From an uncultured Gemmatimonadales bacterium (GTDB lineage: Bacteria > Gemmatimonadota > Gemmatimonadetes > Longimicrobiales > RSA9), in NCBI GenBank assembly GCA_963741945.1, contig CAVUKA010000001.1, positions 1,120,001 through 1,184,000 of the forward strand: 64,000 bases of DNA, read 5' to 3'. The position numbers and the translations under genes were made by a program. The notes under the pieces were generated by a model that did not search any database, was not told the DNA's origin, and saw only the letters and a list, made by a program, of their open reading frames with translations. Of this stretch, positions 1-64,000 are shown one piece after another. The number at the start of each line of letters is the position of its first letter. Positions within the stretch are counted from its first letter, which is position 1.

Positions 1-1300
1 CCAGCACCTCGCGCAGCGTCGAGACCGCCGTGGCCACATCGTCCTGTGAAAAGACGAGGGGCGGGCGGAAGCGGATGGAGCGGGGCCCGGAGGGGAGCAC
101 CGCCAGGCCGCGCTCCCAGCAGGCCATGCGGAGCGCCTTCCGAGCGGCGCCATCGGGCATGTCGAAGGCGATGAACAGCCCACGCCCGCGAGCGTTGGTC
201 ACGGCGTCGTATTCCTGCTCGAGCTTCTTCAGCTCGTCGAGCAGGAGCTTCCCCACGCGCGCGGCGTTCTCCACCAGCCCGTCCTCCCGGATGATCTGGA
301 GGTAGCGCGCGGCGCGGACCATGTCCACCAGGTTCCCTCCCCAGGTGGAGTTGATGCGACTGGACAGGTGGAAGACGTTATCCTCCACGTCGTCGATGCG
401 GCGCGTGCTCATGATGCCGCACACCTGGGTCTTCTTGCCGAACGCGACGATGTCGGGGGTGACGCCCATCTGCTGATAGGCCCACATGCTGCCCGTGGCG
501 CCCAACCCCGTCTGCACCTCGTCGAAGATGAGGAGCGCTTCGCGGCGGTCGGCAACGTCCCGCAGCTTCCGGAAGAAGTCCGGTCGGAAGTGGCGGTCGC
601 CGCCCTCGCCCTGGATCGGCTCGATGAGGATGGCTGCAATCCCGTGCGGGTCATGCTCGAACGCGTCCTCGATCTCCTGCATGGTGCGCTCCTCGCGCTC
701 CTCCATGGCCGCGTCGTCCAGCCCCGGCTCCACGAACGGCGCGGACACGCGTGGCCAGTCGAACTTGGGGAAGTACAGCGTCTTGTTCGGGTCCGTGTTC
801 GTCACGCTGAGCGTGTAGCCGCTGCGGCCGTGGAACGCACCCGTGAAGTGGAGGATCTTGTCGCCGCCGCCGTCCCTGCCCGCGGCCATGTTCTTCCGCA
901 CCTTCCAGTCGAACGCGGCCTTCATTGCGTTTTCCACCGCCAGCGCGCCGCCCGCCACGAAGAACAGGTAGCGGAACTCGTCGGGCACGGCGACATCGCG
1001 GAAGATCTCCACGAACGCCGCGTACTGCCGCGAGTAGATGTCGCTGTTGGCGGGATTCGAGAGCGCTGCGGTCATGAGGGTCTTGCGGAAGCCCTCGTCC
1101 TCCATCTTCGGATGGTTGTGGCCGATGGGGAGGGTGGCGAAATAGCCGTAGCAATCCAGGTACTCCTTGCCCTCGAGCGCGTCGACGATCACCGGGCCGT
1201 GCGACTTCTCCAGGTCGATCACCAGGTGGAAGCCATCCACCAGGATGTTGTTCTTGAGGATCGGGAACACGCGATCCGCTGGGACTTTGATTTCCGGCAT
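1..1300 (-). CDS. lat: L-lysine 6-transaminase (class III PLP aminotransferase), runs off left edge
   Basis: Not in ORF track. Manual translation from ATG 1300 (GGAGGA RBS): MPEIKVPADRVFPILKNNILVDG...GALAVENAMKAAFDWK...FHGRSGYTLS...DEVQTG...FGKKTQVCG. Confidence 0.9.
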   Translation of the reverse strand, partial: MPEIKVPADRVFPILKNNILVDGFHLVIDLEKSHGPVIVDALEGKEYLDCYGYFATLPIGHNHPKMEDEGFRKTLMTAALSNPANSDIYSRQYAAFVEIFRDVAVPDEFRYLFFVAGGALAVENAMKAAFDWKVRKNMAAGRDGGGDKILHFTGAFHGRSGYTLSVTNTDPNKTLYFPKFDWPRVSAPFVEPGLDDAAMEEREERTMQEIEDAFEHDPHGIAAILIEPIQGEGGDRHFRPDFFRKLRDVADRREALLIFDEVQTGLGATGSMWAYQQMGVTPDIVAFGKKTQVCGIMSTRRIDDVEDNVFHLSSRINSTWGGNLVDMVRAARYLQIIREDGLVENAARVGKLLLDELKKLEQEYDAVTNARGRGLFIAFDMPDGAARKALRMACWERGLAVLPSGPRSIRFRPPLVFSQDDVATAVSTLREVL

Positions 1301-1580
1301 GTGAGTCCTCCGTAGCCTGCGTTGCATGGGGACGCGCCGGCCCGACTCGCGGGCGACGGGGCCCGCGACGCGTCAGCGCGATCTCGACGATCGGGGGCGG
1401 CGAGCGCCCGCAGGCTCAGCGGTTCGGAGGCGCATAGATGCCCGGTCGCGAGTCCCGGGGCGGGAGTCGCGAAGTGTCGTGCAGGCGGTCCAGCCGGTCT
1501 GCCTTCACGGGCATCCTCGTGGTGGGTCGCGGAGGTGGGCGGAGTGCCCGTTCTCGCCCCGGGAATCTAGCGTTCCGGGG

Positions 1581-1712
1581 CGGAGCGCGCGAACCCGATA
1601 CGGCGGAGCGCGCGGAGAACAGCGTTTCACGCGGAGCGCGCGGAGGACAGCGTTTCACGCGGAGCCGCGGAGAGCGCGGAGAGAACAGCGGGGGACGCGG
1701 AGAGCGCGGAGG
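1581..1712 (+). repeat. CGCGGAG-based intergenic repeat array
   Basis: 28-bp tandem unit GCGGAGCGCGCGGAG(A/G)ACAGCGTTTCAC at 1603-1630 and 1631-1658, plus further CGCGGAG units. Confidence 0.85.
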
Positions 1713-1738
1713 GGGCGTGTGGCATTATCCTTCGCACC

Positions 1739-2749
1739 ATGTTGACGCTGTTCCTTCTTCTACGCCGGCGCCAGGCTGCCGCAGTCGTGGTGGCGCTCGG
1801 TCTCGCGCTGCCGGCGTGCGGCGGCTCGCCGGCTGCGCCGGTGGGGCCGCCGGGCGCGGACACGACCCCGAATCCGCCCGCGGACACCACGAGCGGCAGT
1901 TTTCCGATTCCGGCGCTGGGCGACAGTGCGACCTTGGACATCGGGTGCTGGAACGTGGAGTGGTTCGGCAGCCCGGAGTTCGACCCAGCGGATGACGCGC
2001 TCCAGCTGACGCGCGTCACGGCCACATTGCGCGCGCTCCGCCTGGACGTGTACGGCCTGGTTGAAGTGGTGGCGGCGGGTCCGTTCCGCGCCCTGGTGAA
2101 TTCGCTCCCGGGCTACGCGGGTGTTCTGGCCAGCGACGCGTCCGTGCGCGGCGGCGCGGCGGCATATGAGGGATGGGAGCAGAAGCCGGCGCTGGTCTAC
2201 CGCACGGCCGCAGTGGAGCTGGACAGCGCGCGAGTGGTGCTGGCGGACCACGACGAGGAGTTCGCGGGGCGGCCGCCGCTGGAAGCGCATCTGCGGATCA
2301 CGGTGGGTGGGGTGACGGAACGGCTCGTGGTGCTGGTGGTCCACATGAAAGCCGGCGCGGGCACCGGGGACCGGGACCGCCGGCAGGTGGCGGCTGCTGC
2401 GCTGAAGGCGTACCTGGACGGACACTTCCCTGCCGACCGGGTGCTGGTGATCGGCGACTTCAATGACGATGTGGACGCGTCCATCGCCGGAGGCGCCTCG
2501 CCGTACGCGGCCTTCATCGCCGACACCACGCGCTGGCGCGTTCCCACGGCGGCGCTCAGCGCTGCGGGAATCAGCTCCACCACCGGGTATCCCGACATGA
2601 TCGATCACCAGCTCTGGTCGGACGAGGCGTGGGCAGGGTACGTCCCGGGGAGCGCTGCGGTGGTGCCGCTGGACGACTGGATCCCCGACTACGGCGCCAC
2701 CACCAGCGACCATTTCCCGGTGGTCGCGCGCTACGCCCCCGTGGGCTGA
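1739..2749 (+). CDS. Exonuclease/endonuclease/phosphatase (DNase I-like) family lipoprotein
   Basis: Lipobox LPAC; WNVEWF, HMKA, GDFN, IDH and SDHFPV motifs. Confidence 0.85.
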   Translation: MLTLFLLLRRRQAAAVVVALGLALPACGGSPAAPVGPPGADTTPNPPADTTSGSFPIPALGDSATLDIGCWNVEWFGSPEFDPADDALQLTRVTATLRALRLDVYGLVEVVAAGPFRALVNSLPGYAGVLASDASVRGGAAAYEGWEQKPALVYRTAAVELDSARVVLADHDEEFAGRPPLEAHLRITVGGVTERLVVLVVHMKAGAGTGDRDRRQVAAAALKAYLDGHFPADRVLVIGDFNDDVDASIAGGASPYAAFIADTTRWRVPTAALSAAGISSTTGYPDMIDHQLWSDEAWAGYVPGSAAVVPLDDWIPDYGATTSDHFPVVARYAPVG

Positions 2750-3711
2750 CGGGCGTACAGCTCCAGCCAGGGCGACGCCGGCGCCGGGAGCGGGCGCAGC
2801 AACGCTTTGATCATCCGCTCCTCCCACACCGCCCAGGTCCGGGTCCACCGGTCGGAGAGCGGCACGAGCGCATCGCCGAGAGTGCGGACGGGACGCAGCC
2901 CCTCGGCCGCCACCATGTGGTGGAGCGCCCGGACGGTGAATGCCTGGAGGTAGGGGAAGCCGAGGAGGTTGTTCCAGGCGAGCGCGGCGCGGGCCGGCCT
3001 CCTCGTGATCGGCGTCCGGCCGACAGCGCGGAGTCGGGAATAGAACGCCCCGTTCGGCACCCGAACCGCCAACACGCCGCCAGGCGCCACGCGGACCGCG
3101 GCCGCGCGCACCGCCGCGCGGGGATCCGGGAGCTGGTCGAGGCAGGTCCAGAGCGCCACGGCGTCCCAGCGCTCCGTCGGGTCCGCGTCGTGAATGGTGC
3201 CCTGCCGGACCGTCAGCCCGTGGCGGCGCGCGTGCGCGACCACGTCGTCGTTCACGTCCATGCCCTCGAAGCGCCACCCCGCGTCCGCGGCCTCGGCCAG
3301 GAACGCGCAGGCGTACGGGCCCACCTCCAGGCCGCGGCCGGTCCGGCCGAGCACGGCGGTGAGGCGACGGACGCGCCGCCGTTCCGCACCGCGGTGCAGC
3401 GCCATCAGCCGGTCCAGCGTAGCCGCGGACTCGTATTCCAGCGCGTACCGCTCGGTCACGCTGCGAGGCCGGTCGCGCGGATCCCGATACACGGTCCCGC
3501 ACTGGTGACAGCCCGCCAGTCGGAGCGGGGGCGGCTGCGAGAAGACCACCCGGTCCTTCAGCCGCTCCAGCGGCACTCCCCGGCGGACCCGGCGCAGGTG
3601 GAATTCCCAGAGCACTTCCATCTCGCGGCGGACCGTGTCCCGGTCCGCCAGCGCCACGGCGCGCGCGTCCCCACACGCGGGGCAGTCCGCGAGCTCGTAT
3701 GCGGTCTCCAT
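2731..3711 (-). CDS. Class I SAM-dependent methyltransferase with N-terminal Zn-ribbon
   Basis: CPACG...CHQCG; LEVGPYAC motif I; WDAVALW..LDQL.DP; VRVPN. Start uncertain (3711 or 3750). Confidence 0.75.
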   Translation of the reverse strand: METAYELADCPACGDARAVALADRDTVRREMEVLWEFHLRRVRRGVPLERLKDRVVFSQPPPLRLAGCHQCGTVYRDPRDRPRSVTERYALEYESAATLDRLMALHRGAERRRVRRLTAVLGRTGRGLEVGPYACAFLAEAADAGWRFEGMDVNDDVVAHARRHGLTVRQGTIHDADPTERWDAVALWTCLDQLPDPRAAVRAAAVRVAPGGVLAVRVPNGAFYSRLRAVGRTPITRRPARAALAWNNLLGFPYLQAFTVRALHHMVAAEGLRPVRTLGDALVPLSDRWTRTWAVWEERMIKALLRPLPAPASPWLELYARQPTGA

Positions 3712-3827
3712 GCCCTGCGGCCCGTGCAGTCGCCATGCCGTCGGGCGCACCGGGCTGGCGCCGGAACCGGTTCCGGCGCTCGCGTGGTCACGACACGGGC
3801 TCCCGAACCCGGCACCCTACAGCCACG

Positions 3828-5939
3828 CTACAGCGCCCCGGCGTCCTCCGGCACGGGGAAGCCTCGCTTCCGCATCAGCGCGTCGGTACGGGGGCCGCGG
3901 CCGCGGAAAGCGCGGTAGCCCTCCTCCGGCTCGACCGTGTTGCCCCGGGAGAGCACGTGCTCCTGCAGACGCCCCGCCACTTCCGTGTCATACGGGCCAC
4001 CGGCTTCGGTGAACGCTTCGAACGCGTCGGCCGTGAGGACATCGGCCCACAGATAGCTGTAGTAGCCCGCGGAATAGGCGTCGCTCCCGAACGCATGCTG
4101 GAAGTGGGGGATGCGGTGTCGCATCCCGATGCTCTCGGGCATGCCGAGCTCCGCCAGCGCTTCGCGCTCGAACGCAGCCGGATCGATGGGCGGCTCGGCC
4201 AGGTGGATCTTCATGTCCACCAGGCCGCTGCCGAGGAACTCCACGGTCGCGAACCCCTGGTTGAAGGTGGCCGAGCGATCGAGCCGATCGGCCAGCTCCT
4301 GGGGCATGGGCGCTCCCGTCTTCCAGTGGCGGGCGAAGCGCTGGAGCACTTCGGGCGTGTACAGCCAGTGCTCGAGGAGCTGGGACGGGAACTCCACGTA
4401 GTCCCTCGGCACGGAGGTGCCGGAGAGGGTGGGATAGGTCACGTCCGAGGCGAGTCCGTGGAGCGCGTGGCCGAACTCGTGGAAGAGAGTGCTGGCGTCG
4501 TCCCACGAGATCAGCACGGGCTCGCCCGGCCGTCCCTTCACGAAGTTGGCCGTGTTGGAGACGATCGTGACCACCTCGCCCTGGAAGCGCTCCTGGCGCC
4601 TCAGCGCAGTCATCCACGCGCCCGATCGCTTGCCGGCACGTGCATACGGGTCGAAATACCAGAGCCCCACAAGCCGCCCGGTCGCGGATTCCGACACGCG
4701 CCAGACGCGCACGTCGGGGTGGTAGGCGGGGACGTCGTGCACCGCGTCGAAGCGAAGGCCGAACAGCTGGGCGGCCACCCAGAACATCCCTTCGCGCAGC
4801 TTCTCGAGCTGCAGGTACTCCTTGACGCGGTTCTGGTCCACGTCGAAGCGCACCAGGCGCACCTTCTCCGCCCAGTAGCGGTAATCCCAGGGACGGATCC
4901 TGGTGTCGTCGCCGGCCTCGCGGGCCAGGGCCTCCATGTCCGCCACCTCCTCGGCGACCCGCTCCACCGCCGGACGCCAGACGGCGTCCATGAGGTCCAG
5001 CGCCCGCTCCGGCGTCTTCGCCATGGCATCCTCGACCCGCCAGTGGGCATGCGTCGGGTAGCCCAGGAGCCTGGCCCGCTCGGCCCGCAGCGTCAGGATC
5101 TCGGCCACGATCCCCTTCGTGTCCCGCTCGCCGCCACTGTCACCACGCTCCACCCACATCCGCCATGCCCGCTCGCGCAGGTCGCGCCGCTCGGAATAGG
5201 TCAGGAACGGCTCCACGGACGAGCGCGTGTTCGCCACCACCCACTTGCCCGGGAGCGCCCTCTCCTCCGCGGCAGCGGCCGCCGCCTCCCGCACCACGTC
5301 GGGCAGTCCGGCCACGTCAGCCTCGCGCTCCAGTACCAGGTAGTGCGAGTTCTCGTCGCCGAGCACGTTCTGATTGAACTCGGTGAAGAGCGCAGCCAGC
5401 CGCTGATTGATCTCCGACAGCCTGGACTTCGCCTCCGGGCCGAGCTTCGCGCCCGCGCGCACGAAGTTGGTGTACAGCCGCCACGTGAGCCGACGCTGCT
5501 CCGCCGAGAGGGTGTCCCCGCCGACGCCGGCGTGCACCGCCTCGATGCGCCGGAAGAGCGCCTCGTTCTGCGTGATCCGGTCCGCGAACGCGGCCAGTCG
5601 TGGCGCCATCCTCCGCTGCACGGCCTGAAACGCCGGTGAGGCGATGCTCGAGCTCCACACGCCGTAAATGGCGTCCACCCGATCCAGCGTGCGGCCGCTC
5701 GCTTCCAGCGCTGCAATCGTGTTCTCGAAGCTGGGCGGCGCCGGGTCGTCGGCGATCGCCTCGATCTCGGCCTCCGCCTCCGCCATGGCCGCTTCGAGCG
5801 CCGGCTCGAAGTGCGCCACTTCCACCCGATCGAACGGCGGGACGCCTCCGTACGGCCCTGTCCAGTCCCCCAGCAGCGGGTTCGCCAATGGGGAGGCGAC
5901 TGGCTCGGACGGGCTGTTCACGCTGGTTCTTTCTTCCAT
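3828..5939 (-). CDS. dcp: M3 family metallopeptidase (peptidyl-dipeptidase Dcp-like)
   Basis: NPLL...GGVPPFD, KRSGAWM, FHEFGHALH, DYVEFPSQLLE, YSAGYYSYLWA; ORF-track 5' extension lies inside the P450 gene. Confidence 0.92.
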   Translation of the reverse strand: MEERTSVNSPSEPVASPLANPLLGDWTGPYGGVPPFDRVEVAHFEPALEAAMAEAEAEIEAIADDPAPPSFENTIAALEASGRTLDRVDAIYGVWSSSIASPAFQAVQRRMAPRLAAFADRITQNEALFRRIEAVHAGVGGDTLSAEQRRLTWRLYTNFVRAGAKLGPEAKSRLSEINQRLAALFTEFNQNVLGDENSHYLVLEREADVAGLPDVVREAAAAAAEERALPGKWVVANTRSSVEPFLTYSERRDLRERAWRMWVERGDSGGERDTKGIVAEILTLRAERARLLGYPTHAHWRVEDAMAKTPERALDLMDAVWRPAVERVAEEVADMEALAREAGDDTRIRPWDYRYWAEKVRLVRFDVDQNRVKEYLQLEKLREGMFWVAAQLFGLRFDAVHDVPAYHPDVRVWRVSESATGRLVGLWYFDPYARAGKRSGAWMTALRRQERFQGEVVTIVSNTANFVKGRPGEPVLISWDDASTLFHEFGHALHGLASDVTYPTLSGTSVPRDYVEFPSQLLEHWLYTPEVLQRFARHWKTGAPMPQELADRLDRSATFNQGFATVEFLGSGLVDMKIHLAEPPIDPAAFEREALAELGMPESIGMRHRIPHFQHAFGSDAYSAGYYSYLWADVLTADAFEAFTEAGGPYDTEVAGRLQEHVLSRGNTVEPEEGYRAFRGRGPRTDALMRKRGFPVPEDAGAL

Positions 5940-6052
5940 GGCCTGTGAGTCGGGCCGGCGAGGATGTGCGTGCCGGCCGATAGTTGTGGAGAGACGAGGC
6001 CGCGACTTGCGAGGGGGGTTGCCGACGGCCTCACCACCGGTCGCCTGCAAGT

Positions 6053-7360
6053 CTACACGCGGCTGCGGATATCGGCCAGCACCATGCGGCTCGCCGGGAT
6101 CGCCGGGATGCGCGAGCGGTCGATCCCGAGGTCCTGCTCGGGCACCCGGTAGGTCATTCCCCGGGCGAGGAGGCGCAGTGATTCCTTCATCAGCCGGATC
6201 GTGATCCATTCGCCCGCGCACCGATGGTTTCGGTAGTGGTCCCCGCCCCCCTGCGGGATGAGGTCGAACTCCGACGGTTCGCGCTCGCGGAACCGCTCCG
6301 GTCGGAACGCGTCGGGCTCTGGCCAGGCGCGGGCATCGTGGTCGGTCCCATACAGGTCCAGCAGCACGCGGCGACCGGCCGGGAAATGGTGGCCCTGCCA
6401 GTCGAAAGCCTCCGTCGTCTTCGCCGCCACCATCGGGAAGAATGGATAGAGACGACGGACCTCCTGGACGAACGCCTCCAGCCCGTCTCCTGCCGACGGG
6501 CGCTTTCCGCCGGGACCGGCCCCGCCCTCCCCGCCCTCCCCGTCCTCCCCGTCCCCCTGCCGGATCCGCTCGGCCTCGGACGGATGGGTGGCCAGGGCGT
6601 GGGCGATGAACGCGACATAGCGCGCAATGGCCACGACCGGGCGGAGCAGGTTCAGGACTTCCACCGCCGCGACGCGCACAGCGAGCAGCCCCTGGCCGGG
6701 ATCGCGGTGGAAGGCGACGAGGTGCAGTGGGCTTCCTTCCGGCACCTCCAGCTCCCCGCCCCGCACGCGGCGGACGAGATCGGACAGCCACGACTCGGCA
6801 TGCCGTCTGGCGATCCGGCCGCGCCAGTGGCGGGGCCCCACGCCGCCGGCCCCATCGATCATCGCCGAGAGCTCCCGCGTTCGCCGGTCCAGCTGCCCGG
6901 CAGGGAGCGGCACCCCCGCCCAGTCACAGACAGCGCGGCAGAGCAGCCGCTCGACTTCCGGGAACAGCACGATGCCAGCCCCGGCCGTCCACGCCTCCAG
7001 CGCCACGCGCCACGCCGCCACATACCGCTCCGCGAGGTCCTGGATGCCGGGTGGCGTCATCAGCGCCATGAACATGGCCTTGCGAGCCTCGTGCGCTTCG
7101 CCATCCAGCCCCTGAACACCCCCCCGGCCGAACAGCGTCGCCTTGAAGCGATCGGGCGTGGCGCCGTGGCGTTGGAAGCGTCCCCTGTCGTAGAACAGCC
7201 GGGCCGCCTCCGGTCCGCGCATGCAGATCACGGGGCGAAGCAGGAGGCGCGTGCGGAAAACGTCCGTGCCGAGCCGGTCGGCCCGGCAGCCGATGAAGTC
7301 GTAGCCGTCGCGCAGGAACGCCAGCGTGCTGTCGGGCGACTTCAGCCGCGGGATCGACAT
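6053..7360 (-). CDS. Cytochrome P450 fatty-acid peroxygenase (CYP152 family)
   Basis: LFGRGGVQGLDG, EVLNLLRP (Arg-Pro), QEVRRLYPFFP, IPQGGG..HRCAGE heme motif. Confidence 0.9.
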   Translation of the reverse strand: MSIPRLKSPDSTLAFLRDGYDFIGCRADRLGTDVFRTRLLLRPVICMRGPEAARLFYDRGRFQRHGATPDRFKATLFGRGGVQGLDGEAHEARKAMFMALMTPPGIQDLAERYVAAWRVALEAWTAGAGIVLFPEVERLLCRAVCDWAGVPLPAGQLDRRTRELSAMIDGAGGVGPRHWRGRIARRHAESWLSDLVRRVRGGELEVPEGSPLHLVAFHRDPGQGLLAVRVAAVEVLNLLRPVVAIARYVAFIAHALATHPSEAERIRQGDGEDGEGGEGGAGPGGKRPSAGDGLEAFVQEVRRLYPFFPMVAAKTTEAFDWQGHHFPAGRRVLLDLYGTDHDARAWPEPDAFRPERFREREPSEFDLIPQGGGDHYRNHRCAGEWITIRLMKESLRLLARGMTYRVPEQDLGIDRSRIPAIPASRMVLADIRSRV

Positions 7361-7367
7361 GACGGCG

Positions 7368-8237
7368 TCACCCGCCCTGGGAGAGGCGCTCCATCGCGTC
7401 GTCCGGGAGGTGCAGCGAAGCGGCCGCCGTGTTCTCCTCCAGGTGCGCCAGGCTCCCCGTCCCCGGGATCGGCAGCAAGACACTGGACCGCTGGAGCAGC
7501 CAGGCGAGGGCGATCTGCGCCGGCGTGGCATCGAAGCGGCGGGTGAGCTGGCCGAGCACGCCGTCGCCCTTCGAGAGCGGTCCGGCCTTGAGCGGGAACC
7601 ACGGGATGAAGGCGATCCTCTCCTCGTCGCAGTAGTCGAGCACCTCTTCCCACTCCCGGTCTTCCAGATTGTAGCGGTTCTGGACCGACACGATCTCCAC
7701 GTACTGGCGGGCGTTCTCGATGTCCTCCACGTCCGCCTCCGAAAGCCCCACGTGCCGGACCTTCCCCTCCTCCTGCAGCTCCCTCAGCGTTCCGAACTGG
7801 TCCGCCGCAGGGACGCTCGGGTCGATCCGGTGCAGCTGGAACAGGTCGAGCCGCTCCACCTTCAGGCGACGCAGGCTCCCTTCGCACCGCTCCCGAAGAT
7901 GCTCCGGTCGCCCGTTCGGCTCCCATTTCCCCGGGCCGGGCCGCTCCAGCCCCGCCTTCGTGGCGATCACCATCCCCTCCGGGTACGGGTGCAGCGCCTC
8001 AGCGATCAGCTCCTCACTGAGGAACGGGCCGTAGGCGTCGGCCGTATCGATGAAATTGATGTCCAGATCCGGCAGACGACGGAGCACGCGCAGTGCCTCG
8101 TCCCGGTCCTTCGGCGGCCCCCAGACGCCCTCCCCCACGATCCGCATGGCGCCAAACCCCAGCCGATGGATCGGCAGGTCGCCCCCGAGCTTCCATGTCC
8201 CGCTGTCCGACGCGGTGATTTCCCCTGTATGTGCCAT
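7368..8237 (-). CDS. Aldo/keto reductase
   Basis: RLGFGAMR, IDTADAYGP, IATKAG, LFQLHRID, VQNRYNL, LPIPGT. Confidence 0.92.
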   Translation of the reverse strand: MAHTGEITASDSGTWKLGGDLPIHRLGFGAMRIVGEGVWGPPKDRDEALRVLRRLPDLDINFIDTADAYGPFLSEELIAEALHPYPEGMVIATKAGLERPGPGKWEPNGRPEHLRERCEGSLRRLKVERLDLFQLHRIDPSVPAADQFGTLRELQEEGKVRHVGLSEADVEDIENARQYVEIVSVQNRYNLEDREWEEVLDYCDEERIAFIPWFPLKAGPLSKGDGVLGQLTRRFDATPAQIALAWLLQRSSVLLPIPGTGSLAHLEENTAAASLHLPDDAMERLSQGG

Positions 8238-8365
8238 CTGCCCTGACCTCCGTTCATGCAATGCACCGTCCCCCCCACACCCTTGCACATGTCACGCCGG
8301 ACAGCGGGCAGGACGGCGGCCGGGCTGGCTCATCGTGCACCCCCGTCCGGCCCCGGGAGGCGGCG

Positions 8366-9358
8366 TCAGATCAGACCTGCGCCCCTGAAAATGAAGAACA
8401 GAGCCACGCCACCGAGAACCCGGGGGAGTCGATTGGTCCGTGACGTCAGCAGGTACAGCGTGAGGACGGCCCCGATCGGAGCCGCGAAAGCGTACGTCAC
8501 CAGGAACGTCATGAACGCTTCCTGGATCCACAGGCCGATGAGGCGGAACGGCGAGAGCGCGCCAATGCCGGTGTGGATGAGCGGTCCCCCCACCTCCTGG
8601 ACCAGGTCGAACATGAGGAAGATGGCGGTGAACACCGCACCGACCTCCAGGTAGAGCGCCGCTTCCGCCCGCTCTCGACGCCGGAACGGAGCCATGATGA
8701 GGCCCGTCAGCGGGCGAAGGAGGAGCGCGGGGGGCGAGCCCGGACGGTTGTAATAGTAGAAGAGACGGAGCCGATGGCTCCAGCGCACCAGCGACCCCGC
8801 CAGCGGCACTTCGTTCAGCCGCCCCACGTGGCCACCCAGCATGGTCACCAGGATGAGCGCGCCCACGGCGAACGCCGCCTCCGCGCCGCCCTCCACATTC
8901 CCCACCATCCCGCCCAGCACAGACCCGGCGGCAATGAGCACCAGCACGTCCCCGGTCAGACGCACCACCCGCTCCCGCCTCGTCCTCGCCCGCCACCTCT
9001 CCGTCCAGGCGGGCGGGCGGGACAGGACGTCATCGGACAGCGGCGGCATGAAATCCAGCTCCAGCGGCGGAAGCCCCTCCCTCTCCCGCCGCGCCTGCTC
9101 GGCGTTGTACCCCTCCACCATGCGCCTCAACCGCCACGCATCCGAAATCCACCAGAGGAGCGCGCCACCGCCGGTCACGACCATGGCCAGACCCGTCCCC
9201 GGCCGCTCCAGGTAGAAACGGTGCGCACCGAGCCACCCGAACACCGCCCACAACGCCCACGCCACGCCCACGCGCTTGCGTCGATAGGCATACAGCTCCC
9301 CCAGGACATCCTGGGCAAAGTCGGCGTCCACGCCTGCGTGCACCGAGACTGAGCTCAT
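8366..9358 (-). CDS. TM2-domain membrane protein with extra C-terminal TM region
   Basis: AWALWAVFGWLGAHRFYL TM2 motif, then several hydrophobic helices. Confidence 0.75.
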   Translation of the reverse strand: MSSVSVHAGVDADFAQDVLGELYAYRRKRVGVAWALWAVFGWLGAHRFYLERPGTGLAMVVTGGGALLWWISDAWRLRRMVEGYNAEQARREREGLPPLELDFMPPLSDDVLSRPPAWTERWRARTRRERVVRLTGDVLVLIAAGSVLGGMVGNVEGGAEAAFAVGALILVTMLGGHVGRLNEVPLAGSLVRWSHRLRLFYYYNRPGSPPALLLRPLTGLIMAPFRRRERAEAALYLEVGAVFTAIFLMFDLVQEVGGPLIHTGIGALSPFRLIGLWIQEAFMTFLVTYAFAAPIGAVLTLYLLTSRTNRLPRVLGGVALFFIFRGAGLI

Positions 9359-9499
9359 GCCCCACAAGCTGCCTCCCGGAGTGGCGATCATGCAACCACG
9401 CCGCCGCCACCCCGGCGACCGGGCCGGCCGGCCCCTCCGCCCGCCCCACCCCGCGCGCCGCGTCCTGCCTCCCATGGACGCGGGAGCGCCCGCCCTCGA

Positions 9500-9685
9500 T
9501 GTGGATAAGCGGCGCCGGCTTGTGGATTCCCTGTGGGAAAACCGGGTCAAAATTGTGAATACGAGCTGTTACAAAACCCGAAGTCCTGATGCCGTGGTCA
9601 GATGGCGGAATTGTGGATTACGCGGTTTCTGGATCCTCTTCTGACATCCGCATAACTCATTGTCTTGGAACGACTTGTGGCACAA
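9500..9685. promoter_or_regulatory. Cluster of co-oriented DnaA-box-like sites in an AT-rich island
   Basis: TGTGGATAA 9500-9508 (perfect); TGTGGATTC 9521, TGTGGGAAA 9532, TGTGAATAC 9554, TGTGGATTA 9612 (1-2 mismatches to TGTGNAWAA). Confidence 0.6.
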
Positions 9686-9695
9686 CTCAAAATCC

Positions 9696-9725
9696 TTGAC
9701 TGCGGCACCCTCGCGGGTGTATCAT
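9696..9725 (+). promoter_or_regulatory. sigma70-type promoter
   Basis: TTGACT (9696-9701) N18 TATCAT (9720-9725). Confidence 0.65.
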
Positions 9726-9731
9726 TGGATC

Positions 9732-10020
9732 CAGACGGCGATGGTACCGCGACCTAGGAATCAACGCCGTCGCTTCCGGAAGGGACGCTTTTCGGAGGCA
9801 GCTCGCCGAAGGATTCGGCTGACGGCGAGCCGGCTGCGAGGTTACTGGCCGCAGCTGTAGCTCCTGAGGCCATGGAGCACCCGATCCGCGGGTCGCGCGG
9901 TGAGGGGTAAGGCGAAACGAGGCGGAGCGGACCGAAGGGTCACGCCACCGAACCGAAAGCCCTCGACGCCGCCAGTGGTGCGAGCCCCCGGGACCGGTTT
10001 CGACCGAGCCCGGGGGTTCC
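9732..10020 (+). ncRNA. Candidate structured non-coding RNA, family unassigned
   Basis: Contiguous hairpins 9734-9771, 9772-9799, 9801-9830, 9831-9857, 9860-9878; multi-stem 9902-9964; terminal hairpin 9982-10019 with UUCG loop; follows promoter. Confidence 0.55.
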
Positions 10021-10158
10021 TGCATCCAGCCGGCACCCGCGACGGTCCGGCGCGATCCGATCCATCCACCCTCGCCGTTGACGCGAGCGAAATCGCCCGA
10101 CACGCCGTGGACGGCCTGGCCGTCCTGTACGCTGACCCGCTTCCCCGATATCTCGCCC

Positions 10159-11358
10159 ATGGATCGCCGCACCTTCGTGAAGACGGGCGCCGCCGCTGCG
10201 GCCGGCGCCTCACTGCCCCGGGCGCTGCATGCCGAACGCCCGGTCCCGGGGGCGCCCGGTGTGCTGGCGCGCCGAACGCGGGACCCTCTGCTGATTGCGG
10301 ACGTGAGCAGCATCCGGTTCCGGAACGGGGGGACGGAGAGCGCGATCGAGCGGGCGTACCGCGGGATCGAAGCGGGTGAGGATGTCCTGGACGCGCTGGT
10401 TTCGGGCGTGCGCATCCCGGAGCTGGATCCGGAGGAAACGGGGATCGGGTACGGCGGACTGCCGAACGCCAGCGGCGTGGTGCAGCTGGACTCGTGCTGC
10501 ATGCACGGGGAGCGTCGCTGGGCAGGAGGCGTTGCCGCGCTGGAGGGGGTCCCGACCGCGGCGGCGGTAGCGCAGAAGGTGGCGACCCTCACCGACCATC
10601 ATCTTCTCGCGGGAGCGGGGGCGAAGGAGTTCGCCCGTGACGTGGGCTTCGAGATCATGGAGGACCTGAACACGGAGCGCTCGCGCGCGCTCTGGCTCGA
10701 GTGGCGGCGCCGGGTGGACCCGGAGCACTGGCTCGATCCGGATGAGCGGACGGGGCGGGGAGAGAGCGCGGCTGGCATGACGGGGCGCGGGCGGGGCCGG
10801 CAGGCTGCCCGGGCAGAGGCGTGGTACCGGGCCGGACGCTCCATGGTGCGCGACGGCCTGATCCCGGAGCATTCGTTCTGGGGCACCACCAACCTGAACG
10901 CGCTCACGCCTGCGGGGCACGTGGCCGGCGTCACCACCACCAGCGGGCTGGCCTGGAAGATCCCGGGGCGTGTGGGTGACTCGCCGATCCTTGGCGCGGG
11001 GCTCTATGTGGACGATGCCGTGGGCGCAGCGGGGTCCACGGGGCGGGGCGAAGCGAACCTGTACAACCTGTCGAGCTATCTGATCGTCGAGAACATGCGT
11101 CGCGGGCTGGCGCCCAAGGACGCGGGCATGGCCGCCCTGCGTCGCATAGCCGACAACACGGTCGAGCCCCGTCTCCTGAACGACCGCGGGCTCCCCGCGT
11201 TCGATGTCCGGTTCTTCATCCTGGACCGTTCCGGCCGGTACGCCGGCGTGGCGCTGTACGGCGCGGCGGAGAAGATGTTCGCGGTCATGGACGGAAGTGG
11301 CGCGCGGGAGGAGCCGCTGGAAGGCCTGTTCGAGGGGCGCCCGGAGGACGACAGGTAG
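10159..11358 (+). CDS. Tat-exported glycosylasparaginase / isoaspartyl peptidase (Ntn hydrolase)
   Basis: MDRRTFVK Tat signal; GIGYGGLPN, WGTT nucleophile site, TTSGLAWKIPGRVGDSPILGAG. Confidence 0.88.
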   Translation: MDRRTFVKTGAAAAAGASLPRALHAERPVPGAPGVLARRTRDPLLIADVSSIRFRNGGTESAIERAYRGIEAGEDVLDALVSGVRIPELDPEETGIGYGGLPNASGVVQLDSCCMHGERRWAGGVAALEGVPTAAAVAQKVATLTDHHLLAGAGAKEFARDVGFEIMEDLNTERSRALWLEWRRRVDPEHWLDPDERTGRGESAAGMTGRGRGRQAARAEAWYRAGRSMVRDGLIPEHSFWGTTNLNALTPAGHVAGVTTTSGLAWKIPGRVGDSPILGAGLYVDDAVGAAGSTGRGEANLYNLSSYLIVENMRRGLAPKDAGMAALRRIADNTVEPRLLNDRGLPAFDVRFFILDRSGRYAGVALYGAAEKMFAVMDGSGAREEPLEGLFEGRPEDDR

Positions 11359-11377
11359 AGGGGGTGCGGGGGGCGGG

Positions 11378-11878
11378 TCATCGAGCGACGGCGCGGGTGG
11401 ACCGCGCCATGGCCCACTCGAGGATCTCCGGGTCGCGGGCGGCGTCGGTGATGAGCTGACGGGGGTCGGGGCGGCGGCCCACGCGGAGGAGGTCGAGGCG
11501 GTCGGCGTCCCAGCAGGTGCCGAGCGTCGGGTCGTCGGTGGCGACACCGAGCGTGTGGGTGCGGCAGGCTTCGACGAGCAGCTCGAGCTGAGCGGACGTC
11601 ATCGGCAGCAGGGCGGGATCGAGGGTCCGGATCCAGGCGGCCGCGCGGGGGCCGTGGTGGAGGTCGCGGGCCTCGTTCAGGCGGCGACTGTCGTGGAGCG
11701 CTGCGAAGAACTCCACCACCAGGGGGTCCGCTCCGGTGCGCGGTGCCAGCCGGGCGCCGTTGTCCCGCACGCGTTCCCAGTGGTGGAGGCCGTGGATCCC
11801 GTACCAGTCCAGCGCGTACTGCGCTCGCACCGCTTCGAGCAGCTCGGTGCTGACGCGCGTCCAGCCGACCTCGGCCAT
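11378..11878 (-). CDS. HD-domain phosphohydrolase
   Basis: HGLHHWERV, ALHDSRR, HGPRAA, CWDADRLDL. Confidence 0.8.
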   Translation of the reverse strand: MAEVGWTRVSTELLEAVRAQYALDWYGIHGLHHWERVRDNGARLAPRTGADPLVVEFFAALHDSRRLNEARDLHHGPRAAAWIRTLDPALLPMTSAQLELLVEACRTHTLGVATDDPTLGTCWDADRLDLLRVGRRPDPRQLITDAARDPEILEWAMARSTRAVAR

Positions 11879-11924
11879 GGGCGTCCTCCCCGGAAAAGGC
11901 GGGCGTGGGTTTCCATGTCGAACC

Positions 11925-11961
11925 CCGCCCCCCGCCGCGAACCCTGCGGGGCGGGGGGCGG
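11925..11961. terminator. GC-rich stem-loop downstream of fumarase
   Basis: CCGCCCCCCGCC / GGCGGGGGGCGG 12-bp stem; weak U-tract. Confidence 0.45.
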
Positions 11962-11969
11962 TGAAGGAG

Positions 11970-13628
11970 CTAGAACTGCGCGAAGAAGTCGTTCCCCTTG
12001 TCGTCCACGAGCACGAAGGCGGGGAAGTCCTCGACATCGATCCGCCACACCGCTTCCATGCCCAGCTCGGGGAAATCGATGCACTCCACCTTCTTGATGT
12101 TCTCGGCGGCGAGGAGCGCCGCGGGGCCGCCCATGGAGCCCAGGTAGAAGCCACCGTGCTTCGCGCAGGCATCGGTGACCTGCTGGCTCCTGTTCCCCTT
12201 GGCGATCATGATGAGGCTGCCGCCGTGGCTCTGGAGCAGGTCCACGTACGCGTCCATGCGCCCGGCCGTGGTGGGTCCGAACGACCCGGAGGCCCGCCCG
12301 GCGGGCGTCTTGGCCGGCCCGGCGTAGTAGACGGGGTGCTTCGTCAGGTAATCGGGGATCGGCGCACCGCGGTCCAGGATCTCCTTGAAACGGGCGTGGG
12401 CGATATCGCGAGCGACCACGAGCGTCCCGCTCAGCAGCACCGGGTCCCCCACCTTCAGCGCCGACAGCGCCTCTCGGGCCGCGTCCATGCCACGCGTGAG
12501 GTCCACGCGCGTGCCCTGCATGCTCCCGCTCTCGCGGTACGCCTCCGGGATGAGCCTTGCCGGATCGGTGTCCAGCCGTTCCACGAACAGGCCGTCGCGC
12601 GTCACCTTCGCCCTGATGTTCCGGTCCGCAGAGCAGGAGACGGCCATCCCCACGGGGCAGCTGGCGCCATGGCGGGGGAGGCGGATGACGCGCACGTCGT
12701 GGGCGAAGTACTTGCCGCCGAACTGCGCGCCGATCCCCAGCCGCTGGGCCGCGAGCAGCAGTCGGGCCTCCAGCTCGACATCCCGGAACGCGCGCCCGTG
12801 CTCGTTCCCGCTGGTGGGCAGGCCGTCCAGCTCCCGGGCGCTGGCCAGCTTCACTGCCTTCATGTTCGCATCCGCGCTGGTCCCGCCAATGACGAAAGCG
12901 ACGTGGTACGGCGGGCACGCGGCTGTGCCCAGCGACTTCATCTTCTCCACCAGGAACGATTCCAGCTTCTCAGGCGTCAGGAGCGCCTTCGTCTGCTGGA
13001 ACAGCATTGTCTTGTTGGCGCTCCCCCCTCCCTTGGCCATGAACAGGAACTTGTACGTGTCGCCGTCGGTGGCCTGGATGTCGATCTGCGCCGGGAGGTT
13101 GGTACCCGTGTTCTTCTCCGTATACATGTCCAGCGCCACGGTCTGCGAGTAGCGCAGGTTCTCCTCCGTGTACGTCCGGTAGACGCCGCGGGCGATCCAT
13201 TCCTCGTCCCTGGCGCCCGTCCACACCCGCTGCCCCTTCTTCGCGACGACGGTGGCCGTTCCCGTGTCCTGGCACACCGGCAGCTCGCCTTCCGCCGACA
13301 CGGCGGCGTTGCGCAGGAACGCCAGCGCCACGCCGCGGTCGTTCGGCGAAGCTTCCGGGTCGCGGAGGATCGTGGCCACCTGCTCGTTGTGGCCGGGACG
13401 CAGGAGGAAGGAGACATCGCGCATGGCAGCGCGCGTGAGGACGGCCAGGGCTTCGGGTGCCACCTTCAGCACTTCCTGGCCATCGAAGATCCCGATGGAG
13501 ACGTAGCGCTCGGAGCCTTCGAGCTTCCGGTACTCGGTGGTATCCGGCTCCAGCGGGAACGGGTCCTGGTAGACGAACTCGGGCGCGGCGGACTTCCGCT
13601 CGGCGGCCCCGGCGACGGCATTGGGCAT
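11970..13628 (-). CDS. fumA: Class I fumarate hydratase
   Basis: [53 protein letters not shown]. Confidence 0.95.
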
Positions 13629-13870
13629 GGTCGATCGCTGTGACGTGAGAGTCTCTCGCCGGGGCTAGCGGGTTCCCGAAAGGTCGCCCCCGATTCGCTC
13701 CCCGTCAAACATCCCCCCACCCCGCCGCCGTTCCCGTCGCGACTCCCGTCGCCGCTCCCGTCGACCCCTCTCCGACGGCTCCTGCCGCGACGCCAGATTC
13801 CCGCTTACGCCTCGCGCGCATTATTCTGTAGGGGAACACAGTCCACACCCAGAGAACACAGGAGCAGCAC

Positions 13871-14557
13871 GTGGCGCTCTTCCGTTCAGCCAGTGAAGAT
13901 TCGGCCGACCGCCCGGCGGGCATGGAGGTCCTGGCGGCGGCACCCCGGGCCAGTGGCTCGGCGGGTGATTCCGTCGTCGGCGAAGGAATGGTGGTCCGGG
14001 GCGACTGCGAAGCTCGCGGCGCCCTGCGCGTGAACGGTCACGTCACCGGCGACGTGGTGGCCCTCAGCGTGATAGTCGGGCCGGACGGCCGCGTGGATGG
14101 AAACGTGGCGATCCCGGGCGGGGGGCATGGCCAGGGGGAGGTGCGGGTCGACGGGCACGTGGCGGGGGAAGTGCAGGCCGAGCGCGTCGAGGTGGGGCGG
14201 GAAGGCGTGGTGGGTCGCGCGCTCCGTGCCGCCGAAGCGGTGGTGCACGGCCGCGTGAGCGGAGGCGTCACCGCCGACCGGCGGCTCCTCCTGGAGTCCA
14301 CCGCCGATGTAGCCGGCGACATCACCACGGAGCGCCTCACGATCAAGGAAGACGCCACCATCATGGGAGCCCTGCGCGTGGGGCGGCCCGGCGGTTCAGG
14401 GGCGCAGGGCGCTGAACGCGCGTCCGCCGCGACCAAAGCTCCGGAAGCCACCAAAGCTCCGGAAGCGACCAAAGCCCGGGAGGCGACCAGAGCCCCGGAG
14501 GCGAAGAAGACCCAGGGCGAGGCGTTCCCGAAGAGTTCGTCAGCGCCAGACAAATAG
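13871..14557 (+). CDS. Bactofilin (polymer-forming cytoskeletal protein) with repeat tail
   Basis: SVVGEGMVVRGD...LRVNGHVTGDV and further V/G beta-helix repeats. Confidence 0.8.
   Translation: MALFRSASEDSADRPAGMEVLAAAPRASGSAGDSVVGEGMVVRGDCEARGALRVNGHVTGDVVALSVIVGPDGRVDGNVAIPGGGHGQGEVRVDGHVAGEVQAERVEVGREGVVGRALRAAEAVVHGRVSGGVTADRRLLLESTADVAGDITTERLTIKEDATIMGALRVGRPGGSGAQGAERASAATKAPEATKAPEATKAREATRAPEAKKTQGEAFPKSSSAPDK
14429..14500 (+). repeat. 18-bp x4 coding tandem repeat (ATKAPE)
   Basis: GCGACCAAAGCTCCGGAA and three variants. Confidence 0.9.
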
Positions 14558-14593
14558 GGCCGACACGGGAAGGCCGCAGGCCCGGCCTCGACG

Positions 14594-14956
14594 CTACCCC
14601 GGATGCGCGACGGTGAGCAGGAAGGCCGCGCCCTCGTCCGTGCGGACATCATGCGGGACGCCCGGTCCGAGCGCCAGGATCTGGCCCGTCTCCACGCGCT
14701 GCGTGCCGCCATCCGTCTCGACATGGACGCGCCCGCGCAGAGGCTGGATGGTGACCGGCCCGTCGGCGTCGTGCTCCGGAATGCCACCACCGGGCCCGAG
14801 CACGACCAGCGTGACGCGGAGCGAGCCCTCCTTCAGCAGCGTCCGGCTGCTGCGCCCGTCGCGGTCCAGTGTGGCGGGATGGGTGGCCTCCTCTTCTTCT
14901 GCGCGCAAATCGAAGAGCAGGGCGTTTCCGTGAAGCGGTCGTTCGATGCTGGACAT
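14594..14956 (-). CDS. Cupin-domain protein
   Basis: SSRTLLKEGSLRVTLV, PEHDADGPVTIQ, GVPHDV. Confidence 0.8.
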   Translation of the reverse strand: MSSIERPLHGNALLFDLRAEEEEATHPATLDRDGRSSRTLLKEGSLRVTLVVLGPGGGIPEHDADGPVTIQPLRGRVHVETDGGTQRVETGQILALGPGVPHDVRTDEGAAFLLTVAHPG

Positions 14957-15027
14957 GGCAATGCTCGTTTCCTGGTGCTGGTCCCGGGTGCCGGCGAAGA
15001 CCGCCACATGCAAGTTGCGCGCGTGCC

Positions 15028-15432
15028 CTACTGCTCCGCGGCCCCCCGCTCGCACATGAGCGACAGCAGGTTCCCCCACGGATCGCGCAAGAACGCGAGC
15101 CACAGCTCGGTCTCCCCGAGCTCCGCTACCTTGCGCGGCGCCTCGACGAACTCCACTCCGCGACCCGCCAGCGCTGCGTGCATGGCCTCGATGTCGTCCA
15201 CCTGGAAATAGAGGACGCTGCCGCTCCCATCCCGCGGGGCGGACGAGGCGTCGTCCGATTCCGGCTCGGACACCATGAGCCGGATCCCTCCGCAGTCGAA
15301 GAAGGACAGGGCGGGCGGTGCGGAGAAAAGGTGTCGCATTCCCAGCCGGTCGCGGTAGAAGGTGGTCGCCTCGGCGACGTCGCCCACGGTGAGCGCGATC
15401 TGCCCGATCGGTCCGAGTCCCATTCCGGCCAT
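15028..15432 (-). CDS. VOC/glyoxalase family protein
   Basis: IGQIALTV, FYRDRLG, LYFQVDDI, FLRDPWGNLL. Confidence 0.88.
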   Translation of the reverse strand: MAGMGLGPIGQIALTVGDVAEATTFYRDRLGMRHLFSAPPALSFFDCGGIRLMVSEPESDDASSAPRDGSGSVLYFQVDDIEAMHAALAGRGVEFVEAPRKVAELGETELWLAFLRDPWGNLLSLMCERGAAEQ

Positions 15433-15592
15433 GAAGCCTCCTTCGCAGAGAGCACGGGAGCACGCGGCCCGTCATCGCCCCACGATGCGAGTGCAATCGC
15501 CTCGCCGCCAGCGTGGCGGGGGCCGATGGCGCCCCTGTCGGATGGCCGGTTTCGGCCCGCAGGGCCGGCCGGGTCAGGGCGGATCGGCCGGC

Positions 15593-15982
15593 TCAGCCCG
15601 GGCCGCCGGGCATCGGCCCGTACCGCAACCCGGCCTCGATCCGCTCCAGGACCTCGATCGCCGCGGTGAGCTCGGCGCGCGGCCCCCGCGGCCTCGCCTT
15701 CAGCCGCCGCAGCGCGGAGCCGGCCATGGAGACGGCGCGCAGCCCGGAGCTTCGATACGCTTCCCGCTCGTGAATCGGCACCGTTCCGGGCGGCGGGATT
15801 TCCGCGCGCGTCCCGACGATGGCGCGGGCCATGACGAAAGTGGCGGGAACGAGGACTGCCTCGGCCCGCCGGGACTGCCGCCGGGGGAGGCCGGCGAGGA
15901 TGCCGCCGATCAGGTGGCTGAGCTGCTGCAGGCTCAGGTACTCGGGCTGGATCTCCCATTCGAACTGGGCCGGGACTCGCAT
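15593..15982 (-). CDS. Hypothetical helical protein, possibly four-helix-bundle (23S IVP-like)
   Basis: 129-aa ORF, GGAG upstream; helix spacing resembles that family. Confidence 0.45.
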   Translation of the reverse strand: MRVPAQFEWEIQPEYLSLQQLSHLIGGILAGLPRRQSRRAEAVLVPATFVMARAIVGTRAEIPPPGTVPIHEREAYRSSGLRAVSMAGSALRRLKARPRGPRAELTAAIEVLERIEAGLRYGPMPGGPG

Positions 15983-16176
15983 GACCACGCTCCGGTGAGG
16001 GTGTGCCCCCAATGTCCGCACGGGGCGGGGCGCGTCCATGGCCGGAGGGGACGGTCGCCCGCAGCCCGCCCGTGGCGGAGCCCCGGAGGGGTGGAGAGCG
16101 ACGACGCCCAGCGCAGAGGGTGGCGGCGGCCGGCGCGGGCGCGCGGCGAAGCGGCCAGCGGGGAACGGAGGACCCG

Positions 16177-16467
16177 ATGCTGGTGATCATCAGCGACCTC
16201 CACCCAAGCGACGTCGGCACCACGCATGCCTTCGATGCGGCGGCGCTCGAGGTGATCTCGGATCGGGTGGATGCGGCGGCGCTCTCGCGTGGAGCGCGCG
16301 AGATCCGGCTCGTGCTGCTGGGCGACACCGATGCCACGTACGTCCCCGGACACCACGACCGCGTCCTGCACAATTTCCCGGCCCTCCGGGACCGACTGAC
16401 GCTACCGGATTCGCCGGCCCACATCCACGCCGCCGCTTGCCGCGCAATCGTTCGCTCCCCACGGTGA
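16177..16467 (+). pseudogene. Internally deleted calcineurin-like metallophosphoesterase remnant
   Basis: GGAGG RBS; MLVIISDLH, LVLLGD and YVPGHHD motifs compressed into 96 aa; C-terminal motifs absent. Confidence 0.6.
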
Positions 16468-16577
16468 GAGGTTGCCATTCTTGCACCGGGAGCCCGTATG
16501 CTGCGACCATCCACCCCCGTCCTCCGGGCCGGCGCCGCCCGTCCCGCGTCCTGCCCACCCGCGCGGGCCGGGCGGGC

Positions 16578-17966
16578 ATGACCCGGGTGGTGGTGGTGGG
16601 CGGAGGGGCCTCGGGGCGACTCGTCGCCCTCCACCTCCTGCGCCGGGCCCCCGCCGGGGCCGGCCTCCGGATCAGCGTAGTGGACCGGGCCGGGCCGGGC
16701 GCCATGGGACCCGCCTACTCCACCGACTCGGACACGCTGCTCCTCAACGTTCCGGCGGAGATCATGGGCGCCTCCTCCGACGATCCCGACGAGTTCCGGC
16801 GCTGGGCCGCAGGCCGATGGCCGGGCACCGAGCCCGGGGCGTTCGTTCCCCGGCGCCTGTTCCGGGAATACTTGCTGGGGCTGCTGGCCGATGCCGTGGG
16901 CGACCGGGCGGGCGACGTGACCTTCGAGCACGTCCGGGGCTCGGCCACGGACATCGAGGTCTCGGGCGCCGAGCGCGGCGACCGGGGCCGGGCCGCCGTC
17001 CACCTGGAGTCCGGCGACCGGCTCGAGGCCGACCGGGTGGTCCTGGCCCTCGGCAACTTCCCGCCGCCGGAGCTCCCCATGTCGGACCCGGCCACGGGGG
17101 AGAGCGACCGATACGTGCCCGTCCCCTGGGACCTGTCCGCCCTGGACCGTCTGGAGACCGACGACCCGGTGGTCTTCATCGGCACCGGCCAGACCATGGT
17201 GGACCTGTGCCTGGTCCTGGCCGGGCGGGGCCACACGGGCACGCTGACGGGGATCTCCCGGCGCGGGCTGCTCCCCCTCACCCACCCGGAAGACGACCAG
17301 GAGTACCCGTCGTTCTACCCGGAGATCGAGGGCGTCCGCAGCGTCCGCCGCGTCCTGGCCGTCATCCGGAAGCACGTGCGCCGGGCCCGGTCCCGGGGGA
17401 TCGACCCCCGGGCGGTCATCGACTCCATGCGGTCCGACACCCAGGTCCTCTGGAGCGCCATGCCGGAGGTCGAGAAGCGGCGGTTCATGCGTCACGGGTT
17501 CCGCTACTGGGAGCGGATCCGGAGCCGGATCCCGCCGGGCAGCGGCGCGGCCATCGACCGCATGTGGGACCAGGGCCGGCTGCGGATCCGCACCGGCCGG
17601 GTCCGGGACATCCGGGATACCGGCGCCGCCATGGAGGTCCGCTACGCGCCTCGCCGTGACGGGCCGGAGCGGACCGAGCGCGGCGCATTGGTCATCAGCT
17701 GCATCGGCCCGGAGACCGACTACCGACGGGTCCGCGATCCCCTGGTGCGAAACCTCATGGACCGGGGCCTGATGCGGCCGGGCATGGCCGACATCGGGAT
17801 GGCCACCGACCTCGACGGCGCCCTCCTCGATGCTGAGGACGAGCCGTCGCACGTACTCTTCACTATCGGCTCCCCCATGAAGGGGCTGGTCTGGGAGATG
17901 CTGGCCGTGCCGGACATCCGGGTCCAGGCGGAGAACCTGGCGGAGCGGTTCGTCGGGACGGGTTGA
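16578..17966 (+). CDS. FAD/NAD(P)-binding protein (YdhS-like)
   Basis: VVGGGASG, GPAYST...LLNVPA..M, IGTGQTMVD, ISRRGLLP, ISCIGP. Confidence 0.85.
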   Translation: MTRVVVVGGGASGRLVALHLLRRAPAGAGLRISVVDRAGPGAMGPAYSTDSDTLLLNVPAEIMGASSDDPDEFRRWAAGRWPGTEPGAFVPRRLFREYLLGLLADAVGDRAGDVTFEHVRGSATDIEVSGAERGDRGRAAVHLESGDRLEADRVVLALGNFPPPELPMSDPATGESDRYVPVPWDLSALDRLETDDPVVFIGTGQTMVDLCLVLAGRGHTGTLTGISRRGLLPLTHPEDDQEYPSFYPEIEGVRSVRRVLAVIRKHVRRARSRGIDPRAVIDSMRSDTQVLWSAMPEVEKRRFMRHGFRYWERIRSRIPPGSGAAIDRMWDQGRLRIRTGRVRDIRDTGAAMEVRYAPRRDGPERTERGALVISCIGPETDYRRVRDPLVRNLMDRGLMRPGMADIGMATDLDGALLDAEDEPSHVLFTIGSPMKGLVWEMLAVPDIRVQAENLAERFVGTG

Positions 17967-18059
17967 AGGCTCCCTGGCCGCGCCACTGGCGCGCGTCCGC
18001 CGCGCGCCCCCAGACTGTCGCACCCGTTCGATATCCAAGGACTCGATCCAGGAACCGTC

Positions 18060-20399
18060 ATGAACCGAGCCCTCGTTCTGGCTTTCGCGCTCGTCCTGCC
18101 GGCCTGCGCCAGGTCCGGTGTCGGCATCCCCCTCGAATCGCGCGTGCCGCCCGGCGGCGTGCCATACCCGGCGAACCCGCTCGAGCCACACCTGACCGAG
18201 CTCCGGCGGGTGACGGACGGTGGCCAGAACGCCGAGGCCTACTTCTCGCCGGATGGCCAGCGGCTGATCTTCCAGGCCGTGATGCCCGGCGTGTCGGCGT
18301 GTGATCAGCAGTTCACCATGACACTGGACGGGCAGAACCTGCGGCGCGTGTCCAACGGTGACGGCCGGACCACGTGCGGGTACTTCTTCGACGGTGGGGA
18401 GCGGATCCTCTACAGCTCCACGTTGGCGAGCGGGGCGGCTTGTCCGGCCGAGCCCGACATGTCCCGCGGCTATGTCTGGGGACTGTACGATTACGACATC
18501 TACGCCGCGGACGATGACGGCGGGAAGCCCGTCCGCATCTTCGGCTCGCCCGTCTACGACGCGGAAGCGACGCTCTCCCCCGACGGCGCCACGGTGGTGT
18601 TCACCTCCGCCCGGGATGGGGACCTCGAGATCTACACGATGCGACCGGACGGCTCCGACGTGCGCAGGCTCACGCACGAGGTGGGCTACGACGGCGGCCC
18701 GTTCTTCAGCCCGGACGGGAAACGGATCGTGTACCGCGCGTCTCATCCCACCGACCCGCGGGCAGTGGCGGACTACCAGGCACTCCTCGAGCAGGGAATG
18801 ATCCGTCCCACCGCGCTGGACATCTGGATCATGAACGCGGACGGGAGCGGGAAGACGCGCCTGACCGACAACGGCAAGGCCAACTTCGCGCCGTTCTTCA
18901 GCCCGTCGGGCAGGAGGGTGATCTTCTCCAGCAACATGCAGGACCCGCGGGGCCGCGATTTCGACCTGTACCTCATCAACGACGACGGAACGGGACTCGA
19001 GCGCGTCACGGTCACGCCTGAATTCGATGGCTTCCCCATGTGGAGCCCCGCCGATCCCACATCGTTCGTGTTCGCGTCCAACCGCGGCGGGAGCGTGGAA
19101 GGGGAGACCAACATCTTCCTGGCCCGCTGGCTGGAGGACGTCGCGCTTTTCGCCCCCACGGTGGGCGGCGGCGACGCGGCGGGCGCAGCGTGCCCGGCGT
19201 TCGACCCCGACGACCTGGCCGGCGACATCGCCGATGCCACCGGCCGATACCTGGCCGACGACGCGCTCCAGGGCCGCTACGCGGGCAGCGCCGGCGCGGG
19301 CTGCGCGGCCGAGCTCGTCGCCTATGCGTTCCGTCGCCTGGGGCTCGCACCGGCGGGCGACGACGGCACCTACTTCCAGGACGTCCCGCTGGCCAGCGCG
19401 GTGAACCCCCACGCCCCGGGCGGCACCGGACGGAACGTGGTGGCGATGCTTCCCGGCACGGACCGGCGCCTGGCGGCGGAGTACGTGGTGATGGGCGCCC
19501 ATTACGACCACCTCGGGACGGGCGGATTCAACTCCCTGGCGCCGGAGCAGCACGCCATCCACAACGGCGCGGATGACAACGCCAGCGGGGTGGCGGCGAT
19601 GATCGACGCGGCGGAGCGGCTGGCCATCGGTCCCCGCCCGCGTCGCCCGGTGGTGTTCATCGCGTTCACCGGGGAGGAGGAGGGCCTGCTCGGGTCGTCG
19701 CACTGGGTGAAGCAGCCCACGGTGCCGCTGGACAGTGTGGTGGCCATGCTCAACCTGGACATGGTGGGGCGGCTGAAGGAGAACGGTCTGGTGGTCTACG
19801 GCACGGGCACGGCGGCGGAGTGGGAGGGGCTGGTGACGCCGGAGCTGGACCGCCTCGGGATCACGCGCCGGAGCTTCATCCCGGACGGCTACGGCTCCAG
19901 CGACCAGACGCCGTTCTACATGAACGGGGTCCCCGTGCTCCATTTCTTCACCAACACGCACTCCGACTACCACCGCCCCGGCGATGACTGGGAAAAGATC
20001 GACGTCCCGGGGCTCCACGCGGTGTCGGAGCTGGTGGCCTCACTGGCGCGGCAGGTGGGGAGCGGCGAACGGATGGCCGTGATCCCGGACGTGGGGAAGC
20101 CCGAGCCCGCGGCGGCGGCCACGTCGCCCGGCTACGGTGCGTATCTCGGGTCGATCCCGGATTTCAGCCCGGTGGAGCGTGGTGTGCTCCTGGGCGGCGT
20201 TCGGGAAGGCTCGCCCGCCGACCTCGCCGGGCTGCGGAAGGGAGACGTGATCGTCCGGCTGGGCGGGATGGACATCGCGGACCTGTACGGCCTGACCGAC
20301 GCGCTGCGCGCCCACAAGCCGGGCGACACCGTCGAGATCGCGTGGCTGCGGGACGGGCAAACCATGCGGGGCACCACCACGCTCGGGGCCCGGCCGTAG
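18060..20399 (+). CDS. Lipoprotein with PD40/TolB-like propeller, M28 peptidase and PDZ domains
   Basis: LPAC lipobox; AEAYFSPDG, YDGGPFFSPDG; GAHYDHLG, NGADDNASG, GEEEGLLGS, NLDMVG, SDQ, YHRPGD; YLGSIPD...GSPA. Confidence 0.9.
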   Translation: MNRALVLAFALVLPACARSGVGIPLESRVPPGGVPYPANPLEPHLTELRRVTDGGQNAEAYFSPDGQRLIFQAVMPGVSACDQQFTMTLDGQNLRRVSNGDGRTTCGYFFDGGERILYSSTLASGAACPAEPDMSRGYVWGLYDYDIYAADDDGGKPVRIFGSPVYDAEATLSPDGATVVFTSARDGDLEIYTMRPDGSDVRRLTHEVGYDGGPFFSPDGKRIVYRASHPTDPRAVADYQALLEQGMIRPTALDIWIMNADGSGKTRLTDNGKANFAPFFSPSGRRVIFSSNMQDPRGRDFDLYLINDDGTGLERVTVTPEFDGFPMWSPADPTSFVFASNRGGSVEGETNIFLARWLEDVALFAPTVGGGDAAGAACPAFDPDDLAGDIADATGRYLADDALQGRYAGSAGAGCAAELVAYAFRRLGLAPAGDDGTYFQDVPLASAVNPHAPGGTGRNVVAMLPGTDRRLAAEYVVMGAHYDHLGTGGFNSLAPEQHAIHNGADDNASGVAAMIDAAERLAIGPRPRRPVVFIAFTGEEEGLLGSSHWVKQPTVPLDSVVAMLNLDMVGRLKENGLVVYGTGTAAEWEGLVTPELDRLGITRRSFIPDGYGSSDQTPFYMNGVPVLHFFTNTHSDYHRPGDDWEKIDVPGLHAVSELVASLARQVGSGERMAVIPDVGKPEPAAAATSPGYGAYLGSIPDFSPVERGVLLGGVREGSPADLAGLRKGDVIVRLGGMDIADLYGLTDALRAHKPGDTVEIAWLRDGQTMRGTTTLGARP

Positions 20400-20426
20400 A
20401 CGCGGGCCCCCGGGCGGAATGCGGGC

Positions 20427-21431
20427 TCAGCCCCGCGTCGCTCCGGAAGCCGAGGTGAGCGCGGCCTCCACGTCGTCCGGGAGCGGGACCGGCGGCGCAT
20501 CGGCGTAGACCGGCGCCGACAGGTACCGCTCGCCGAAATCGGCGATCACGGCCACCACAAGCTTCCCCTCGTTCTCCGACCGGGCGGCCACGTTCAGCGC
20601 CGCGCGCGTGATGGCGCCCGAGGAGATCCCGGCGAAGATGGCCTCCTCGCGGGCGAGCCGGCGGGCGGTCTCCACGGCCTCTTCGTTCGTGGTCTGGACC
20701 ACCTCGTCGATCAGCGCCGTGTCCAGCACGGCCGGAACGAAGCCGGCCCCGATCCCCTGCTGCTTGTGCGGCCCCGGCTCCCCGCCGGAAAGGACGGGGC
20801 TCTCGGCCGGCTCCACCGCCACCACGCGGATCCCGGGGTTCCGCTCCTTCAGGTAGCGCCCCGTCCCCGTCAGCGTGCCACCGGTCCCCACGCCGGCCAC
20901 CAGGATGTCCACTTCACCGGCCGTGTCCTCCCAGATCTCCGGCCCCGTGGTCCGGTAGTGGATGCGCGGGTTGGACGAGTTCTCGAACTGCTGCGGCATC
21001 CAGGCGGTGTCGCCCAGGGCGCGCGCGATTTCCGTCGCCCGCTGGATGGCGCCCTTCATCCCCTGCGACCCGGGCGTGAGCACCACCCGGGCCCCCAGCG
21101 CCGCCAGCATGCGACGTCGCTCGACGGTCATGCTGTCCGGCATCGTCAGGATGCAGGGGAAGCCGTGAGCGGTGGCCGCGAACGTCACGCCGATCCCCGT
21201 GTTCCCGCTGGTCGGCTCCACCACCACCATCCCGTCGCGCAGGGCACCGGTCTCGAGCGCAACCTCCACCATGGCCACGCCGATCCGGTCCTTCACCGAG
21301 CCGTACGGCTCGAATCCTTCGTGCTTCACCACCACCCGGGCGGGCAGCCCCTCCGCCAGACGACGAAGCCGGATCAGTGGCGTGTCCCCGATGGTCTGCG
21401 TGATGTCGTCGTAAATGCGGCCGCGCGGCAT
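20427..21431 (-). CDS. cysK: Cysteine synthase A
   Basis: SVKDRIG, EPTSGNTG, QQFEN, GVGTGGT, QGIGAG, GISSGA. Confidence 0.93.
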   Translation of the reverse strand: MPRGRIYDDITQTIGDTPLIRLRRLAEGLPARVVVKHEGFEPYGSVKDRIGVAMVEVALETGALRDGMVVVEPTSGNTGIGVTFAATAHGFPCILTMPDSMTVERRRMLAALGARVVLTPGSQGMKGAIQRATEIARALGDTAWMPQQFENSSNPRIHYRTTGPEIWEDTAGEVDILVAGVGTGGTLTGTGRYLKERNPGIRVVAVEPAESPVLSGGEPGPHKQQGIGAGFVPAVLDTALIDEVVQTTNEEAVETARRLAREEAIFAGISSGAITRAALNVAARSENEGKLVVAVIADFGERYLSAPVYADAPPVPLPDDVEAALTSASGATRG

Positions 21432-21591
21432 GACTCCCCCTTCACCAAATGGAAACGGCCCGCGCCATCGGTGCGCAGGCCGTCATCGGATCTCCTCAAC
21501 CATAGCGGCAGCCGGGGCCACCCCGCCACCTCACCGGGGACCCGGGCGTCGGCCGCGGCGGTAGCGGCTGGCGCGACCGCCCGTCGCGTGG

Positions 21592-22611
21592 CTACGCCAC
21601 GGCCACGAAGTCCGCCATCTCGACGAGGCCGCTCTCCATGCAGGCGCGACGGATCTCGCTCCGGGCGCCCTCCTGCCCCACGGCGGCGAGGACCAGTGCG
21701 CGCTCCGTCGCCGGCCCGGCATGGCGCCGGACCTCCCCCGGAGTGATGACGGGAGCGCCGTGGATCTCCTGGCCGATCTTCCGGGGGTCCAGGTCCACGA
21801 AGGCGACGGTGCGCGTCCCCGCGCTCGCCAGGTCGCGGGCGAACGCTTTCCCGACCGGACCGGCACCCCAGACCACGGCGGGCCGGCCAGCGGCGAGGAG
21901 CGTGCGGCGGAGGAAGTGCACCTTGATCCGGCGAAACGCCGCTTCGGAGTACCGCGCGTCGGTACGGGAAGCGCGGTCCGTGCGCTCCCTCCATTCGTGG
22001 AGCACGCCTGGCAGCTTGGCCATGCGGTGCCCGGCGGTCCACAGTCGAAGCACGAGATCGTAGTCCTCGGGCCAGCCGAGGTCGCGGTAGCCGCCCACGG
22101 CCGTGAGGACATGGCGCCGGATCATGAGGGTGGGGTGCGGGATCGGGCACTCCACGAAGATGTTGCGCCCGATGTCGTCGTGCGTGAGGAGGCCGTTGAC
22201 CCACGCCTCGTACCGCCGGGCACCGTCGCGCACGGCCGACCGGGGGAAATACCGCACGCCCGTGCCGCAGGCGGCGAGGCCGGGATCGGCGTCCATGAGC
22301 GCCACCTGCCGGGCCAGCCGAACGGGCGCGGCAACGTCGTCGGCATCCATCCGGGCCACCAGCTCGCCACGTGCCTCGGCCAGCCCGCTGGCGAGGGCGG
22401 GAACGATGCCGCGCGGCTCGGTGCGGAGGATGCGGACGCGGCCGTCGTCCCGGGCCCAGGCGCGGAGCGTCGCGAACGTCGCATCGGCGGACCCGTCATC
22501 GATGGCCAGGACCTCGAAATCGCGGAGCGTCTGGGCCTGCATGGAAGCGATGGCCGCGGGCAGCGTGGCTGCCGCATCACGGCACGGGATGACCACGGCG
22601 ACGCGGGGCAC
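21592..22611 (-). CDS. Glycosyltransferase family 2
   Basis: IDDGSAD, ARMDADD, HPTLM, PEDYDL; C-terminal VWGAGPVGK. Confidence 0.9.
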   Translation of the reverse strand: MPRVAVVIPCRDAAATLPAAIASMQAQTLRDFEVLAIDDGSADATFATLRAWARDDGRVRILRTEPRGIVPALASGLAEARGELVARMDADDVAAPVRLARQVALMDADPGLAACGTGVRYFPRSAVRDGARRYEAWVNGLLTHDDIGRNIFVECPIPHPTLMIRRHVLTAVGGYRDLGWPEDYDLVLRLWTAGHRMAKLPGVLHEWRERTDRASRTDARYSEAAFRRIKVHFLRRTLLAAGRPAVVWGAGPVGKAFARDLASAGTRTVAFVDLDPRKIGQEIHGAPVITPGEVRRHAGPATERALVLAAVGQEGARSEIRRACMESGLVEMADFVAVA

Positions 22612-22616
22612 GCGGC

Positions 22617-25589
22617 CTATTCCTTCGCCTTCCTCGCGACCGCGGCCGCGACCGCGTCCACGAGGGCGGCGGGAGTGAACGGCTTGGCGAGGAACAGCGC
22701 GTCTTCCATGTCGCCGCCACCGGCCCGGTCATCGTCATCGTAGCCGGACATGAAGAGGACGGGCAGCCCGGGCCGGAGCTCGCGCAGGGCGGCGGCCAGG
22801 CCATGGCCACCCAGCTCGGGCATGACCAGGTCGGTGACCACCACGTGGATCTCGTCCGCGTGGCCCTGGAAGACCCGCAGCCCGTCCACGCCGTTGGCTG
22901 CGTCGAGAACGGTGTAGCCCGCCCGCTCCAGCACCCGCACGGCCAGGCGACGGACCGCGGGCTCATCCTCCACCACCAGGACGGTGGTCGCCGGAGCCGG
23001 ACACGCCGATCCGGGACTGGCCGGCGGCTCCGGGGCGCTCCCCTCCGCAGTCTCGGCCACCGGGAGCAATACGGCGATGCGACTCCCGCCTCCGGGCTCG
23101 CTCGTGGCCACCACGTGCCCACCGCTCTGCTTGACGATGCCGAACACCGTGGACAGTCCCAGGCCGAGCCCCTTCCCCCGCTCCTTTGTGGTGTAGAACG
23201 GCTCGAAGATCCGCTCGAGCGTGTCCGGATCCATGCCGGTACCCGTGTCCTCCACGGCGACGCTGAGGAAGCGGCCGGGCTCGACGCCCCAGCTCTCGAC
23301 CTCGTCGTCCCCATCGGACAGGTCGAAATTCTGCGTGCGGAGCGTCAGCGTGCCGCCGTCCGGCATGGCGTCGCGGGCGTTCACCACGAGATTCACCAGC
23401 ACCTGCTCGAGCTGTCCCCGGTCGACGAACACGCGGGCATCGGCGGCGAGGAGCCGGGTGGAGCGGTGGATGTGCTCGCCAATGAGTCGTCCGAGCATGC
23501 GCTCGAGCTCGCCGATCACGGCATGGACATCCACGGCCTGCGGCCGCAGCACCTGGCGGCGACTGAATGCCAGCAGCTGCTGCGTCAGCGACGCCGCCCG
23601 GGCGCCCGCCCGCTCGATCTCCTCCAGTTCCGCTCTCAGCGGAGAATCGGGATCCAGGTCGCCGAGGAGGAACCTGGCCTGGCCGTTGATCACGGTCAGG
23701 AGATTGTTGAAGTCGTGCGCGATCCCGCCCGCCAGCTTGCCCACGGCCTCCAGCTTCTGGCCATGTCGCAGCTCCTCCTCGCGCTCCCAGATGCGACGCT
23801 CCGCCGCGCGCCGCTCGGTGATGTCACGGTAGAGCACGTAGAGCTGCGGCGGCTCGCCGCCAATCCGGATCTGTCGGGCCAGAAGGGAAACATCCACGCG
23901 CCCGCCCAGCTTCCGCTGCCGGACCGTCTCCGCGCGGGCCACACCCCCGGTCAGCGCCATTCTGGTCAGCTGCACGCTCTCGTCCTGCAGATCCGGGGGC
24001 ACGATGAGCGCCGCGAGCCGGTGCCCCACGGCCTCTTCCCGGCTGTGGCCGAACATGCGGGTGAACTCGCCGTTCACGCGCAGCACCGCCCCGTCCGCGT
24101 CCGTCAGCGCCACGGCTTCAGGCGAGCTCTCGAACAGCTCGGCGAAGTAGCGGCGCTGGATCTCTGCCTGCTGCCTTGCCTCGATCTCCTCGGTCATGTC
24201 GAGCGCCACACCGAGCACGGAGACGACGTTCCCCTCATCCAGCACCGGGATGCTCACACCGCGGATCCATCTGGGACCCCGGGGCGTGACCAGCCCCATC
24301 TCGTACTCGCGCGCGGCCCCACGCAGGACCTCTCCGAATATTCCCCACGCCCGCTCCCGCTCTTCCGGGTCGATGACATCGTCGAAGCTCCGGCCGAGGA
24401 ACTCCGCCGGCTCCGCGCCGAACAGGTCCCGGGCGACGGGATTCAGCCGCAGGATCCTCCCCTCGGGGGAGAACTCGTAAACGACTGCGGGGCTGTGCTC
24501 CACCAGGCTCCGGAAGCGCATTTCCGCCGCCGCGAGCGCCTGGTCCGAGCGCAGCCGGTCACGGACGTCCCGCGCCACGATCAGCGTTGCCACCGGCCGG
24601 CGCCGGAAGCGGAGTTGCCGGGTGGAGACACTCACGGCAACGGGAGTTTTCCCTGGGGGCAGCATCCAGAGGCGCTCGTTCTGGACCGTGTCGTCCGCTG
24701 ATGGCAGCCACGGGTGCAGCCGGTCCTCGCTCACGCCCGTGGCCATGAGCTCGTCCACCCGCGCTCCCGTCAGACTGGCGTGCCGCCGCCCGAGCAGCCG
24801 CCCCGCGGCGGGGTTGGCGCCGCGCACGCGGCCGGCCGAGTCGGCGACCAGCACGGCTTCGGACATGGTGCGGAGGACTTCGTCCGCACCGGACGCGTGG
24901 AGGAGGGAGAAGACGCGCCAGCGCCCGGCCACGAGACTGACGAGCAGCGCAGCCGTGGCGAGCGACACGGGCGTGAGCACGCCCGCGCGGTACACGGCGG
25001 TGGGGAGCCAGTAATCGGCGAGCGCGCCGAACCCCAGGATGCCGGCCAGCGCCAGGACGTGAAGCTCACGGCGCTCGTCGCGGGTGGCGGCGTGCCGCTG
25101 TGCGGTCCACAGCTCCCACACCGCGAGTCCGATGACGGTGGCGATCCAGCCGAAATAGAGCGCGCCCAGCCAGCCGAAGCGGGTCAGCGCGTGGCTTCGC
25201 GTGAACGATTCCAGCCCGACCACGAGCCAGGGGCCGGCAGAGGAGAGCGCGGAGAACCCGGCGGCCACGGCCCAGAACGTCTGCTGGCGCCGCCGTCGCC
25301 GGACGCCCGCGAGCGTGGTGGCGACGAGGTGGGCGGCGGGCGCGGAGAACGGGTCGAACAGGAAAGCGACGCGAAGCCACAGCCGCGTCCCCTCACCCGG
25401 CTGGGCGAGGATAGCCATCCCGAGCGGAGGCAGCCACGCGGCGATCACCACGGTGACGAGGAAGAAGCGGCGGCTCGGGCCGGAGAAGTGCTCGTACAGC
25501 AGGATAGCCGCGCCGAAGCCGAGAACGACCAGGGCGGCGCCGAAGTACAGAGCTGCCAGCGGACTCCACGTGTATGCCACGTCCTTCAC
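22617..25589 (-). CDS. Membrane hybrid histidine kinase (7TM-like N-terminus, 3 PAS, HisKA, HATPase, REC)
   Basis: AGGIAHDFNNLL, NLVVNARDAM, DTGTGM, FEPFYTTK, GLGLS; VEDE/TDLVMP/MSGY/KPF. Confidence 0.93.
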   Translation of the reverse strand: MKDVAYTWSPLAALYFGAALVVLGFGAAILLYEHFSGPSRRFFLVTVVIAAWLPPLGMAILAQPGEGTRLWLRVAFLFDPFSAPAAHLVATTLAGVRRRRRQQTFWAVAAGFSALSSAGPWLVVGLESFTRSHALTRFGWLGALYFGWIATVIGLAVWELWTAQRHAATRDERRELHVLALAGILGFGALADYWLPTAVYRAGVLTPVSLATAALLVSLVAGRWRVFSLLHASGADEVLRTMSEAVLVADSAGRVRGANPAAGRLLGRRHASLTGARVDELMATGVSEDRLHPWLPSADDTVQNERLWMLPPGKTPVAVSVSTRQLRFRRRPVATLIVARDVRDRLRSDQALAAAEMRFRSLVEHSPAVVYEFSPEGRILRLNPVARDLFGAEPAEFLGRSFDDVIDPEERERAWGIFGEVLRGAAREYEMGLVTPRGPRWIRGVSIPVLDEGNVVSVLGVALDMTEEIEARQQAEIQRRYFAELFESSPEAVALTDADGAVLRVNGEFTRMFGHSREEAVGHRLAALIVPPDLQDESVQLTRMALTGGVARAETVRQRKLGGRVDVSLLARQIRIGGEPPQLYVLYRDITERRAAERRIWEREEELRHGQKLEAVGKLAGGIAHDFNNLLTVINGQARFLLGDLDPDSPLRAELEEIERAGARAASLTQQLLAFSRRQVLRPQAVDVHAVIGELERMLGRLIGEHIHRSTRLLAADARVFVDRGQLEQVLVNLVVNARDAMPDGGTLTLRTQNFDLSDGDDEVESWGVEPGRFLSVAVEDTGTGMDPDTLERIFEPFYTTKERGKGLGLGLSTVFGIVKQSGGHVVATSEPGGGSRIAVLLPVAETAEGSAPEPPASPGSACPAPATTVLVVEDEPAVRRLAVRVLERAGYTVLDAANGVDGLRVFQGHADEIHVVVTDLVMPELGGHGLAAALRELRPGLPVLFMSGYDDDDRAGGGDMEDALFLAKPFTPAALVDAVAAAVARKAKE

Positions 25590-25673
25590 CCGCAGATGTG
25601 ATCGGGCGTTGATTCTCCGGCCCTGAAACAGTATCGGCCGGGGGAGGCACGGCTTGAGTGGCCGCCCGGCGGC

Positions 25674-28631
25674 TCAGCGGGGAGGGGAGCCGATCGCCTG
25701 AAACAACGGTCGAAGGTAGGCCCCGGTGTAGGACGCCGCCACTTCCGCCACCCGGGCCGGCGGGCCGGCGGCAACGATCCGACCACCACCAGCGCCGGCT
25801 TCGGGTCCGAGGTCGATCACCCAGTCGGCCGCCCGGATCACATCGAGGTTGTGCTCGATCACCACCACCGTGTGCCCGGCGTCCACCAGCTTCTGCAGGA
25901 CGTCCAGGAGCTTCTGGACCTCCGGACCGCTCAGGCCGGTGGTGGGCTCATCCATGATATACAGGCGCTTTCCCCGCTTCTTTCCCGCCCCTGCCAGCTC
26001 CCGCGCGATCTTCATCCGCTGCGCCTCGCCACCGCTCAGCGTGGGCGCGGCCTGGCCGAGCCGCAGGTACCCGAGCCCCACCTGCTGGAGCTGCCAGAGC
26101 ATCCGCCCGAGGCGGTCCGCGCGGATGAAGAACTTGATCGCTTCATCCACGGTCATGTCCAGCACGTCCCGGATGCTCTTCCCCTTCACTTTCACTTCCA
26201 GCGTCTCCGGACTGTAGCGTGCGCCGCCACAGGCATCGCACGGGACGTAGACGTCCGCCATGAAGACCATCTCCACCTGCACCACGCCGTCCCCTTTGCA
26301 CGCCTCGCAGCGCCCACCCTTCGTGTTGAAGCTGAAGCGACCGGGCTTGTAGCCGCGCTCCCGGGACAGCGGCAGCTCCGCGAAGATCCGCCGGATCTCG
26401 TCGAACGCCTTCGTGTACGTGGCCGGATTGGAGCGCGGCGTTCGGCCGATCGGCGACTGGTCCACCAGCACGGCCGCGTCCAGGTGCCCCAGCCCCTCGA
26501 TCCGCTGGTACGACCCCACGGCTTCGCCCAGGTGCTCCTTCGCCGTGTGCTCGCCGTGCAGCTCCCGCTCCAGGGCGCGGTACAGCACGTCGTGCACGAG
26601 CGTGGACTTCCCGCTCCCGCTCACCCCGCTCACCACCGTCAGCGTGCGCAGCGGGATCTCCACGTCCACCCCCTGCAGGTTGTGCAGCCGCGCCCCCTCG
26701 ATTCGCAGGCGCGGCCCATCCACGTCGCGATTCCTGCTCACGGCCCGGGCCGTCTCGCCCCGCAGATAGCGGGCGGTCGGCGAAGCGGGACCGGATGCGT
26801 CGCCGGAATCCGACGAAACCAGCTCCTCCAGCGTTCCCTGGAAAACCACCTCCCCCCCCTTCTCACCCGAGCCCGGGCCCAGCTCCAGGATGTGGTCGGC
26901 GCGCTCGATCATGGCCGGGTCGTGCTCCACCACCAGGACGGTGTTGCCGGCGTCGCGAAGCTTCTCCAGCAGAGAGATCAGGCGGTGGTTGTCCCGGGGG
27001 TGCAGTCCGATGGTGGGCTCGTCCAGCACATACAGCGTATCCACCAGCGAGGACCCCAGCGAGTTGGCCAGCGCGATCCGCTGCGCTTCGCCCCCGCTGA
27101 GCGTCCGCGTCTGGCGATCCAGCGTGAGATAGCCGAGCCCCACGTCGTCCAGGAACGAGAGGCGGGCCTCGATCTCGCGGAGGATCCCCACCGAGATCGC
27201 CCTCTCGGACGGCCGGAGGAGGGCATCGGGCTCGATCGCCGGCGCGGTCGCCGGGCTGCCGTCCGGGTCATCGCGCCCTTCCCCGTCACCGGACAGGCGG
27301 GCGAACCAGGACCGGGCGCTCTCGATGGTCAGCGCGGAGACCTCGCCGATGTCCCGGCCGCCGACCCGGACGTGGAGCGCTTCCGGCCGCAGGCGGGCGC
27401 CGCCGCACGCGGGGCAGGTCACCGCACGCTGGTACTTGCGCAGGAACACGCGGATGTACGCCTTGTACCGCTTCCGCTCCCTCGACTCGAGGAACGGAAT
27501 GACGCCCTGGAAGCTCCGCCCCTTCTCCCGCCGACGAGCCCCCTCGATCACGTGTCGCCGGAAACGCTCCGGCAGATCGCGCCAGGGCGTGTCCAGGTCC
27601 ACGCCACGCTGCTTCGCGAACTCGAACAGGCGCGCTCGGTACTTGCTCCGATACCGCTTCACCTCCCACGGCTCCACGGCGCCTTCCCGCAGCGAGCGCT
27701 CCGGCAGAGGGACGATCAGCGATTCGTCATACCGCAGGACCGCGCCAAACCCCGTGCATTCCTTGCACGAGCCGTACGGGTTGTTGAACGAGAACAGCCG
27801 GGGCGCCGGCTCCATGAACTGCACGTCCGGGTGGCGCTCGCAACGGAAGCGCTCGGAGAAGCCGAGGCGACGCAGGGGCGCCGAATCGTCGTCGAAGACG
27901 ACCACTCTCACCTCGCCTTCCCCCTCGGCGAACGCCGTCCCGATGGAGTCCGCCAGCCGCTCGCTTCCGGCCTCCGGATCCACTTTCAGCCGATCCACCA
28001 CCACGAGGAGCGAGGCGTCGGCGGCCAGGTCCCGGCCCAGGACGTCCGGGTCCTCGGCGCCCGGCTCATCGAACGTCAGCATGGCGTCGCCGGAAAGCAC
28101 GCGGACGAACCCCATCTCCCGGAGGTTCTCAACGATCTGCCGATGGCTCGCCCGCGCCGAGAGGGGGAGCGGGAAGGCAATGGCGATCCGCGTCCCCGGC
28201 TCCAGCGCCAGCACAGCGTCCGTGGCGCTCTGCACGGTGTCAGGACGGACTTCCTCCCCGCACTCCGGACAGTAGGTGCGGCCCGCGCGCGCCCAGAGAA
28301 GGCGGTAGTAGTCCTGCACCTCGGTGGCGGTCCCGACGGTAGAGCGGCTGGTCTTCGTCGGGTTCTTCTGCTCGATGGCCACGGCCGGCGCGATCCCCTC
28401 GACAGAGTCCACCGCCGGCTTTTCCATCCGCTCCAGGAACTGCTTGGCATACGTGGACAGGCTTTCCACGTACCGCCGCTGACCCTCGGCGTAGATGGTA
28501 TCGAACGCCAGCGAGCTCTTCCCCGACCCGCTCGGCCCCGTGACCACGATGAGGCGCCGGTGCGGGAGCTCGACGTCGAATCCCTTGAGATTGTGCTGCC
28601 GCGCGTTGCGAACGACAATGCGGTCCTTCAA
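25674..28631 (-). CDS. uvrA: Excinuclease ABC subunit A
   Basis: GPSGSGKSSLAFDTIYAEGQRRY, two LSGGEAQR, GVSGSGKS, Zn fingers. Confidence 0.95.
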   Translation of the reverse strand: MKDRIVVRNARQHNLKGFDVELPHRRLIVVTGPSGSGKSSLAFDTIYAEGQRRYVESLSTYAKQFLERMEKPAVDSVEGIAPAVAIEQKNPTKTSRSTVGTATEVQDYYRLLWARAGRTYCPECGEEVRPDTVQSATDAVLALEPGTRIAIAFPLPLSARASHRQIVENLREMGFVRVLSGDAMLTFDEPGAEDPDVLGRDLAADASLLVVVDRLKVDPEAGSERLADSIGTAFAEGEGEVRVVVFDDDSAPLRRLGFSERFRCERHPDVQFMEPAPRLFSFNNPYGSCKECTGFGAVLRYDESLIVPLPERSLREGAVEPWEVKRYRSKYRARLFEFAKQRGVDLDTPWRDLPERFRRHVIEGARRREKGRSFQGVIPFLESRERKRYKAYIRVFLRKYQRAVTCPACGGARLRPEALHVRVGGRDIGEVSALTIESARSWFARLSGDGEGRDDPDGSPATAPAIEPDALLRPSERAISVGILREIEARLSFLDDVGLGYLTLDRQTRTLSGGEAQRIALANSLGSSLVDTLYVLDEPTIGLHPRDNHRLISLLEKLRDAGNTVLVVEHDPAMIERADHILELGPGSGEKGGEVVFQGTLEELVSSDSGDASGPASPTARYLRGETARAVSRNRDVDGPRLRIEGARLHNLQGVDVEIPLRTLTVVSGVSGSGKSTLVHDVLYRALERELHGEHTAKEHLGEAVGSYQRIEGLGHLDAAVLVDQSPIGRTPRSNPATYTKAFDEIRRIFAELPLSRERGYKPGRFSFNTKGGRCEACKGDGVVQVEMVFMADVYVPCDACGGARYSPETLEVKVKGKSIRDVLDMTVDEAIKFFIRADRLGRMLWQLQQVGLGYLRLGQAAPTLSGGEAQRMKIARELAGAGKKRGKRLYIMDEPTTGLSGPEVQKLLDVLQKLVDAGHTVVVIEHNLDVIRAADWVIDLGPEAGAGGGRIVAAGPPARVAEVAASYTGAYLRPLFQAIGSPPR

Positions 28632-28783
28632 GCCACCCTGGCCCTGCCTCGATTACGGTTGCGGGCGAACGCGGATCCTACCCCGCTGCCCATGGAAGGG
28701 TGCGCGAATCCCTCGATCCGGAGGCCCGGGTATGTTACCCTTCGCCCCTGGCGCGGGGCACGGGTCCATGTACGGGAGAGACG

Positions 28784-29707
28784 ATGAAGATCGGGATCAT
28801 CGGCGCGGGCGGTGTCGGCGGGTACTACGGCGGCGTCCTCGCGCGGGCGGGGGAGGACGTACGACTCCTCGCGCGGGGCAGTCATCTCGACGCCATACGA
28901 CGGCACGGCATCACGGTCGAGGAGCCGGACGGCACCACCTTCACGGCCGCCATCGACGCCTCCGACCAGCCGTCGGAGCTCGCCGGCGTGGAGCTGGTCC
29001 TGGTCGCCGTGAAGTCCTACGCCCTCGATGACGTGGCCCCCACCGTCGCCGAGCTGGCCCGCGAGGGCGCCGCGGTCCTGCCCCTCCTCAACGGCGTGGA
29101 CATCGCCGAGCGCCTGGCGGAAGCCGGCGTTCCCGACGAAGCCATCCTCGGCGGCGTCACCTACATCAGCGCGACCCGCGTCGCCCCCGGTCGCATCCAG
29201 AGGCGGAGCGACTTCCGCACCATCCTCATCGGCGAGCGCCTGCAGTTCCGCGACCCGGTCCGCGGAACCAGTGAACGCGCCCACCTCGCCGCCGCCGCAT
29301 TCGATGGCACCGGCGTGGACGCCCGCGTCACCGAGCAGATCGAGACGGAGCTGTGGCGGAAATTCGTCTTCATCGCCGCCATCTCCGCCGTCTGCGGCCT
29401 CGCCCGCGCCCCCATCGGGCTCGTCCGCGAGGCACCCCTCGGCCCCGCCCTCATCGGCCGCGCCGTCCACGAGGTGGTGGCCGTGGCACGCGCACGCGGC
29501 ATCGCACTCGAACCCGGTGAAGGCGACGCCGTGGTCGCACGCATCTTCGGCCTCGCCCCCGAGCTTCGCCCCAGCTTCCTCCTCGACCTGGAAGCCGAGG
29601 GGCCCGATGAGCTCGACACCCTCAGCGGCGCCGTGGCCCGGCTGGCCGCGCAATCGAGCGTGGAAACGCCCGTGCACGACACAGCCGTGGCCGCGCTGGG
29701 AGTATAG
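28784..29707 (+). CDS. panE: 2-dehydropantoate 2-reductase
   Basis: IIGAGGVGGYYG, AVKSY, LLNGV, LWRKF, PSFLLD...ELD. Confidence 0.88.
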   Translation: MKIGIIGAGGVGGYYGGVLARAGEDVRLLARGSHLDAIRRHGITVEEPDGTTFTAAIDASDQPSELAGVELVLVAVKSYALDDVAPTVAELAREGAAVLPLLNGVDIAERLAEAGVPDEAILGGVTYISATRVAPGRIQRRSDFRTILIGERLQFRDPVRGTSERAHLAAAAFDGTGVDARVTEQIETELWRKFVFIAAISAVCGLARAPIGLVREAPLGPALIGRAVHEVVAVARARGIALEPGEGDAVVARIFGLAPELRPSFLLDLEAEGPDELDTLSGAVARLAAQSSVETPVHDTAVAALGV

Positions 29708-29738
29708 ACTCCCGACCGGCGCTCACGTCGCGGTCAGC

Positions 29739-29945
29739 CTACTCCGTTGCCTTTCGCGCCGCCTCTCCCGCCTTCTTCTCCACCTTCCCGGCGGCTTCCT
29801 TCGCGGCGCCCTCGGCCTGCGTCGAGCGGTCCTTCGCGATCCGACCAGCCTCCTTCTCGACCTTGCCTTCCGTTTCCCGGACGGCGCCTTCCGTCTCGTG
29901 CTCCTCGCCCTTGCGCCTGATATCGCGTTCCTGTTCGCGGTCCAT
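29739..29945 (-). CDS. CsbD-like small stress protein
   Basis: GGAGG RBS; EGAVRETEGKVEKEAG...QAEG...GKVEKKAG. Confidence 0.7.
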   Translation of the reverse strand: MDREQERDIRRKGEEHETEGAVRETEGKVEKEAGRIAKDRSTQAEGAAKEAAGKVEKKAGEAARKATE

Positions 29946-30071
29946 GCGTTCACCTCCATTCGGGTAAGTGATTGCCCGAAACAAACGCATGTTTCAGGCC
30001 GCCACCATGGACCGGCCGCGAGGGAGGGGCGCCGCTGCGACGACACCGCCCACACCCGGCGCGCCGCGCCG

Positions 30072-30875
30072 TCAGCGGGGCCCGCCGGACATGAGGTCGG
30101 CGAGCGACGTCGCGTCCACATCCCCGGCCGACCGCTGCGCGGCGATGCGGCCGTGCCGCAGCACCAGGAAGGCGTTCCCGACCTGGAGCGCGTGTCGTGG
30201 GTTGTGGGTGACGAGCAGGACGGCCACGCCGGCGTCGCGCACACGATCAACGTGCTCGAGCACCAGCGTGGCCTGTCGCACACCGAGAGCGGCGGTAGGC
30301 TCGTCGAGGATGAGGGCGCGGGCGCCGGCGTGGACGGCGCGGGCGATGGCGACGGACTGGCGCTCGCCGCCGGACAGGGTGGCCACGGGTCGATCGACGT
30401 CGTCGATGCGGATGCCGAAAGAATGGAGGGCGTCCCGGGTGTCGCGCCGACAGGCGCCGGTATCCAGGCGGCGCAGCGGTCCACGCCCGACGGTCGGCTC
30501 GCGGCCGAGGAAGAAGTTGCGCCAGACGCTCATGAGGGGGATCACCGCGAGGTCCTGGTAGACCACGGCCACGCCATGGCGCTGCGCGTCGCGGGGCGAG
30601 CGGAGCGTCACGGTGCGGCCGTCCACCTCCACGCTCCCCGCGCTCGGCGGATGGACGCCGGCGAGGACCTTGATGAGCGTGCTCTTGCCCGCGCCGTTGT
30701 CGCCGAGGAGGCAGGTCACCCGGCCGGCGTGGAGCTCGAGGTCGACCTCATCGAGGGCCACGACGCGGCCGAAGCGACGGGTGACCCGGCGGGCGGCGAG
30801 GATCGGCGGGGCAGCGGGCGGTCGGTCAGGCACTCCCCCGCCCCGACCCGGCGTCGCTCGCGGGCGCGGGTTCAT
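30072..30875 (-). CDS. Sugar ABC transporter ATPase (CUT2)
   Basis: [33 protein letters not shown] overlap with permease. Confidence 0.92.
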
Positions 30876-31888
30876 TCTCCGCCTCCCCGTTCCGCCACGG
30901 CGCGTCGCGCGGCGCGATTGAACAGCACGGCTGCCAGCAGGAGCGCGCCGAGCACGACCTGGAACCAGTCCGCGCCCACGCCTGTCAGCACGATCCCCTG
31001 GCGCACCATGCCGAAGATGAGCGCGCCGAACACGGCGCCCACGGCGGAGCCGTACCCGCCGGTGAGGAGGGTGCCTCCGATCACGGCTGCGATGATGGCC
31101 CGGAACTCCTGGCCCTCGCCCCTCAGCGCGTCGGCACCGGTGAAGCGCACGGCCTGGATCACCGCCACCAGGCACGCCGCCAGGGCGGTGATGACGAAGA
31201 GCCCGACTTTCACCCGCGCCACGGGGACCCCGAGGTTCCGGGCCGCGTCGGCACCGCCGCCCGCGGCGAAGATCCAGTTTCCGGCGCGGGTGCGCAGGAG
31301 GACCCACGTGGCGAGCGCGGCGAGGGCGACCCACCAGAGGATGGCGACGCGGAACGGTCCGAAGTCGGCGGCGAAGAGAGCGCGCGCGGCCGGGTAGCCG
31401 GGCACGTCGTCGAGTCCGCCCAGCTGGGTGCGGCCCGTCGCCAGCCGGGTCACCGCGATGGCGAGGCCCCGCAGGATGAAGAGCGTGGCCAGGGTAACGA
31501 TGAAGGAGGGGAGGCGGGTGCGAACGACGAGCCACCCGTTCGCGAGCCCCACGAGGCCGGAGAACGCGGCGGTCGCGGCAATGGCCGGCCAGAGTGCCCA
31601 CCCGGCGCCGGCGGTCAGGAGCATCAGCAGCATGCTCGCGGCGCCGATGAGCGAGCCCACGGAGAGGTCGAACTCACCGGCGATCATGAGGAGCGCCACG
31701 GCCACGGCAAGGATCCCGAGCGGCGCGGCGGCGTTCAGGTACGCGGCCGTGCCGGCCACGCTGACGAACGGAGAGCCGGCGACGATGGCGAAGAATGCCC
31801 AGGTGACCAGCGCGCCAGCGGCCGCGCCGAGCTCCGGACGGCGGATCAGCTGCAGAAATCTACGCGGGCGTCCCGTGCGGTGTGCCAT
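30872..31888 (-). CDS. Sugar ABC transporter permease (RbsC-like)
   Basis: [31 protein letters not shown]. Confidence 0.92.
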
Positions 31889-31895
31889 CGCCGCG

Positions 31896-32873
31896 CTACC
31901 GGATGCCCCGACGCGCGAGCGCCATCACGCGGGCGGCGTTGTCCCGGGTGACGAATCCGGGGCCCGTGCGCACCACGGCGCCGCCGCCGGGGAGGGTCAG
32001 CGTCTCCACGTACTTGGTCAGCAGCACGATAGGGAGGTAGCCCTGCAGGTACTGCTGCTGGTCGATGGCGAACGCGATGCGCCCGTCCTCGATCCCGCGC
32101 AACACGTCCGGGGTGAGGTCGAACGTCGCATACGCGATCCGGCCTCCGCGGCCGCTGGCCGCCAGCGCCGCCAGGGCGGGTCCCGCGGCCGCCGGCCCGA
32201 GCGTGAGCACGCCGTCGATGGCCGTGTCCGCCGCCAGCACGCCGGCAATGCGCTGCTGCGTGTCCTCGGGGTCCGCCAGCTGAACGGCGACCACGCGCGT
32301 CTCGCCGCCCGCCGCCGCCAGTGCGTCCCTGAGCCCCGCGCACCGCTGGTCCTGCGCCAGGTTGCCCACCTCGTGGTTGACGCACACGACGTGGCGCACC
32401 CCGGCCCGGGCAAGCCGCTCGCCGCCGGCGTGTCCTGCCCCGTACTCGGTCTGGCCCACGTGCGCGAGGACGCCCAGCGTGCGGTACGCGTCGGCGCCCG
32501 AGTTGATGGAGATCACGGGGATCCCTGCGTCCACGGCGCGCCGGATGGAGCCGCGCAGGGCGTCGGGATCGGGGATGGACACCACCAGCCCATCCGGGCG
32601 CGAAGCCACCGCGGCGTCGATGAGGTTCGACATCTCCACCATGTCGAACGACGTCGGCGCCTGGTACTCCGCCCGCACGCCCATGTCCGCCGCCGCGTCC
32701 CGGACGCCGTTCGAGACCACGGACCAGAACGGGTCCGCCGACTGGCCGTGGGTCACCACCACGAACCGGAGTCCGGCGCGGCCGTCGGAACTGTCGCCCG
32801 GTGCCGGCGCACCTCCGCCGCAGCCGGCGAGAGCGAGAAGCAGGAGCGCGGGCAGAATGGATCTGTAGCTCAT
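31896..32873 (-). CDS. Sugar ABC substrate-binding lipoprotein (RbsB-like)
   Basis: LAGC lipobox; [29 protein letters not shown]. Confidence 0.92.
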
Positions 32874-34648
32874 GGATTGCCGTTCCGGGCGGGTCGAGTG
32901 GCCAGCAGGCCGAGCACCACGCCGTTCGTCCAGCCGAACCCGTCCTGTGTCGGGTACTCCCCGCCACCGGCGGGGCGTTTCAGGTCCACCACGTCGTACT
33001 TCTCCATCATCCGGCCCGTGGCGCGGTACGTGTCCCGCAGCAGCCGGAGCCAGCGCGTGGCCGCCGAATCGGCCAGGGCGCGGGGCGCAGCGGGGTCCGG
33101 CCGAGCCCCGCCGGTCCCCATGACGGCTTCATCGGAATAGCGGGTCACCCCCCGGATGGCCATCCATTCCAGGGGCGGCCAGCCGTTCGGCGCGTCCCAC
33201 TGCTGTCCCGATACCACCCGCGTGGTCACGAAACCGCCCGGCCGGAGGAAGTCGCGGGCGAGAACGCGGGCGACGGCCCGTCCCTGCGCGGGCGTCGCGA
33301 GGCCGAAGAAGAGGGGCACGGCGGCGGCGAGGGTGGGACGGTCGGTCACGCGCTCACCGGTGGGCCAGCGCACATCGTAGAAGAACTGCCGGTCGGGGTC
33401 CCAGGCCAGCGCCAGGAGGTCCCGGCGGCGCGCGGCGGCGGTGTCGTCGAAGCGACGGGCGGCGTCGGCGTCGCCCGGCTGACGCCGGAACCGGAGCAGG
33501 GCGGCGATCGTCCGCTCCTGCTGATAGAGCAGGCTGTTCAGGTCCACCGGCACCAGGTCCGCAGTTTCGAGCGTCCGCAGGTCGGCGGGGTCGCGCATCC
33601 AGCGGCTGGAGAAGTCCCACCCGCTCTCGGCCGTAGCGCGGACGTTGCGGTAGAACGCCGGCCGCGCGGCGGGCGGGAGGGTCTGCCCGATCCGGTAGTC
33701 TTCCCGATACGACTCCGGTCGCGGGTCGTCGCGGTCATCCCAGTAGCGGTTGAGGACAGCGCCATCGGGCAAGCGTACAACGCGCCGATGCGCTTCTCCG
33801 GGCGCGAGCCGGTCGGCGCCATCCATCCAGAACGCGTGCTCGGTGATCAGGGCGTCCAGGTAGCGGAGGGCGCGGGCGGTGTCGGCGGCCTCGGCGAACA
33901 GCCCCACCATTGCGGCCAGGAACGGGGGCTGGCTGCGGCTCAGGTAGTACGTGCGGTTGCCATTCGGCACGTGGCCGTACGTGCGCACCAGCCAGGCGAA
34001 GTTGTCCAGCATGCTCTCGACCCGGTCCACGCGTCCGCTCTCCACCAGACCGATCATCGTGAAATACGAGTCCCAGTAGTAGACTTCGCGGAAGCGGCCG
34101 CCCGGCACCACGTACGGCTCCGGCAGCGGGATCAGCGAGGAGCGGGCATCCGGGGAGTCGGCAGGGCGCGTCAGCACCGGCCAGAGGGCGCGGATGTGCT
34201 CGGCCATGCTCCGCGTAGTATCCGTCCTGAACCCGCCGCCCGCGAACGCCGGGAGCTCGAACTCGGCGCGGACGAAGGCGGCCAGGTCGAACCCCGGCTC
34301 GTCCCGGCGGGCGACGTAGCGCGCCGCCACCAGCTCGGGCGCTTCCCGCGGCCGGGCATCCACGAACGTCTTGGAATCCTCGAAGATCCCGGCCAGCTGG
34401 ACGGCCCCGAAGAGCGGACCGAGGTCACGGGACGGGCGGTAGAGCGACGGCGCGGCCCGGACGGCGGCGCCCCGGCCCTCCGCCTGGACGGGGCGCGCCC
34501 CGGGCGACGGTCTCGTGCCGGTGACCGGCCCGCACGCGAGCGCGGGCAGCGACAGAAGCAGGGTGGCGAGAAGGAGCGCGCGGACGGGGTGCCCGACCGG
34601 CGAGCGGGGGAGTGGCGGGCGGGTGCCCGGCGGCGCGGCGACCGTCAC
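32870..34648 (-). CDS. treA: Exported alpha,alpha-trehalase (GH37)
   Basis: [64 protein letters not shown] lipobox-like; GTG 34648 chosen from GTGA overlap. Confidence 0.93.
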
Positions 34649-35189
34649 GAGAGCGCGGCCAGTGCTGCGTCCACCTCGGGACGGAGTGCGCGCGGGATCC
34701 GAGCGGCGGGCGCTCCCGGCACAGCTCCACGTGACCCATGTCATCGAAGTGCTGGTCCAGGAAGTCCAGATCCGAGTCCCAGTCCACGCCCAGGCGCAGC
34801 TCCACGCCCTCCTCGCGGGCGATGGCGTACAGGATTCCCTGCATGAAGTAGAAGCGCCGCGCCTTCTTCTCCGCCGCCTCCGCCGTGTCGCCCGCTCGCG
34901 GCCATGGGTCGCCGCCCGGCAGGTAGGGCGTCAGGTCCGCGGCATCGCTCAGACCGTGGGCGTCGTAGTCCCCGTGCCCGTCCCGCGGGATGTGGCGACT
35001 GTCGATGGTCCGGGTGACGCCGCGGCGCAGGTAGGCGATCTGCGTCTCGAGAGAGCGCCGCCCCTCCGTGACCGTGAAGTCGTAGATCCGGATGGCGCGC
35101 TCCAGGACCCGGCGAAGGTCGGGGTGCAGCGTCTCGAGCTGGCCGGCGGAAGCGCGGCCGAAACGGAACGGGCCGGGTCGGGCGAACAA
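34645..35189 (-). CDS. M15 peptidase (L-Ala-D-Glu endopeptidase, T5-endolysin/ChiX-like), apparent frameshift near 34700
   Basis: LHPDL, TEGRRSLETQ, SRH...DAADL, GVDWD...DDMGHVEL; start TTG 35189 (GAGGG RBS) or 35231; as written runs to 34425. Confidence 0.8.
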
Positions 35190-35217
35190 GGCGATGCCCT
35201 CGTCGTTGGGGTTGCGG

Positions 35218-35976
35218 CTACGGAACGGCAATCTGAGGCGCCAGCGCGGCGAGGTCCATCGCGTACGCGGCGTCCACGCCCTGGAAGCGGCGAGTGCCGG
35301 ACGCGGGGTGCCGCCCCTTCCCGAACGCCTGGTGCTGGAGATAGAAATCGTGGATGGTGGCTACGTGGTCGTCTCCGTTCGCCCGCAACAGGCGAGTCAG
35401 GAGGTCCAGGAAGGCGTCCACGGCGTCCATGACGGACGCCACCAGGGCGCCATCGAAGCGGGGCGACGACGCGGCCCGGTCCAGCGCCCCGGCCAGCCCC
35501 GTTTCCCGCCTCGCCGCGTCCACCGCGGCGCCCAGCGCTCGCAGGTCGCCATCCGACTCCATGACCACCACGTGGAAATCCACGAACCAGCGCGGCTCCG
35601 TCATGCAGGCCACCACCATGCCGCCGTCGCCCAGCGGCAGCCGGTCGCCCGCGTGGATCCCCGGAAAGCTGCGCGTCCGGTACTCCACCATCCGGCCACT
35701 CCCATCCAGCGCCGCAGTCAGCACGTACAGCTCGGCGGCCGCCCCGAACAGCCGGCCCAGGAGACCCTCCGTCTGCCGCAGCAGGATGAGCTCGCTGAGG
35801 CTGATTGTCAGCCCCACCGGACCCGCCCGCTCCATGTCATCGGCGGCCGCGTCCACCGCGCGGACCAGGGCCGCGTTGGCCGGATCGGCGCGGAAGTCCG
35901 GGGATGAGAGGGCGCGCAGCACGGTGCCCGGGTCCGTCGTCGCCAGGCGCTCGGCGTTCGGTATGGAAAGGCTCAT
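35218..35976 (-). CDS. Hypothetical protein (252 aa)
   Basis: ATGA overlap with patatin stop; typical codon usage; no recognised family. Confidence 0.75.
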   Translation of the reverse strand: MSLSIPNAERLATTDPGTVLRALSSPDFRADPANAALVRAVDAAADDMERAGPVGLTISLSELILLRQTEGLLGRLFGAAAELYVLTAALDGSGRMVEYRTRSFPGIHAGDRLPLGDGGMVVACMTEPRWFVDFHVVVMESDGDLRALGAAVDAARRETGLAGALDRAASSPRFDGALVASVMDAVDAFLDLLTRLLRANGDDHVATIHDFYLQHQAFGKGRHPASGTRRFQGVDAAYAMDLAALAPQIAVP

Positions 35977-37628
35977 GATCGCAGTCCCAGGTAACGGTCC
36001 AGGAAGAGCCCGGCCTGACGCCGGGCGAGCCAGCGCACCAGAGGGCCCGAGACCCGGTTCAGCCACCGGGGGCCCACGTGCACCTCCGCGGCGACGGCAT
36101 CGATTTTCGCCACCACGGCGTCGCGCAGCCGCTCGCGCCCGGCGCGCGGTGCGTTCGCCAGGGTGACACTCCCCAGGTCCAGCGTCGGCTCGTACGCCAC
36201 CCCCGGCTCCGGCACGGGCATCCGCGAGGGATCCATCCCGAGCACGGCCGGCAGCTCCCGGCGCGCCGCCCGGCGACCCACGGTGTAATCATGCTCGCGC
36301 CACTCGCGGGAGAGAAAGCCCGCGAACGCGCTCAGCTGGTCGCCCGCCGTCTCCTCGGGCGTGCTGAAGATGACATGGAGGTCGAGCTCGTGCTTGCTGT
36401 CCAGGCCGGCCACGCTGTTCAGGAGGAAGACCAGCGTGGCGAAGACGTCGCCTCGCAGCTCGCTCATGCCTTCCATCTCCCCGGCCCAGGTGCGCCGCGT
36501 CCGCTCGATGGCGAGCGCCACGTAATCGGCCGGGTAGCGATCTGCCCCCAGGCGCTCTCGCTTGCGCGCCACGATCCCCTCCGCGCTGCAGCGGAGCTCG
36601 GCCAGCAGCCGCGCCGGTTCTTCCACCTCGAGCGCGCGCACCATCCCCGCCATCTGGTGCACCAGCCCGTCACGCCAGCTCACCTCGTTGTTCTTCCGCA
36701 GCGCTTCCAGCCAGTCGTTCGCCGCGGCCTCCCCGCGTACGGCCGTGGCCACGCGCAGCCCGATCCGCCAGAGCGGTGATGCGCCGTCGAACGCGGGATC
36801 GTGCGCCGAGCGGTTCAGATTGGCGTCCACCAGGAGGAAGACGCGATCGGCCGCGAGCCCTCCGTCCGCGGCCGTATCCGCAGCCCGTGACAGCCGGACC
36901 GCCTCCCCCAGTGGCTCGTTGTTGAACAGCCCGCCATCCACGTACCAGAACGCGTCCGGCCACGGCTCCAGCGCGTTGTCCGGGAACGCCGCCGCAAGCG
37001 ACGGCAGCCGGTGCGGCGCGAACGCGAGCGGGAAGTCCCCCGAGGCGATCGCGGCTTCACGCACGCCGCCCCAGAACGCCGGGTCGCCCGCCGTCCCGGC
37101 ATCCACGATGAAGTCCCGCTGCTCGGCGAAAAAGGTGCCGGTGAACGCGTCGCCTGCCGCGGTGCCGTCGCCCGGGTGCCCGCCGTCGCGGCGAGGCAGG
37201 CGGTAGTCCACGCCGGTGAGATTGGTCACGGTGAACGTCATCCGCAGCCGCTCCGGCGCCATCGACGACGGGACGGGCGCCACCCCCGGCTCCAGCGCCA
37301 GGAACTCCCGCGCGATCCGCTGAATCGGGTCACTGGACAGCAGCGCGTTGGCCGGTGCCCGGTCCAGCAGCGCGGCAATGTCGATCTCATCCACCCACGC
37401 ATCGCGCAGCCGCCGTCGTCGACCGAAATCCACCATCACGGCCTCCGCCACCAGCGCGGCGGTCATGGCTCCCGCGGATGCGCCCGTGATCACGTCGATC
37501 CGGTAGCGCTGGGTCGGGGCTCGATTGCGGTTGAGCACGTCGAGAACGTAGAGCAGCTCGTCGAGGACCCCCGCCTCGAAGCTGCCCAGCGAAACGGCCC
37601 CCGACAGGACGAGGGAGATGGCCGGCAT
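35973..37628 (-). CDS. Patatin-like phospholipase with long helical C-terminus
   Basis: LSGAVSLGSFEAG, GASAG nucleophile, AIASGDFP, VDGG. Confidence 0.88.
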   Translation of the reverse strand: MPAISLVLSGAVSLGSFEAGVLDELLYVLDVLNRNRAPTQRYRIDVITGASAGAMTAALVAEAVMVDFGRRRRLRDAWVDEIDIAALLDRAPANALLSSDPIQRIAREFLALEPGVAPVPSSMAPERLRMTFTVTNLTGVDYRLPRRDGGHPGDGTAAGDAFTGTFFAEQRDFIVDAGTAGDPAFWGGVREAAIASGDFPLAFAPHRLPSLAAAFPDNALEPWPDAFWYVDGGLFNNEPLGEAVRLSRAADTAADGGLAADRVFLLVDANLNRSAHDPAFDGASPLWRIGLRVATAVRGEAAANDWLEALRKNNEVSWRDGLVHQMAGMVRALEVEEPARLLAELRCSAEGIVARKRERLGADRYPADYVALAIERTRRTWAGEMEGMSELRGDVFATLVFLLNSVAGLDSKHELDLHVIFSTPEETAGDQLSAFAGFLSREWREHDYTVGRRAARRELPAVLGMDPSRMPVPEPGVAYEPTLDLGSVTLANAPRAGRERLRDAVVAKIDAVAAEVHVGPRWLNRVSGPLVRWLARRQAGLFLDRYLGLRS

Positions 37629-37685
37629 GGCCGCGCCTCCGCTGAGAGCGTGGGAACGGTGCTGCGCTCTGCGACCCCTGTGTTG

Positions 37686-38543
37686 CTATGGACGCCCCGA
37701 CGGGACGGCACCCCTGCGGCCGAGCACCGAGTCGGGATCGATCCCGGTCTCCGCTCGCACCGCCGCCAGGAACAGCCGCACCACGTTCAGAGGGATGATC
37801 ACGCCGTACGACGACGCGGCATCCCGGTACTCGCGGTGACCCCGGTCCACACCCACCACCCGGCCGTCCCGCCGGAACGCCGGCCCGCCGCTCACCCCGG
37901 GAAAGAGGAACAGGTCCGCCTCCAGCGCGTTCGTCCCGGGATCCCCCGGCACGCGCGTACGATACCCACTGCTGTAGCCCGCCGTGAAGCGTCGGAAGAC
38001 CGTGAACTGCGACACCACGTCCGTGTCGCTCGCTTCCACCACACCGCCCTCTGGCAGACCGTAGCCGATCGTGGCCAGCGGCGTGCCCATCGACGCCTCC
38101 TCATCCGTCCAGCGCACGATCGGCAGGCTGTCCGCCCCGATCCGGAGCACCGCCAGGTCCTTCCCGGCGTCCAGCCCCACCACCACCGCATCGTAGAACA
38201 CCGCACTCGTGTCCCGCTGCACCAGAACCTGGAGGTTCGGCACCACCTCCCCCTCGGGCGCCACTACGTGCGCGTTCGTCAGCAACAGCCCGTCCGTCGT
38301 GATCCCGAACGCGCTCCCCACCGGCGCGAACGCCGTGCGGCCAAGCGCGCTCACCACCCGGCTCCCCCACACCGACTGCACCGTCGGCCGCACCGCCGAC
38401 GCCGCCCCCACCCACTCCTCCGGCTCCCGCGCACCACCCTCCGGCCCGCATCCCGATACGAGCAGCATCACGCCCACCACCACGATGGACCGGGCCCGGC
38501 ACGCGACAGGTCGGTGTCCGCTGCGACTCGCCATGACGCCCAT
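37686..38543 (-). CDS. Trypsin-like (S1) serine protease lipoprotein
   Basis: LVSGC lipobox; TNAHVV, DLAVL, GVSGGP; start 38543 or 38534. Confidence 0.82.
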   Translation of the reverse strand: MGVMASRSGHRPVACRARSIVVVGVMLLVSGCGPEGGAREPEEWVGAASAVRPTVQSVWGSRVVSALGRTAFAPVGSAFGITTDGLLLTNAHVVAPEGEVVPNLQVLVQRDTSAVFYDAVVVGLDAGKDLAVLRIGADSLPIVRWTDEEASMGTPLATIGYGLPEGGVVEASDTDVVSQFTVFRRFTAGYSSGYRTRVPGDPGTNALEADLFLFPGVSGGPAFRRDGRVVGVDRGHREYRDAASSYGVIIPLNVVRLFLAAVRAETGIDPDSVLGRRGAVPSGRP

Positions 38544-38595
38544 GATACCCGTTCGGGCTCCCGCGATAAAGAGCGCCGCTCCACCCCACACAACG

Positions 38596-38630
38596 AAAAG
38601 CGGGCCACGACTCGCGTCGCGACCCGCTCT
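38596..38630 (-). terminator. Intrinsic-terminator-like hairpin upstream of protease gene
   Basis: Minus strand AGCGGGTCGCGACGCGAGTCGTGGCCCGCTTTT. Confidence 0.55.
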
Positions 38631-38821
38631 CCCTGCCAAGTGGGTTCGATTCCGTCGATTCCGGGCCGGGGCCGGCTGATCCCCCCAGACGCAGCCGGTG
38701 GGCCCAACCCGTAATCGCATCAAACCAGAAGCCATCAAACGGCGCCCCGGGAGCACCACAAACCCACCCATCTTCCGCACCCTCTGGCCTCACCGGGGCC
38801 CGACCCACAGTTTCCCTGATT

Positions 38822-38873
38822 GTTGACCGCGAGGTCAACGCCCGATGCTAACGTTTACTGACCCTTCGGTCAA
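38822..38873. promoter_or_regulatory. Two palindromic operators TGACC-N4-GGTCA (probable TetR sites)
   Basis: GTTGACCgcgaGGTCAAC 38822-38839; TGACCcttcGGTCAA 38859-38873, just upstream of tetR ATG. Confidence 0.75.
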
Positions 38874-38882
38874 GAGGACGCC

Positions 38883-39491
38883 ATGCCAGGGAAACGGCTG
38901 CCCGAGGAAGAGCGGCGAGAGGCGATCATCGAAGCCGCGTTCCGGGTCGCGACGCGGGAGCGGCTCGGGGGGCTGAGCGCGCGGGCGGTGGCGGAGGCGG
39001 CGGGGGTGAGCAAGGGGCTGGTGTTCTTCCATTTCAACGACCGTGAGCGGCTGCTGCTGGCGCTTCTGGAATGGCTGCTGAAGGAGGATCCGCGGGTGCG
39101 TGTGCCGCCGGAGCTGGAGGGGGCGGAGTGGGAGGATCGACCGGCGAAGCGTCTGCTGGCGCTGCTGGAGCACCAGCTGTCGGTGCTTCCGACGCGGCGG
39201 GACCGGTCGGGGCTGTTCCTGGACTACTGGGTTCTGGGGACGGCGGTTCCGGACATTCAGCGCCGGATCCGGTCGGCGTTCAAGCGGTACCGGAGCGAGT
39301 TCCTGCCGTGGACCGCGCCGGTGGTGGCGGCGGCGCCGGAGCGGTTCGAGGGAGTGGGCGGAGAGGGGCTGGCGGGGGTGGTGGTGAGTTTCATCCAGGG
39401 CTGCTCCATGCAGCTCATCGCGGACCCTACGCGGTTCGACCTGGATCAGTACCGTGCGGCGGTCCGGGGGCTGGTGGTACGGGAGCCGTAG
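38883..39491 (+). CDS. TetR family regulator
   Basis: RREAIIEAA...SARAVAEAAGVSKGLVFFHF HTH. Confidence 0.92.
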   Translation: MPGKRLPEEERREAIIEAAFRVATRERLGGLSARAVAEAAGVSKGLVFFHFNDRERLLLALLEWLLKEDPRVRVPPELEGAEWEDRPAKRLLALLEHQLSVLPTRRDRSGLFLDYWVLGTAVPDIQRRIRSAFKRYRSEFLPWTAPVVAAAPERFEGVGGEGLAGVVVSFIQGCSMQLIADPTRFDLDQYRAAVRGLVVREP

Positions 39492-40371
39492 CGGAGCCGG
39501 AGGCGTGCAGTGCGCTTTCGGCGCCGCGGATGATGCCGCGCGCGATGGTCACGGCGGCGGCGGCGGCCCGGTCATCGATGTCGTAGGCGGGGTCATAGGA
39601 TGCGATGGCGGCCGCTTCCACGGGTCGGATCGTGGCCGCGCCGGTGACGGCGTCCACCACCTCCTCGGCGGTGAGTCCGGCCGGTGTGCTGAACGCGCTG
39701 ACCGGGGCGACGCCCGGGTCGAGGACATCGAGGTCGACGTGCGCGTAGAATCGGTCGGCGGACTCGCCCATGCGGCCGAGGCGCTCCTGCGCAGCGCGCC
39801 CGGGTCCGCGGCTCCGGATCTCCTCACAACCGACACGTGCGATTCCGAGTGCCGACGTGAGGGCCGTCTCCGGGCGGTCGAGGTCGCGGGCGCCGAGCAG
39901 GAGCAGGTTGAGGTCGTGGAGCGGGCGGAACCCGGGGACGGTGCTGGCGAGCTCTCGCCAGCAGCGGCCCGTGAGCGTGGACAGGGCCATGCCATCGAGG
40001 AGGCCGCTCACGGTGGTGTCGGGGGTGTTCAGATCTCCGTGTGCGTCGAACCAGAGGACGCCCACGCGCTCGCCGCCGAGGCCGGAGACGGTTCCGAGGG
40101 CGGAGAAGCAGTTCCCGGCCAGGACCAGGGGGAATCGGCCGGAGACCCGGGCGTCGGCCACGGCGGCGGAGAGGGAGCGGGCGAGGCCGAAGGCGCTGGC
40201 GATCTCGGCGGGCGGCACGAGTGTGGATTCGAGGGTGCGGATCCGGACGGTGTGGCCATCGTCCTCGAGGGCCCCGGGGAGTCCGAAGTCGAGGAGTCGG
40301 CCGGGCCCGCGGCCCATGCGTACGTCGCGAGTGCCGGAATCGTAGGGGACGGCCAGGATGTCGATGTCCAC
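39427..40371 (-). CDS. Arginase/ureohydrolase family protein
   Basis: PYDSG...GP, LAGNC, DAHGDLN, HVDLDVLDP; start GTG 40371 or 40407. Confidence 0.85.
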   Translation of the reverse strand: MDIDILAVPYDSGTRDVRMGRGPGRLLDFGLPGALEDDGHTVRIRTLESTLVPPAEIASAFGLARSLSAAVADARVSGRFPLVLAGNCFSALGTVSGLGGERVGVLWFDAHGDLNTPDTTVSGLLDGMALSTLTGRCWRELASTVPGFRPLHDLNLLLLGARDLDRPETALTSALGIARVGCEEIRSRGPGRAAQERLGRMGESADRFYAHVDLDVLDPGVAPVSAFSTPAGLTAEEVVDAVTGAATIRPVEAAAIASYDPAYDIDDRAAAAAVTIARGIIRGAESALHASGSATAPVPPAPGPPHGTDPGRTA

Positions 40372-40537
40372 GGGGGCTCCAGAGCGGGTGATGCCGGAAA
40401 TCAACATCTTCGGAGCATGTCTGTCCAGTGTGGCGTCGGCGCGCGGATCGGACCGGAAAGCGGCTCATGGCCCGAATCGCGCCGACCGACAGCGCCGCTT
40501 TGCCGTCGCTGTTATCGTTGACGGATGATCCGATCCC

Positions 40538-41512
40538 GTGACCACTCCCTTCCGTCCTGCCCGCGGTCTCGCCAATCCCCACTTCCAGTCCATCGCCGGC
40601 AAGGTGCTGCGACCGGACCTGCGCCTGCCGCTGCGGCGCGAGCGGGTGCGTACGCCCGATGGCGACTTCCTGGACCTGGACTTCGCGGGGGGTGACCACG
40701 CCGGGCCGGCCGTGCTGGTGCTGCACGGCCTGGAAGGGTCGGCCGACCGCCGCTACATGCGGACCACGTACCGCGCGCTGCTCGACCGCGGCCTCCGCCC
40801 GGTGGGCCTGAACTTCCGCGGCTGCAGCGGGGAGCCGAACCACAGCACGCGGGCGTACCACTCGGGCGAGACGGAGGACGTGCGGTTCGTGCTGGAGGGG
40901 CTGAAGTCGCGCTCGGGCGGACCGTTGGGGCTGGTCGGGTACTCCCTGGGCGGCAACGTGGCCCTGAAGCTGGCGGGGGAGATGGGCGACGCGGCCGGGG
41001 CGCTGCTGGGTGCGGTCGCAGCCGTGAGCGTCCCCTTCGACCTGGACGCCGGCTGCCGCCGCATCGGTGCCGGCTTCATGGGGCGGTTCTACACCGCCTA
41101 CTTCATGCGCAGCCTGCTGCGGAAGGTGCGCGACAAGCGGGGCGTGCTGGAGGGCGCCATCGACGTGGACGCCGTGCTCGACGCCCGCGACCTGCGCGCG
41201 TTCGACGACGCCATGACCGCTCCCGTGCACGGCTTCGCCGACGCCGCGGACTACTACGCCCGCAGCAGCTCCGATCGGTTCATTCCATCGATCCGCGTGC
41301 CCACGCTGGTGATCCACTCGGAGGACGACCCTTTCCTCCCGCCGGAGCGGATCCCGCGGGCGACCATGGAGGCGAACGCGGCAGTCACGCCGCTGATCAC
41401 CAAGGCGGGCGGCCACGTCGGGTTCATTGCGGGGAGCGTGCTGCGGCCCCGCTTCTGGGCGGAGGAGCGGATCGCGGACTTCCTGGCGGCGGAGCTCGGG
41501 GCCGCGGCGTAG
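40538..41512 (+). CDS. YheT-like alpha/beta hydrolase
   Basis: LHGLEGS, NFRGC, YHSG, GYSLGG, DDPF, GGHVGF. Confidence 0.9.
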   Translation: MTTPFRPARGLANPHFQSIAGKVLRPDLRLPLRRERVRTPDGDFLDLDFAGGDHAGPAVLVLHGLEGSADRRYMRTTYRALLDRGLRPVGLNFRGCSGEPNHSTRAYHSGETEDVRFVLEGLKSRSGGPLGLVGYSLGGNVALKLAGEMGDAAGALLGAVAAVSVPFDLDAGCRRIGAGFMGRFYTAYFMRSLLRKVRDKRGVLEGAIDVDAVLDARDLRAFDDAMTAPVHGFADAADYYARSSSDRFIPSIRVPTLVIHSEDDPFLPPERIPRATMEANAAVTPLITKAGGHVGFIAGSVLRPRFWAEERIADFLAAELGAAA

Positions 41513-41580
41513 GCCGGCTGGCGCAGGCCGGCCGCGCCACGCGGGCGGGCGGGGCGTCGCCCTCCGCGGGTCGTGCGTGG

Positions 41581-41967
41581 CTAGAGGTCGCTCGTGTTGT
41601 CCGTGATGGAGAGCACGTTCCCGTCCGGGTCCCGGAACCAGGCCACGCGCGTGCCATCGGGCGAGCTCCAGATCCCTCGTTCGTCCTGCTCCAGCGTCTC
41701 GAAGCGCTCGAAGGTGACGCCGTCGCGGACCAGCGCCTCCACCGCCCCAGCCACGTCATCCACCTCCCACCCGAACACCGTGAAGGCGTGCGGCTGGAGG
41801 CGGTCGACGCGTGTGACACGGAGCGGGGTGCCGCCCGCGTCGAAGACCAGGGCGAAGACGTCCTCGTGCATGAGCTGGAGCCCCAGCGTGCCGGCGTAGA
41901 ACGCGCGGGCGCGATCCAGGTCGCGGACCCCGATGAAGCCCACGGGCGTAGCGTCGTGGTGGAGCAT
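41581..41967 (-). CDS. VOC/glyoxalase family protein
   Basis: DLDRARAFY..TLGL, VAWFRDPDGNVLSI. Confidence 0.88.
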   Translation of the reverse strand: MLHHDATPVGFIGVRDLDRARAFYAGTLGLQLMHEDVFALVFDAGGTPLRVTRVDRLQPHAFTVFGWEVDDVAGAVEALVRDGVTFERFETLEQDERGIWSSPDGTRVAWFRDPDGNVLSITDNTSDL

Positions 41968-42028
41968 GCTGCCAGGATAGCGGACAGCCGCCGGGCGACG
42001 CCACCCCGGGCCCGCGCCCTCGTCGCGC

Positions 42029-42057
42029 TTGACCGGCGGCGCGGGCGCCGTTAGCCT
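42029..42057 (+). promoter_or_regulatory. his operon sigma70-type promoter
   Basis: TTGACC N17 TAGCCT, ending 9 nt before the leader ATG. Confidence 0.65.
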
Positions 42058-42066
42058 CTTCGGACC

Positions 42067-42153
42067 ATGACGAGCGAGAACCGGATTCAGCGGCACCATC
42101 ATCACCATCACGGCCCCGGACGGGTCGCGGTGGCGGGTGCGCTCGTGGTGTAG
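42067..42153 (+). CDS. hisL: his operon leader peptide (28 aa, six consecutive His)
   Basis: MTSENRIQRHHHHHHGPGRVAVAGALVV*; not in ORF track. Confidence 0.88.
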   Translation: MTSENRIQRHHHHHHGPGRVAVAGALVV

Positions 42154-42185
42154 AAGGACCGAACGAGCAGCGCGCAGGCCACGCG

Positions 42186-42214
42186 GCCCGTCCCTTTCCG
42201 GGGCGGGCTTTTTT
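42186..42214 (+). terminator. his attenuator terminator
   Basis: GCCCGTCCC-tttcc-GGGGCGGGC-TTTTTT. Confidence 0.88.
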
Positions 42215-42322
42215 GTTTGCACCCACCCCGGCCCAGGCGACGATCGTCGCGCCCCGCGCACCCCGGCACCGCACGATGCGGGCGGCCGGGCAAGCACACC
42301 AGGCAAGCGCCGGAGAAGCATT

Positions 42323-43240
42323 GTGGCCACGCAGAGGGGGATCGAGGAGAGGGAGCGGGCGGCGTCCAGCCGTCTGCGCATCGCGCTGCCCAACAAGGGG
42401 CGGCTGGCGCGGGAGGCGCTGGAGCTGCTGGAGCGGGCTGGGCTGGAGCCCGCCATGGTCTCGGAGCGGGCGCTGCGGGCGGATCTGGGGGAGGATTTCA
42501 CCGCCATTTTCGTCCGGGCGCGTGACATCCCTGAGTTCGTGGCGGACGGCGCGGCGGACGTGGGGATCACGGGAAGCGACCTGGTGGCCGAGTCCGGGCG
42601 GGAGATCCGGACGCTCCTCCCCCTGGGCTTCGGCCGCTGCCGCCTGGTGGTGGCGGGCCGCGACGCGGACGGTGAGTGGGACACCGTGGATGCGGTCCCC
42701 GAGGGCGCGCGCGTCGCCACGTCCTTCCCCCGGACCACGGAGCGCTGGTTCGCGGAGCGGGGTCGACGCGTGGAGATCGTCCCCATCACCGGCGCCGCCG
42801 AGGTGGCGCCACACGTGGGCGTGGCGGAAGTCATCGCCGACCTGGTGAGCACGGGCTCCACGCTGAAAGTGAATGGGCTGCGCGAGCTGGCGACGGTGGC
42901 GGAAGTGGAAGCCGTCCTCGTCGCCCGGCCCGCGGATGCGGCGGACGCGGACTGGCGCCGCACGCGGGTGCGGGAGCTGGTGGCCGCGCTGGAGTCCGTG
43001 CTCCGCGCCGATGGCAAGCGGTACCTCATGGCGAACGTCCCCCGGAGCGCGCTCCTCCGCCTCCGGGACGTGCTCCCGGGGCTCAACGGGCCCACCATCG
43101 TGGACATCCTGAACGCCGGCGAGCACGTGGCCGCCCACGCCGTGGTGGACCGCGCGGAAGTCTACCGCACCATCGCCGCGCTGAAGGAGCTGGGCGCGGA
43201 GGGGATCCTGGTCACCCGCATCGAGAGGCTGATGCCATGA
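42323..43240 (+). CDS. hisG: ATP phosphoribosyltransferase (long form)
   Basis: IALPNKGRL, RARDIP, DVGITG, DLVSTGSTL, C-terminal regulatory domain. Confidence 0.95.
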   Translation: MATQRGIEERERAASSRLRIALPNKGRLAREALELLERAGLEPAMVSERALRADLGEDFTAIFVRARDIPEFVADGAADVGITGSDLVAESGREIRTLLPLGFGRCRLVVAGRDADGEWDTVDAVPEGARVATSFPRTTERWFAERGRRVEIVPITGAAEVAPHVGVAEVIADLVSTGSTLKVNGLRELATVAEVEAVLVARPADAADADWRRTRVRELVAALESVLRADGKRYLMANVPRSALLRLRDVLPGLNGPTIVDILNAGEHVAAHAVVDRAEVYRTIAALKELGAEGILVTRIERLMP

Positions 43241-45714
43241 TCCCCGTGCGAAGACTCGCCGAACTCGACGCCGCCGCCCTCGGCCGTCTCCTGGTGCGCG
43301 GGCGCGCCGGCGACCCCGACGTGGCCCGCTCCGTAGCCGCCGACATCGCCAATGTCCGCGCCCGCCGCGACGCCGCGCTGATCGACCTCGTCCGCCGCTA
43401 CGACGGTGTGTCGCTGGACGCCATCGAAGTCCCCAGGCCGGCCCGGGACGCCGCCCTCGCCGCCCTGGACCCCGCCGTGCGGCGGGCCCTCGAGGAGGCG
43501 GCCGCGGCCATCCGGCGCTTCCACGCCGCCCAGCGCCCCGCGCCCCTGGTCTTCGACGCCGCGCCCGGCCTCACGCTCGGACGCCGCCCGGATCCGCTCC
43601 GGCGCGTGGGGGTGTATGCTCCCGGCGGGCGGGCGGCCTACCCGAGCAGCGTCCTCATGGGCGTCGTCCCGGCCAGGGTGGCGGGGGTGGAGGAGGTGGT
43701 GGTGTGCTCGCCACCCGGCCCGGACGGAACGCCGTCGCCGCTGGTGCTGGCGGCGTGCGCGGTGGCGGGCGCCGATCGCCTGTTCGCGCTGGGCGGCGCC
43801 GGCGCCGTAGCGGCCATGGCGCTGGGCACGGAGACCGTGCCGCGGGTGGACCGGATCGTCGGGCCCGGGAACGCCTACGTCACGGAAGCGAAGCGCCAGC
43901 TCACGGGCGACGTGGGAACGGACGCCCCCGCCGGCCCATCGGAGCTGCTGGTGGTGGCGGACGGGGACGCGGAGCCGGTCACCGTGGCGCTGGAGCTGTT
44001 GGCCCAGGCCGAGCACGACCCCGACGCCGCGGCAGTCCTGGTGAGCACGGACGCGGCGCTCGCGGAGGAAGTGGCCGCGGAGCTGGAACGGCGGGCCCCG
44101 GCCGAGCCCCGGAGCGCCATCGTCGCCGCGTCGCTGGCCACCGCCGGCGCGCTGCTGGTGGCGGACGACCTGGACGCCGCCCTGGCCTTCGCCGAGCGCT
44201 ACGCGCCCGAGCACCTCCTGCTCCTGGTGCGCTCGCCCCGCGACGCGCTGGACCGCGTTCGCGCCGCCGGAACCGTGTTCCTGGGGCCCACCACCTCCGT
44301 CGCGTTCGGCGACTACGCCACCGGCGCGAACCACGTCCTCCCCACCGGCGGGCTGGCCCGGGCATGGTCCGGGCTGTCCCTGGACGACTACTTCCGCTGG
44401 ACCACGTGGCAGGAAGCGGCGCCCGCCGCCGCGGCGGAGCTGGCCGGCATCGTAGCGCCCCTCGCCGACGCCGAAGGCCTTCCCGCCCACGCGGCCGCCG
44501 CGCGACGGGCCGGAGGCGCTGGGAATATTGGTCCCCGTGCGGGCGCCGGCGTGACGCCGAGGCCCCGGGCGGCGTACCGGGACCTGGCGCCGTACGATCC
44601 GGCCCGGCCGCGGCTCCCCCTCGACCTCAGCGCGAACACCAGCCTCTGGGGCCCGTGCCCCGCGGCCGTGGAAGCGCTCCATGCCGCCGCGGTGGACGCC
44701 TATCCGACGCCGTACGCGGACGCGTTGAAGACCGCGCTGGCGGAGACGTGGGACGTGGACGCATCCCAGGTGACCACCGGAAGCGGCTCGGACGACGTGC
44801 TCGACTCCGCGGTCCGGGCGTTCTGCGACCCGGGAGCGGTGGTGGCGTTCCCGTGGCCCACGTTCGGAATGGCGCCGGAGTTCGCGCGCATGAACGCGGC
44901 GGCGCCGCTGCCGGTGCCGCTGGGGCCCGCCGGAGAGCTGGACGGCGACGGCGAGGCGGCGCTGGCGTGCGCCGACGTCGTCTACCTCTGCCGGCCGAAC
45001 AACCCCACCGGGCTCATGCTGCCGCGGGAGCGCGTGATGGCCCTGCTGGAGCGGGCGCGGGGCTTGGTGGTGGTGGACGAGGCGTACGGCGAGTTCGCGG
45101 GCGAGACCCTCCTCCCCGCCGTCCTCGCCTCTGGCCGCGGGATCGTGCTCCGGACGCTTTCCAAGGCGTATGGCCTCGCCGGGCTTCGCGTGGGCTACGC
45201 CCTCGGCCCGGCACCGCTGATCCGGGCGGTGGAGCTCTCCCGCGGGCCGTACAAGGTGGGCGCTGCCGCCGAGCGCGCCGCCGTGGCCGCCGTGCGGGAG
45301 GGGCGGCCGTGGGTGGCCGACGTGGTGCGGCAGGCGACGACGGCCCGGGGCCACCTCGTCGCCGGGCTCCGCGCCCGCGGGCTCACCGCCATCGAGGGCC
45401 ACGGCAACTTCGTGCTGTTCGGACCGGGCGGCGGGGGTGACCGTGCGGAAAGGGCGGACGCTCCGGCGGGCGAGGGTGCGGACGACGGCCCCGGCGGCCG
45501 GGCGCGAGGCTGGGCTGTGGCGGTGAAGGCGGGTCTCGCCGCCCGCGGCGTGGGCGTGCGGGCGTTCCCCGACCTCCCGGGCTTCGGCGACATGGTGCGC
45601 GTCACGGTCGGCCCACCGGCTGCCATGGAGCGGTTCCTGGACGCCCTCGACGGCTCCCGCGCTCTCGCCGGCCGCGATGGCGCGGGGCCGGCACTGGCGG
45701 AGGCGTGGTCGTGA
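43237..45714 (+). CDS. hisD-hisC: Histidinol dehydrogenase in frame with histidinol-phosphate aminotransferase
   Basis: HisD: GVYAPGG, GPGNAYV, AQAEHD, APEHL, GANHVLPT, EGLPAH; HisC from GTG 44551: LDLSAN, GSDD, PNNPTG, DEAY, TLSKAYGLAGLRVGY; no intervening stop. Confidence 0.85.
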   Translation: MIPVRRLAELDAAALGRLLVRGRAGDPDVARSVAADIANVRARRDAALIDLVRRYDGVSLDAIEVPRPARDAALAALDPAVRRALEEAAAAIRRFHAAQRPAPLVFDAAPGLTLGRRPDPLRRVGVYAPGGRAAYPSSVLMGVVPARVAGVEEVVVCSPPGPDGTPSPLVLAACAVAGADRLFALGGAGAVAAMALGTETVPRVDRIVGPGNAYVTEAKRQLTGDVGTDAPAGPSELLVVADGDAEPVTVALELLAQAEHDPDAAAVLVSTDAALAEEVAAELERRAPAEPRSAIVAASLATAGALLVADDLDAALAFAERYAPEHLLLLVRSPRDALDRVRAAGTVFLGPTTSVAFGDYATGANHVLPTGGLARAWSGLSLDDYFRWTTWQEAAPAAAAELAGIVAPLADAEGLPAHAAAARRAGGAGNIGPRAGAGVTPRPRAAYRDLAPYDPARPRLPLDLSANTSLWGPCPAAVEALHAAAVDAYPTPYADALKTALAETWDVDASQVTTGSGSDDVLDSAVRAFCDPGAVVAFPWPTFGMAPEFARMNAAAPLPVPLGPAGELDGDGEAALACADVVYLCRPNNPTGLMLPRERVMALLERARGLVVVDEAYGEFAGETLLPAVLASGRGIVLRTLSKAYGLAGLRVGYALGPAPLIRAVELSRGPYKVGAAAERAAVAAVREGRPWVADVVRQATTARGHLVAGLRARGLTAIEGHGNFVLFGPGGGGDRAERADAPAGEGADDGPGGRARGWAVAVKAGLAARGVGVRAFPDLPGFGDMVRVTVGPPAAMERFLDALDGSRALAGRDGAGPALAEAWS

Positions 45715-46301
45715 CGGTCCTCGTGTTCGACTACGGCACCGGGAACCTCCACTCGCTGGTGAAGGCACTGGAGCGGTGCGGCGCCCGCCCGCGGATCGAC
45801 ACCCGGCCGGACGGAGAAGACGCTCTGGTGCTCCCCGGCGTCGGGGCATTCGGCGCGGCGGCCGAGCGGCTCCGGCCCCACGCGGCGGCGGTGCGCGGGG
45901 CCGTGTCGCAGGGCATGCCGGTGCTGGGCATCTGCCTGGGCATGCAGCTGCTCCTGGACGCCAGCGACGAAGGGCCCGGCGACGGCCTCGGCCTCATCCC
46001 CGGCGCCGTGCGTCGGCTGCGCGCCCGGCGCACGCCCCACATGGGCTGGAACGTGGTCTCGCCCGCGGGCGGGGACGCCCTGTTCCGCAGCGTGGAAGGC
46101 GAGCGGTTCTACTTCGCGCACAGCTACGCCGCCGACCCCGCCGACCCCGCCCACGTGGTGGCGTGGACGGAGCACGAGGGGGTCCCGGTTCCCGCGGCCG
46201 TTCGCCGAGGCCCCGTGCTGGGCACGCAGTTCCACCCGGAGAAGAGCGGCCTCGCCGGGCTCGCCCTCCTCCGCAACTTCCTGGAAGGGATCGCGCCATG
46301 A
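45711..46301 (+). CDS. hisH: IGP synthase glutaminase subunit
   Basis: DYGTGN, PGVG, GICLGMQ, PHMGWN, QFHPEKS. Confidence 0.95.
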   Translation: MTVLVFDYGTGNLHSLVKALERCGARPRIDTRPDGEDALVLPGVGAFGAAAERLRPHAAAVRGAVSQGMPVLGICLGMQLLLDASDEGPGDGLGLIPGAVRRLRARRTPHMGWNVVSPAGGDALFRSVEGERFYFAHSYAADPADPAHVVAWTEHEGVPVPAAVRRGPVLGTQFHPEKSGLAGLALLRNFLEGIAP

Positions 46302-47041
46302 GGGTGTTCGCGGCCGTGGACCTCCGGGGCGGCGATGCCGTGCAGCTGGTGGGCGGTGAGCCCGGGAGCGAGCGGGTGCGGGAGCGCGACCCCGCGGCCG
46401 TCGCCCGGCGCTGGGTCGAGGCGGGCTTCCGCCACCTCCACGTGGTGGACCTGGACGCCGCGCTCGGTACCGGCAAGAACCGCGGCGCCATCATGTCCAT
46501 CGCCCGGAGCGCGGCCGCGTCCCGGGCCGGTGGAGCCGCGCCCGTGATGCTCCAGGCGGGCGGCGGCGTCCGGAGCCGCACGGCGGTGGATGCGCTCCTG
46601 GACCTGGGCGCGGACCGCGTGATCGTCGGGACGCGGGCTGTGGAGGACCGGGCGTGGCTCGAAGCCGTGGCCACGGCGCGGCCGGGGCGGCTGGTGGTTG
46701 CCGCGGACGTGCGCGACGGGCGGGTGGTCACCCACGGCTGGCGGCGCACTACGGAGCTGGATGCCGCCGGCCTCCTGGCCGCCCTGGCGCCCCTGCCGCT
46801 CGCCGCCGCGCTGATCACGGACGTGGGACGGGAAGGACGGGAGGGCGGCGCCGACGCCCCGTTGTTCCGCACACTCGTGGCCGCTTCGCCCCACCCGGTG
46901 CTCGCCGCCGGCGGTGTGGCCGGCCCCGACGACCTGGATGCCCTGGCCCGCGCCGGCGTCGCCGGCGTGGTGGTGGGCATGGCACTGTACACGGGCCGGC
47001 TCCGCCCGGCCGACGCACTGCGGTACGAGGAGGACGGATGA
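46298..47041 (+). CDS. hisA: ProFAR isomerase
   Basis: AVDLRGG..VQL, LHVVDLDAA, QAGGGVR, TDVGREG. Confidence 0.93.
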   Translation: MRVFAAVDLRGGDAVQLVGGEPGSERVRERDPAAVARRWVEAGFRHLHVVDLDAALGTGKNRGAIMSIARSAAASRAGGAAPVMLQAGGGVRSRTAVDALLDLGADRVIVGTRAVEDRAWLEAVATARPGRLVVAADVRDGRVVTHGWRRTTELDAAGLLAALAPLPLAAALITDVGREGREGGADAPLFRTLVAASPHPVLAAGGVAGPDDLDALARAGVAGVVVGMALYTGRLRPADALRYEEDG

Positions 47042-47643
47042 GCGTGCTGACGCGGGAGACGCAGGAGACGACGGTGCGGGTGACGCTGCTGGGCGCCGCC
47101 GGTGCCGGGGACGGCTGCGGGGCCACGGCCGGCGCGTCGCCTCCGCGGGTGGCCACGGGCGAAGCGTTCCTGGACCACATGCTGACCACACTGGCGCGCT
47201 ACGCCGGGCTCGACCTGGCCGTGGACGCCACGGGCGACCTGCGGCACCACCTGGTGGAGGACGTGGCCATCACGCTCGGCGCCGTGCTGGCCCGGGACGT
47301 CCCGGCCGCGTGCGCCCGCTTCGGCCACGCCACCATCCCCATGGACGAAGCGCTGGTCCAGGTGGCGCTGGACGCGGGCGGGCGCGCCCACTTCGAGGGG
47401 CGGCTGCCGAGCCGCCTCTACGAGCACTTCCTCCGCTCGCTGGCCATGAACGCCGGCTGGACACTGCACGTGCGCGTTCTCCGGGGCCGCGACCGGCACC
47501 ACGCGGTCGAGGCCACGTTCAAGGCGCTGGGCCTCGCGCTCCGCCAGGCGCTCCGTCAGCCGCTCGCCGGACAGGGCGACGCCGTCTTCAGCACGAAGGG
47601 CGCGGTGCGGATGGCGTGGGAGGAGGCCGGCGATGCTGGCTAA
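47038..47643 (+). CDS. hisB: Imidazoleglycerol-phosphate dehydratase (monofunctional)
   Basis: RETQET, FLDHML, HHLVED, PMDEAL, HHAVEA.FKA, STKG. Confidence 0.93.
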
Positions 47644-48409
47644 GCGCGTCGTCGTCTGCCTGGACGTGGACGCGGGACGCGTGGTGAAGGGCGTCCGCTT
47701 CCGCGACCTCCGCGACGTGGGCGAGCCCGCGGCCCTCGCTGCCCGCTACGAGGCCGCCGGCGCGGACGAGCTCGTGTTCCTCGACATCACCGCATCGGCC
47801 GAGGATCGCGAGACCACCCTCGACAGCGTCCGACGCACCGCCGAGCGCCTCTTCGTCCCCCTCACCGTGGGCGGCGGCATACGCTCCGCCGACGACGCGG
47901 GCCGCGCGCTCCGGGCCGGGGCGGACAAGGTGGCCGTCAACACCGCCGCGGTGCTCCGCCCGTGGCTCATGGCCGAGTGCGCCGATCGATTCGGCGCCCA
48001 GTGCGTGGTCGCCTCCATCGACGCCATTCCCCACGACGAGGCGCCGTCCGGCTACCGCGTCCGCATCCGGGGCGGCCGCACGCCCGTGGCGCTGGACGCG
48101 GTGGGCTGGGCCCGCCGTTGCGCCGAGCTGGGCGCGGGCGAGATCCTTCTCACGGCCATCCACCGCGACGGCGAGCGCGCCGGCTTCGACGGCGAGCTCA
48201 CCCGCGCCGTGGCAGAGGCCGTGCCGGTGCCGGTCATCGCCAGCGGCGGCGCCGGTCGGCCGTCGCACTTCGTGGACGTGCTCACCACCGCGGGCGCCGA
48301 CGCCGCACTGGCGGCCGGCATCTTCCACGACGGCGTGGTCACGGTGGGCCAGGTCAAGGACGCGCTGGCCGCGGCCGGCGTGCCCGTGCGCAACGGGAGG
48401 CGAGCATGA
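47633..48409 (+). CDS. hisF: IGP synthase cyclase subunit
   Basis: [32 protein letters not shown]. Confidence 0.95.
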
Positions 48410-49233
48410 GCGAGTGGAGGGCGGAGCTGGAAGCGGCCGTGGAGGCGGCGGAGGCCGCGGGTCGCCTGGTGATGGAATGGTACGGGCGGGACCCCGAAGT
48501 GGAGGCCAAGGCCGATGGCTCCCCCGTCACCGTGGCCGACCGCGAGGCCGAGCGGGCCATCCGCGAGATGCTCCTGCGCCGCTTCCCCGGCGACGGCGTG
48601 CTCGGCGAGGAGCACGGGGAAGCCCCCGGCACCGCCGGCCGACGATGGATCATCGACCCCATCGACGGGACCCGCTCCTTCGTCCACGGCGTCCCGCTCT
48701 TCGGCGTCATGGTGGCCTTCGAGGTCGACGGCCGCCCTGTGGTGGGGGTGCTCCACTTCCCCGCCCTGGGCGAAACGGTCGCCGCCGCCCGCGGCCTCGG
48801 CTGCCAGTGGAACGGCCGCCCCGCCCGCGTTTCCGACGTGGACGCCCTCGACCGCGCCCTCGTCCTCACCACGGGCGACGCCCGCACCCTCCGCTCCGAT
48901 CCCGCCCACCGGGCCGACCGCGTGAACCCCGCGGATCCCGCGGACCCAGCGGACCTCGTCGCCGCCCGCGCGGCCGCCATCGAGCGCGTGGGCGCCGCCG
49001 CCGACACGTTCCGCACGTGGGGCGACTGCTACGGCTACGCCCTCGTGGCCACTGGCCGCGCCGAAGCCATGCTCGACCCCGTCCTCAACATCTGGGACAC
49101 CGCGGCAGTGCGCCCCATCATCGAGGAGGCCGGTGGCGTGTTCACCGCCTGGGACGGCAGCCTCTCCCACACCGCAGGCCACGCCGTGGCCACCAATGCC
49201 GCCCTCTCCGCCACCATCCGGAGGATGCTGTGA
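48406..49233 (+). CDS. hisN: Histidinol-phosphate phosphatase (inositol monophosphatase family)
   Basis: [35 protein letters not shown]; inside his operon. Confidence 0.85.
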
Positions 49234-49928
49234 GCCCCGCCAGGCCGGGCGGGGCGCGGAGCCGCGGCGAACCGGCCCGAGCGGGGGGCCGGCGGCCGGC
49301 GCTCGACCTCGACGCGCTGGACTTCGCCAAGGGCCTGCTCCCGGTGGTCGCCCAGCACGACCTCACGGGCGACATCCTCATGGTGGGCTACGCCGACCGC
49401 GACGCCCTCGCCCGGACCATCGAATCCGGTCTCCTCACGTTCCGCTCCCGCTCGAGAGGCGCGCTCTGGACGAAGGGCGAGACCAGCGGCAATACCCTGC
49501 GCGTGGTCTCCCTCCACGCCGACTGCGATGGCGACACCATCCTCGCCCGCGTCCGGCCCGCGGGACCCGCCTGCCACACTGGCGCCCGGAGCTGTTTCGA
49601 CGCCCCGGAGCCGCAGGAGCCGCCAGAGCCCGCGACGTCGGCGGCGCCCCGCCCCACGCTTCCCGCCCTCGCGGCCCGGCTCGCTGCGCGCCGGGACGCG
49701 GATCCTGCGCGCAGCTACACGGCGCGGCTCCTGGCGGACCGCAACCTGCGCCTGAAGAAGCTGGGAGAGGAGGCCGTGGAGCTCGCCATGGCGTGCGCCG
49801 ATTCCGACGCCGCCCGCGTGGCCGAGGAGGCGGCGGACGTGGTCTACCACACCCTGGTTGCCGCCCTGGGCGCGGGCGTGGAGCTGGAGGCAGTGCTCGC
49901 CGTGCTGGACGCGCGCCGGTCTGCCTAG
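49230..49928 (+). CDS. hisIE: Bifunctional PR-AMP cyclohydrolase / PR-ATP pyrophosphatase
   Basis: LWTKGETSGN, DCDGD, ACHTG..SCF; SYT..L, KKLGEEAVE, EAADVVYH. Confidence 0.93.
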   Translation: MSPARPGGARSRGEPARAGGRRPALDLDALDFAKGLLPVVAQHDLTGDILMVGYADRDALARTIESGLLTFRSRSRGALWTKGETSGNTLRVVSLHADCDGDTILARVRPAGPACHTGARSCFDAPEPQEPPEPATSAAPRPTLPALAARLAARRDADPARSYTARLLADRNLRLKKLGEEAVELAMACADSDAARVAEEAADVVYHTLVAALGAGVELEAVLAVLDARRSA

Positions 49929-49981
49929 AGGGGGTCGCCCCCCGGGTACCGATCGGCGGCGTCCGCCCTTACCTTCCGCGC

Positions 49982-51787
49982 ATGCCCGCGACCGACATCA
50001 CACCGCTGCACGAGGAAGAAGCCCTCGGCAAGGCGTACGACGCCCGCCTCATGCGGCGGCTTCTGGCGTACCTGCGCCCGTATCGGTGGCCGGTGGTGGG
50101 GGGAGTATCGATCCTGCTGGTGATCGCGGCGCTGGAGCTGGCCGGTCCCTACCTCACGAAAGTGGCGCTGGACAGCGCGATTCCGAATGGCGACGTGGGA
50201 CTGCTCGGGGTGCTCGCGCTGGCATACTTCGGAGCGCTCTTCTTCACGATGGTGCTCGGCTACGGTCAGCAGATCCTGACCACGTGGCTCGGCCAGCGGA
50301 TCATGTTCGATCTGCGGGGCGAGCTGTTCGGCCATCTCCAGCACCAGAGCCTGCGCTACTTCGATCGAAACCCCGTGGGCCGGCTCATGACCCGCGTGGT
50401 GAATGACGTCGAAGTGCTGAACGAGCTGTTCAGCTCCGGGATCGTCACGGTGTTCGGCGACATCTTCACGCTCCTCCTCATCGTGGGCGTGATGCTCTGG
50501 ATGGACTGGAAGCTGGCGCTGGTGGCGTTCGCCGTGATGCCGCTGGTGTTCCTCGTCGCCTTCCTGTTCCGGAAGAAGGTACGGGATGCGTACCGCGACA
50601 TCCGGATCCGGCTGGCCCGGATCAACTCCTACCTCCAGGAGCGGATCACGGGCGTGAGCATCGTGCAGCTCTTCGGGCAGGAGCGGAACACGGTCCGCCG
50701 GTTCAGCGACATCAACCGCGACCACCTGGAGGCGCACCTCCGTAGCATCACGTATTACGCGCTGTTCTTTCCGGTCATTGAAGTCCTCACCACCCTCGCC
50801 CTCGCGCTCATCCTGGTCTACGGCGGCAGCCGCCTGGTGGGTGGGACGCTGTCGGTGGGCGTGGTGACGGCGTTCCTCATGTACGCTCGCCGCTTCTTCC
50901 GTCCGATCCAGGACCTGTCGGAGAAGTACAACATGCTCCAGGGGGCCATGGCGTCGTCGGAGCGGATCTTCCGGGTCATGGACACCGAGTCGGAAGTCCG
51001 CGACCCCGCCGAGCCGGCGACGCTGCCGGAGCCCGGCCGCGGGGAGATCGAGTTCCGCAACGTGTGGTTCGCCTACACGCGCACGGAGGACGGCAGCGAC
51101 TGGGACTGGGTGCTGAAGGACGTCTCCTTCCACGTCTCGCCCGGGGAGCGGCTCGCGGTCGTGGGCCACACGGGCGCCGGGAAGAGCACGCTCATCAGCC
51201 TCCTGATGCGCTTCTACGAGCCCCAGCGGGGCGAGATCCTGTTCGATGGCGTGCCGATCCAGGACGTGAGCCAGCAGGCGCTGCGCGAGCGGATCGGGCT
51301 CGTGCTCCAGGACGTGTTCCTCTTCAGCCGGAGCGTGGAGTACAACATCCGTCTCGGCCGGGAGGACATCGATGACGAGCGCGTGCGGCAGGCCGCGGCA
51401 CGGGTGGGCGCGGACACGCACATCGAGCGCCTCCCCGCCCGCTACGACGAGGAGCTCGGGGAGCGCGGCGCAAGCCTGAGCGTGGGGCAGCGCCAGCTCC
51501 TTTCGTTCGCCCGCGCCCTCGCCTTCGACCCGCTCGTGCTGATCCTCGATGAAGCCACCAGCTCGGTCGACTCCGAGCTCGAGGCGCAGATCCAGGAAGC
51601 GCTCGAGCTGCTCCTGCAGGGCCGCACATCCCTCGTCATCGCCCACCGCCTCTCCACGGTGCAGAACGCCGACCGGATCCTGGTTTTCCACCACGGCGAC
51701 CTGCGCGAGACCGGCACCCACGCCGAGCTCCTCGCCCGCGGCGGCCTCTACGCACGCCTCCACGAGCTCCAGTTCGCGAACGTCTGA
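49982..51787 (+). CDS. ABC exporter half-transporter (MdlB/MsbA-like)
   Basis: TM domain; GHTGAGKS, LSVGQRQ, LDEATS, IAHRLST. Confidence 0.93.
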   Translation: MPATDITPLHEEEALGKAYDARLMRRLLAYLRPYRWPVVGGVSILLVIAALELAGPYLTKVALDSAIPNGDVGLLGVLALAYFGALFFTMVLGYGQQILTTWLGQRIMFDLRGELFGHLQHQSLRYFDRNPVGRLMTRVVNDVEVLNELFSSGIVTVFGDIFTLLLIVGVMLWMDWKLALVAFAVMPLVFLVAFLFRKKVRDAYRDIRIRLARINSYLQERITGVSIVQLFGQERNTVRRFSDINRDHLEAHLRSITYYALFFPVIEVLTTLALALILVYGGSRLVGGTLSVGVVTAFLMYARRFFRPIQDLSEKYNMLQGAMASSERIFRVMDTESEVRDPAEPATLPEPGRGEIEFRNVWFAYTRTEDGSDWDWVLKDVSFHVSPGERLAVVGHTGAGKSTLISLLMRFYEPQRGEILFDGVPIQDVSQQALRERIGLVLQDVFLFSRSVEYNIRLGREDIDDERVRQAAARVGADTHIERLPARYDEELGERGASLSVGQRQLLSFARALAFDPLVLILDEATSSVDSELEAQIQEALELLLQGRTSLVIAHRLSTVQNADRILVFHHGDLRETGTHAELLARGGLYARLHELQFANV

Positions 51788-52155
51788 GAGCGCGGAGAAC
51801 CGCCGGAGCACGCGGGGAACGGCCGGAGAGCGCGGAGAACCGCCGGAGCACGCGGAAGAACAGCCTTCCACGCGGAGGCGCGGAGAACGCGGAGGGCGCC
51901 GCGGGCCGAGGAAGCGGCGAGCCCACGCAGCCACGGGGGCCATTTTTTGAATGGCATGCCCGGCGCCCTGCGTTCGCCGCCGGCCTTCCGCTCCCCGGAA
52001 TCCCCTCCGCGTTCTCCGCGACTCCGCGTGGCCGCTGTTTCCTCCGCGTTCTCCGCGCCTCCGCATGACCGCCGTTCCTCCGCGTTGTCCGCGCCTCCGC
52101 GTGACCGCTGTTTCCTCCGCGTCCTCCGCGCCTCCGCGTGGAAGGCTGTTCCTCC
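51786..52155. repeat. Inverted CGCGGAG repeat arrays flanking a unique core
   Basis: 30-bp direct repeat at 51786 and 51826; 38-bp inverted repeat 51858-51895 / 52114-52151 with one mismatch. Confidence 0.85.
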
Positions 52156-52242
52156 GCTTGACCGCGGCGCAAACCTTGCAACCCGCAGAACCAACATCGC
52201 TTCGCGCCTCGCGCGGAGCGCACCCGAGGACGGACCGGAGTC

Positions 52243-52629
52243 ATGACCGACACAACCATCCTGATCGTGGATGACGATCCCGACTCCCTCGAAATCGTCC
52301 GCACGTTCCTGGAGTCGAAAGGCTACGTCGTCTCGACGGCGAGCAACGGAAGGGACGGGCTGGCGAAGCTCGAGGAAGTGCACCCGGCGCTGGTGCTGCT
52401 CGACGTGATGATGCCGGGGATGGACGGGTGGGAAGTGGCGCGCGTGATCAAGAACCACCCCAGCTTCGGGGACACGCGCGTGGTCATGCTCACGGCGCGC
52501 AGCGGCTTCAGCGACAAGCAGGCGGGGCTCCGGGCGGGCGCGGACGACTACATCGTGAAGCCGATCCGGCTGGACGATCTGGCCACCCGCGTGGAGAAGA
52601 ACCTGGAGGCGCGGACGAGCTCGACGTGA
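52243..52629 (+). CDS. Single-domain response regulator
   Basis: IVDDD, LLDVMMP, MLTA, GADDYIVKP. Confidence 0.93.
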   Translation: MTDTTILIVDDDPDSLEIVRTFLESKGYVVSTASNGRDGLAKLEEVHPALVLLDVMMPGMDGWEVARVIKNHPSFGDTRVVMLTARSGFSDKQAGLRAGADDYIVKPIRLDDLATRVEKNLEARTSST

Positions 52630-54284
52630 AGATCGTCGCCCGTGTGAGTGATCCCGAGCTGCGGGACACCGTCGACCGCGTGGGGCAGCGCCTCAAGGCT
52701 ACCATTTCCTACGGCGCTGGCGCTGACCGCTCTCCCGCGACCGAGGTCGACCGGAGCGGCAACGGCGCCGGGAATGCGGATGTCCTGCTCGCCGAGATGC
52801 CGGCGGACCACCGGCTCGACGCGCTGGCCGACCAGGCGCACTCCCTCGGCGCCGCACTGGTGATCGCCTGCCGATCCCAGGAGGACTGCGCGGCCGACTC
52901 GCTGGTGCAGGCGGATGACTGGTTCCGCGTCCCGGCGGACGACGAGGAGGTCGAGGCGAGGCTCGGCACGGCCCGGCAGCGGGCGATCCAGCACCTGCTC
53001 TCCCGCGACCGCGAGCACGCCGCCGAGCTGCTCCGCTACGAGGAGCTGCTCTACGACCGGCTCACCGGCTTCCCGACCCTTCCGGTCATGATGGAGAAGG
53101 CCCGGAGCCTCCTGGAGAACTATGGCGAGCTGACCATCCTCTACATCCAGTTCGTCTGGTTCGAGAAGATCGAGGAGATCTACGGCTGGCAGAAGCTGGA
53201 CGACGTCCTGGAGTCCACGGCCGACGGCGTGCGCGCGTTCTATCGCCGCCACCATCCGGACTCCGAGAGCCTGATGATGGTGAGCCACATCGGCGACGAC
53301 GACTTCATCCTCTTCACGGAGCACCCGCGCATGCGGGATGTCGACGAGCCGGAGCGGCGGCTGAAGGAGCTGACGCAGAACATGGAGGAGCACCTGCGTC
53401 GTCGGCTCGAGACGGACCACTCCGAGGACATCGCGTCGCTCTGCGGCATCTACGTGGGCGCGGCCACGGTGTTCCGGAACCCGAAGATCCGGACGGAGCG
53501 GCTGATCTATCGAGGGATCCGGGAGGCATCGCAGGCGGCGCGCGGCGCGAAGGAGTGGGAGCGGAGCCGCAAGATCAGCGACCTGAAGGCGCTGTTGCGC
53601 GAGGGCGCCGTGTTCATGGAGTACCACCCGATCATCGTCACGGCCACGGAGGAGGTGTACGGCTACGAGGCGCTGGCTCGCGGACGTCGAAGCGGGCTCC
53701 GCTCTCCCGAGGTGCTGCTCGACGTCGCCAGTCAGGCCAACCTCCTCTGGGAGCTGTCCCGGCTGCTCCGGCGCCGCGCCGTGGAAGGGATCGCCGACGC
53801 GCTCAAGGAAGGCGAGCTGCTCTTCCTCAACGTGGACCCGCACGACTTCAACGACCCCGAGTTCCGCGACATCACGCCCGAGTCACTCGGCATGAGCGAT
53901 CCCGACCGGCTCGTGCTCGAGATCACAGAGCGCACGGCCATCAGCGACTACCCCCGGTTCCAGCAGTACCTGAAGACGTTCCGCGAGCGCGGATTCCGAT
54001 TCGCGGTCGACGACGCGGGCAGCGGCTATGCCGGACTCGGCTCCATCGCCAACCTGGATCCCGACTACATCAAGCTCGACATCTCGCTCATTTCCAACAT
54101 TGACACCAACTTCCTGAAACAGAACCTGGTGGAGACGCTGGTGGGGTTCGCCGAGAACCACGGCGCCATGGTCGTGGCCGAAGGTGTCGAGCGACGTGAC
54201 GAATTCGAGACCATCAAGCAGATTGGCGTCCACCTGACCCAGGGATTCCTCTTCCATAAGCCCCGGCTCGTCGGCATTGATTGA
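52626..54284 (+). CDS. EAL phosphodiesterase with degenerate GGDEF and pseudo-receiver N-terminus
   Basis: GTGA overlap; DRLTGFP, HIGDDDF; YEALAR, LFLN, LEITE, DDAGSGY, IKLD, AEGVE, QGF. Confidence 0.88.
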   Translation: MKIVARVSDPELRDTVDRVGQRLKATISYGAGADRSPATEVDRSGNGAGNADVLLAEMPADHRLDALADQAHSLGAALVIACRSQEDCAADSLVQADDWFRVPADDEEVEARLGTARQRAIQHLLSRDREHAAELLRYEELLYDRLTGFPTLPVMMEKARSLLENYGELTILYIQFVWFEKIEEIYGWQKLDDVLESTADGVRAFYRRHHPDSESLMMVSHIGDDDFILFTEHPRMRDVDEPERRLKELTQNMEEHLRRRLETDHSEDIASLCGIYVGAATVFRNPKIRTERLIYRGIREASQAARGAKEWERSRKISDLKALLREGAVFMEYHPIIVTATEEVYGYEALARGRRSGLRSPEVLLDVASQANLLWELSRLLRRRAVEGIADALKEGELLFLNVDPHDFNDPEFRDITPESLGMSDPDRLVLEITERTAISDYPRFQQYLKTFRERGFRFAVDDAGSGYAGLGSIANLDPDYIKLDISLISNIDTNFLKQNLVETLVGFAENHGAMVVAEGVERRDEFETIKQIGVHLTQGFLFHKPRLVGID

Positions 54285-54308
54285 CCGGGGCGGGCACCCA
54301 CGAGGCCC

Positions 54309-56219
54309 GTGACCGAGCAGCCAAGAGCAGACGACCGGCACCCGCCCCACCCGGACCTGGAGTCCGGGCCCGGGAACGACCGCGACCCCGACTACCACGG
54401 GCGGCGCGACCGCGCTGCGCACCGCCACCGCCGCATCACGGCCCGCGCGGGGCGCGTCTCCAACCTCCGGCTGGCAATCTTCCTGGCCGGAATCGGCGCC
54501 CTCGTATGGGCAGAAGTGCGCCCGCATACCGGCCCCGTGGCCTTCGCCATTTTCGCCGCAGCCGTGGTGGTGTTCGTGGTCCTGGTGGTGGTCCACTCCC
54601 GGCTGACGCAGCGCGCCCGGGTCGCGCAGGAGCTGGCGCGGGTCAACGAGGAAGCGCTGGCGCGGGTTCAGCGGGAATGGAGCGGGCTCCCCACCGTGCC
54701 GGAGCGGGGCGAGCCCGGTCACGCGTTCGCGCACGATCTGGACGTTTTCGGCCATGCGTCCGTGGCCCGTCTGTTCGGCACGGCCGGAACCGGGATCGGC
54801 CGGGAGCGGCTGTACGCGTGGCTGCTGGAGCCCGCGAGCACGGAGGAAGCCCGGCGTCGCCAGGCCGCGGTGAAGGAGCTGGTGCGCCGCCTCGACTTCC
54901 GCCAGGACCTGCAGGTGGCCGGGCGGCTCGCCGGGAACCCCGATCGGCGCGCCATCGGCCGCTTCCTGGAGTGGGCGGAGGGCGACGCGTGGCTCCTCGC
55001 GCGACCGGCGCTCCTCTGGGCCTCCCGCCTGATTCCGGCCGCCACGCTCGTGCTGGGCGTGCTGCAGGCGCAGGGCGTGCTGGAGCGGCCATGGTGGATC
55101 GCGACCCTCGTCGCCGGCACGCTGCTGGCCGTGGCCGTCGGGCGGCGAATCCACGACGCCCTCGACCGCGCTTCACTCGGCGACGCCAGCCTCCGCCACT
55201 ACGCCGGGCTCGTGGATCGCATCCAGGCGGAGACGTTCGAAAGCGAGCCGCTCCGGGCCGCCCGGGCCGCGCTCACCGAGCCATGCGACGCGCGGCGCGA
55301 GCTGGAGCGGCTGGGCTGGCTGACGGAGCTCGCCGACCTCCGCCACGGCGGCATGTTCTATGTCCTCATCCACGTGCCCACGCTCTGGGATTTCCACGTC
55401 CTGGCCGCGCTCGAGCACTGGCAGCGCCGGGCGGGGCGTCACGTGCGGGCGTGGGCGGAGCGCATCGCGGAAGTGGACGCCTGTGCGGCGCTCGCCTCGC
55501 CCGTGGCTGAGGAGGCGGGCTGGTCGTTCCCGGAGCTCGCCCAAGACGGCGAGCGCTTCGTCGCCGAGGGTCTCGCCCATCCGATGCTGCCCGCAGGACG
55601 CCGCGTCCCCAACGACGTGGTGGTGGGTCCACCGGGCACGTTCCTCATGGTCACCGGGTCGAACATGTCCGGGAAGAGCACGCTCCTGCGCGCCATCGGC
55701 GTGAACGCCGTGCTCGCGCTGGCCGGCGGCCCCGTATGCGCCCGCCGCCTGCGCACGCCGCCGCTCGACATCCGGACCAGCATGCGCGTGGAGGACTCAC
55801 TCGAAGAAGGCGTGTCGCTGTTCATGGCCGAGCTGCAGCAGCTGAAGCGCGTGGTGGATGCCGCCGACGCGGCCGGCCATGGCGACGATCCGGCCCACCA
55901 CGACGTCGCCGACGCCCCCCTCGTCCTCTACCTCCTGGACGAAATCCTCCACGGGACGAACAGCGCCGAACGGCAGGTAGCCGTGCGCCGCGTCATCGCG
56001 CACCTGCTGGAGAGCCGCGCCATCGGCGCCATCTCCACCCACGACCTGGAGCTCGCCAACGCCGAGCCGCTGGCCTCCGCCGTGGTCCCCGTGCACTTCC
56101 GCGAGACCGTGCACCCGGAAGGCCACGAGCCGCCCATGACGTTCGACTACGTGCTGCGCGACGGCGTCGCCACGTCAACGAACGCGCTCAAGCTGGTCAG
56201 GCTGGTGGGGCTGGCGTAG
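54309..56219 (+). CDS. Membrane-anchored MutS-family (domain V) ATPase
   Basis: TM helices; TGSNMSGKST, SLFMAEL, LDEILHGTNS.ER, STHD. Confidence 0.88.
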   Translation: MTEQPRADDRHPPHPDLESGPGNDRDPDYHGRRDRAAHRHRRITARAGRVSNLRLAIFLAGIGALVWAEVRPHTGPVAFAIFAAAVVVFVVLVVVHSRLTQRARVAQELARVNEEALARVQREWSGLPTVPERGEPGHAFAHDLDVFGHASVARLFGTAGTGIGRERLYAWLLEPASTEEARRRQAAVKELVRRLDFRQDLQVAGRLAGNPDRRAIGRFLEWAEGDAWLLARPALLWASRLIPAATLVLGVLQAQGVLERPWWIATLVAGTLLAVAVGRRIHDALDRASLGDASLRHYAGLVDRIQAETFESEPLRAARAALTEPCDARRELERLGWLTELADLRHGGMFYVLIHVPTLWDFHVLAALEHWQRRAGRHVRAWAERIAEVDACAALASPVAEEAGWSFPELAQDGERFVAEGLAHPMLPAGRRVPNDVVVGPPGTFLMVTGSNMSGKSTLLRAIGVNAVLALAGGPVCARRLRTPPLDIRTSMRVEDSLEEGVSLFMAELQQLKRVVDAADAAGHGDDPAHHDVADAPLVLYLLDEILHGTNSAERQVAVRRVIAHLLESRAIGAISTHDLELANAEPLASAVVPVHFRETVHPEGHEPPMTFDYVLRDGVATSTNALKLVRLVGLA

Positions 56220-57599
56220 GGGCGTGCCTACCGCCGAGTCCGGCGCCAGCGTGTCCGGCGGCGGATACAGCTCCGCGCCCAGACCCGCGAACCACGGCTC
56301 CTTCCCGTCCGCGTCGGCGAACGCCTCGACCGGGTAGCGCACAGCGGCATGCCAGAGGACCCACTCGCGAAGACCGGCGTCGTAGACGGCATCGATCTGC
56401 GCCCGTATCTGGCGAGGGCCATAGTCGGGCTTGCCCATGCTGAACGCCTGGAGCCATGGCCGGATCCCGGCGGCGCCGTCGATTTCCTTCGAACGCTCCA
56501 CTCCATCCGTAACGGCGTGGCGCACGATCTGGTACGGCGCGGCGTTCGGGTTCTGATAGTGCCAGGTCCCGCGCGGGTAGTGCGACGGGTAGACCATGGG
56601 GAGCAGGACATCGGTCACGTCCGACATCTTCTCCCACAGCTGCCCGATTCCGTAATCGCGGTGCGCCGACGCGGTGATGCCGAACACGTCGGCGGTCACG
56701 GGCACGCCGTAGTCCGCCAGCCGGTCGCGTGAGTAGGCCAGGAAAGCGCGGATGCCGTCCGCCTTGTCCCTGCCGTCGCGCGCGGGGTAGACCGCGGGGA
56801 CCGTGTCCATGTACGAGCTCGGCACGTCCGGGAAGCGCACGTAGTCCCACTGGACTTCGCTGAACCCCAGCGCCACCGCCTCGCGCGCCAGCTCGATGTT
56901 GTAGTCCCACACGTGCCGGTCGTAGGCGTCCACCCAGCGCACCCCGTGCTGGTCCTCCCACACCGACCCGTCCTCCGCCGTGATCGCCCATTCCGGCCTC
57001 GCCGACGCCAGCAGCGGGTCCTTGAACGCGACGATCCGCGCGATCGGGTAGATCCCGTGCTCGCGAAGCCGCGTCAGCACGCCTCGGATGTCGCCGATCT
57101 TCACCCGCGCCGTGGCCCCGATCTCCTCCGCCAGCGGCACTCCCGACGCGTAGCTCACCTCGCCCGTCGCATCCTTCACGTCGATCACGAAGCTGTTGAT
57201 CTCCGTGTCATCCGCAAGCGCGATCAGCTGACCCAGGCGACGCGAGCTCCCCACGCTCCACGCCCCCACGTAGATGCCCCGCACCGCGTCCGGCTTCGGC
57301 ACCCGCTCCACCGCCGCCGCGCCACGCCCGGGCACACCCGCCGCCGCATTGGCCTCCGCGGGATCGGGCGCCGCCGCCGCGAGGTCCGGCGGCCCAGGCG
57401 TCGCCGCGGTCCCCTCCGCCGGACCGGGCGCTGCCGCCGCGACCTGGCCGGGATCGGCCGTCGCTCCGGCCCGATCGCGTCCGATCCCGAACCCGAGGCC
57501 CGCCGCCGCCACCAGCGTCAACACGCCAGCGGCCACGCGGAGACCAGGTCGGCGACCCCGTCCCGTCGACGGATGGTTTTCCTCACGCCGGAAGAGCAT
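56175..57599 (-). CDS. Putative glycoside hydrolase (DUF4015-like), membrane anchored
   Basis: VRGIY, VIDVKD, IARIVAFKD, EVQWDYVRFPD, ADVFG, PMVYPSHY, RPWLQAF. Confidence 0.8.
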   Translation of the reverse strand: MLFRREENHPSTGRGRRPGLRVAAGVLTLVAAAGLGFGIGRDRAGATADPGQVAAAAPGPAEGTAATPGPPDLAAAAPDPAEANAAAGVPGRGAAAVERVPKPDAVRGIYVGAWSVGSSRRLGQLIALADDTEINSFVIDVKDATGEVSYASGVPLAEEIGATARVKIGDIRGVLTRLREHGIYPIARIVAFKDPLLASARPEWAITAEDGSVWEDQHGVRWVDAYDRHVWDYNIELAREAVALGFSEVQWDYVRFPDVPSSYMDTVPAVYPARDGRDKADGIRAFLAYSRDRLADYGVPVTADVFGITASAHRDYGIGQLWEKMSDVTDVLLPMVYPSHYPRGTWHYQNPNAAPYQIVRHAVTDGVERSKEIDGAAGIRPWLQAFSMGKPDYGPRQIRAQIDAVYDAGLREWVLWHAAVRYPVEAFADADGKEPWFAGLGAELYPPPDTLAPDSAVGTPLRQPHQPDQLERVR

Positions 57600-57727
57600 T
57601 CGCCCCAGTGGGTTGGATTCCGAGAACACGTGTTTCGCCGGGAGAATAGGTAAAGAAGGCCGTCGGGACCACCGGAAACATATGCCGCACGTTCGAGGCC
57701 ACCCGCCAGGTCCCACACCCGGCTCCA

Positions 57728-57846
57728 CGAAACTCGCTCCAGGTGGAGAGATCCGCCAGGATCATCAATGCGCGTAACGTGTTGTACTGCATTAATATAC
57801 GGCCACACCCGCCGCCGGAGGATCTCTCCACGTCGAGCGACTTTCG
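57728..57846. repeat. 119-bp imperfect palindrome (27-bp arms) around an AT-rich core
   Basis: CGAAAcTCGCTCcagGTGGAGAGATCC 57728-57754 pairs with GGATCTCTCCACgtcGAGCGAcTTTCG 57820-57846. Confidence 0.8.
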
Positions 57847-57986
57847 ACGGGGGGTGACATGCCGTACCGCCGCGTGCTGGCCCGCGGTGGCCCTTCTCGC
57901 GCACGGCCCTGCTCGCGCGCGGCCTCGCGGCCTTCTCGCGCACGGCCTCTGATTTCACGCGCGGGGGCGCGAGGGGAGCGCTGGCG

Positions 57987-59159
57987 CTAATAGCGCGGCA
58001 TGCGCGGGTCCACCTCGTCGCGCCAGGCGGCGAGCCCGCCGCGAAGGTTGCGGGCATGGCGGTGGCCGCGGCCGCGGAGGAAGCGGGTGACGTCGCCGCT
58101 GCGTTCGCCCACGTGGCAGACGAAGACGGTCTCACGGGCGGGGTCGATCTCGTCGAGGCGCGATTCCAGCTGACGGATCGGGATGAGTCGAGCGCCGAAC
58201 TCGCCCAGGTTGGCGATGCGCCATTCGTAGGGCTCGCGGACGTCGACGAGATCGATGGCGTCGCCGCGGTCGAGGCGGTCTTTGAGCTCACGCGCTCCGA
58301 TCTCGAACGGCGTCTCGGGCTCGGCCGGAAGGGCGCCGACGGGCTCCCCCGCGCAGAACTCCTCGTAGTCGATGAGCTCGGTGAGGGTGGGATGATCGCC
58401 GCACGCGGGACACTCCGGGTTCCTGCGGAGCTTGAGCTCCCGCCATCTCAGCGCCAGGCCGTCGAAGAGGAGCAACCGCCCGATGAGCGGCTCGCCGGCG
58501 CCGGTGATGAGCTTGATGGCTTCCAGGGCCTGGAGCGAGCCGATGACGCCGGGGAGCACGCCCAGGACGCCGCCCTCGGCGCAGCTGGTGACGAGGTCGG
58601 GTGGCGGCGGTTGGCGGAAGAGGCAGCGGTAGCAGGGCGCGTCGTCGCCGCCGAAGACGGAGACCTGGCCTTCGAACTTGAGGATCGAACCGTAGACGTT
58701 CCGCTTCCCCAGGAGGACGCACGCGTCATTGACCAGGTACCGGGTCGGGAAGTTGTCCGTCCCATCGAGCACGATGTCGTAGTCGCGGATGATCTCGAGC
58801 GCGTTCTCGCTGGTGAGCCGCTCCGGGTGTTTCACCACGGCGATGTGCGGGTTGAGGTCCCGCAGCCGCTCCGCGGCGGCGTCCAGCTTCGGCCGTCCCA
58901 GGTCCGACTCGCCGTAGAGCACCTGCCGCTGGAGGTTGCTCGCGTCCACCACATCGAAATCGACGAGCCCGAGCGTGCCCACTCCCGCCGCGGCGAGGTA
59001 GAGCGCCGCGGGCGAGCCCAGGCCGCCGGCGCCCACGATGAGGACGCGCGCCGCCTTGAGCTTCTCCTGCCCCGTCTCACCGACACCGTCGAGGACCAGG
59101 TGGCGGGCGTAGCGGAGCGTCTCCGCGGGGGAGAGGGAGGATTCGCGAGGGTCGCCCAT
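57987..59159 (-). CDS. moeB: MoeB/MoeZ sulfur-carrier adenylyltransferase with rhodanese domain
   Basis: RYARHL, GAGGLG, SNLQRQ, DGTDNF, CYRC, C..C, DVREP, CHVGERS. Confidence 0.93.
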   Translation of the reverse strand: MGDPRESSLSPAETLRYARHLVLDGVGETGQEKLKAARVLIVGAGGLGSPAALYLAAAGVGTLGLVDFDVVDASNLQRQVLYGESDLGRPKLDAAAERLRDLNPHIAVVKHPERLTSENALEIIRDYDIVLDGTDNFPTRYLVNDACVLLGKRNVYGSILKFEGQVSVFGGDDAPCYRCLFRQPPPPDLVTSCAEGGVLGVLPGVIGSLQALEAIKLITGAGEPLIGRLLLFDGLALRWRELKLRRNPECPACGDHPTLTELIDYEEFCAGEPVGALPAEPETPFEIGARELKDRLDRGDAIDLVDVREPYEWRIANLGEFGARLIPIRQLESRLDEIDPARETVFVCHVGERSGDVTRFLRGRGHRHARNLRGGLAAWRDEVDPRMPRY

Positions 59160-59482
59160 CACCCGCCCGCGATGCTCGGGACCACGGTCACCACGTCGTC
59201 CGGGCCGGCCGGCGTGTCCTCGCCGGCCAGGTAGCGGACGTCGTCGTCATTCAGGAAGACGTTCACGTGCTCCCGCAGCCCACCGGCCTCCGACCGGAGA
59301 TGGCGACGGAGCCCCGGGTGTCGACGGACCAGTGCGTCCAGCGCCTCGCCCACGGTCGTGCCGGGCACGGCCACTTCGGACGCCCCATCCGTCAGCGGGC
59401 GCAGGGGGCCGGGTACGCGGATGCGCACCGTCGTGGCGTCGGCGGGAAGGGGCTGCGGGGGTCGGGGGTCATCCATGCTCAT
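59159..59482 (-). CDS. Ubiquitin-like sulfur carrier (MoaD/ThiS/CysO)
   Basis: VRIRVP..LR, VNVFLN, C-terminal PSIAGG; TGATG overlap with moeB. Confidence 0.9.
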   Translation of the reverse strand: MSMDDPRPPQPLPADATTVRIRVPGPLRPLTDGASEVAVPGTTVGEALDALVRRHPGLRRHLRSEAGGLREHVNVFLNDDDVRYLAGEDTPAGPDDVVTVVPSIAGG

Positions 59483-59504
59483 GCGATCCGAGGTACCCGG
59501 AGCG

Positions 59505-59541
59505 GCCGTGTTCGTGCCGTGTTCGTGCCGTGTTCGTGCCG
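59505..59541. repeat. 11-bp tandem repeat x3.4
   Basis: GCCGTGTTCGT x3 + GCCG between waaA stop and sulfur-carrier start. Confidence 0.85.
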
Positions 59542-59542
59542 C

Positions 59543-60877
59543 TCAGAACAGCCCCGCCACGAGCTCGGCGTTGCGCCTGGCGGCGCCGGTGCGCGATTCC
59601 ACGAACGCCCGCGCCCGCTCGCCCGATGCCCGCGTCGTCGCGGGATCCGCCAGCAGATCGCGCAGGCGCGCCTCGAGGGCGGCCGCGGTGTTCACCACCC
59701 GCGCCCCCCCGGCCTTCGCCAGTCCCACCGCTTCCGACGCGTTCCCGTGCGCGGGGCCGAACAGAACCAGGACGCCGAGCGCCGCCGGCTCCACCACCGA
59801 ATGCAGGCCGGCCTTCCCGAACCCGCCCCCCACGTACGCCGCGTCGGCCAGGGCGTACAGATCGGCGAGGACGCCCATCCGGTCCACGACCACCACTTCA
59901 GGCGCCGGCCGACCGCTCGCCACGACCGCGCTCAGGCGGGCGTGGTCCAGCCGATGCCGCTGGAGGCGCTCTTCGAGCTGCCGCAGGTGCGCGCGCGACG
60001 GCTCGTGGGGCGCAATGACCAGCCGCAGCGGGTGCTCGCGCCGGAGCACGGACACGCCGGGGAGCAGGACCTTCTCGTCCTCGGCCCACGTGGACCCGGC
60101 GACCAGCGTGAAGACGGACGGATCGTCCAGCTTCCGCCAGATCGGCCGGATCTCCGCCGGCACGCGCTCTGCCGCGCTCTCCTGCCCGCGCAGCCCGGCC
60201 AGCCCGCGCGCCTCGATCCGGCGGAACACCTGATCGAAGCGGGCGTCGCCGGTCACCGTGATCCGCCCGGGCGGTACTCCCAGGCGCTCGTAACGCTGGG
60301 CGCACGCATCGTTCGCAGCACCGACCCGCTCCAGGCGACGATACACGGCTTCCAGGAACGCGCGACCCAGCCAGCTCAGGCGCCCCGAGTCCTCCGCCAG
60401 CACGGCGTTCACCAGCGCCATGCGCGCGCCCGCCTGGGCCGCTTCCCGCGTCACCACGGGCCACACCTCCGTGCGGACGAACGCGATGGCCGACGGGCGG
60501 AGCAGCCCCAGGACCTCCCGCACCGGCTTGCGCGTGTCCCAGGGGATGTAGCCCCAGACGTCGGCCCCCACCTCTCCCACCATCCGCTCCGCCGACGGCG
60601 AGAAATGGGTGAACGCGATCTGCGCCTCGGGACGGAGGTCGCGGAGCTCCGCGATGATCGCCTGCGCCATCAGGCTCTCGCCCACCGACGGGGCGTGGAA
60701 CCAGACCAGCGGGCGGGCGCGGTCGCGCTCCGAAGCGCCCCACGCACGGAACCGGTTCAGCGACTCCTTCCGGCCGCGAACCCCGCGCGTGGCCTTCGCG
60801 TGCAGCGGCGAGGCTGCCCGGATCAGCGGCCCGACCGCGGCCAGCGCCCCTTCGTACAGGTTCTCAGGCAGTGACAC
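59543..60877 (-). CDS. waaA: Kdo transferase
   Basis: WFHAPSVGE, TEVWP, TGDARFD, AGST, IAPH, YVGGGF, HSVVEPA. Confidence 0.88.
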   Translation of the reverse strand: MSLPENLYEGALAAVGPLIRAASPLHAKATRGVRGRKESLNRFRAWGASERDRARPLVWFHAPSVGESLMAQAIIAELRDLRPEAQIAFTHFSPSAERMVGEVGADVWGYIPWDTRKPVREVLGLLRPSAIAFVRTEVWPVVTREAAQAGARMALVNAVLAEDSGRLSWLGRAFLEAVYRRLERVGAANDACAQRYERLGVPPGRITVTGDARFDQVFRRIEARGLAGLRGQESAAERVPAEIRPIWRKLDDPSVFTLVAGSTWAEDEKVLLPGVSVLRREHPLRLVIAPHEPSRAHLRQLEERLQRHRLDHARLSAVVASGRPAPEVVVVDRMGVLADLYALADAAYVGGGFGKAGLHSVVEPAALGVLVLFGPAHGNASEAVGLAKAGGARVVNTAAALEARLRDLLADPATTRASGERARAFVESRTGAARRNAELVAGLF

Positions 60878-60936
60878 GGTCCCGACTCCACCGGCGCCTC
60901 TCCATCCGCTTCACCCGCGCCACCCCTCTCCCCGGC

Positions 60937-61134
60937 TCACCCGGGCGTGAATTCCCGCGCGTCCGGATCCGCCTGGACCCGGACCTCCGCAAGCTCCGCC
61001 GTCGCGGCCACGCTCTCGGACATACGCTCCGCCGCGGCAAGGAGCGCGCCCCGGAGGTCGGGGGCCTCCACGTCGATTATCTCATAGAGCGCCCTCGGCG
61101 CCCCGTGTCGGATCGTGACTCTGTAGCTCGGCAT
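60937..61134 (-). CDS. Small hypothetical protein (65 aa)
   Basis: MPSYRVTIRHG...AELAEVRVQADPDAREFTPG; typical codon usage. Confidence 0.6.
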   Translation of the reverse strand: MPSYRVTIRHGAPRALYEIIDVEAPDLRGALLAAAERMSESVAATAELAEVRVQADPDAREFTPG

Positions 61135-61310
61135 GATCGTTCGAGTGGGGGACCGCGCGTATTGTCGCGCCCGCCCGGGCGGGAGGCAACGCCCTCCGCA
61201 CCAGCGTCCACACCAGATCCACTCCGTGCCCGTAGCGGGCCCGCCTCCGCGCGTCCCGATGGCGCCGGCCGCCGGAAGCCGCCACTTTGTGTCCCGACCC
61301 GGCACGTCAC

Positions 61311-62402
61311 ATGGACAGGGCCGCCGTGCGATACATCGGCAACAAGACCAAGCTGCTCTCCTTCATCGAGGGGCGCGTCCGCCGCCGCGGGATCACGGGC
61401 ACGGCGGTGGACCCGTTCAGCGGCACGGCGAGCGTGGCGCAGCACCTGAAGCGCATGGGCTTCCGGGTCACGGCGTCGGACATCATGACGTACGGCTACG
61501 TTTTCGCGCGCGCGTACGTCGAGGCCTGGGCGCTCCCCGCGGCGCCGGGGCTGTCGGACGAGGTGCTCGCCGTGGAAGGTCGGGACGCGCCGTCGCTCGG
61601 CGACGTCGTCGCCTACCTGAACGGGCTCGACCCGCTCCCGGACTTCGTCCACCGCCACTACTCCCCGGCGGGGCAGGCGGCGAGGGAGCACGGCCGGATG
61701 TACTTCACGCCGTCGAACGCGGCGAGGATCGACCACATCCGGAACCGGATCGAGGAGTGGCGACGCGCGGCTCGCATCGACGACGACCTCTTCCACCTCC
61801 TCCTGGCGGCGCTCATCGAGGCGGCGGACCGGGTGGCGAACACCACGGGGGTGTACGCGGCGTTCGTGAAGAGCTGGCAGCCGAACGCGCGCAGGCCGCT
61901 GGAGCTGCGGCCGCCGGAGATCGTGGAAGGGAACGGCTGCCGTGCGGAGCGGAAGGACGCGCTGGATCTCGTCGCCGGGCTGGAGCCGTTCGACCTGCTC
62001 TACCTCGACCCGCCGTACAACAACCGGCAGTACCCCGGCTACTACCACATTCCCGAGCTGATCGCGGAGGGGTGGTTCGATGGCGAGCCGGAGCTGCGCG
62101 GGAAGACGGGGCTGCTCCCGGACGCGGACAAGCGCAGCGACTGGTCGCGCGCCGGGAAGTGTGAGGCCGCGTTCGAGGCGCTGGTGGCCACCGCGCCGTG
62201 GCGGCACCTGGTCATGAGCTACAACGACGAGGGGATCATCCCCGGACCCACCATCGAGCGCGTGCTGACGCACCACGGCGACGCCGCCACCTACCGCCGC
62301 TACCACCGCAGCTACAAGCGCTACCGGTCCGACTCGGACTCCGAGCAGCGGAGCTACAAGTCGGACCGGACCTACGAGTACCTGTACTGCGTCAGCCGGT
62401 AG
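61311..62402 (+). CDS. DNA adenine methyltransferase (D12/Dam class, M.NlaIII/M.FokI-like)
   Basis: RYIGNKTKLL, DPFSGTASV, YFT..NA..ID, VANT.GVY.AF, LYLDPPYN.RQY, SYN.EG; start 61311 or GTG 61326. Confidence 0.9.
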   Translation: MDRAAVRYIGNKTKLLSFIEGRVRRRGITGTAVDPFSGTASVAQHLKRMGFRVTASDIMTYGYVFARAYVEAWALPAAPGLSDEVLAVEGRDAPSLGDVVAYLNGLDPLPDFVHRHYSPAGQAAREHGRMYFTPSNAARIDHIRNRIEEWRRAARIDDDLFHLLLAALIEAADRVANTTGVYAAFVKSWQPNARRPLELRPPEIVEGNGCRAERKDALDLVAGLEPFDLLYLDPPYNNRQYPGYYHIPELIAEGWFDGEPELRGKTGLLPDADKRSDWSRAGKCEAAFEALVATAPWRHLVMSYNDEGIIPGPTIERVLTHHGDAATYRRYHRSYKRYRSDSDSEQRSYKSDRTYEYLYCVSR

Positions 62403-62462
62403 CGCGCGCCCCCTGGCGGCCGCTGCCCGGCCCGCCGACCGGTGCTGTGGCCCTCGCGCCGG

Positions 62463-64000
62463 CTACTGCACCTCGAACTTGATGTCCAGCGCGATCCAGA
62501 CGGGGACCTTCTCGTTGCCGTTGTACGCCGGCGTGAACTCCGTGACGTCGGCCACCCTCAACGCCGCCTGGTCGAGGGCATCGTGACCGCTCGACTTGTT
62601 CACCTGCACCTTCTTCACGCGGCCGTCCGTGTCGATGAAGAACCAGACGTTCGTGGTGCCGCCGATCCCCGCGCCGCGGAGCTCCGGCGGGTAGTCCGCC
62701 ATCAGCGCCTGCCGGACCTCCGTGGCGTTCTCCAGCATCGGCCGCCGGGTCATGGGCGTGAACGCCGGGCCGGCCGCGATGTCGACGCGCTCGCCACCTT
62801 CAGCCTCGCCGGCGGGAGGCGCCGGAGCCTCCCCGGACGCAGCGGCCTCCACCCTGTCGCCGCCGAGAAGCCAGTCCTGGACCTGGATGTACTTCTCCGT
62901 GGCGTCGATCAGCTTCGGCACGTCCGCCGACGCGTGCGCCTTCTCGTAGCCGCGCGCCGCCTCGAACAGCTCGAGCGCGCCCTGGTACAGCGGCTTCGCC
63001 TCCGCCGCCGACCGGGCCGTCATCGGCGCGCCCACCTTCTGCGCCTGCTCGTACAGGATGTACGCCATCCAGAACGCCCGGGTCCGCTGGTCCTCCTCCG
63101 TCTTCGCCAGCATCCCGGCGTCGGCAAGGAGCTGGTACGCCTCGCTAAGCCGGCCCTTCTGGAACTCCTCACGGTACGCGTGGGCGAACAGCGCCCCGAA
63201 GTCGGAGAAGTCCGCCGCGGTCACCGCCGCCGCGGCGGCGGCCCCGGCCGCCCCGGCGTTCGGCTCCGCAGCGACGCCGGAGTCCGCCGGCGCCCCGGCG
63301 TCCACGCCCGGCGCCGTCGGCTCCACCGTCGTCTCCTTCGGCGCCTCGCACGAGAGCGCCAGCGCGAGGGTGAGGGCGGACGCCGCGCCCAGCGCCAGCG
63401 CCCGGAGCGTGCGGCGGCCCGTCGTCGTCCGAGTGATCATCCGGATCCTCCTCTCGAGCATCGATTTCGGTTCGGCCAGCCCCAGCGCGAACGCGGCCCG
63501 GCGCTGCCCCACCTCCAGGAGGAGCGAGCCGTAGCGGCGCGCGTCGCCGCCCCCCCGCAGCACGCGGGCGTCGCAGTCCAGCTCGAGCGCCAGCCGGAGC
63601 CGCCGCAGCTGCCACCACATCACGGGGTTCCACGGAACGAGCGCGCACACGAGCAGCGCCCCGAGCGCCAGGCGAGGATCGCCGGCACGCACGTGCTCCG
63701 CCTCGTGCCGCACCAGCAGGCGACGACGGTCGGGGTCCAGCTCCAGCGCCCATTCGGGCACCACAACCGCTCCTCGCCAGATGCCCACCGCCGCGGGCCC
63801 CACGCTCCTCGACAGGAGCACATCGACGCCATCCACCCGCCGGCGAGACCAGCCCCGGCGACGGCGCCCGAGATGCACGGCCGCCACCACGAGGACGACC
63901 ACCAGCGCGAGCGACGCCGCCGCCCACCCCATCAGCAGGAGGTCGCCCAGCGACGACCCCGATGATGCCGATGACGTCACCCGCATCGGCGCGATCGCCT
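62463..64000 (-). CDS. BlaR1/M56 peptidase with TonB C-terminal domain, 5' end outside window
   Basis: GPAAVG, HEAEH, PWNP, ELDCD, LERRI; YPP...GIGG, SSGH.ALD.AA, FTPA. Confidence 0.88.
   Translation of the reverse strand, partial: AIAPMRVTSSASSGSSLGDLLLMGWAAASLALVVVLVVAAVHLGRRRRGWSRRRVDGVDVLLSRSVGPAAVGIWRGAVVVPEWALELDPDRRRLLVRHEAEHVRAGDPRLALGALLVCALVPWNPVMWWQLRRLRLALELDCDARVLRGGGDARRYGSLLLEVGQRRAAFALGLAEPKSMLERRIRMITRTTTGRRTLRALALGAASALTLALALSCEAPKETTVEPTAPGVDAGAPADSGVAAEPNAGAAGAAAAAAVTAADFSDFGALFAHAYREEFQKGRLSEAYQLLADAGMLAKTEEDQRTRAFWMAYILYEQAQKVGAPMTARSAAEAKPLYQGALELFEAARGYEKAHASADVPKLIDATEKYIQVQDWLLGGDRVEAAASGEAPAPPAGEAEGGERVDIAAGPAFTPMTRRPMLENATEVRQALMADYPPELRGAGIGGTTNVWFFIDTDGRVKKVQVNKSSGHDALDQAALRVADVTEFTPAYNGNEKVPVWIALDIKFEVQ

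Follow-up and report, generated by a model that had tools for sequence, protein, structure and literature searches.

The plus strand of the window, the whole 64,000-nucleotide stretch of DNA analyzed here, carries a predicted gene for a structured RNA (Table 1). The gene is composed of a sigma-70-type promoter, a body of consecutive hairpins, and a terminal GC-rich hairpin. The promoter agrees with the consensus at 10 of 12 positions, and an A-run (AAAA, 9689–9692) is located immediately 5' of its −35 element. It is the only promoter-grade site between positions 9000 and 10600, where shuffled sequences give 0.1, and the pattern CTTGAC-N17-19-TATNVT, which it fits, occurs only 10 times on the two strands of the 4.09-Mb genome. 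The RNA is predicted to start 7–9 nucleotides past the −10 element and to end past the terminator hairpin and the conserved tail UUCYUGCAUC. The next gene, on the same strand, belongs to Asparaginase_2, begins with the ATG at 10160 about 140 nucleotides past P8, and encodes a Tat-like RRTFVK leader. An earlier note, made from the letters of the sequence, had described a near-consensus promoter, a plus-strand series of stems with G-U pairs, and a final UUCG-capped hairpin about 140 nucleotides ahead of the next gene, and all three descriptions hold.

Table 1 Elements of the predicted RNA gene and its promoter, in positions of the window.
Feature	Position	Strand	Description
Sigma-70-type promoter	9696–9725	+	−35 TTGACT 9696–9701; 18-nt spacer; −10 TATCAT 9720–9725
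RNA gene	about 9732–10026	+	about 295 nt; position 1 = 9732; limits predicted
P1 hairpin	9734–9771	+	outer stem 9734–9740/9765–9771; inner stem 9742–9745/9760–9763
P2 hairpin	9772–9799	+	9772–9783/9788–9799; helix 4 87.3% paired, 12 of 12 pairs compensatory
P3 hairpin	9801–9830	+	9801–9808/9823–9830; helix 5 90.3% paired
P4 hairpin	9831–9857	+	9831–9838/9850–9857; helix 6 96.0% paired
P5 hairpin, variable length	9860–9878	+	helix 8 89.0% paired, 5 of 5 pairs compensatory
P6 hairpin	9880–9907	+	CCC/GGG 9880–9882/9905–9907; CCGCG/CGCGG 9886–9890/9896–9900
P7 long hairpin	9911–9970	+	helices 12–15; conserved 3' bulge CACCGAAC
P8 terminal hairpin	9985–10016	+	GC-rich, UUCG cap; helix 16 95.8% paired, 6 of 8 pairs compensatory
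P8 tail	to 10026	+	UUCCUGCAUC
PK1	9750–9754 with 9891–9895	+	CGACC (P1 loop) with GGUCG (P6 loop); 91.2% paired
PK2	9844–9849 with 9971–9976	+	ACUGGC (P4 loop) with GCCAGU (before P8); 93.2% paired
PK3	9813–9818 with 9948–9953	+	AUUCGG (P3 loop) with CCGAAC (P7 bulge); 91.7% paired

Promoter, RNA body, and terminator hairpin are kept together as one unit in the relatives. The upstream regions of homologs contain a promoter that agrees with the consensus at 9 or more of 12 positions in 36 of 80 cases, versus 20 of 1995 random windows, and these promoters are mostly placed at one fixed distance. The homologs match the covariance model over its full length, from model position 1 to 294. We read P8 as a putative intrinsic terminator. 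A simple terminator scan found none at the RNA locus because the tail of P8 is poor in U; in relatives from the sister family, the same hairpin is followed by a U run, GGGGGCUUCCUUUUUU.

The P1 hairpin is formed by an outer and an inner stem, helices 1 and 2, which are 82.7% and 89.1% paired in the family, with compensatory changes in 11 of 11 pairs. The P2 loop has the conserved sequence GGGACGC, with G53 present in 68 and A54 in 66 of the 81 sequences. The most conserved loop is that of P4, GAGGUYRCUGGC, in which G109 and C114 occur in 78 and G110, U115, and G116 in 79 of the 81 sequences. An internal loop with tandem G-A separates the two stems of P6. The architecture of P7 recurs in the single-sequence folds of 78 members. 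The pairing of GAGGG with CCCTC, which the earlier note had seen as closing a multiloop, is not retained in the relatives. The GGG of GAGGG pairs instead with the CCC at 9880–9882 in P6, and CCCTCG pairs with CGAGG within P7, forming a helix that covaries in the family.

Three long-range helices, PK1, PK2, and PK3, cross one another and join the 5' half of the RNA to its 3' half. Two pairs of PK1 covary, one between G-C (44 sequences) and A-U (13), and the other between C-G (29) and U-A (25). The end pair of PK2 alternates between A-U (35) and G-C (38). The P3-loop strand of PK3 reads AUUCGG in the window and GUUCGG in the family consensus, and the helix is maintained in the variants GUUCGA/UCGAAC, GUUCAG/CUGAAC, UUUCGG/CCGAAA, GUUUGG/CCAAAC, GUCUGG/CCAGAC, and CUUGAA/UUCAAG. 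In the resulting model, the fold is compact and leaves two elements exposed, the P2 loop GGGACGC, which is strictly conserved and apparently unpaired, and the GAGGU of the P4 loop.

The fold is supported both by its stability and by covariation. The plus strand of 9730–10025 folds with −160 kcal/mol (z = −4.96), a value equalled by none of 200 shuffles, whereas the minus strand reaches z = −0.93 and is equalled by 36 of 200; folding better than shuffled sequence is thus limited to the plus strand. The collection of homologs, a check proposed in the earlier note, gave 81 distinct sequences with compensatory changes in 86 of 91 pairs. Pair cells are paired in 86.9% of cases compared with 35.4–42.2% in slid controls, although the counts for the nested pairs are inflated because that portion of the alignment had been fitted to the covariance model. 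Among the 6724 pair cells, G-U and U-G occur 527 times versus 233 for A-C and C-A. The covariation score is 0.424, against 0.036–0.063 in controls, the significance of which is overstated by the shuffle control, as the 81 sequences share kinship. The three long-range helices are absent from the covariance model, so that no fitting of the alignment favored them. Their pairing amounts to 92.2% versus 14.8–40.6% when slid, and 13 of their 17 pairs show compensatory changes. A blind mutual-information scan retrieves the helices and, in addition, the pair C85-G219 of PK3.

The RNA has no counterpart among the families of Rfam 15. The whole window contains no match at the gathering score, the region 9350–10250 yields just two chance matches to lncRNA models at E ≤ 10 (E 7.7 and 9), and eight loci of distant relatives give no real match at E ≤ 0.5. 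The RNase P, tmRNA, and SRP RNAs of the genome are located elsewhere, at C5:113391, C1:225494, and C3:273211, respectively, and identity with any of these housekeeping RNAs was rejected. These results agree with the earlier note, which saw no hallmark motifs of the three RNAs or of riboswitches, asked for an Rfam scan, and proposed a non-coding RNA that stands alone behind a promoter of its own, possibly of a new class. Both the standalone RNA and the new class are supported by the joint conservation of promoter, body, and terminator, by strong covariation, and by the lack of an Rfam match and of a conserved open reading frame. We found no description of the RNA in the literature, considered apart from the supplementary files of motif-discovery papers. 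Literature searches on non-coding RNA in Gemmatimonadota, among them one combining the phylum with Rfam, revealed no publication on a lineage-specific one. We are confident that the structured RNA gene at this locus is real and that it represents a new family.

The RNA gene is common in the family of the window and patchy beyond it. Covariance-model matches are present in 59 of 73 same-family genomes and in 36 of 44 high-quality ones, with one to six copies per genome that are sometimes arranged in tandem; the genome of the window carries a single copy. Within the order, 50 of 101 genomes contain the RNA, namely 27 of 33 in family f1, 20 of 34 and 2 of 33 in the sister families f2 and f3, and the window's own genome (G000). 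Across the phylum, it occurs in 12 of 121 genomes, including 7 of 28 from family f5, which belongs to another order, and in none of the 53 genomes of family f4. A loose pattern scan of genome contigs selected 117 stretches from many phyla, and the covariance model, run on 100 of these 117 loci, produced 24 full or near-full-length matches in 21 loci, 20 of them labeled as Gemmatimonadota lineages and one as "uncultured bacterium". Judging by these matches, the RNA gene is found in Gemmatimonadota only, plus the one "uncultured bacterium" record. It is, by the same measure, accessory rather than universal and present in at least two orders within one Gemmatimonadota class. The genome of a genus g37 member, a 100%-complete single contig, gives no match even at E ≤ 1, seven other g37 genomes contain the RNA, and a search at E ≤ 1 run without a positive control revealed no divergent copies in five RNA-negative genomes. 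The patchiness may arise in part from the limited reach of a covariance model built from one family.

We favor, with moderate confidence, a reading in which the locus encodes a new class of non-coding RNA of about 295 nucleotides, with its own promoter and terminator, that acts in trans through its fold. Transcription would start from the strong sigma-70-type promoter and stop at the RNA's own terminator hairpin. The transcript would fold into the seven hairpins P1–P7 and the terminator P8, and contacts of the P1 loop with the P6 loop, of the P3 loop with the P7 bulge, and of the P4 loop with the strand preceding the terminator would hold the two halves of the molecule together. The three-dimensional shape produced in this way would act in trans, most likely by binding a protein and less likely a small ligand. 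The variety of genes found downstream of the RNA in its relatives favors action in trans. The step to protein binding is tentative, and we put it slightly below an even chance. The partner would be neither CsrA nor Hfq nor Ro; no TROVE/Ro or Hfq genes were found in the genome of the window. Few RNAs of comparable size have several pseudoknots that covary, and earlier ones proved to be ribozymes, riboswitches, cores of ribonucleoproteins, or self-assembling cages. A protein binder, a ligand-binding RNA, a ribozyme, and a self-assembling RNA are all equally compatible with so complex a pseudoknotted fold.

A partner is specified if the RNA is a functional analog of 6S RNA or Ms1, which would bind the RNA polymerase holoenzyme or core and tune transcription according to growth phase; 6S RNA also serves as a template for product RNAs. 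We regard this proposal, already raised in the earlier note, as unlikely. The RNA would share with 6S RNA and Ms1 a trans-acting, promoter-driven, and non-essential character and a length of a few hundred nucleotides. Its promoter is unusually strong, and Ms1 is similar in length to the roughly 295 nucleotides predicted here. Genomes can do without it or carry it in duplicate, which recalls 6S RNA in Bacillus. The role of 6S RNA appears vacant, because no 6S RNA is recognizable in these genomes: the RF00013 model finds none in the genome of the window and exceeds its cut-off in none of 61 genomes from the order, with one weak 34-bit match in genome G038. However, this silence says little, because the model detected 6S RNA in only 4–5 of 14 control genomes. 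The structure argues against the analogy, since 6S RNA is rod-shaped, with paired 5' and 3' ends and a central bubble, whereas the 5' end of the RNA described here lies within P1, its 3' end lies within P8, there is neither a closing stem nor a central bubble, and covariation backs a row of local hairpins. Nor does RF00013 match the region 9350–10250, even at E ≤ 10. The features of 6S RNA in structure and in model match are therefore absent.

It is somewhat less probable still that the RNA functions without a protein, as a ribozyme, a ligand sensor, or a homo-oligomer in which some of the long-range pairings are intermolecular, as in OLE, ROOL, and GOLLD. Covariation is blind to whether pairing occurs within one molecule or between identical ones, and the crossing helices link elements of the 5' half to those of the 3' half in the same order (P1 to P6, P3 to P7, and P4 to the tail). 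No gene of a partner protein is linked to the RNA. However, the idea is drawn by analogy with OLE, ROOL, and GOLLD, which are larger, all three long-range helices are able to form intramolecularly, and the models of self-cleaving ribozymes in Rfam give no match. The related notion of an RNA machine specific to Gemmatimonadota, with a catalytic or ligand-binding core or as a homo-oligomer of the OLE, ROOL, and GOLLD kind, is likewise improbable; if true, its function would be without counterpart among known bacterial RNAs.

The general resemblance extends to five families of large, structured orphan RNAs of bacteria, raiA, OLE, ROOL, GOLLD, and HEARO, which presumably are all included in Rfam 15. 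Like them, the RNA has a gene to itself, equipped with both a promoter and a terminator, is a few hundred nucleotides long with many conserved helices and pseudoknots, is confined to certain phyla, and has neither a linked protein gene nor a genomic context that reveals its function. It differs in occurring in another phylum, Gemmatimonadota, and none of the five models matches in the window or in the eight loci of distant relatives. Also unlike these families, it combines seven serial hairpins with three crossing helices of the loop-loop, loop-bulge, and loop-tail types. A source on the raiA motif gives its function as still unknown (PMC12968392), and a second source describes GOLLD, ROOL, and OLE RNAs as forming homo-oligomers (PMC12286853).

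In the window, the position of the RNA 140 nucleotides ahead of a gene on the same strand, together with its terminator-like 3' hairpin, would also suit a cis-acting leader or riboswitch in which the terminator controls the asparaginase-like gene. This is very unlikely, because the neighboring genes vary. Among 12 loci of the family, the downstream neighbor is a convergent gene in five, another copy of the RNA in two, and a same-strand gene in five; the same-strand genes have no Pfam family in common, with four different ones and one gene without a match. The downstream neighbors in a second set of loci are equally varied, no conserved neighbor gene was found among the loci examined in the window's family, and none of the riboswitch models of Rfam matches.

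A sponge of the CsrB/RsmZ type, with loops whose GGA motifs titrate CsrA, was the other function put forward in the earlier note, and it is refuted as a general one. The loops of P1, P2, and P3 in the window's copy do contain CTAGGAA, AAGGGAC, and AAGGATT. The serial hairpins and the multiple, in some genomes tandem, copies are reminiscent of CsrB and RsmX/Y/Z. A check for csrA divides accordingly: the gene is present in the genome of the window but missing from 41 of the 50 genomes that carry the RNA, out of 101 searched in the order. It thus occurs in 9 of 50 genomes with the RNA and 11 of 51 without it, and in family f2 in 1 of 34 genomes, compared with 20 of 34 for the RNA. GGA is not enriched, with 8.7 per RNA versus 7.0 ± 2.5 in shuffles, and on average 2.0 per RNA lie wholly in unpaired columns. 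A single column, in the P2 loop, marks the start of a GGA in half or more of the sequences (59 of 81), and conservation is lacking at the positions of the GGAs in CTAGGAA and AAGGATT. The conserved loops are taken up by internal pairings, and no Csr or Rsm model of Rfam matches in the window.

That the locus holds no RNA gene at all, but codes for protein or represents a repeat or mobile element, can practically be dismissed. In favor of this reading, long open frames cross the region on both strands, as they do throughout this GC-rich DNA, and some genomes have multiple copies. Against it, the genome of the window has a single copy, 13 of 83 copies lack any closed ORF, the length of the longest ORF varies between 0 and 82 codons, none is conserved, the helix substitutions are compensatory, no link to a transposase or phage was found, and a pattern scan of viral contigs gave a single match covering just 21 nucleotides of the model.

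Although abundant in soil, Gemmatimonadota have received very little study. The RNA offers a precise, testable object in this phylum, with predicted ends, a base-pair model including three tertiary helices, and a covariance model able to detect family members, and the list of genomes with and without the RNA is available for comparative work. With two obvious readings cleared, as the CsrA sponge is refuted and the RNA shows neither the structure nor the model match of canonical 6S RNA, experiments can start from what the fold binds or does.

The surroundings of the gene show two further features. TGTGGAT-like words upstream of the promoter in the window made oriC a candidate, but just two DnaA boxes with at most one mismatch are present (9500 and 9612) and a denser cluster of DnaA boxes is located elsewhere in the genome, so the candidate was rejected. 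Synteny around the RNA, of a local kind, was seen only in the sister family f2. The four loci of genus g39 have RNase E/G and/or L21/L27 upstream on the same strand, in the complete order RNase E/G-L21-L27-RNA in one of the four, and in genus g37 and its kin, the RNA is surrounded by combinations of E2, lipB, RNase H, and carA that differ between loci.

The comparisons show the RNA locus to be a strand-specific unit running from promoter to terminator, with an intricate conserved fold; it is free-standing, accessory and sometimes multiplied, and its expression and ends are predicted. The plus strand of 9730-10025 folds with -160 kcal/mol (z = -4.96; equaled by 0 of 200 shuffles), whereas the minus strand of the same region reaches z = -0.93 (equaled by 36 of 200). 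This difference bears out the claim of an earlier note that a structured plus-strand RNA follows a promoter, as does the finding that the promoter is the sole sigma-70-like site in 9000-10600 (0.1 in shuffles). In A1, an alignment of 26 copies built with MAFFT and not fitted to structure, 82.4% of the pair cells are paired, against 34.9-45.6% with partners slid, and both sides change in 57 of 84 pairs. A3, in which 83 hits (81 distinct) are aligned to the covariance model R2, gives 86.9% against 35.4-42.2%, pairing figures that lean high because the nested part is model-fitted and the sequences are kin. Both sides change in 86 of 91 pairs of A3, and 0 of 500 shuffles reached any of the measures. 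Covariation among collected homologues, proposed in the earlier note as a check, is present (score 0.424 in A3 versus 0.036-0.063 in controls). Folding the P7 region of 78 members one sequence at a time yields a shared three-tier hairpin, bulged on its 3' side and built from differing helix sequences. G-U and U-G occupy 527 of 6724 pair cells and A-C and C-A 233, an excess that fixes the plus strand as the RNA strand. Conservation as an open reading frame alone, named earlier as grounds for refutation, was looked for among the 83 copies and no conserved frame was found; 13 copies have none at all, and the longest span 0-82 codons.

Three long-range helices, PK1-PK3, are absent from the covariance models, and the alignment was not fitted to them. 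PK1 is 91.2% paired and contains two covarying pairs (G-C 44 / A-U 13 and C-G 29 / U-A 25), PK2 is 93.2% paired with one pair alternating between A-U (35) and G-C (38), and PK3 is 91.7% paired. Matched variants of PK3 include GUUCGA/UCGAAC (n=3), GUUCAG/CUGAAC (n=2) and UUUCGG/CCGAAA (n=3), as well as GUUUGG/CCAAAC, GUCUGG/CCAGAC, CUUGAA/UUCAAG and CUUGAG/CUCAAG. Jointly, the helices are 92.2% paired versus 14.8-40.6% when slid, both sides change in 13 of 17 pairs, and 0 of 500 shuffles were as good. A blind mutual-information scan of all column pairs ranked the modelled helices at the top and also recovered C85-G219 of PK3. The three helices cross one another, tying elements of the 5' half to elements of the 3' half in the same order. 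Two sequences of genus g39 with a divergent 5' domain carry GAAA or UGAAAU in the P6 loop in place of the PK1 partner, which fits both sides of PK1 having been lost together.

Features of the RNA and its locus (window positions, except P1-P8 in RNA numbering, where position 1 is window 9732)
Feature	Position	Strand	Remark
TM2-domain gene	upstream of RNA region	-	gene neighbour
TGTGGAT-like word TGTGGATAA	9500		perfect DnaA box
TGTGGAT-like word TGTGGATTC	near 9521
TGTGGAT-like word TGTGAATAC	near 9555
TGTGGAT-like word TGTGGATTA	9612
TGTGGAT-like word TGTGGCACA	near 9676
Promoter	9696-9725	+	TTGACT, 18-nt spacer, TATCAT; sigma-70-like
P1	3-9 with 34-40; 11-14 with 29-32
P2	41-52 with 57-68
P3	70-77 with 92-99
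P4	100-107 with 119-126
P5	129-133 with 143-147
P6	149-151 with 174-176; 155-159 with 165-169
P7	180-239
P8	254-261 with 278-285
PK1	9750-9754 with 9891-9895	+	P1 loop CGACC with P6 loop GGUCG; first from RNAalifold
PK2	9844-9849 with 9971-9976	+	P4 loop ACUGGC with GCCAGU
PK3	9813-9818 with 9948-9953	+	P3 loop (A/G)UUCGG with P7 bulge CCGAAC
Asparaginase_2 gene	ATG at 10160	+	downstream of RNA region

In the 4.09-Mb genome, counting both strands, the pattern CTTGAC-N17-19-TATNVT occurs 10 times, the RNA promoter included. A promoter match of at least 9 of 12 positions is found in 36 of 80 distinct upstream regions of homologues, against 20 of 1995 random 72-nt windows drawn from the same loci. 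Within the window's family (f1), the promoter is kept at constant spacing as CTTGAC(C)-17-TATCAT-6/7-CAGACG. For the sister family f2, the model match starts within the RNA and -10-like words lie about 45-50 nt farther upstream; its 5' domain therefore differs. The tail after P8 reads UUCYUGCAUC in f1 and is a U run in f2, GGGGGCUUCCUUUUUU, and P8 with its tail fits a predicted intrinsic terminator. A simple terminator scan of the window did not pick up P8 because the tail is U-poor.

Immediately 5' of the -35 element, most f1 copies (for example, loci L157:1441-1500, L160 and L161) have an A-run, preceded at roughly 15-20 nt by the word TTAC(G); the two may represent an UP-like element or the binding site of some regulator. 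Upstream of the window's promoter, the AT-richer stretch 9480-9690 contains repeated TGTGGAT-like words, only two of which are within one mismatch of a DnaA box. The stretch is unlikely to be oriC, as a denser DnaA-box cluster lies elsewhere in the genome (C4:301167). The words may form a regulator site that serves the divergent TM2-domain gene as well as the promoter of the RNA.

In a DNA search of 61 related genomes, 21 gave matches, every one of them in f1 (20 of 36 without the window's own genome) and none in the 12 genomes taken from each of the sister families f2 and f3. The matches span promoter, body and last hairpin as one unit. Covariance models R1 and R2, derived from A1, extend this range. 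R1 finds the RNA in 59 of 73 f1 genomes (36 of 44 high-quality ones; 32 of 37 genera) at 1-6 copies per genome; the window's genome has a single copy, and some others carry tandem copies, with three inside 2.7 kb in G013. Across the order, 50 of 101 genomes are carriers: 27 of 33 in f1, 20 of 34 in f2 (one copy each, 50-113 bits), 2 of 33 in f3, and the window's own. R2 finds it in 12 of 121 genomes across the phylum, including 7 of 28 in f5, a family from another order of the same class, and in none of 53 in f4 or 13 in f10. Five non-carrier genomes gave no model hit at E <= 1 in a search without a positive control. One of these five is a single-contig assembly, 100% complete, from genus g37, where the RNA is present in 7 of the 8 genomes sampled. 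For named records, a loose pattern scan gave 117 loci, and the model was run on 100 of them; 21 loci hold a total of 24 hits of full or nearly full length. Twenty of the 21 carry the label of a Gemmatimonadota lineage (Longimicrobiales, Gemmatimonadaceae, Gemmatimonadales, Gemmatimonadetes or Gemmatimonadota), and one that of "uncultured bacterium". Records from other phyla match only in the 21-25-nt pattern itself, and the search for a phage link gave a single viral-contig pattern hit, matching 21 nt of the model. The tallies and alignments take in the unpublished genomes G016, G017, G020, G085 and G038.

Among 12 family loci, the downstream neighbour is convergent in five, another RNA copy in two and a same-strand gene in five; these five genes share no Pfam family (four differ, one has no hit). 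Neighbours at 23 additional loci are equally varied. A cis-leader role is rejected, since the downstream neighbours are convergent, RNA copies or unrelated. Synteny around the RNA is local and confined to f2. In genus g39 (L196, L198, L199, L205), the RNA follows RNase E/G and/or L21/L27 genes of its own strand and is flanked on its other side by an SSF symporter; L199 shows the complete order RNase E/G, L21, L27, RNA. In g37, g45 and g59 (L190, L193, L200, L201, L203, L208), the genes around the RNA are E2, lipB, RNase H and carA, in combinations that differ between loci; L201 has the complete order E2, lipB, RNA, methyltransferase, carA. The RNA of f2 has two fixed homes, that of g39 and that of g37 and its kin. 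The DNA preceding the g39 RNA is rich in purines and shows no clear promoter in the nearest 60 nt; in this genus the RNA may extend farther or be co-transcribed. One f1 locus, from the unpublished genome G017 alone, has carA and E2 flanking the RNA.

We hypothesize that the RNA would act in trans by its shape, and tentatively favour protein binding as its candidate role, at somewhat less than an even chance. Such RNAs most commonly serve to bind proteins, and this role would suit the exposed, strictly conserved bases of the P2 loop (GGGACGC) and P4 loop (GAGGU), as well as the tandem paralogues. Neither Ro nor Hfq was found in the RNA's own genome. A 6S-type role in binding RNA polymerase, suggested earlier, seems unlikely. 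It would suit the lack of any 6S RNA over the cut-off in 61 genomes of the order (one 34-bit sub-threshold hit, in unpublished G038); however, this absence is weak evidence because the 6S model was positive in just 4-5 of 14 control genomes. Identity with canonical 6S RNA is rejected, as RF00013 has no match and the fold lacks the closing stem and central bubble. An RNA-only role, in catalysis, ligand sensing or self-assembly via some of the long-range pairings, is the boldest reading and seems unlikely. GOLLD, ROOL and OLE form homo-oligomers according to PMC12286853. Closest in kind to this RNA are raiA, whose function is given as still not known in PMC12968392, and other orphan structured RNAs.

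The CsrB/RsmZ-like sponge of the earlier note is rejected, because most carriers lack csrA (present in 9 of 50), GGA shows no enrichment over shuffles (8.7 per RNA versus 7.0 +/- 2.5) and just one GGA position is conserved. Overall, csrA occurs in 20 of 101 order genomes, apparently those scored for the RNA (identical family tallies, matching handles), and f2 has csrA in 1 of 34 genomes versus the RNA in 20 of 34. In f1, csrA is present in 5 of 6 genomes without the RNA versus 7 of 28 carriers; the counts are low and the genomes related, two of them congeneric, and the pattern may reflect lineage history, not exclusion.

The RNA is absent from Rfam 15: no family reaches its gathering score in the whole 64-kb window, and E <= 10 gives just two chance matches in the RNA region, to animal lncRNA models. 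RNase P RNA, tmRNA and SRP RNA are all located elsewhere in the genome, in agreement with the earlier view that the RNA is none of these. Full-text searches on Gemmatimonadota ncRNA gave no description of it, and motif-discovery supplements may list it; passages of PMC11109978 do not mention the phylum, and those of PMC6704655 give unrelated ncRNA counts. Outside the window, a 46-nt hairpin at C6:109389-109434 of the same genome scores 28 bits, on both strands, against the model's terminator portion; it is probably a GC-rich terminator that is alike in sequence but unrelated. A cluster of weak 76-78-nt tmRNA-model matches at C1:1189574-1191160, about 5.6-7.2 kb past the window end, looks like tRNA genes caught via the tRNA-like part of that model.

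Follow-up and report, generated by a model that had tools for sequence, protein, structure and literature searches.

Does the row of eight genes in the window (the whole stretch of 64,000 nucleotides that was analysed) represent one functional system? The earlier note regarded seven of them as a candidate system, in which a patatin, a protein of 252 amino acids and a phage-type M15 endopeptidase are coupled to a trehalase and a sugar importer, and it proposed either a lyse-and-feed module or, alternatively, self-lysis. According to our analysis this seven-gene string is not conserved. The stretch is a mosaic and not a single system, with sugar-use genes and an accessory trio (patatin, 252-aa gene and M15) that is located between the S1 protease gene and the trehalase gene.

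All eight genes are found in the same orientation on the minus strand, and none of the reading frames is interrupted between its start and its stop, as a letter-by-letter check revealed (Table 1). Three exact ATGA overlaps exist (35976-35973, 32873-32870 and 30875-30872), SBP and permease genes are separated by 7 nt, and the stop of the 252-aa gene by 28 nt from the start of M15, provided that the latter begins at TTG 35189. Between the S1 stop and the patatin ATG, which is preceded by GGAGG, there are 57 nt. The co-oriented and tightly packed string, including the distance to S1, was therefore described correctly before. Regarding the four overlaps that had been claimed, the three ATGA junctions were recovered, whereas the GTGA junction at 34645-34648 holds only if M15 is read across a frameshift. 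Scans for regulatory sites, which count as weak evidence, gave one promoter-like site upstream of S1 as the sole match on the minus strand (shuffled sequences give 0.3), and one terminator-like match on that strand, also upstream of the S1 start (38743-38731). The junctions within the string contain no terminator-like site. None of the RNA runs searched contains the stretch. The flanks of the string consist of housekeeping or core genes, and no integrase was seen in them.

Table 1. Positions of the genes of the string and of neighbouring features in the window
Feature	Position	Strand	Family or remark
S1 protease	37686-38543	-	Trypsin_2, Pfam
Patatin	35973-37628	-	Pfam Patatin
252-aa gene	35218-35976	-	Family unnamed in all libraries searched
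M15	34425-35189 as the sequence stands	-	PHROG 465 endolysin
Trehalase	32870-34648	-	GH37, Pfam
Sugar-binding protein (SBP)	31896-32873	-	Peripla_BP_4
ABC permease	30872-31888	-	BPD_transp_2, Pfam
ABC ATPase	30072-30875	-	ABC_tran
Sigma-70-like promoter match	38845-38873	-	Consensus scan
TetR gene	38883-39491	+	Divergent from S1

The family searches agree with the identities given in the earlier note, i.e. patatin, M15C peptidase of the phage-endolysin type, GH37 trehalase, CUT2 ABC importer and S1 lipoprotein. The S1 protease, which is periplasmic, matches its Pfam model with 76.3 bits and is a probable lipoprotein, judged by a signal peptide ending in LLVSGC. The trehalase (Pfam Trehalase, 449.6 bits) belongs to the NCBIfam TreF subfamily (561.8 bits at a cut-off of 512), starts at GTG 34648 or GTG 34597 and carries a lipoprotein-type signal peptide (LPALAC). 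SBP (171 bits) is closest to the NCBIfam model of a rhizopine-binding protein, with 349 bits and thus under the cut-off of 420 of that model, and it is the lipoprotein that binds the sugar for an ABC importer of the CUT2 type. The permease scores 156 bits; the ATPase (109 bits) is a single-domain protein of 267 aa, which aligns only to the first half of the sugar-ATPase models of about 500 positions.

The arrangement of S1, trehalase and importer is common only to the window and to a sister species of the same genus (G001, approximately 80% DNA identity). The locus of the latter has the order S1-trehalase-MBL-SBP-permease-ATPase-M15, followed by a lipase/CHAT gene, and it contains neither the patatin nor the 252-aa gene. 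In 10 other trehalase-bearing genomes of the family, none of the genes for S1, SBP, M15, patatin and the 252-aa protein is present within 1.5 kb of the trehalase gene. As a set, the seven genes therefore do not recur in the relatives compared, and the patatin-M15 half and the trehalase-ABC half do not form a conserved unit. S1 adjoins a TetR gene in G001 and also in G005 (order TetR-S1-histidine kinase-patatin-CBS), and it is retained in G001 without the patatin; it is a core neighbour and probably not a part of the accessory module. The segment after S1 differs between the window's genome (G000), G001 and G005. That the combination had not been described before is consistent with our library and literature searches.

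The patatin (551 aa) is well supported as such by the Pfam model (62.4 bits at a cut-off of 27.7), and the GxSxG (G49, S51, G53) and DGG (231-233) motifs are invariant in our alignment A2. Its C-terminal half of about 300 aa is helical (AF2 model, pLDDT 80). Among solved structures, the fold of the patatin comes closest to the CBASS lipases CapV (5e-6) and CapE (8e-5); the PADLOC phospholipase model reaches only chance level (E 0.09). Patatin matches are present in 13 of 401 genomes of the phylum, G000 included. Outside the genus, two genomes possess close orthologues of 51-55% identity (G005 and G445), and neither has a trehalase match; beside the close orthologues of G005 and G297 there is neither an M15 nor a 252-aa gene. 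When the N-termini of patatin, 252-aa protein and M15 were inspected by eye, no signal peptide was visible in any of them, which agrees with what had been noted for patatin and M15.

M15 belongs to PHROG endolysin family 465 (E 1e-27), resembles the solved M15C enzymes T5 endolysin (4e-10) and ChiX (6.5e-6) and matches 1465 phage records, of which those listed are mostly annotated as endolysin or M15 peptidase. No Pfam model matches it even at E 10, and PADLOC holds no model for it. The sequence comparisons confirm M15 as an M15C (LAS) peptidase of the phage-endolysin type. Its catalytic domain (34719-35189) is followed by a frame that stays open as far as 34425, about 220 nt inside the trehalase gene. 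M15 is 70% identical to the 183-aa orthologue of the sister species, the ATG of which aligns with TTG 35189. The letters GTGA are present at 34648-34645, but this TGA is outside the M15 reading frame; the C-terminal tail that is conserved with the sister species is located in a different frame and ends at TGA 34647-34645. The GTGA junction thus requires a one-base frameshift just past the last zinc-binding His. Since a short-read metagenome contig spans 34702-34866 gap-free, at a depth of about 3 and from a run that may be the genome's own source sample, the frameshift is not an obvious assembly slip. With its tail out of frame, the enzyme may be impaired.

M15 is rare: with G000 counted, it was found in 4 of the 151 genomes searched from the order and in 3 of the 401 that sample the phylum. 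A lipase gene adjoins M15 in all three genomes found with the lineage of the window's enzyme. In the window this neighbour is the patatin, and in the sister species it is an LCAT-like lipase with a CHAT fusion, the gene of which follows M15 after 19 nt. In G445, M15 and a patatin of 51% identity belong to one row, with genes for proteins of 122 and 348 aa between them; the two middle proteins are unrelated to the 252-aa family (hhalign probability below 1%).

The 252-aa protein has no match in Pfam, NCBIfam, PHROGs or PADLOC, and among PDB sequences there is a single chance-level row (HU protein, E 0.38). Its AF2 model (pLDDT 89) suggests that residues from about 52 to 250 form a C2-like beta-sandwich, into which a helical hairpin (147-199) is inserted. 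C2 domains predominate in two fold searches, and one of them is that of cPLA2 (Z 7.8; Foldseek 3e-3). The assignment to C2 depends on Z-values of 6-8.4, a range that is also reachable by unrelated folds according to the tool. Relatives form 18 clusters in 5.8 billion proteins and 220 clusters at E ≤ 1e-3 in a representative library. With G000 counted, the family was found in 2 of the 41 relatives and in 6 of the 401 genomes from the phylum. By tblastn, none of 45 loci with relatives of the 252-aa protein has a patatin, M15, S1 or trehalase like those of the window nearby. What occurs instead on the same strand, as named by Pfam, is a variety of other enzymes, which include an unrelated patatin 32 nt upstream (L042), PLD (L005, L035), CHAT (L006, G001-L048), caspase plus clostripain (L014), SNase (L029, L030), astacin (L041), CHAP (L043), EEP nuclease (L038) and, 6 nt upstream at L007-L009, a cyclase that PADLOC calls Pycsar PycC-like (1.6e-17). 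Near other members, PADLOC found Type IIG and Type IV restriction genes and Csa3. By inspection, most of these effector neighbours have no signal peptide. The family domain is furthermore fused to caspase (three proteins with N-terminal caspase) and to a papain domain (one protein), and it is present as well in a protein of 837 aa with the name 'caspase family protein'. Members of the largest group of loci, which is soil-type and has high GC, are constantly followed by the gene of a PKD/beta-helix lipoprotein (14 loci). When the neighbourhoods are grouped by eye and without a control set, about half of the types contain no effector.

We tentatively favor the view, although with less than even confidence, that patatin, 252-aa protein and M15 constitute a cytoplasmic module for self-killing or lysis in biological conflict, similar to abortive infection, which is located next to a sugar-use operon. 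An M15 without signal peptide needs something that opens the inner membrane, and the 57- and 28-nt gaps and the overlaps leave no space for a holin gene. It is possible, that upon a trigger the patatin would hydrolyze the phospholipids of the inner membrane and so do the job of a holin, whereupon the peptidoglycan would become accessible to M15 and be cleaved. The C2-like protein might be the conserved partner that restrains the effector or brings it to the membrane, and the module might play a role in phage defence. The self-lysis alternative of the earlier note fits the data better than lyse-and-feed, as the adjacency of M15 and lipase and the conflict-type effectors beside the 252-aa family indicate; the preferred reading does not extend to the trehalase and importer genes.

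It is unlikely that the 252-aa protein is itself the executioner, i.e. that the activated beta-sandwich releases its helical hairpin into the membrane, with neighbouring proteases and cyclases as activators and lipases and nucleases as co-effectors. In members of a remote branch, strands 5 and 6 are separated by an insert that forms a helix-Pro-helix hairpin rich in Ala, Gly and Val, and the peak hydropathy of this insert is at least 1.6 in 47 of 107 proteins. Members occupy the effector position in the Pycsar-like pair, are found beside or fused to caspase/CHAT, as gasdermins are, and are sometimes solitary (L003 and L004, between divergent and convergent genes). However, the hairpin of the window's protein is amphipathic and charged, the fold lists contain no pore-former, and neighbouring lipases and nucleases are not activators.

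Quite unlikely, too, is housekeeping turnover of the envelope, in which patatin and peptidoglycan peptidase remodel lipids and wall and the 252-aa gene is a passenger. The core genes in the flanks would suit it, and distant patatin homologues (27-32% identity, alignment A2) have a stable, housekeeping-looking context in another family of the phylum, where a patatin match was obtained in 10 of 30 genomes and an M23 peptidase gene is located directly upstream in five of nine loci looked at. In contrast, window-type patatin, M15 and 252-aa gene each occur in a few per cent of the searched genomes, their order varies in every genome, and the M15 lineage belongs to the phage-endolysin type and carries no export signal.

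Lipase and peptidoglycan peptidase also form the classic pair of envelope-targeting antibacterial effectors. It is nevertheless improbable that the genes encode secreted toxins (a Tle-like lipase and a Tae-like peptidase, with the 252-aa protein as immunity protein or secretion adaptor). A distant family member and a CHAT gene adjoin a phage-sheath-like gene in the sister species, but neither a T6SS sheath (PF05943) nor a phage-type sheath (PF04984) was found in the window's genome (96.7% complete), so that no delivery machine was recognized, and no signal peptides are visible. A single conserved family that accompanies lipases, proteases, nucleases and a cyclase is moreover unlike specific immunity proteins, and its caspase fusions point to an intracellular role. 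A chance juxtaposition of functionally unlinked genes at a rearrangement-prone spot downstream of S1 has a similarly low probability: the segment following S1 is indeed variable and tight packing is general in high-GC genomes, whereas the ATGA overlap of patatin and 252-aa gene, the second patatin at L042 and the constant lipase beside M15 argue against it. Finally, lyse-and-feed, by which patatin and M15 would break prey envelopes or acyl-trehaloses for trehalase and importer to use, is very improbable despite the one-strand packing behind a lone promoter-like site and the location of M15 within the trehalase/ABC neighbourhood in both genomes of the genus, since the locus of the sister species lacks two of the genes, patatin orthologues and trehalases occur apart, patatin and M15 have no export signal in contrast to the lipoproteins trehalase and SBP, and SBP is closest to an inositol-type binder and not to a known binder of glucose or trehalose.

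Among known systems, the CBASS effectors CapV and CapE are cytoplasmic lipases of the patatin fold that kill the cell by membrane degradation. The patatin of the window shares only 13-17% sequence identity with them, CapV lacks a counterpart of its helical C-terminal half, and a CD-NTase (SMODS) was not found in the genome. T5 endolysin and ChiX are homologous to M15 and likewise lack a signal peptide. The window's enzyme differs from both in about 12 extra residues that follow its first zinc-binding His, in its frameshifted tail and in the missing Pfam M15 match, and, unlike in phage lysis cassettes, neither holin nor spanin is present, nor are there other phage genes near M15. Eukaryotic cytosolic PLA2 consists of a C2 domain and a patatin-related lipase. 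The window pairs a C2-like beta-sandwich with such a lipase as well, but as separate genes, with a 252-aa protein that matches no Pfam family in sequence and a family whose partners include proteases, nucleases and a cyclase as well. In Pycsar, Lamassu, retrons and gasdermin-protease pairs, a constant partner is combined with interchangeable effectors. Although no PADLOC model matches the 252-aa protein and about half of its family's neighbourhood types are free of effectors, the 252-aa family resembles these modular defence systems as a small conserved component beside swappable effector enzymes, sometimes near restriction genes, and in one arrangement it follows a PycC-like cyclase.

Between 30072 and 38543, eight real genes are arranged head-to-tail on the minus strand (see table). 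The earlier note had described a string joined by overlaps and short gaps, and this observation turned out to be largely correct. The letters of the ATGA overlaps at 35976-35973, 32873-32870 and 30875-30872 could be verified, as could the 57 nt between the stop of the S1 gene and the ATG of the patatin gene, which is preceded by GGAGG, the gap of 7 nt between the genes of the sugar-binding protein (SBP) and the permease, and that of 28 nt between the stop of the 252-aa gene and the TTG at 35189, the presumed start of M15. This TTG aligns with the ATG of the M15 gene in the sister species of the same genus (G001). However, one junction needed correction: the letters GTGA are indeed present at 34648-34645, but their TGA is not in the frame of M15.

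Genes of the string and their positions in the window
Gene	Position	Strand
S1 protease	37686-38543	-
Patatin	35973-37628	-
252-aa protein	35218-35976	-
M15 peptidase	34425-35189 (as the frame stands)	-
Trehalase	32870-34648	-
Sugar-binding protein (SBP)	31896-32873	-
Permease	30872-31888	-
ATPase	30072-30875	-

The M15 reading frame stays open for about 220 nt inside the trehalase gene. The conserved C-terminal tail, which in the sister species reads ...AALKIPEDLKEDVEAVLGTLVPA, is encoded in another frame; the corresponding 20 letters of the window are read from this frame, which stops exactly at the TGA of 34648-34645. Since the conserved tail is found in a different frame, M15 carries a one-base frameshift directly behind the final zinc-binding His. 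The stretch 34702-34866 is spanned without a gap by one contig of a short-read metagenome (depth about 3), which speaks against an assembly slip. This contig is not independent, since its run may be the sample from which the genome was built.

A consensus scan yielded one promoter-like site on the minus strand, upstream of S1, and no terminator-like site between the genes, which is weak evidence that the string might be transcribed as a single unit. No RNA runs are listed for the stretch, and one DNA run contains it, with fragmentary contigs only. The G+C content of the window is about 72%, and open frames are therefore plentiful on both strands. The flanks consist of housekeeping genes (UvrA, panE, TetR, an arginase-family gene, histidine biosynthesis genes and ABC exporters). 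The 3' ends of the TetR gene (+) and the arginase-family gene (-) would overlap by about 65 nt (39427-39491), provided that the longest ORFs are genuine. One open frame of 1012 aa at 42676-45714 combines a histidinol dehydrogenase (213-610) with a class I/II aminotransferase (649-991) and may be either a fusion of hisD with hisC or an ORF that was called too long. Two 95-nt tRNA calls by ARAGORN (19126-19220 and 43709-43803) are probably false, since they lie inside long ORFs and Rfam gives no tRNA anywhere in the window.

Judged by gene order in related genomes, the seven-gene string is not a conserved system. In G001, which shares about 80% DNA identity, the order is TetR, S1, trehalase, an MBL-fold gene, SBP, permease, ATPase and M15, and this S1-trehalase-M15 locus lacks patatin as well as the 252-aa gene. 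In G005, a genome from another genus, TetR and S1 are followed by a PAS histidine kinase, a patatin with a tblastn identity of about 53-55%, and a CBS protein. In G445, a member of the same genus as G005, the genes of M15, a 122-aa protein, a 348-aa secreted protein and a patatin follow in a row, and this patatin is 51% identical to that of the window over 550 residues. The last three genes of the row (L071:2876-7542) overlap by 1-4 nt; the other strand carries an RHH/PIN toxin-antitoxin pair, and the gene of an AAA_14/DUF4143 ATPase follows downstream. Neither the 348-aa nor the 122-aa protein is similar to the profile of the 252-aa family, and trehalase gave no match in G005 and G445. Trehalase was found in 13 of 61 genomes of the family (the window genome and the unpublished G020, another family member, counted), and S1, SBP, M15, patatin and the 252-aa gene were found within 1.5 kb of it in none of the ten genomes examined besides G001.

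The differing gene orders indicate that the segment downstream of S1 is a rearrangement-prone spot. One scenario considered is that patatin and the 252-aa gene entered an ancestral junction of S1 and trehalase; it is left without a direction, since G005 also has a patatin downstream of S1. The neighbourhood check revealed no conserved co-occurrence of the patatin-M15 and trehalase-ABC halves in other genomes, so that the two halves are uncoupled outside the window genome. The idea that patatin and M15 act together with trehalase and the sugar importer is thus unsupported, given the G001 locus, the G005 and G445 patatins and the ten trehalase loci. In this case the string combines an operon for sugar use with an accessory module unrelated to it, and a co-oriented, ATGA-overlapping string in a high-GC genome is not necessarily one system.

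The trehalase exceeds the cut-offs of both Pfam GH37 (449.6 bits, cut-off 21) and the NCBIfam TreF subfamily (561.8 bits, cut-off 512), and its N-terminus resembles a lipoprotein signal peptide. The ABC system is of the monosaccharide (CUT2) kind (Peripla_BP_4 171 bits, BPD_transp_2 156 bits, ABC ATPase 109 bits). Its SBP is closest to a rhizopine binder model, yet stays under the cut-off of that model. The ATPase, with 267 aa half the usual size, has a single nucleotide-binding domain and matches only the first half of sugar-import ATPase models of about 500 positions each. S1 is a Trypsin_2 lipoprotein.

Pfam matched no family to M15, even at E 10, and the PADLOC 2.0 models gave no match either. 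The designation as a phage-type M15 peptidase was right, as follows from PHROG 465, an endolysin family (E 1e-27), the T5 endolysin (E 4.4e-10 over residues 22-170), ChiX (E 6.5e-6) and 1465 phage records (33-38% identity among the matches listed). By homology to characterised members, the enzyme is predicted to belong to the peptidase M15C / LAS L-Ala-D-Glu peptidases. In M15C peptidases the zinc ligands are His, Asp and His, and in the T5 endolysin the catalytic Asp stands three residues ahead of the last His. M15 carries SRH, AAD and DxxGHVEL, all conserved in G001. About 12 extra residues separate the first His from the Asp, and two alignments disagree on the position of this first His.

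The M15 lineage is rare. It was matched in 4 of 151 genomes of the order, the fourth match being distant, and in 3 of 401 genomes of the phylum sample, where the two beyond the window genome are distant (34-44% identity for all distant matches). All three close copies adjoin a lipase gene, namely that of a patatin in the window, of an LCAT-lipase/CHAT protein in G001 and of a patatin in G445. At the G001 locus (L057:11609-15560), a 183-aa M15 orthologue is followed after 19 nt by a 1126-aa protein, in which residues 142-234 are an LCAT-like lipase region and residues 795-1097 a CHAT protease domain. A different family of the phylum gave patatin matches in 10 of 30 genomes, and at 5 of 9 loci inspected there (L089, L090, L091, L094 and L095; homologues 27-32% identical in the patatin alignment) the gene of an M23 peptidoglycan peptidase lies immediately upstream of the distant patatin homologue. 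The context of these loci is stable, with Pyr_redox_2 and M24 genes upstream and ADH or LapA-domain genes downstream. This pattern can be read as a deeper link between lipases and wall peptidases or as housekeeping.

The patatin matches PF01734 with 62.4 bits (cut-off 27.7) over residues 6-243. Hallmarks of patatins are the Ser-Asp dyad motifs GxSxG and DG[GA] and a Gly-rich loop near the N-terminus. Across the 10 sequences of the alignment, G49, S51 and G53 (GxSxG), D231, G232 and G233 (DGG) as well as G10, S13, L14 and G15 are invariant. Scores remained under the cut-offs for TIGR03607 (70.9 bits, cut-off 262) and DUF3376 (23.9 bits, cut-off 25). The AF2 model (pLDDT 80) predicts that the lipase domain gives way to a long helical half, and the nearest solved folds to the model are the CBASS lipases CapV (5e-6) and CapE (8e-5), which rank above plant patatin and PlpD. 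PADLOC 2.0 gave E 0.09 only. The predicted complex of patatin and the 252-aa protein scored 0.00, which is not evidence either way. With the patterns used, no relatives of patatin or of the 252-aa family were found in viral contigs.

The 252-aa protein itself has no match in Pfam (to E 10), NCBIfam, PHROGs and PADLOC 2.0, and solved structures gave a single chance-level row, an HU protein (E 0.38). The family is nameless in all libraries searched. A word-seeded search of 5.8 billion proteins yielded 18 clusters only, and a full profile search of 1.84 billion representatives (clusters at 50% identity) yielded 220 proteins at E <= 1e-3, 59 at 1e-10 and 15 at 1e-30. The family is scattered among genomes: with the window genome counted, it was found in 2 of 41 relatives and in 6 of 401 genomes from the phylum. 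Contigs with relatives are titled Gemmatimonadetes, apart from one titled 'uncultured archaeon', and the ESM Atlas returned unnamed hypothetical-protein clusters only, most commonly from Bacteroidota.

In the alignment of the family, 42 positions are invariant, frequently with Asp, His or Gly, and they include the motifs MESD, NGDDHVATIHDFY and GRHP. D91, D133, H135, E140, D142, D202, D203, H204, H209 and D210 make up the conserved Asp/His clusters. The AF2 model is confident (pLDDT 89, pTM 0.85), and C2 domains predominate among the matches listed in both fold searches (Foldseek E 5e-4 to 1e-2). The top VIA-align match listed is otoferlin C2A (Z 8.4, rmsd 3.0, 114 of 126 residues aligned), and the C2 domain of cPLA2 reaches Z 7.8. 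Since Z values of 7-8 are, by the tool's own warning, also common for unrelated folds, we call the modelled fold C2-like rather than assign it to the C2 domains. The model shows a helical hairpin (147-199) as an insert between strands; in a remote branch of the family the insert is rich in Ala, Gly and Val, and the peak hydropathy is at least 1.6 in 47 of 107 proteins. For the model of the 252-aa protein, the viral fold library BFVD contained nothing at E <= 0.001.

According to tblastn, none of the 45 loci encoding relatives has a window-like patatin, M15, S1 or trehalase nearby. Pfam revealed varied enzymes instead, on the same strand and commonly at distances from a few nt up to about 100 nt: a patatin that is unrelated and shorter (L042), a PLD (L005), a PLD-helicase (L035; in PADLOC a Type IV restriction enzyme, 738 bits), a CHAT protein (L006), a caspase followed by a clostripain (L014), SNase (L029, L030), astacin (L041), CHAP (L043), an EEP nuclease (L038), alpha/beta hydrolases (L001, L015 and others) and a small cyclase 6 nt upstream of the relative (L007-L009). 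PADLOC, applied to 58 proteins, classified the cyclase as Pycsar PycC-like (1.6e-17) and also detected Type IIG restriction-modification genes (L024, L030) and Csa3 (L002) nearby. At L007:2940-4337 and L009:100-1521, the cyclase has 225-233 aa and stops 6 nt ahead of the family member. Tandem paralogues or fragments of the family adjoin a full copy at L036:3145-4617 and L008:1415-2110. In G001, a distant member (277 aa) overlaps the start of the gene for a 1233-aa CHAT protein (L048:4145-10681), and a phage-tail-sheath-like gene (565 aa) lies about 330 nt downstream of the CHAT gene.

The 252-aa domain also occurs in fusions, three with an N-terminal caspase and one with a papain domain among the 24 representatives scanned, and an 837-aa protein named 'caspase family protein' at NCBI bears it, too. 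A search for longer forms with the alignment of remote family members found none and is rated as weak evidence. Most effector neighbours show no visible signal peptide, and all-against-all BLAST of the neighbour proteins detected no domain common to the different effectors. Hydrolases of such kind are present in about 11 of some 22 neighbourhood types, grouped by eye and without a control set, and two more types have a cyclase or alpha/beta hydrolase. Two observations stand against the effector pattern: in the largest locus group (14 loci) a PKD/beta-helix lipoprotein is constantly found downstream, and in L003 and L004 the relative stands alone between divergent and convergent genes.

The self-lysis alternative of the earlier note fares better than its coupling to sugar uptake. 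From the gene content of patatin, the 252-aa gene and M15, we infer with low to moderate confidence that this trio is a self-lysis or abortive-infection-like module, which is the best current reading. It draws on a cytoplasmic lipase whose nearest folds are suicide effectors, an endolysin-type peptidase with neither export signal nor holin, and a partner family encoded beside death-type effectors. Every step of the putative mechanism is conjectural: the lipase would open the inner membrane, M15 might then gain access to the wall, and the C2-like protein could gate or target the lipase. In a variant, the 252-aa protein would itself be the membrane-active effector. Delivery of lipase and peptidase to other cells looks less likely, since the window genome (96.7% complete) gave no match to a T6SS or phage-type sheath.

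Self-lysis by the trio could also be part of a wider picture, which we regard as rather unlikely: the 252-aa family might represent new bacterial C2-like switch proteins, responsive to membranes or calcium, with interchangeable death effectors (patatin, PLD, caspase/CHAT and nucleases, in operons or fused), and the trio a holin-free form of suicide lysis. The pairing of C2 domains with phospholipases is known from eukaryotic cPLA2 and PLD. If the switch reading is true, this pairing has a prokaryotic conflict-system counterpart. Should the proposed reading of the trio hold, an unnamed rare family (about 220 clusters, pLDDT 89) would join the modular conflict systems of bacteria, a lipase that lets an endolysin through the membrane would point to a holin-less route of cell lysis, and there would be a bacterial case of a C2-like module partnering phospholipases. 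Full-text literature searches found neither the 252-aa family nor a patatin-M15 pairing described; the one C2-like defence protein they returned, SthRAP-9, is a transmembrane protein. The finding is worth following up, chiefly for the 252-aa family.

There are several likenesses to and differences from known systems. CBASS encodes a CD-NTase (SMODS) cyclase together with its effector, whereas there is no cyclase among the eight genes and no match to SMODS (PF18144), CHAT or caspase in the window genome (96.7% complete); the trio is therefore not CBASS. In phage lysis cassettes and in Serratia ChiWXYZ, a holin (and spanin) gene adjoins the endolysin gene, whereas M15 is flanked by the 252-aa gene and the overlapping trehalase gene, with no holin or spanin gene there. 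Bacterial gasdermins are encoded beside caspase-like proteases; the 252-aa family has protease neighbours and fusions, and no gasdermin is among the listed fold matches of its model. The cyclase-effector layout of Pycsar is mirrored by the cyclase and family member in L007 and L009. The patatin, the M15C-like enzyme, the GH37 trehalase and the CUT2 transporter are members or near-members of known families. Systems that combine one constant partner with exchangeable effectors are of a known design, within which the 252-aa partner and the pairing of a lipase with an endolysin would be new.
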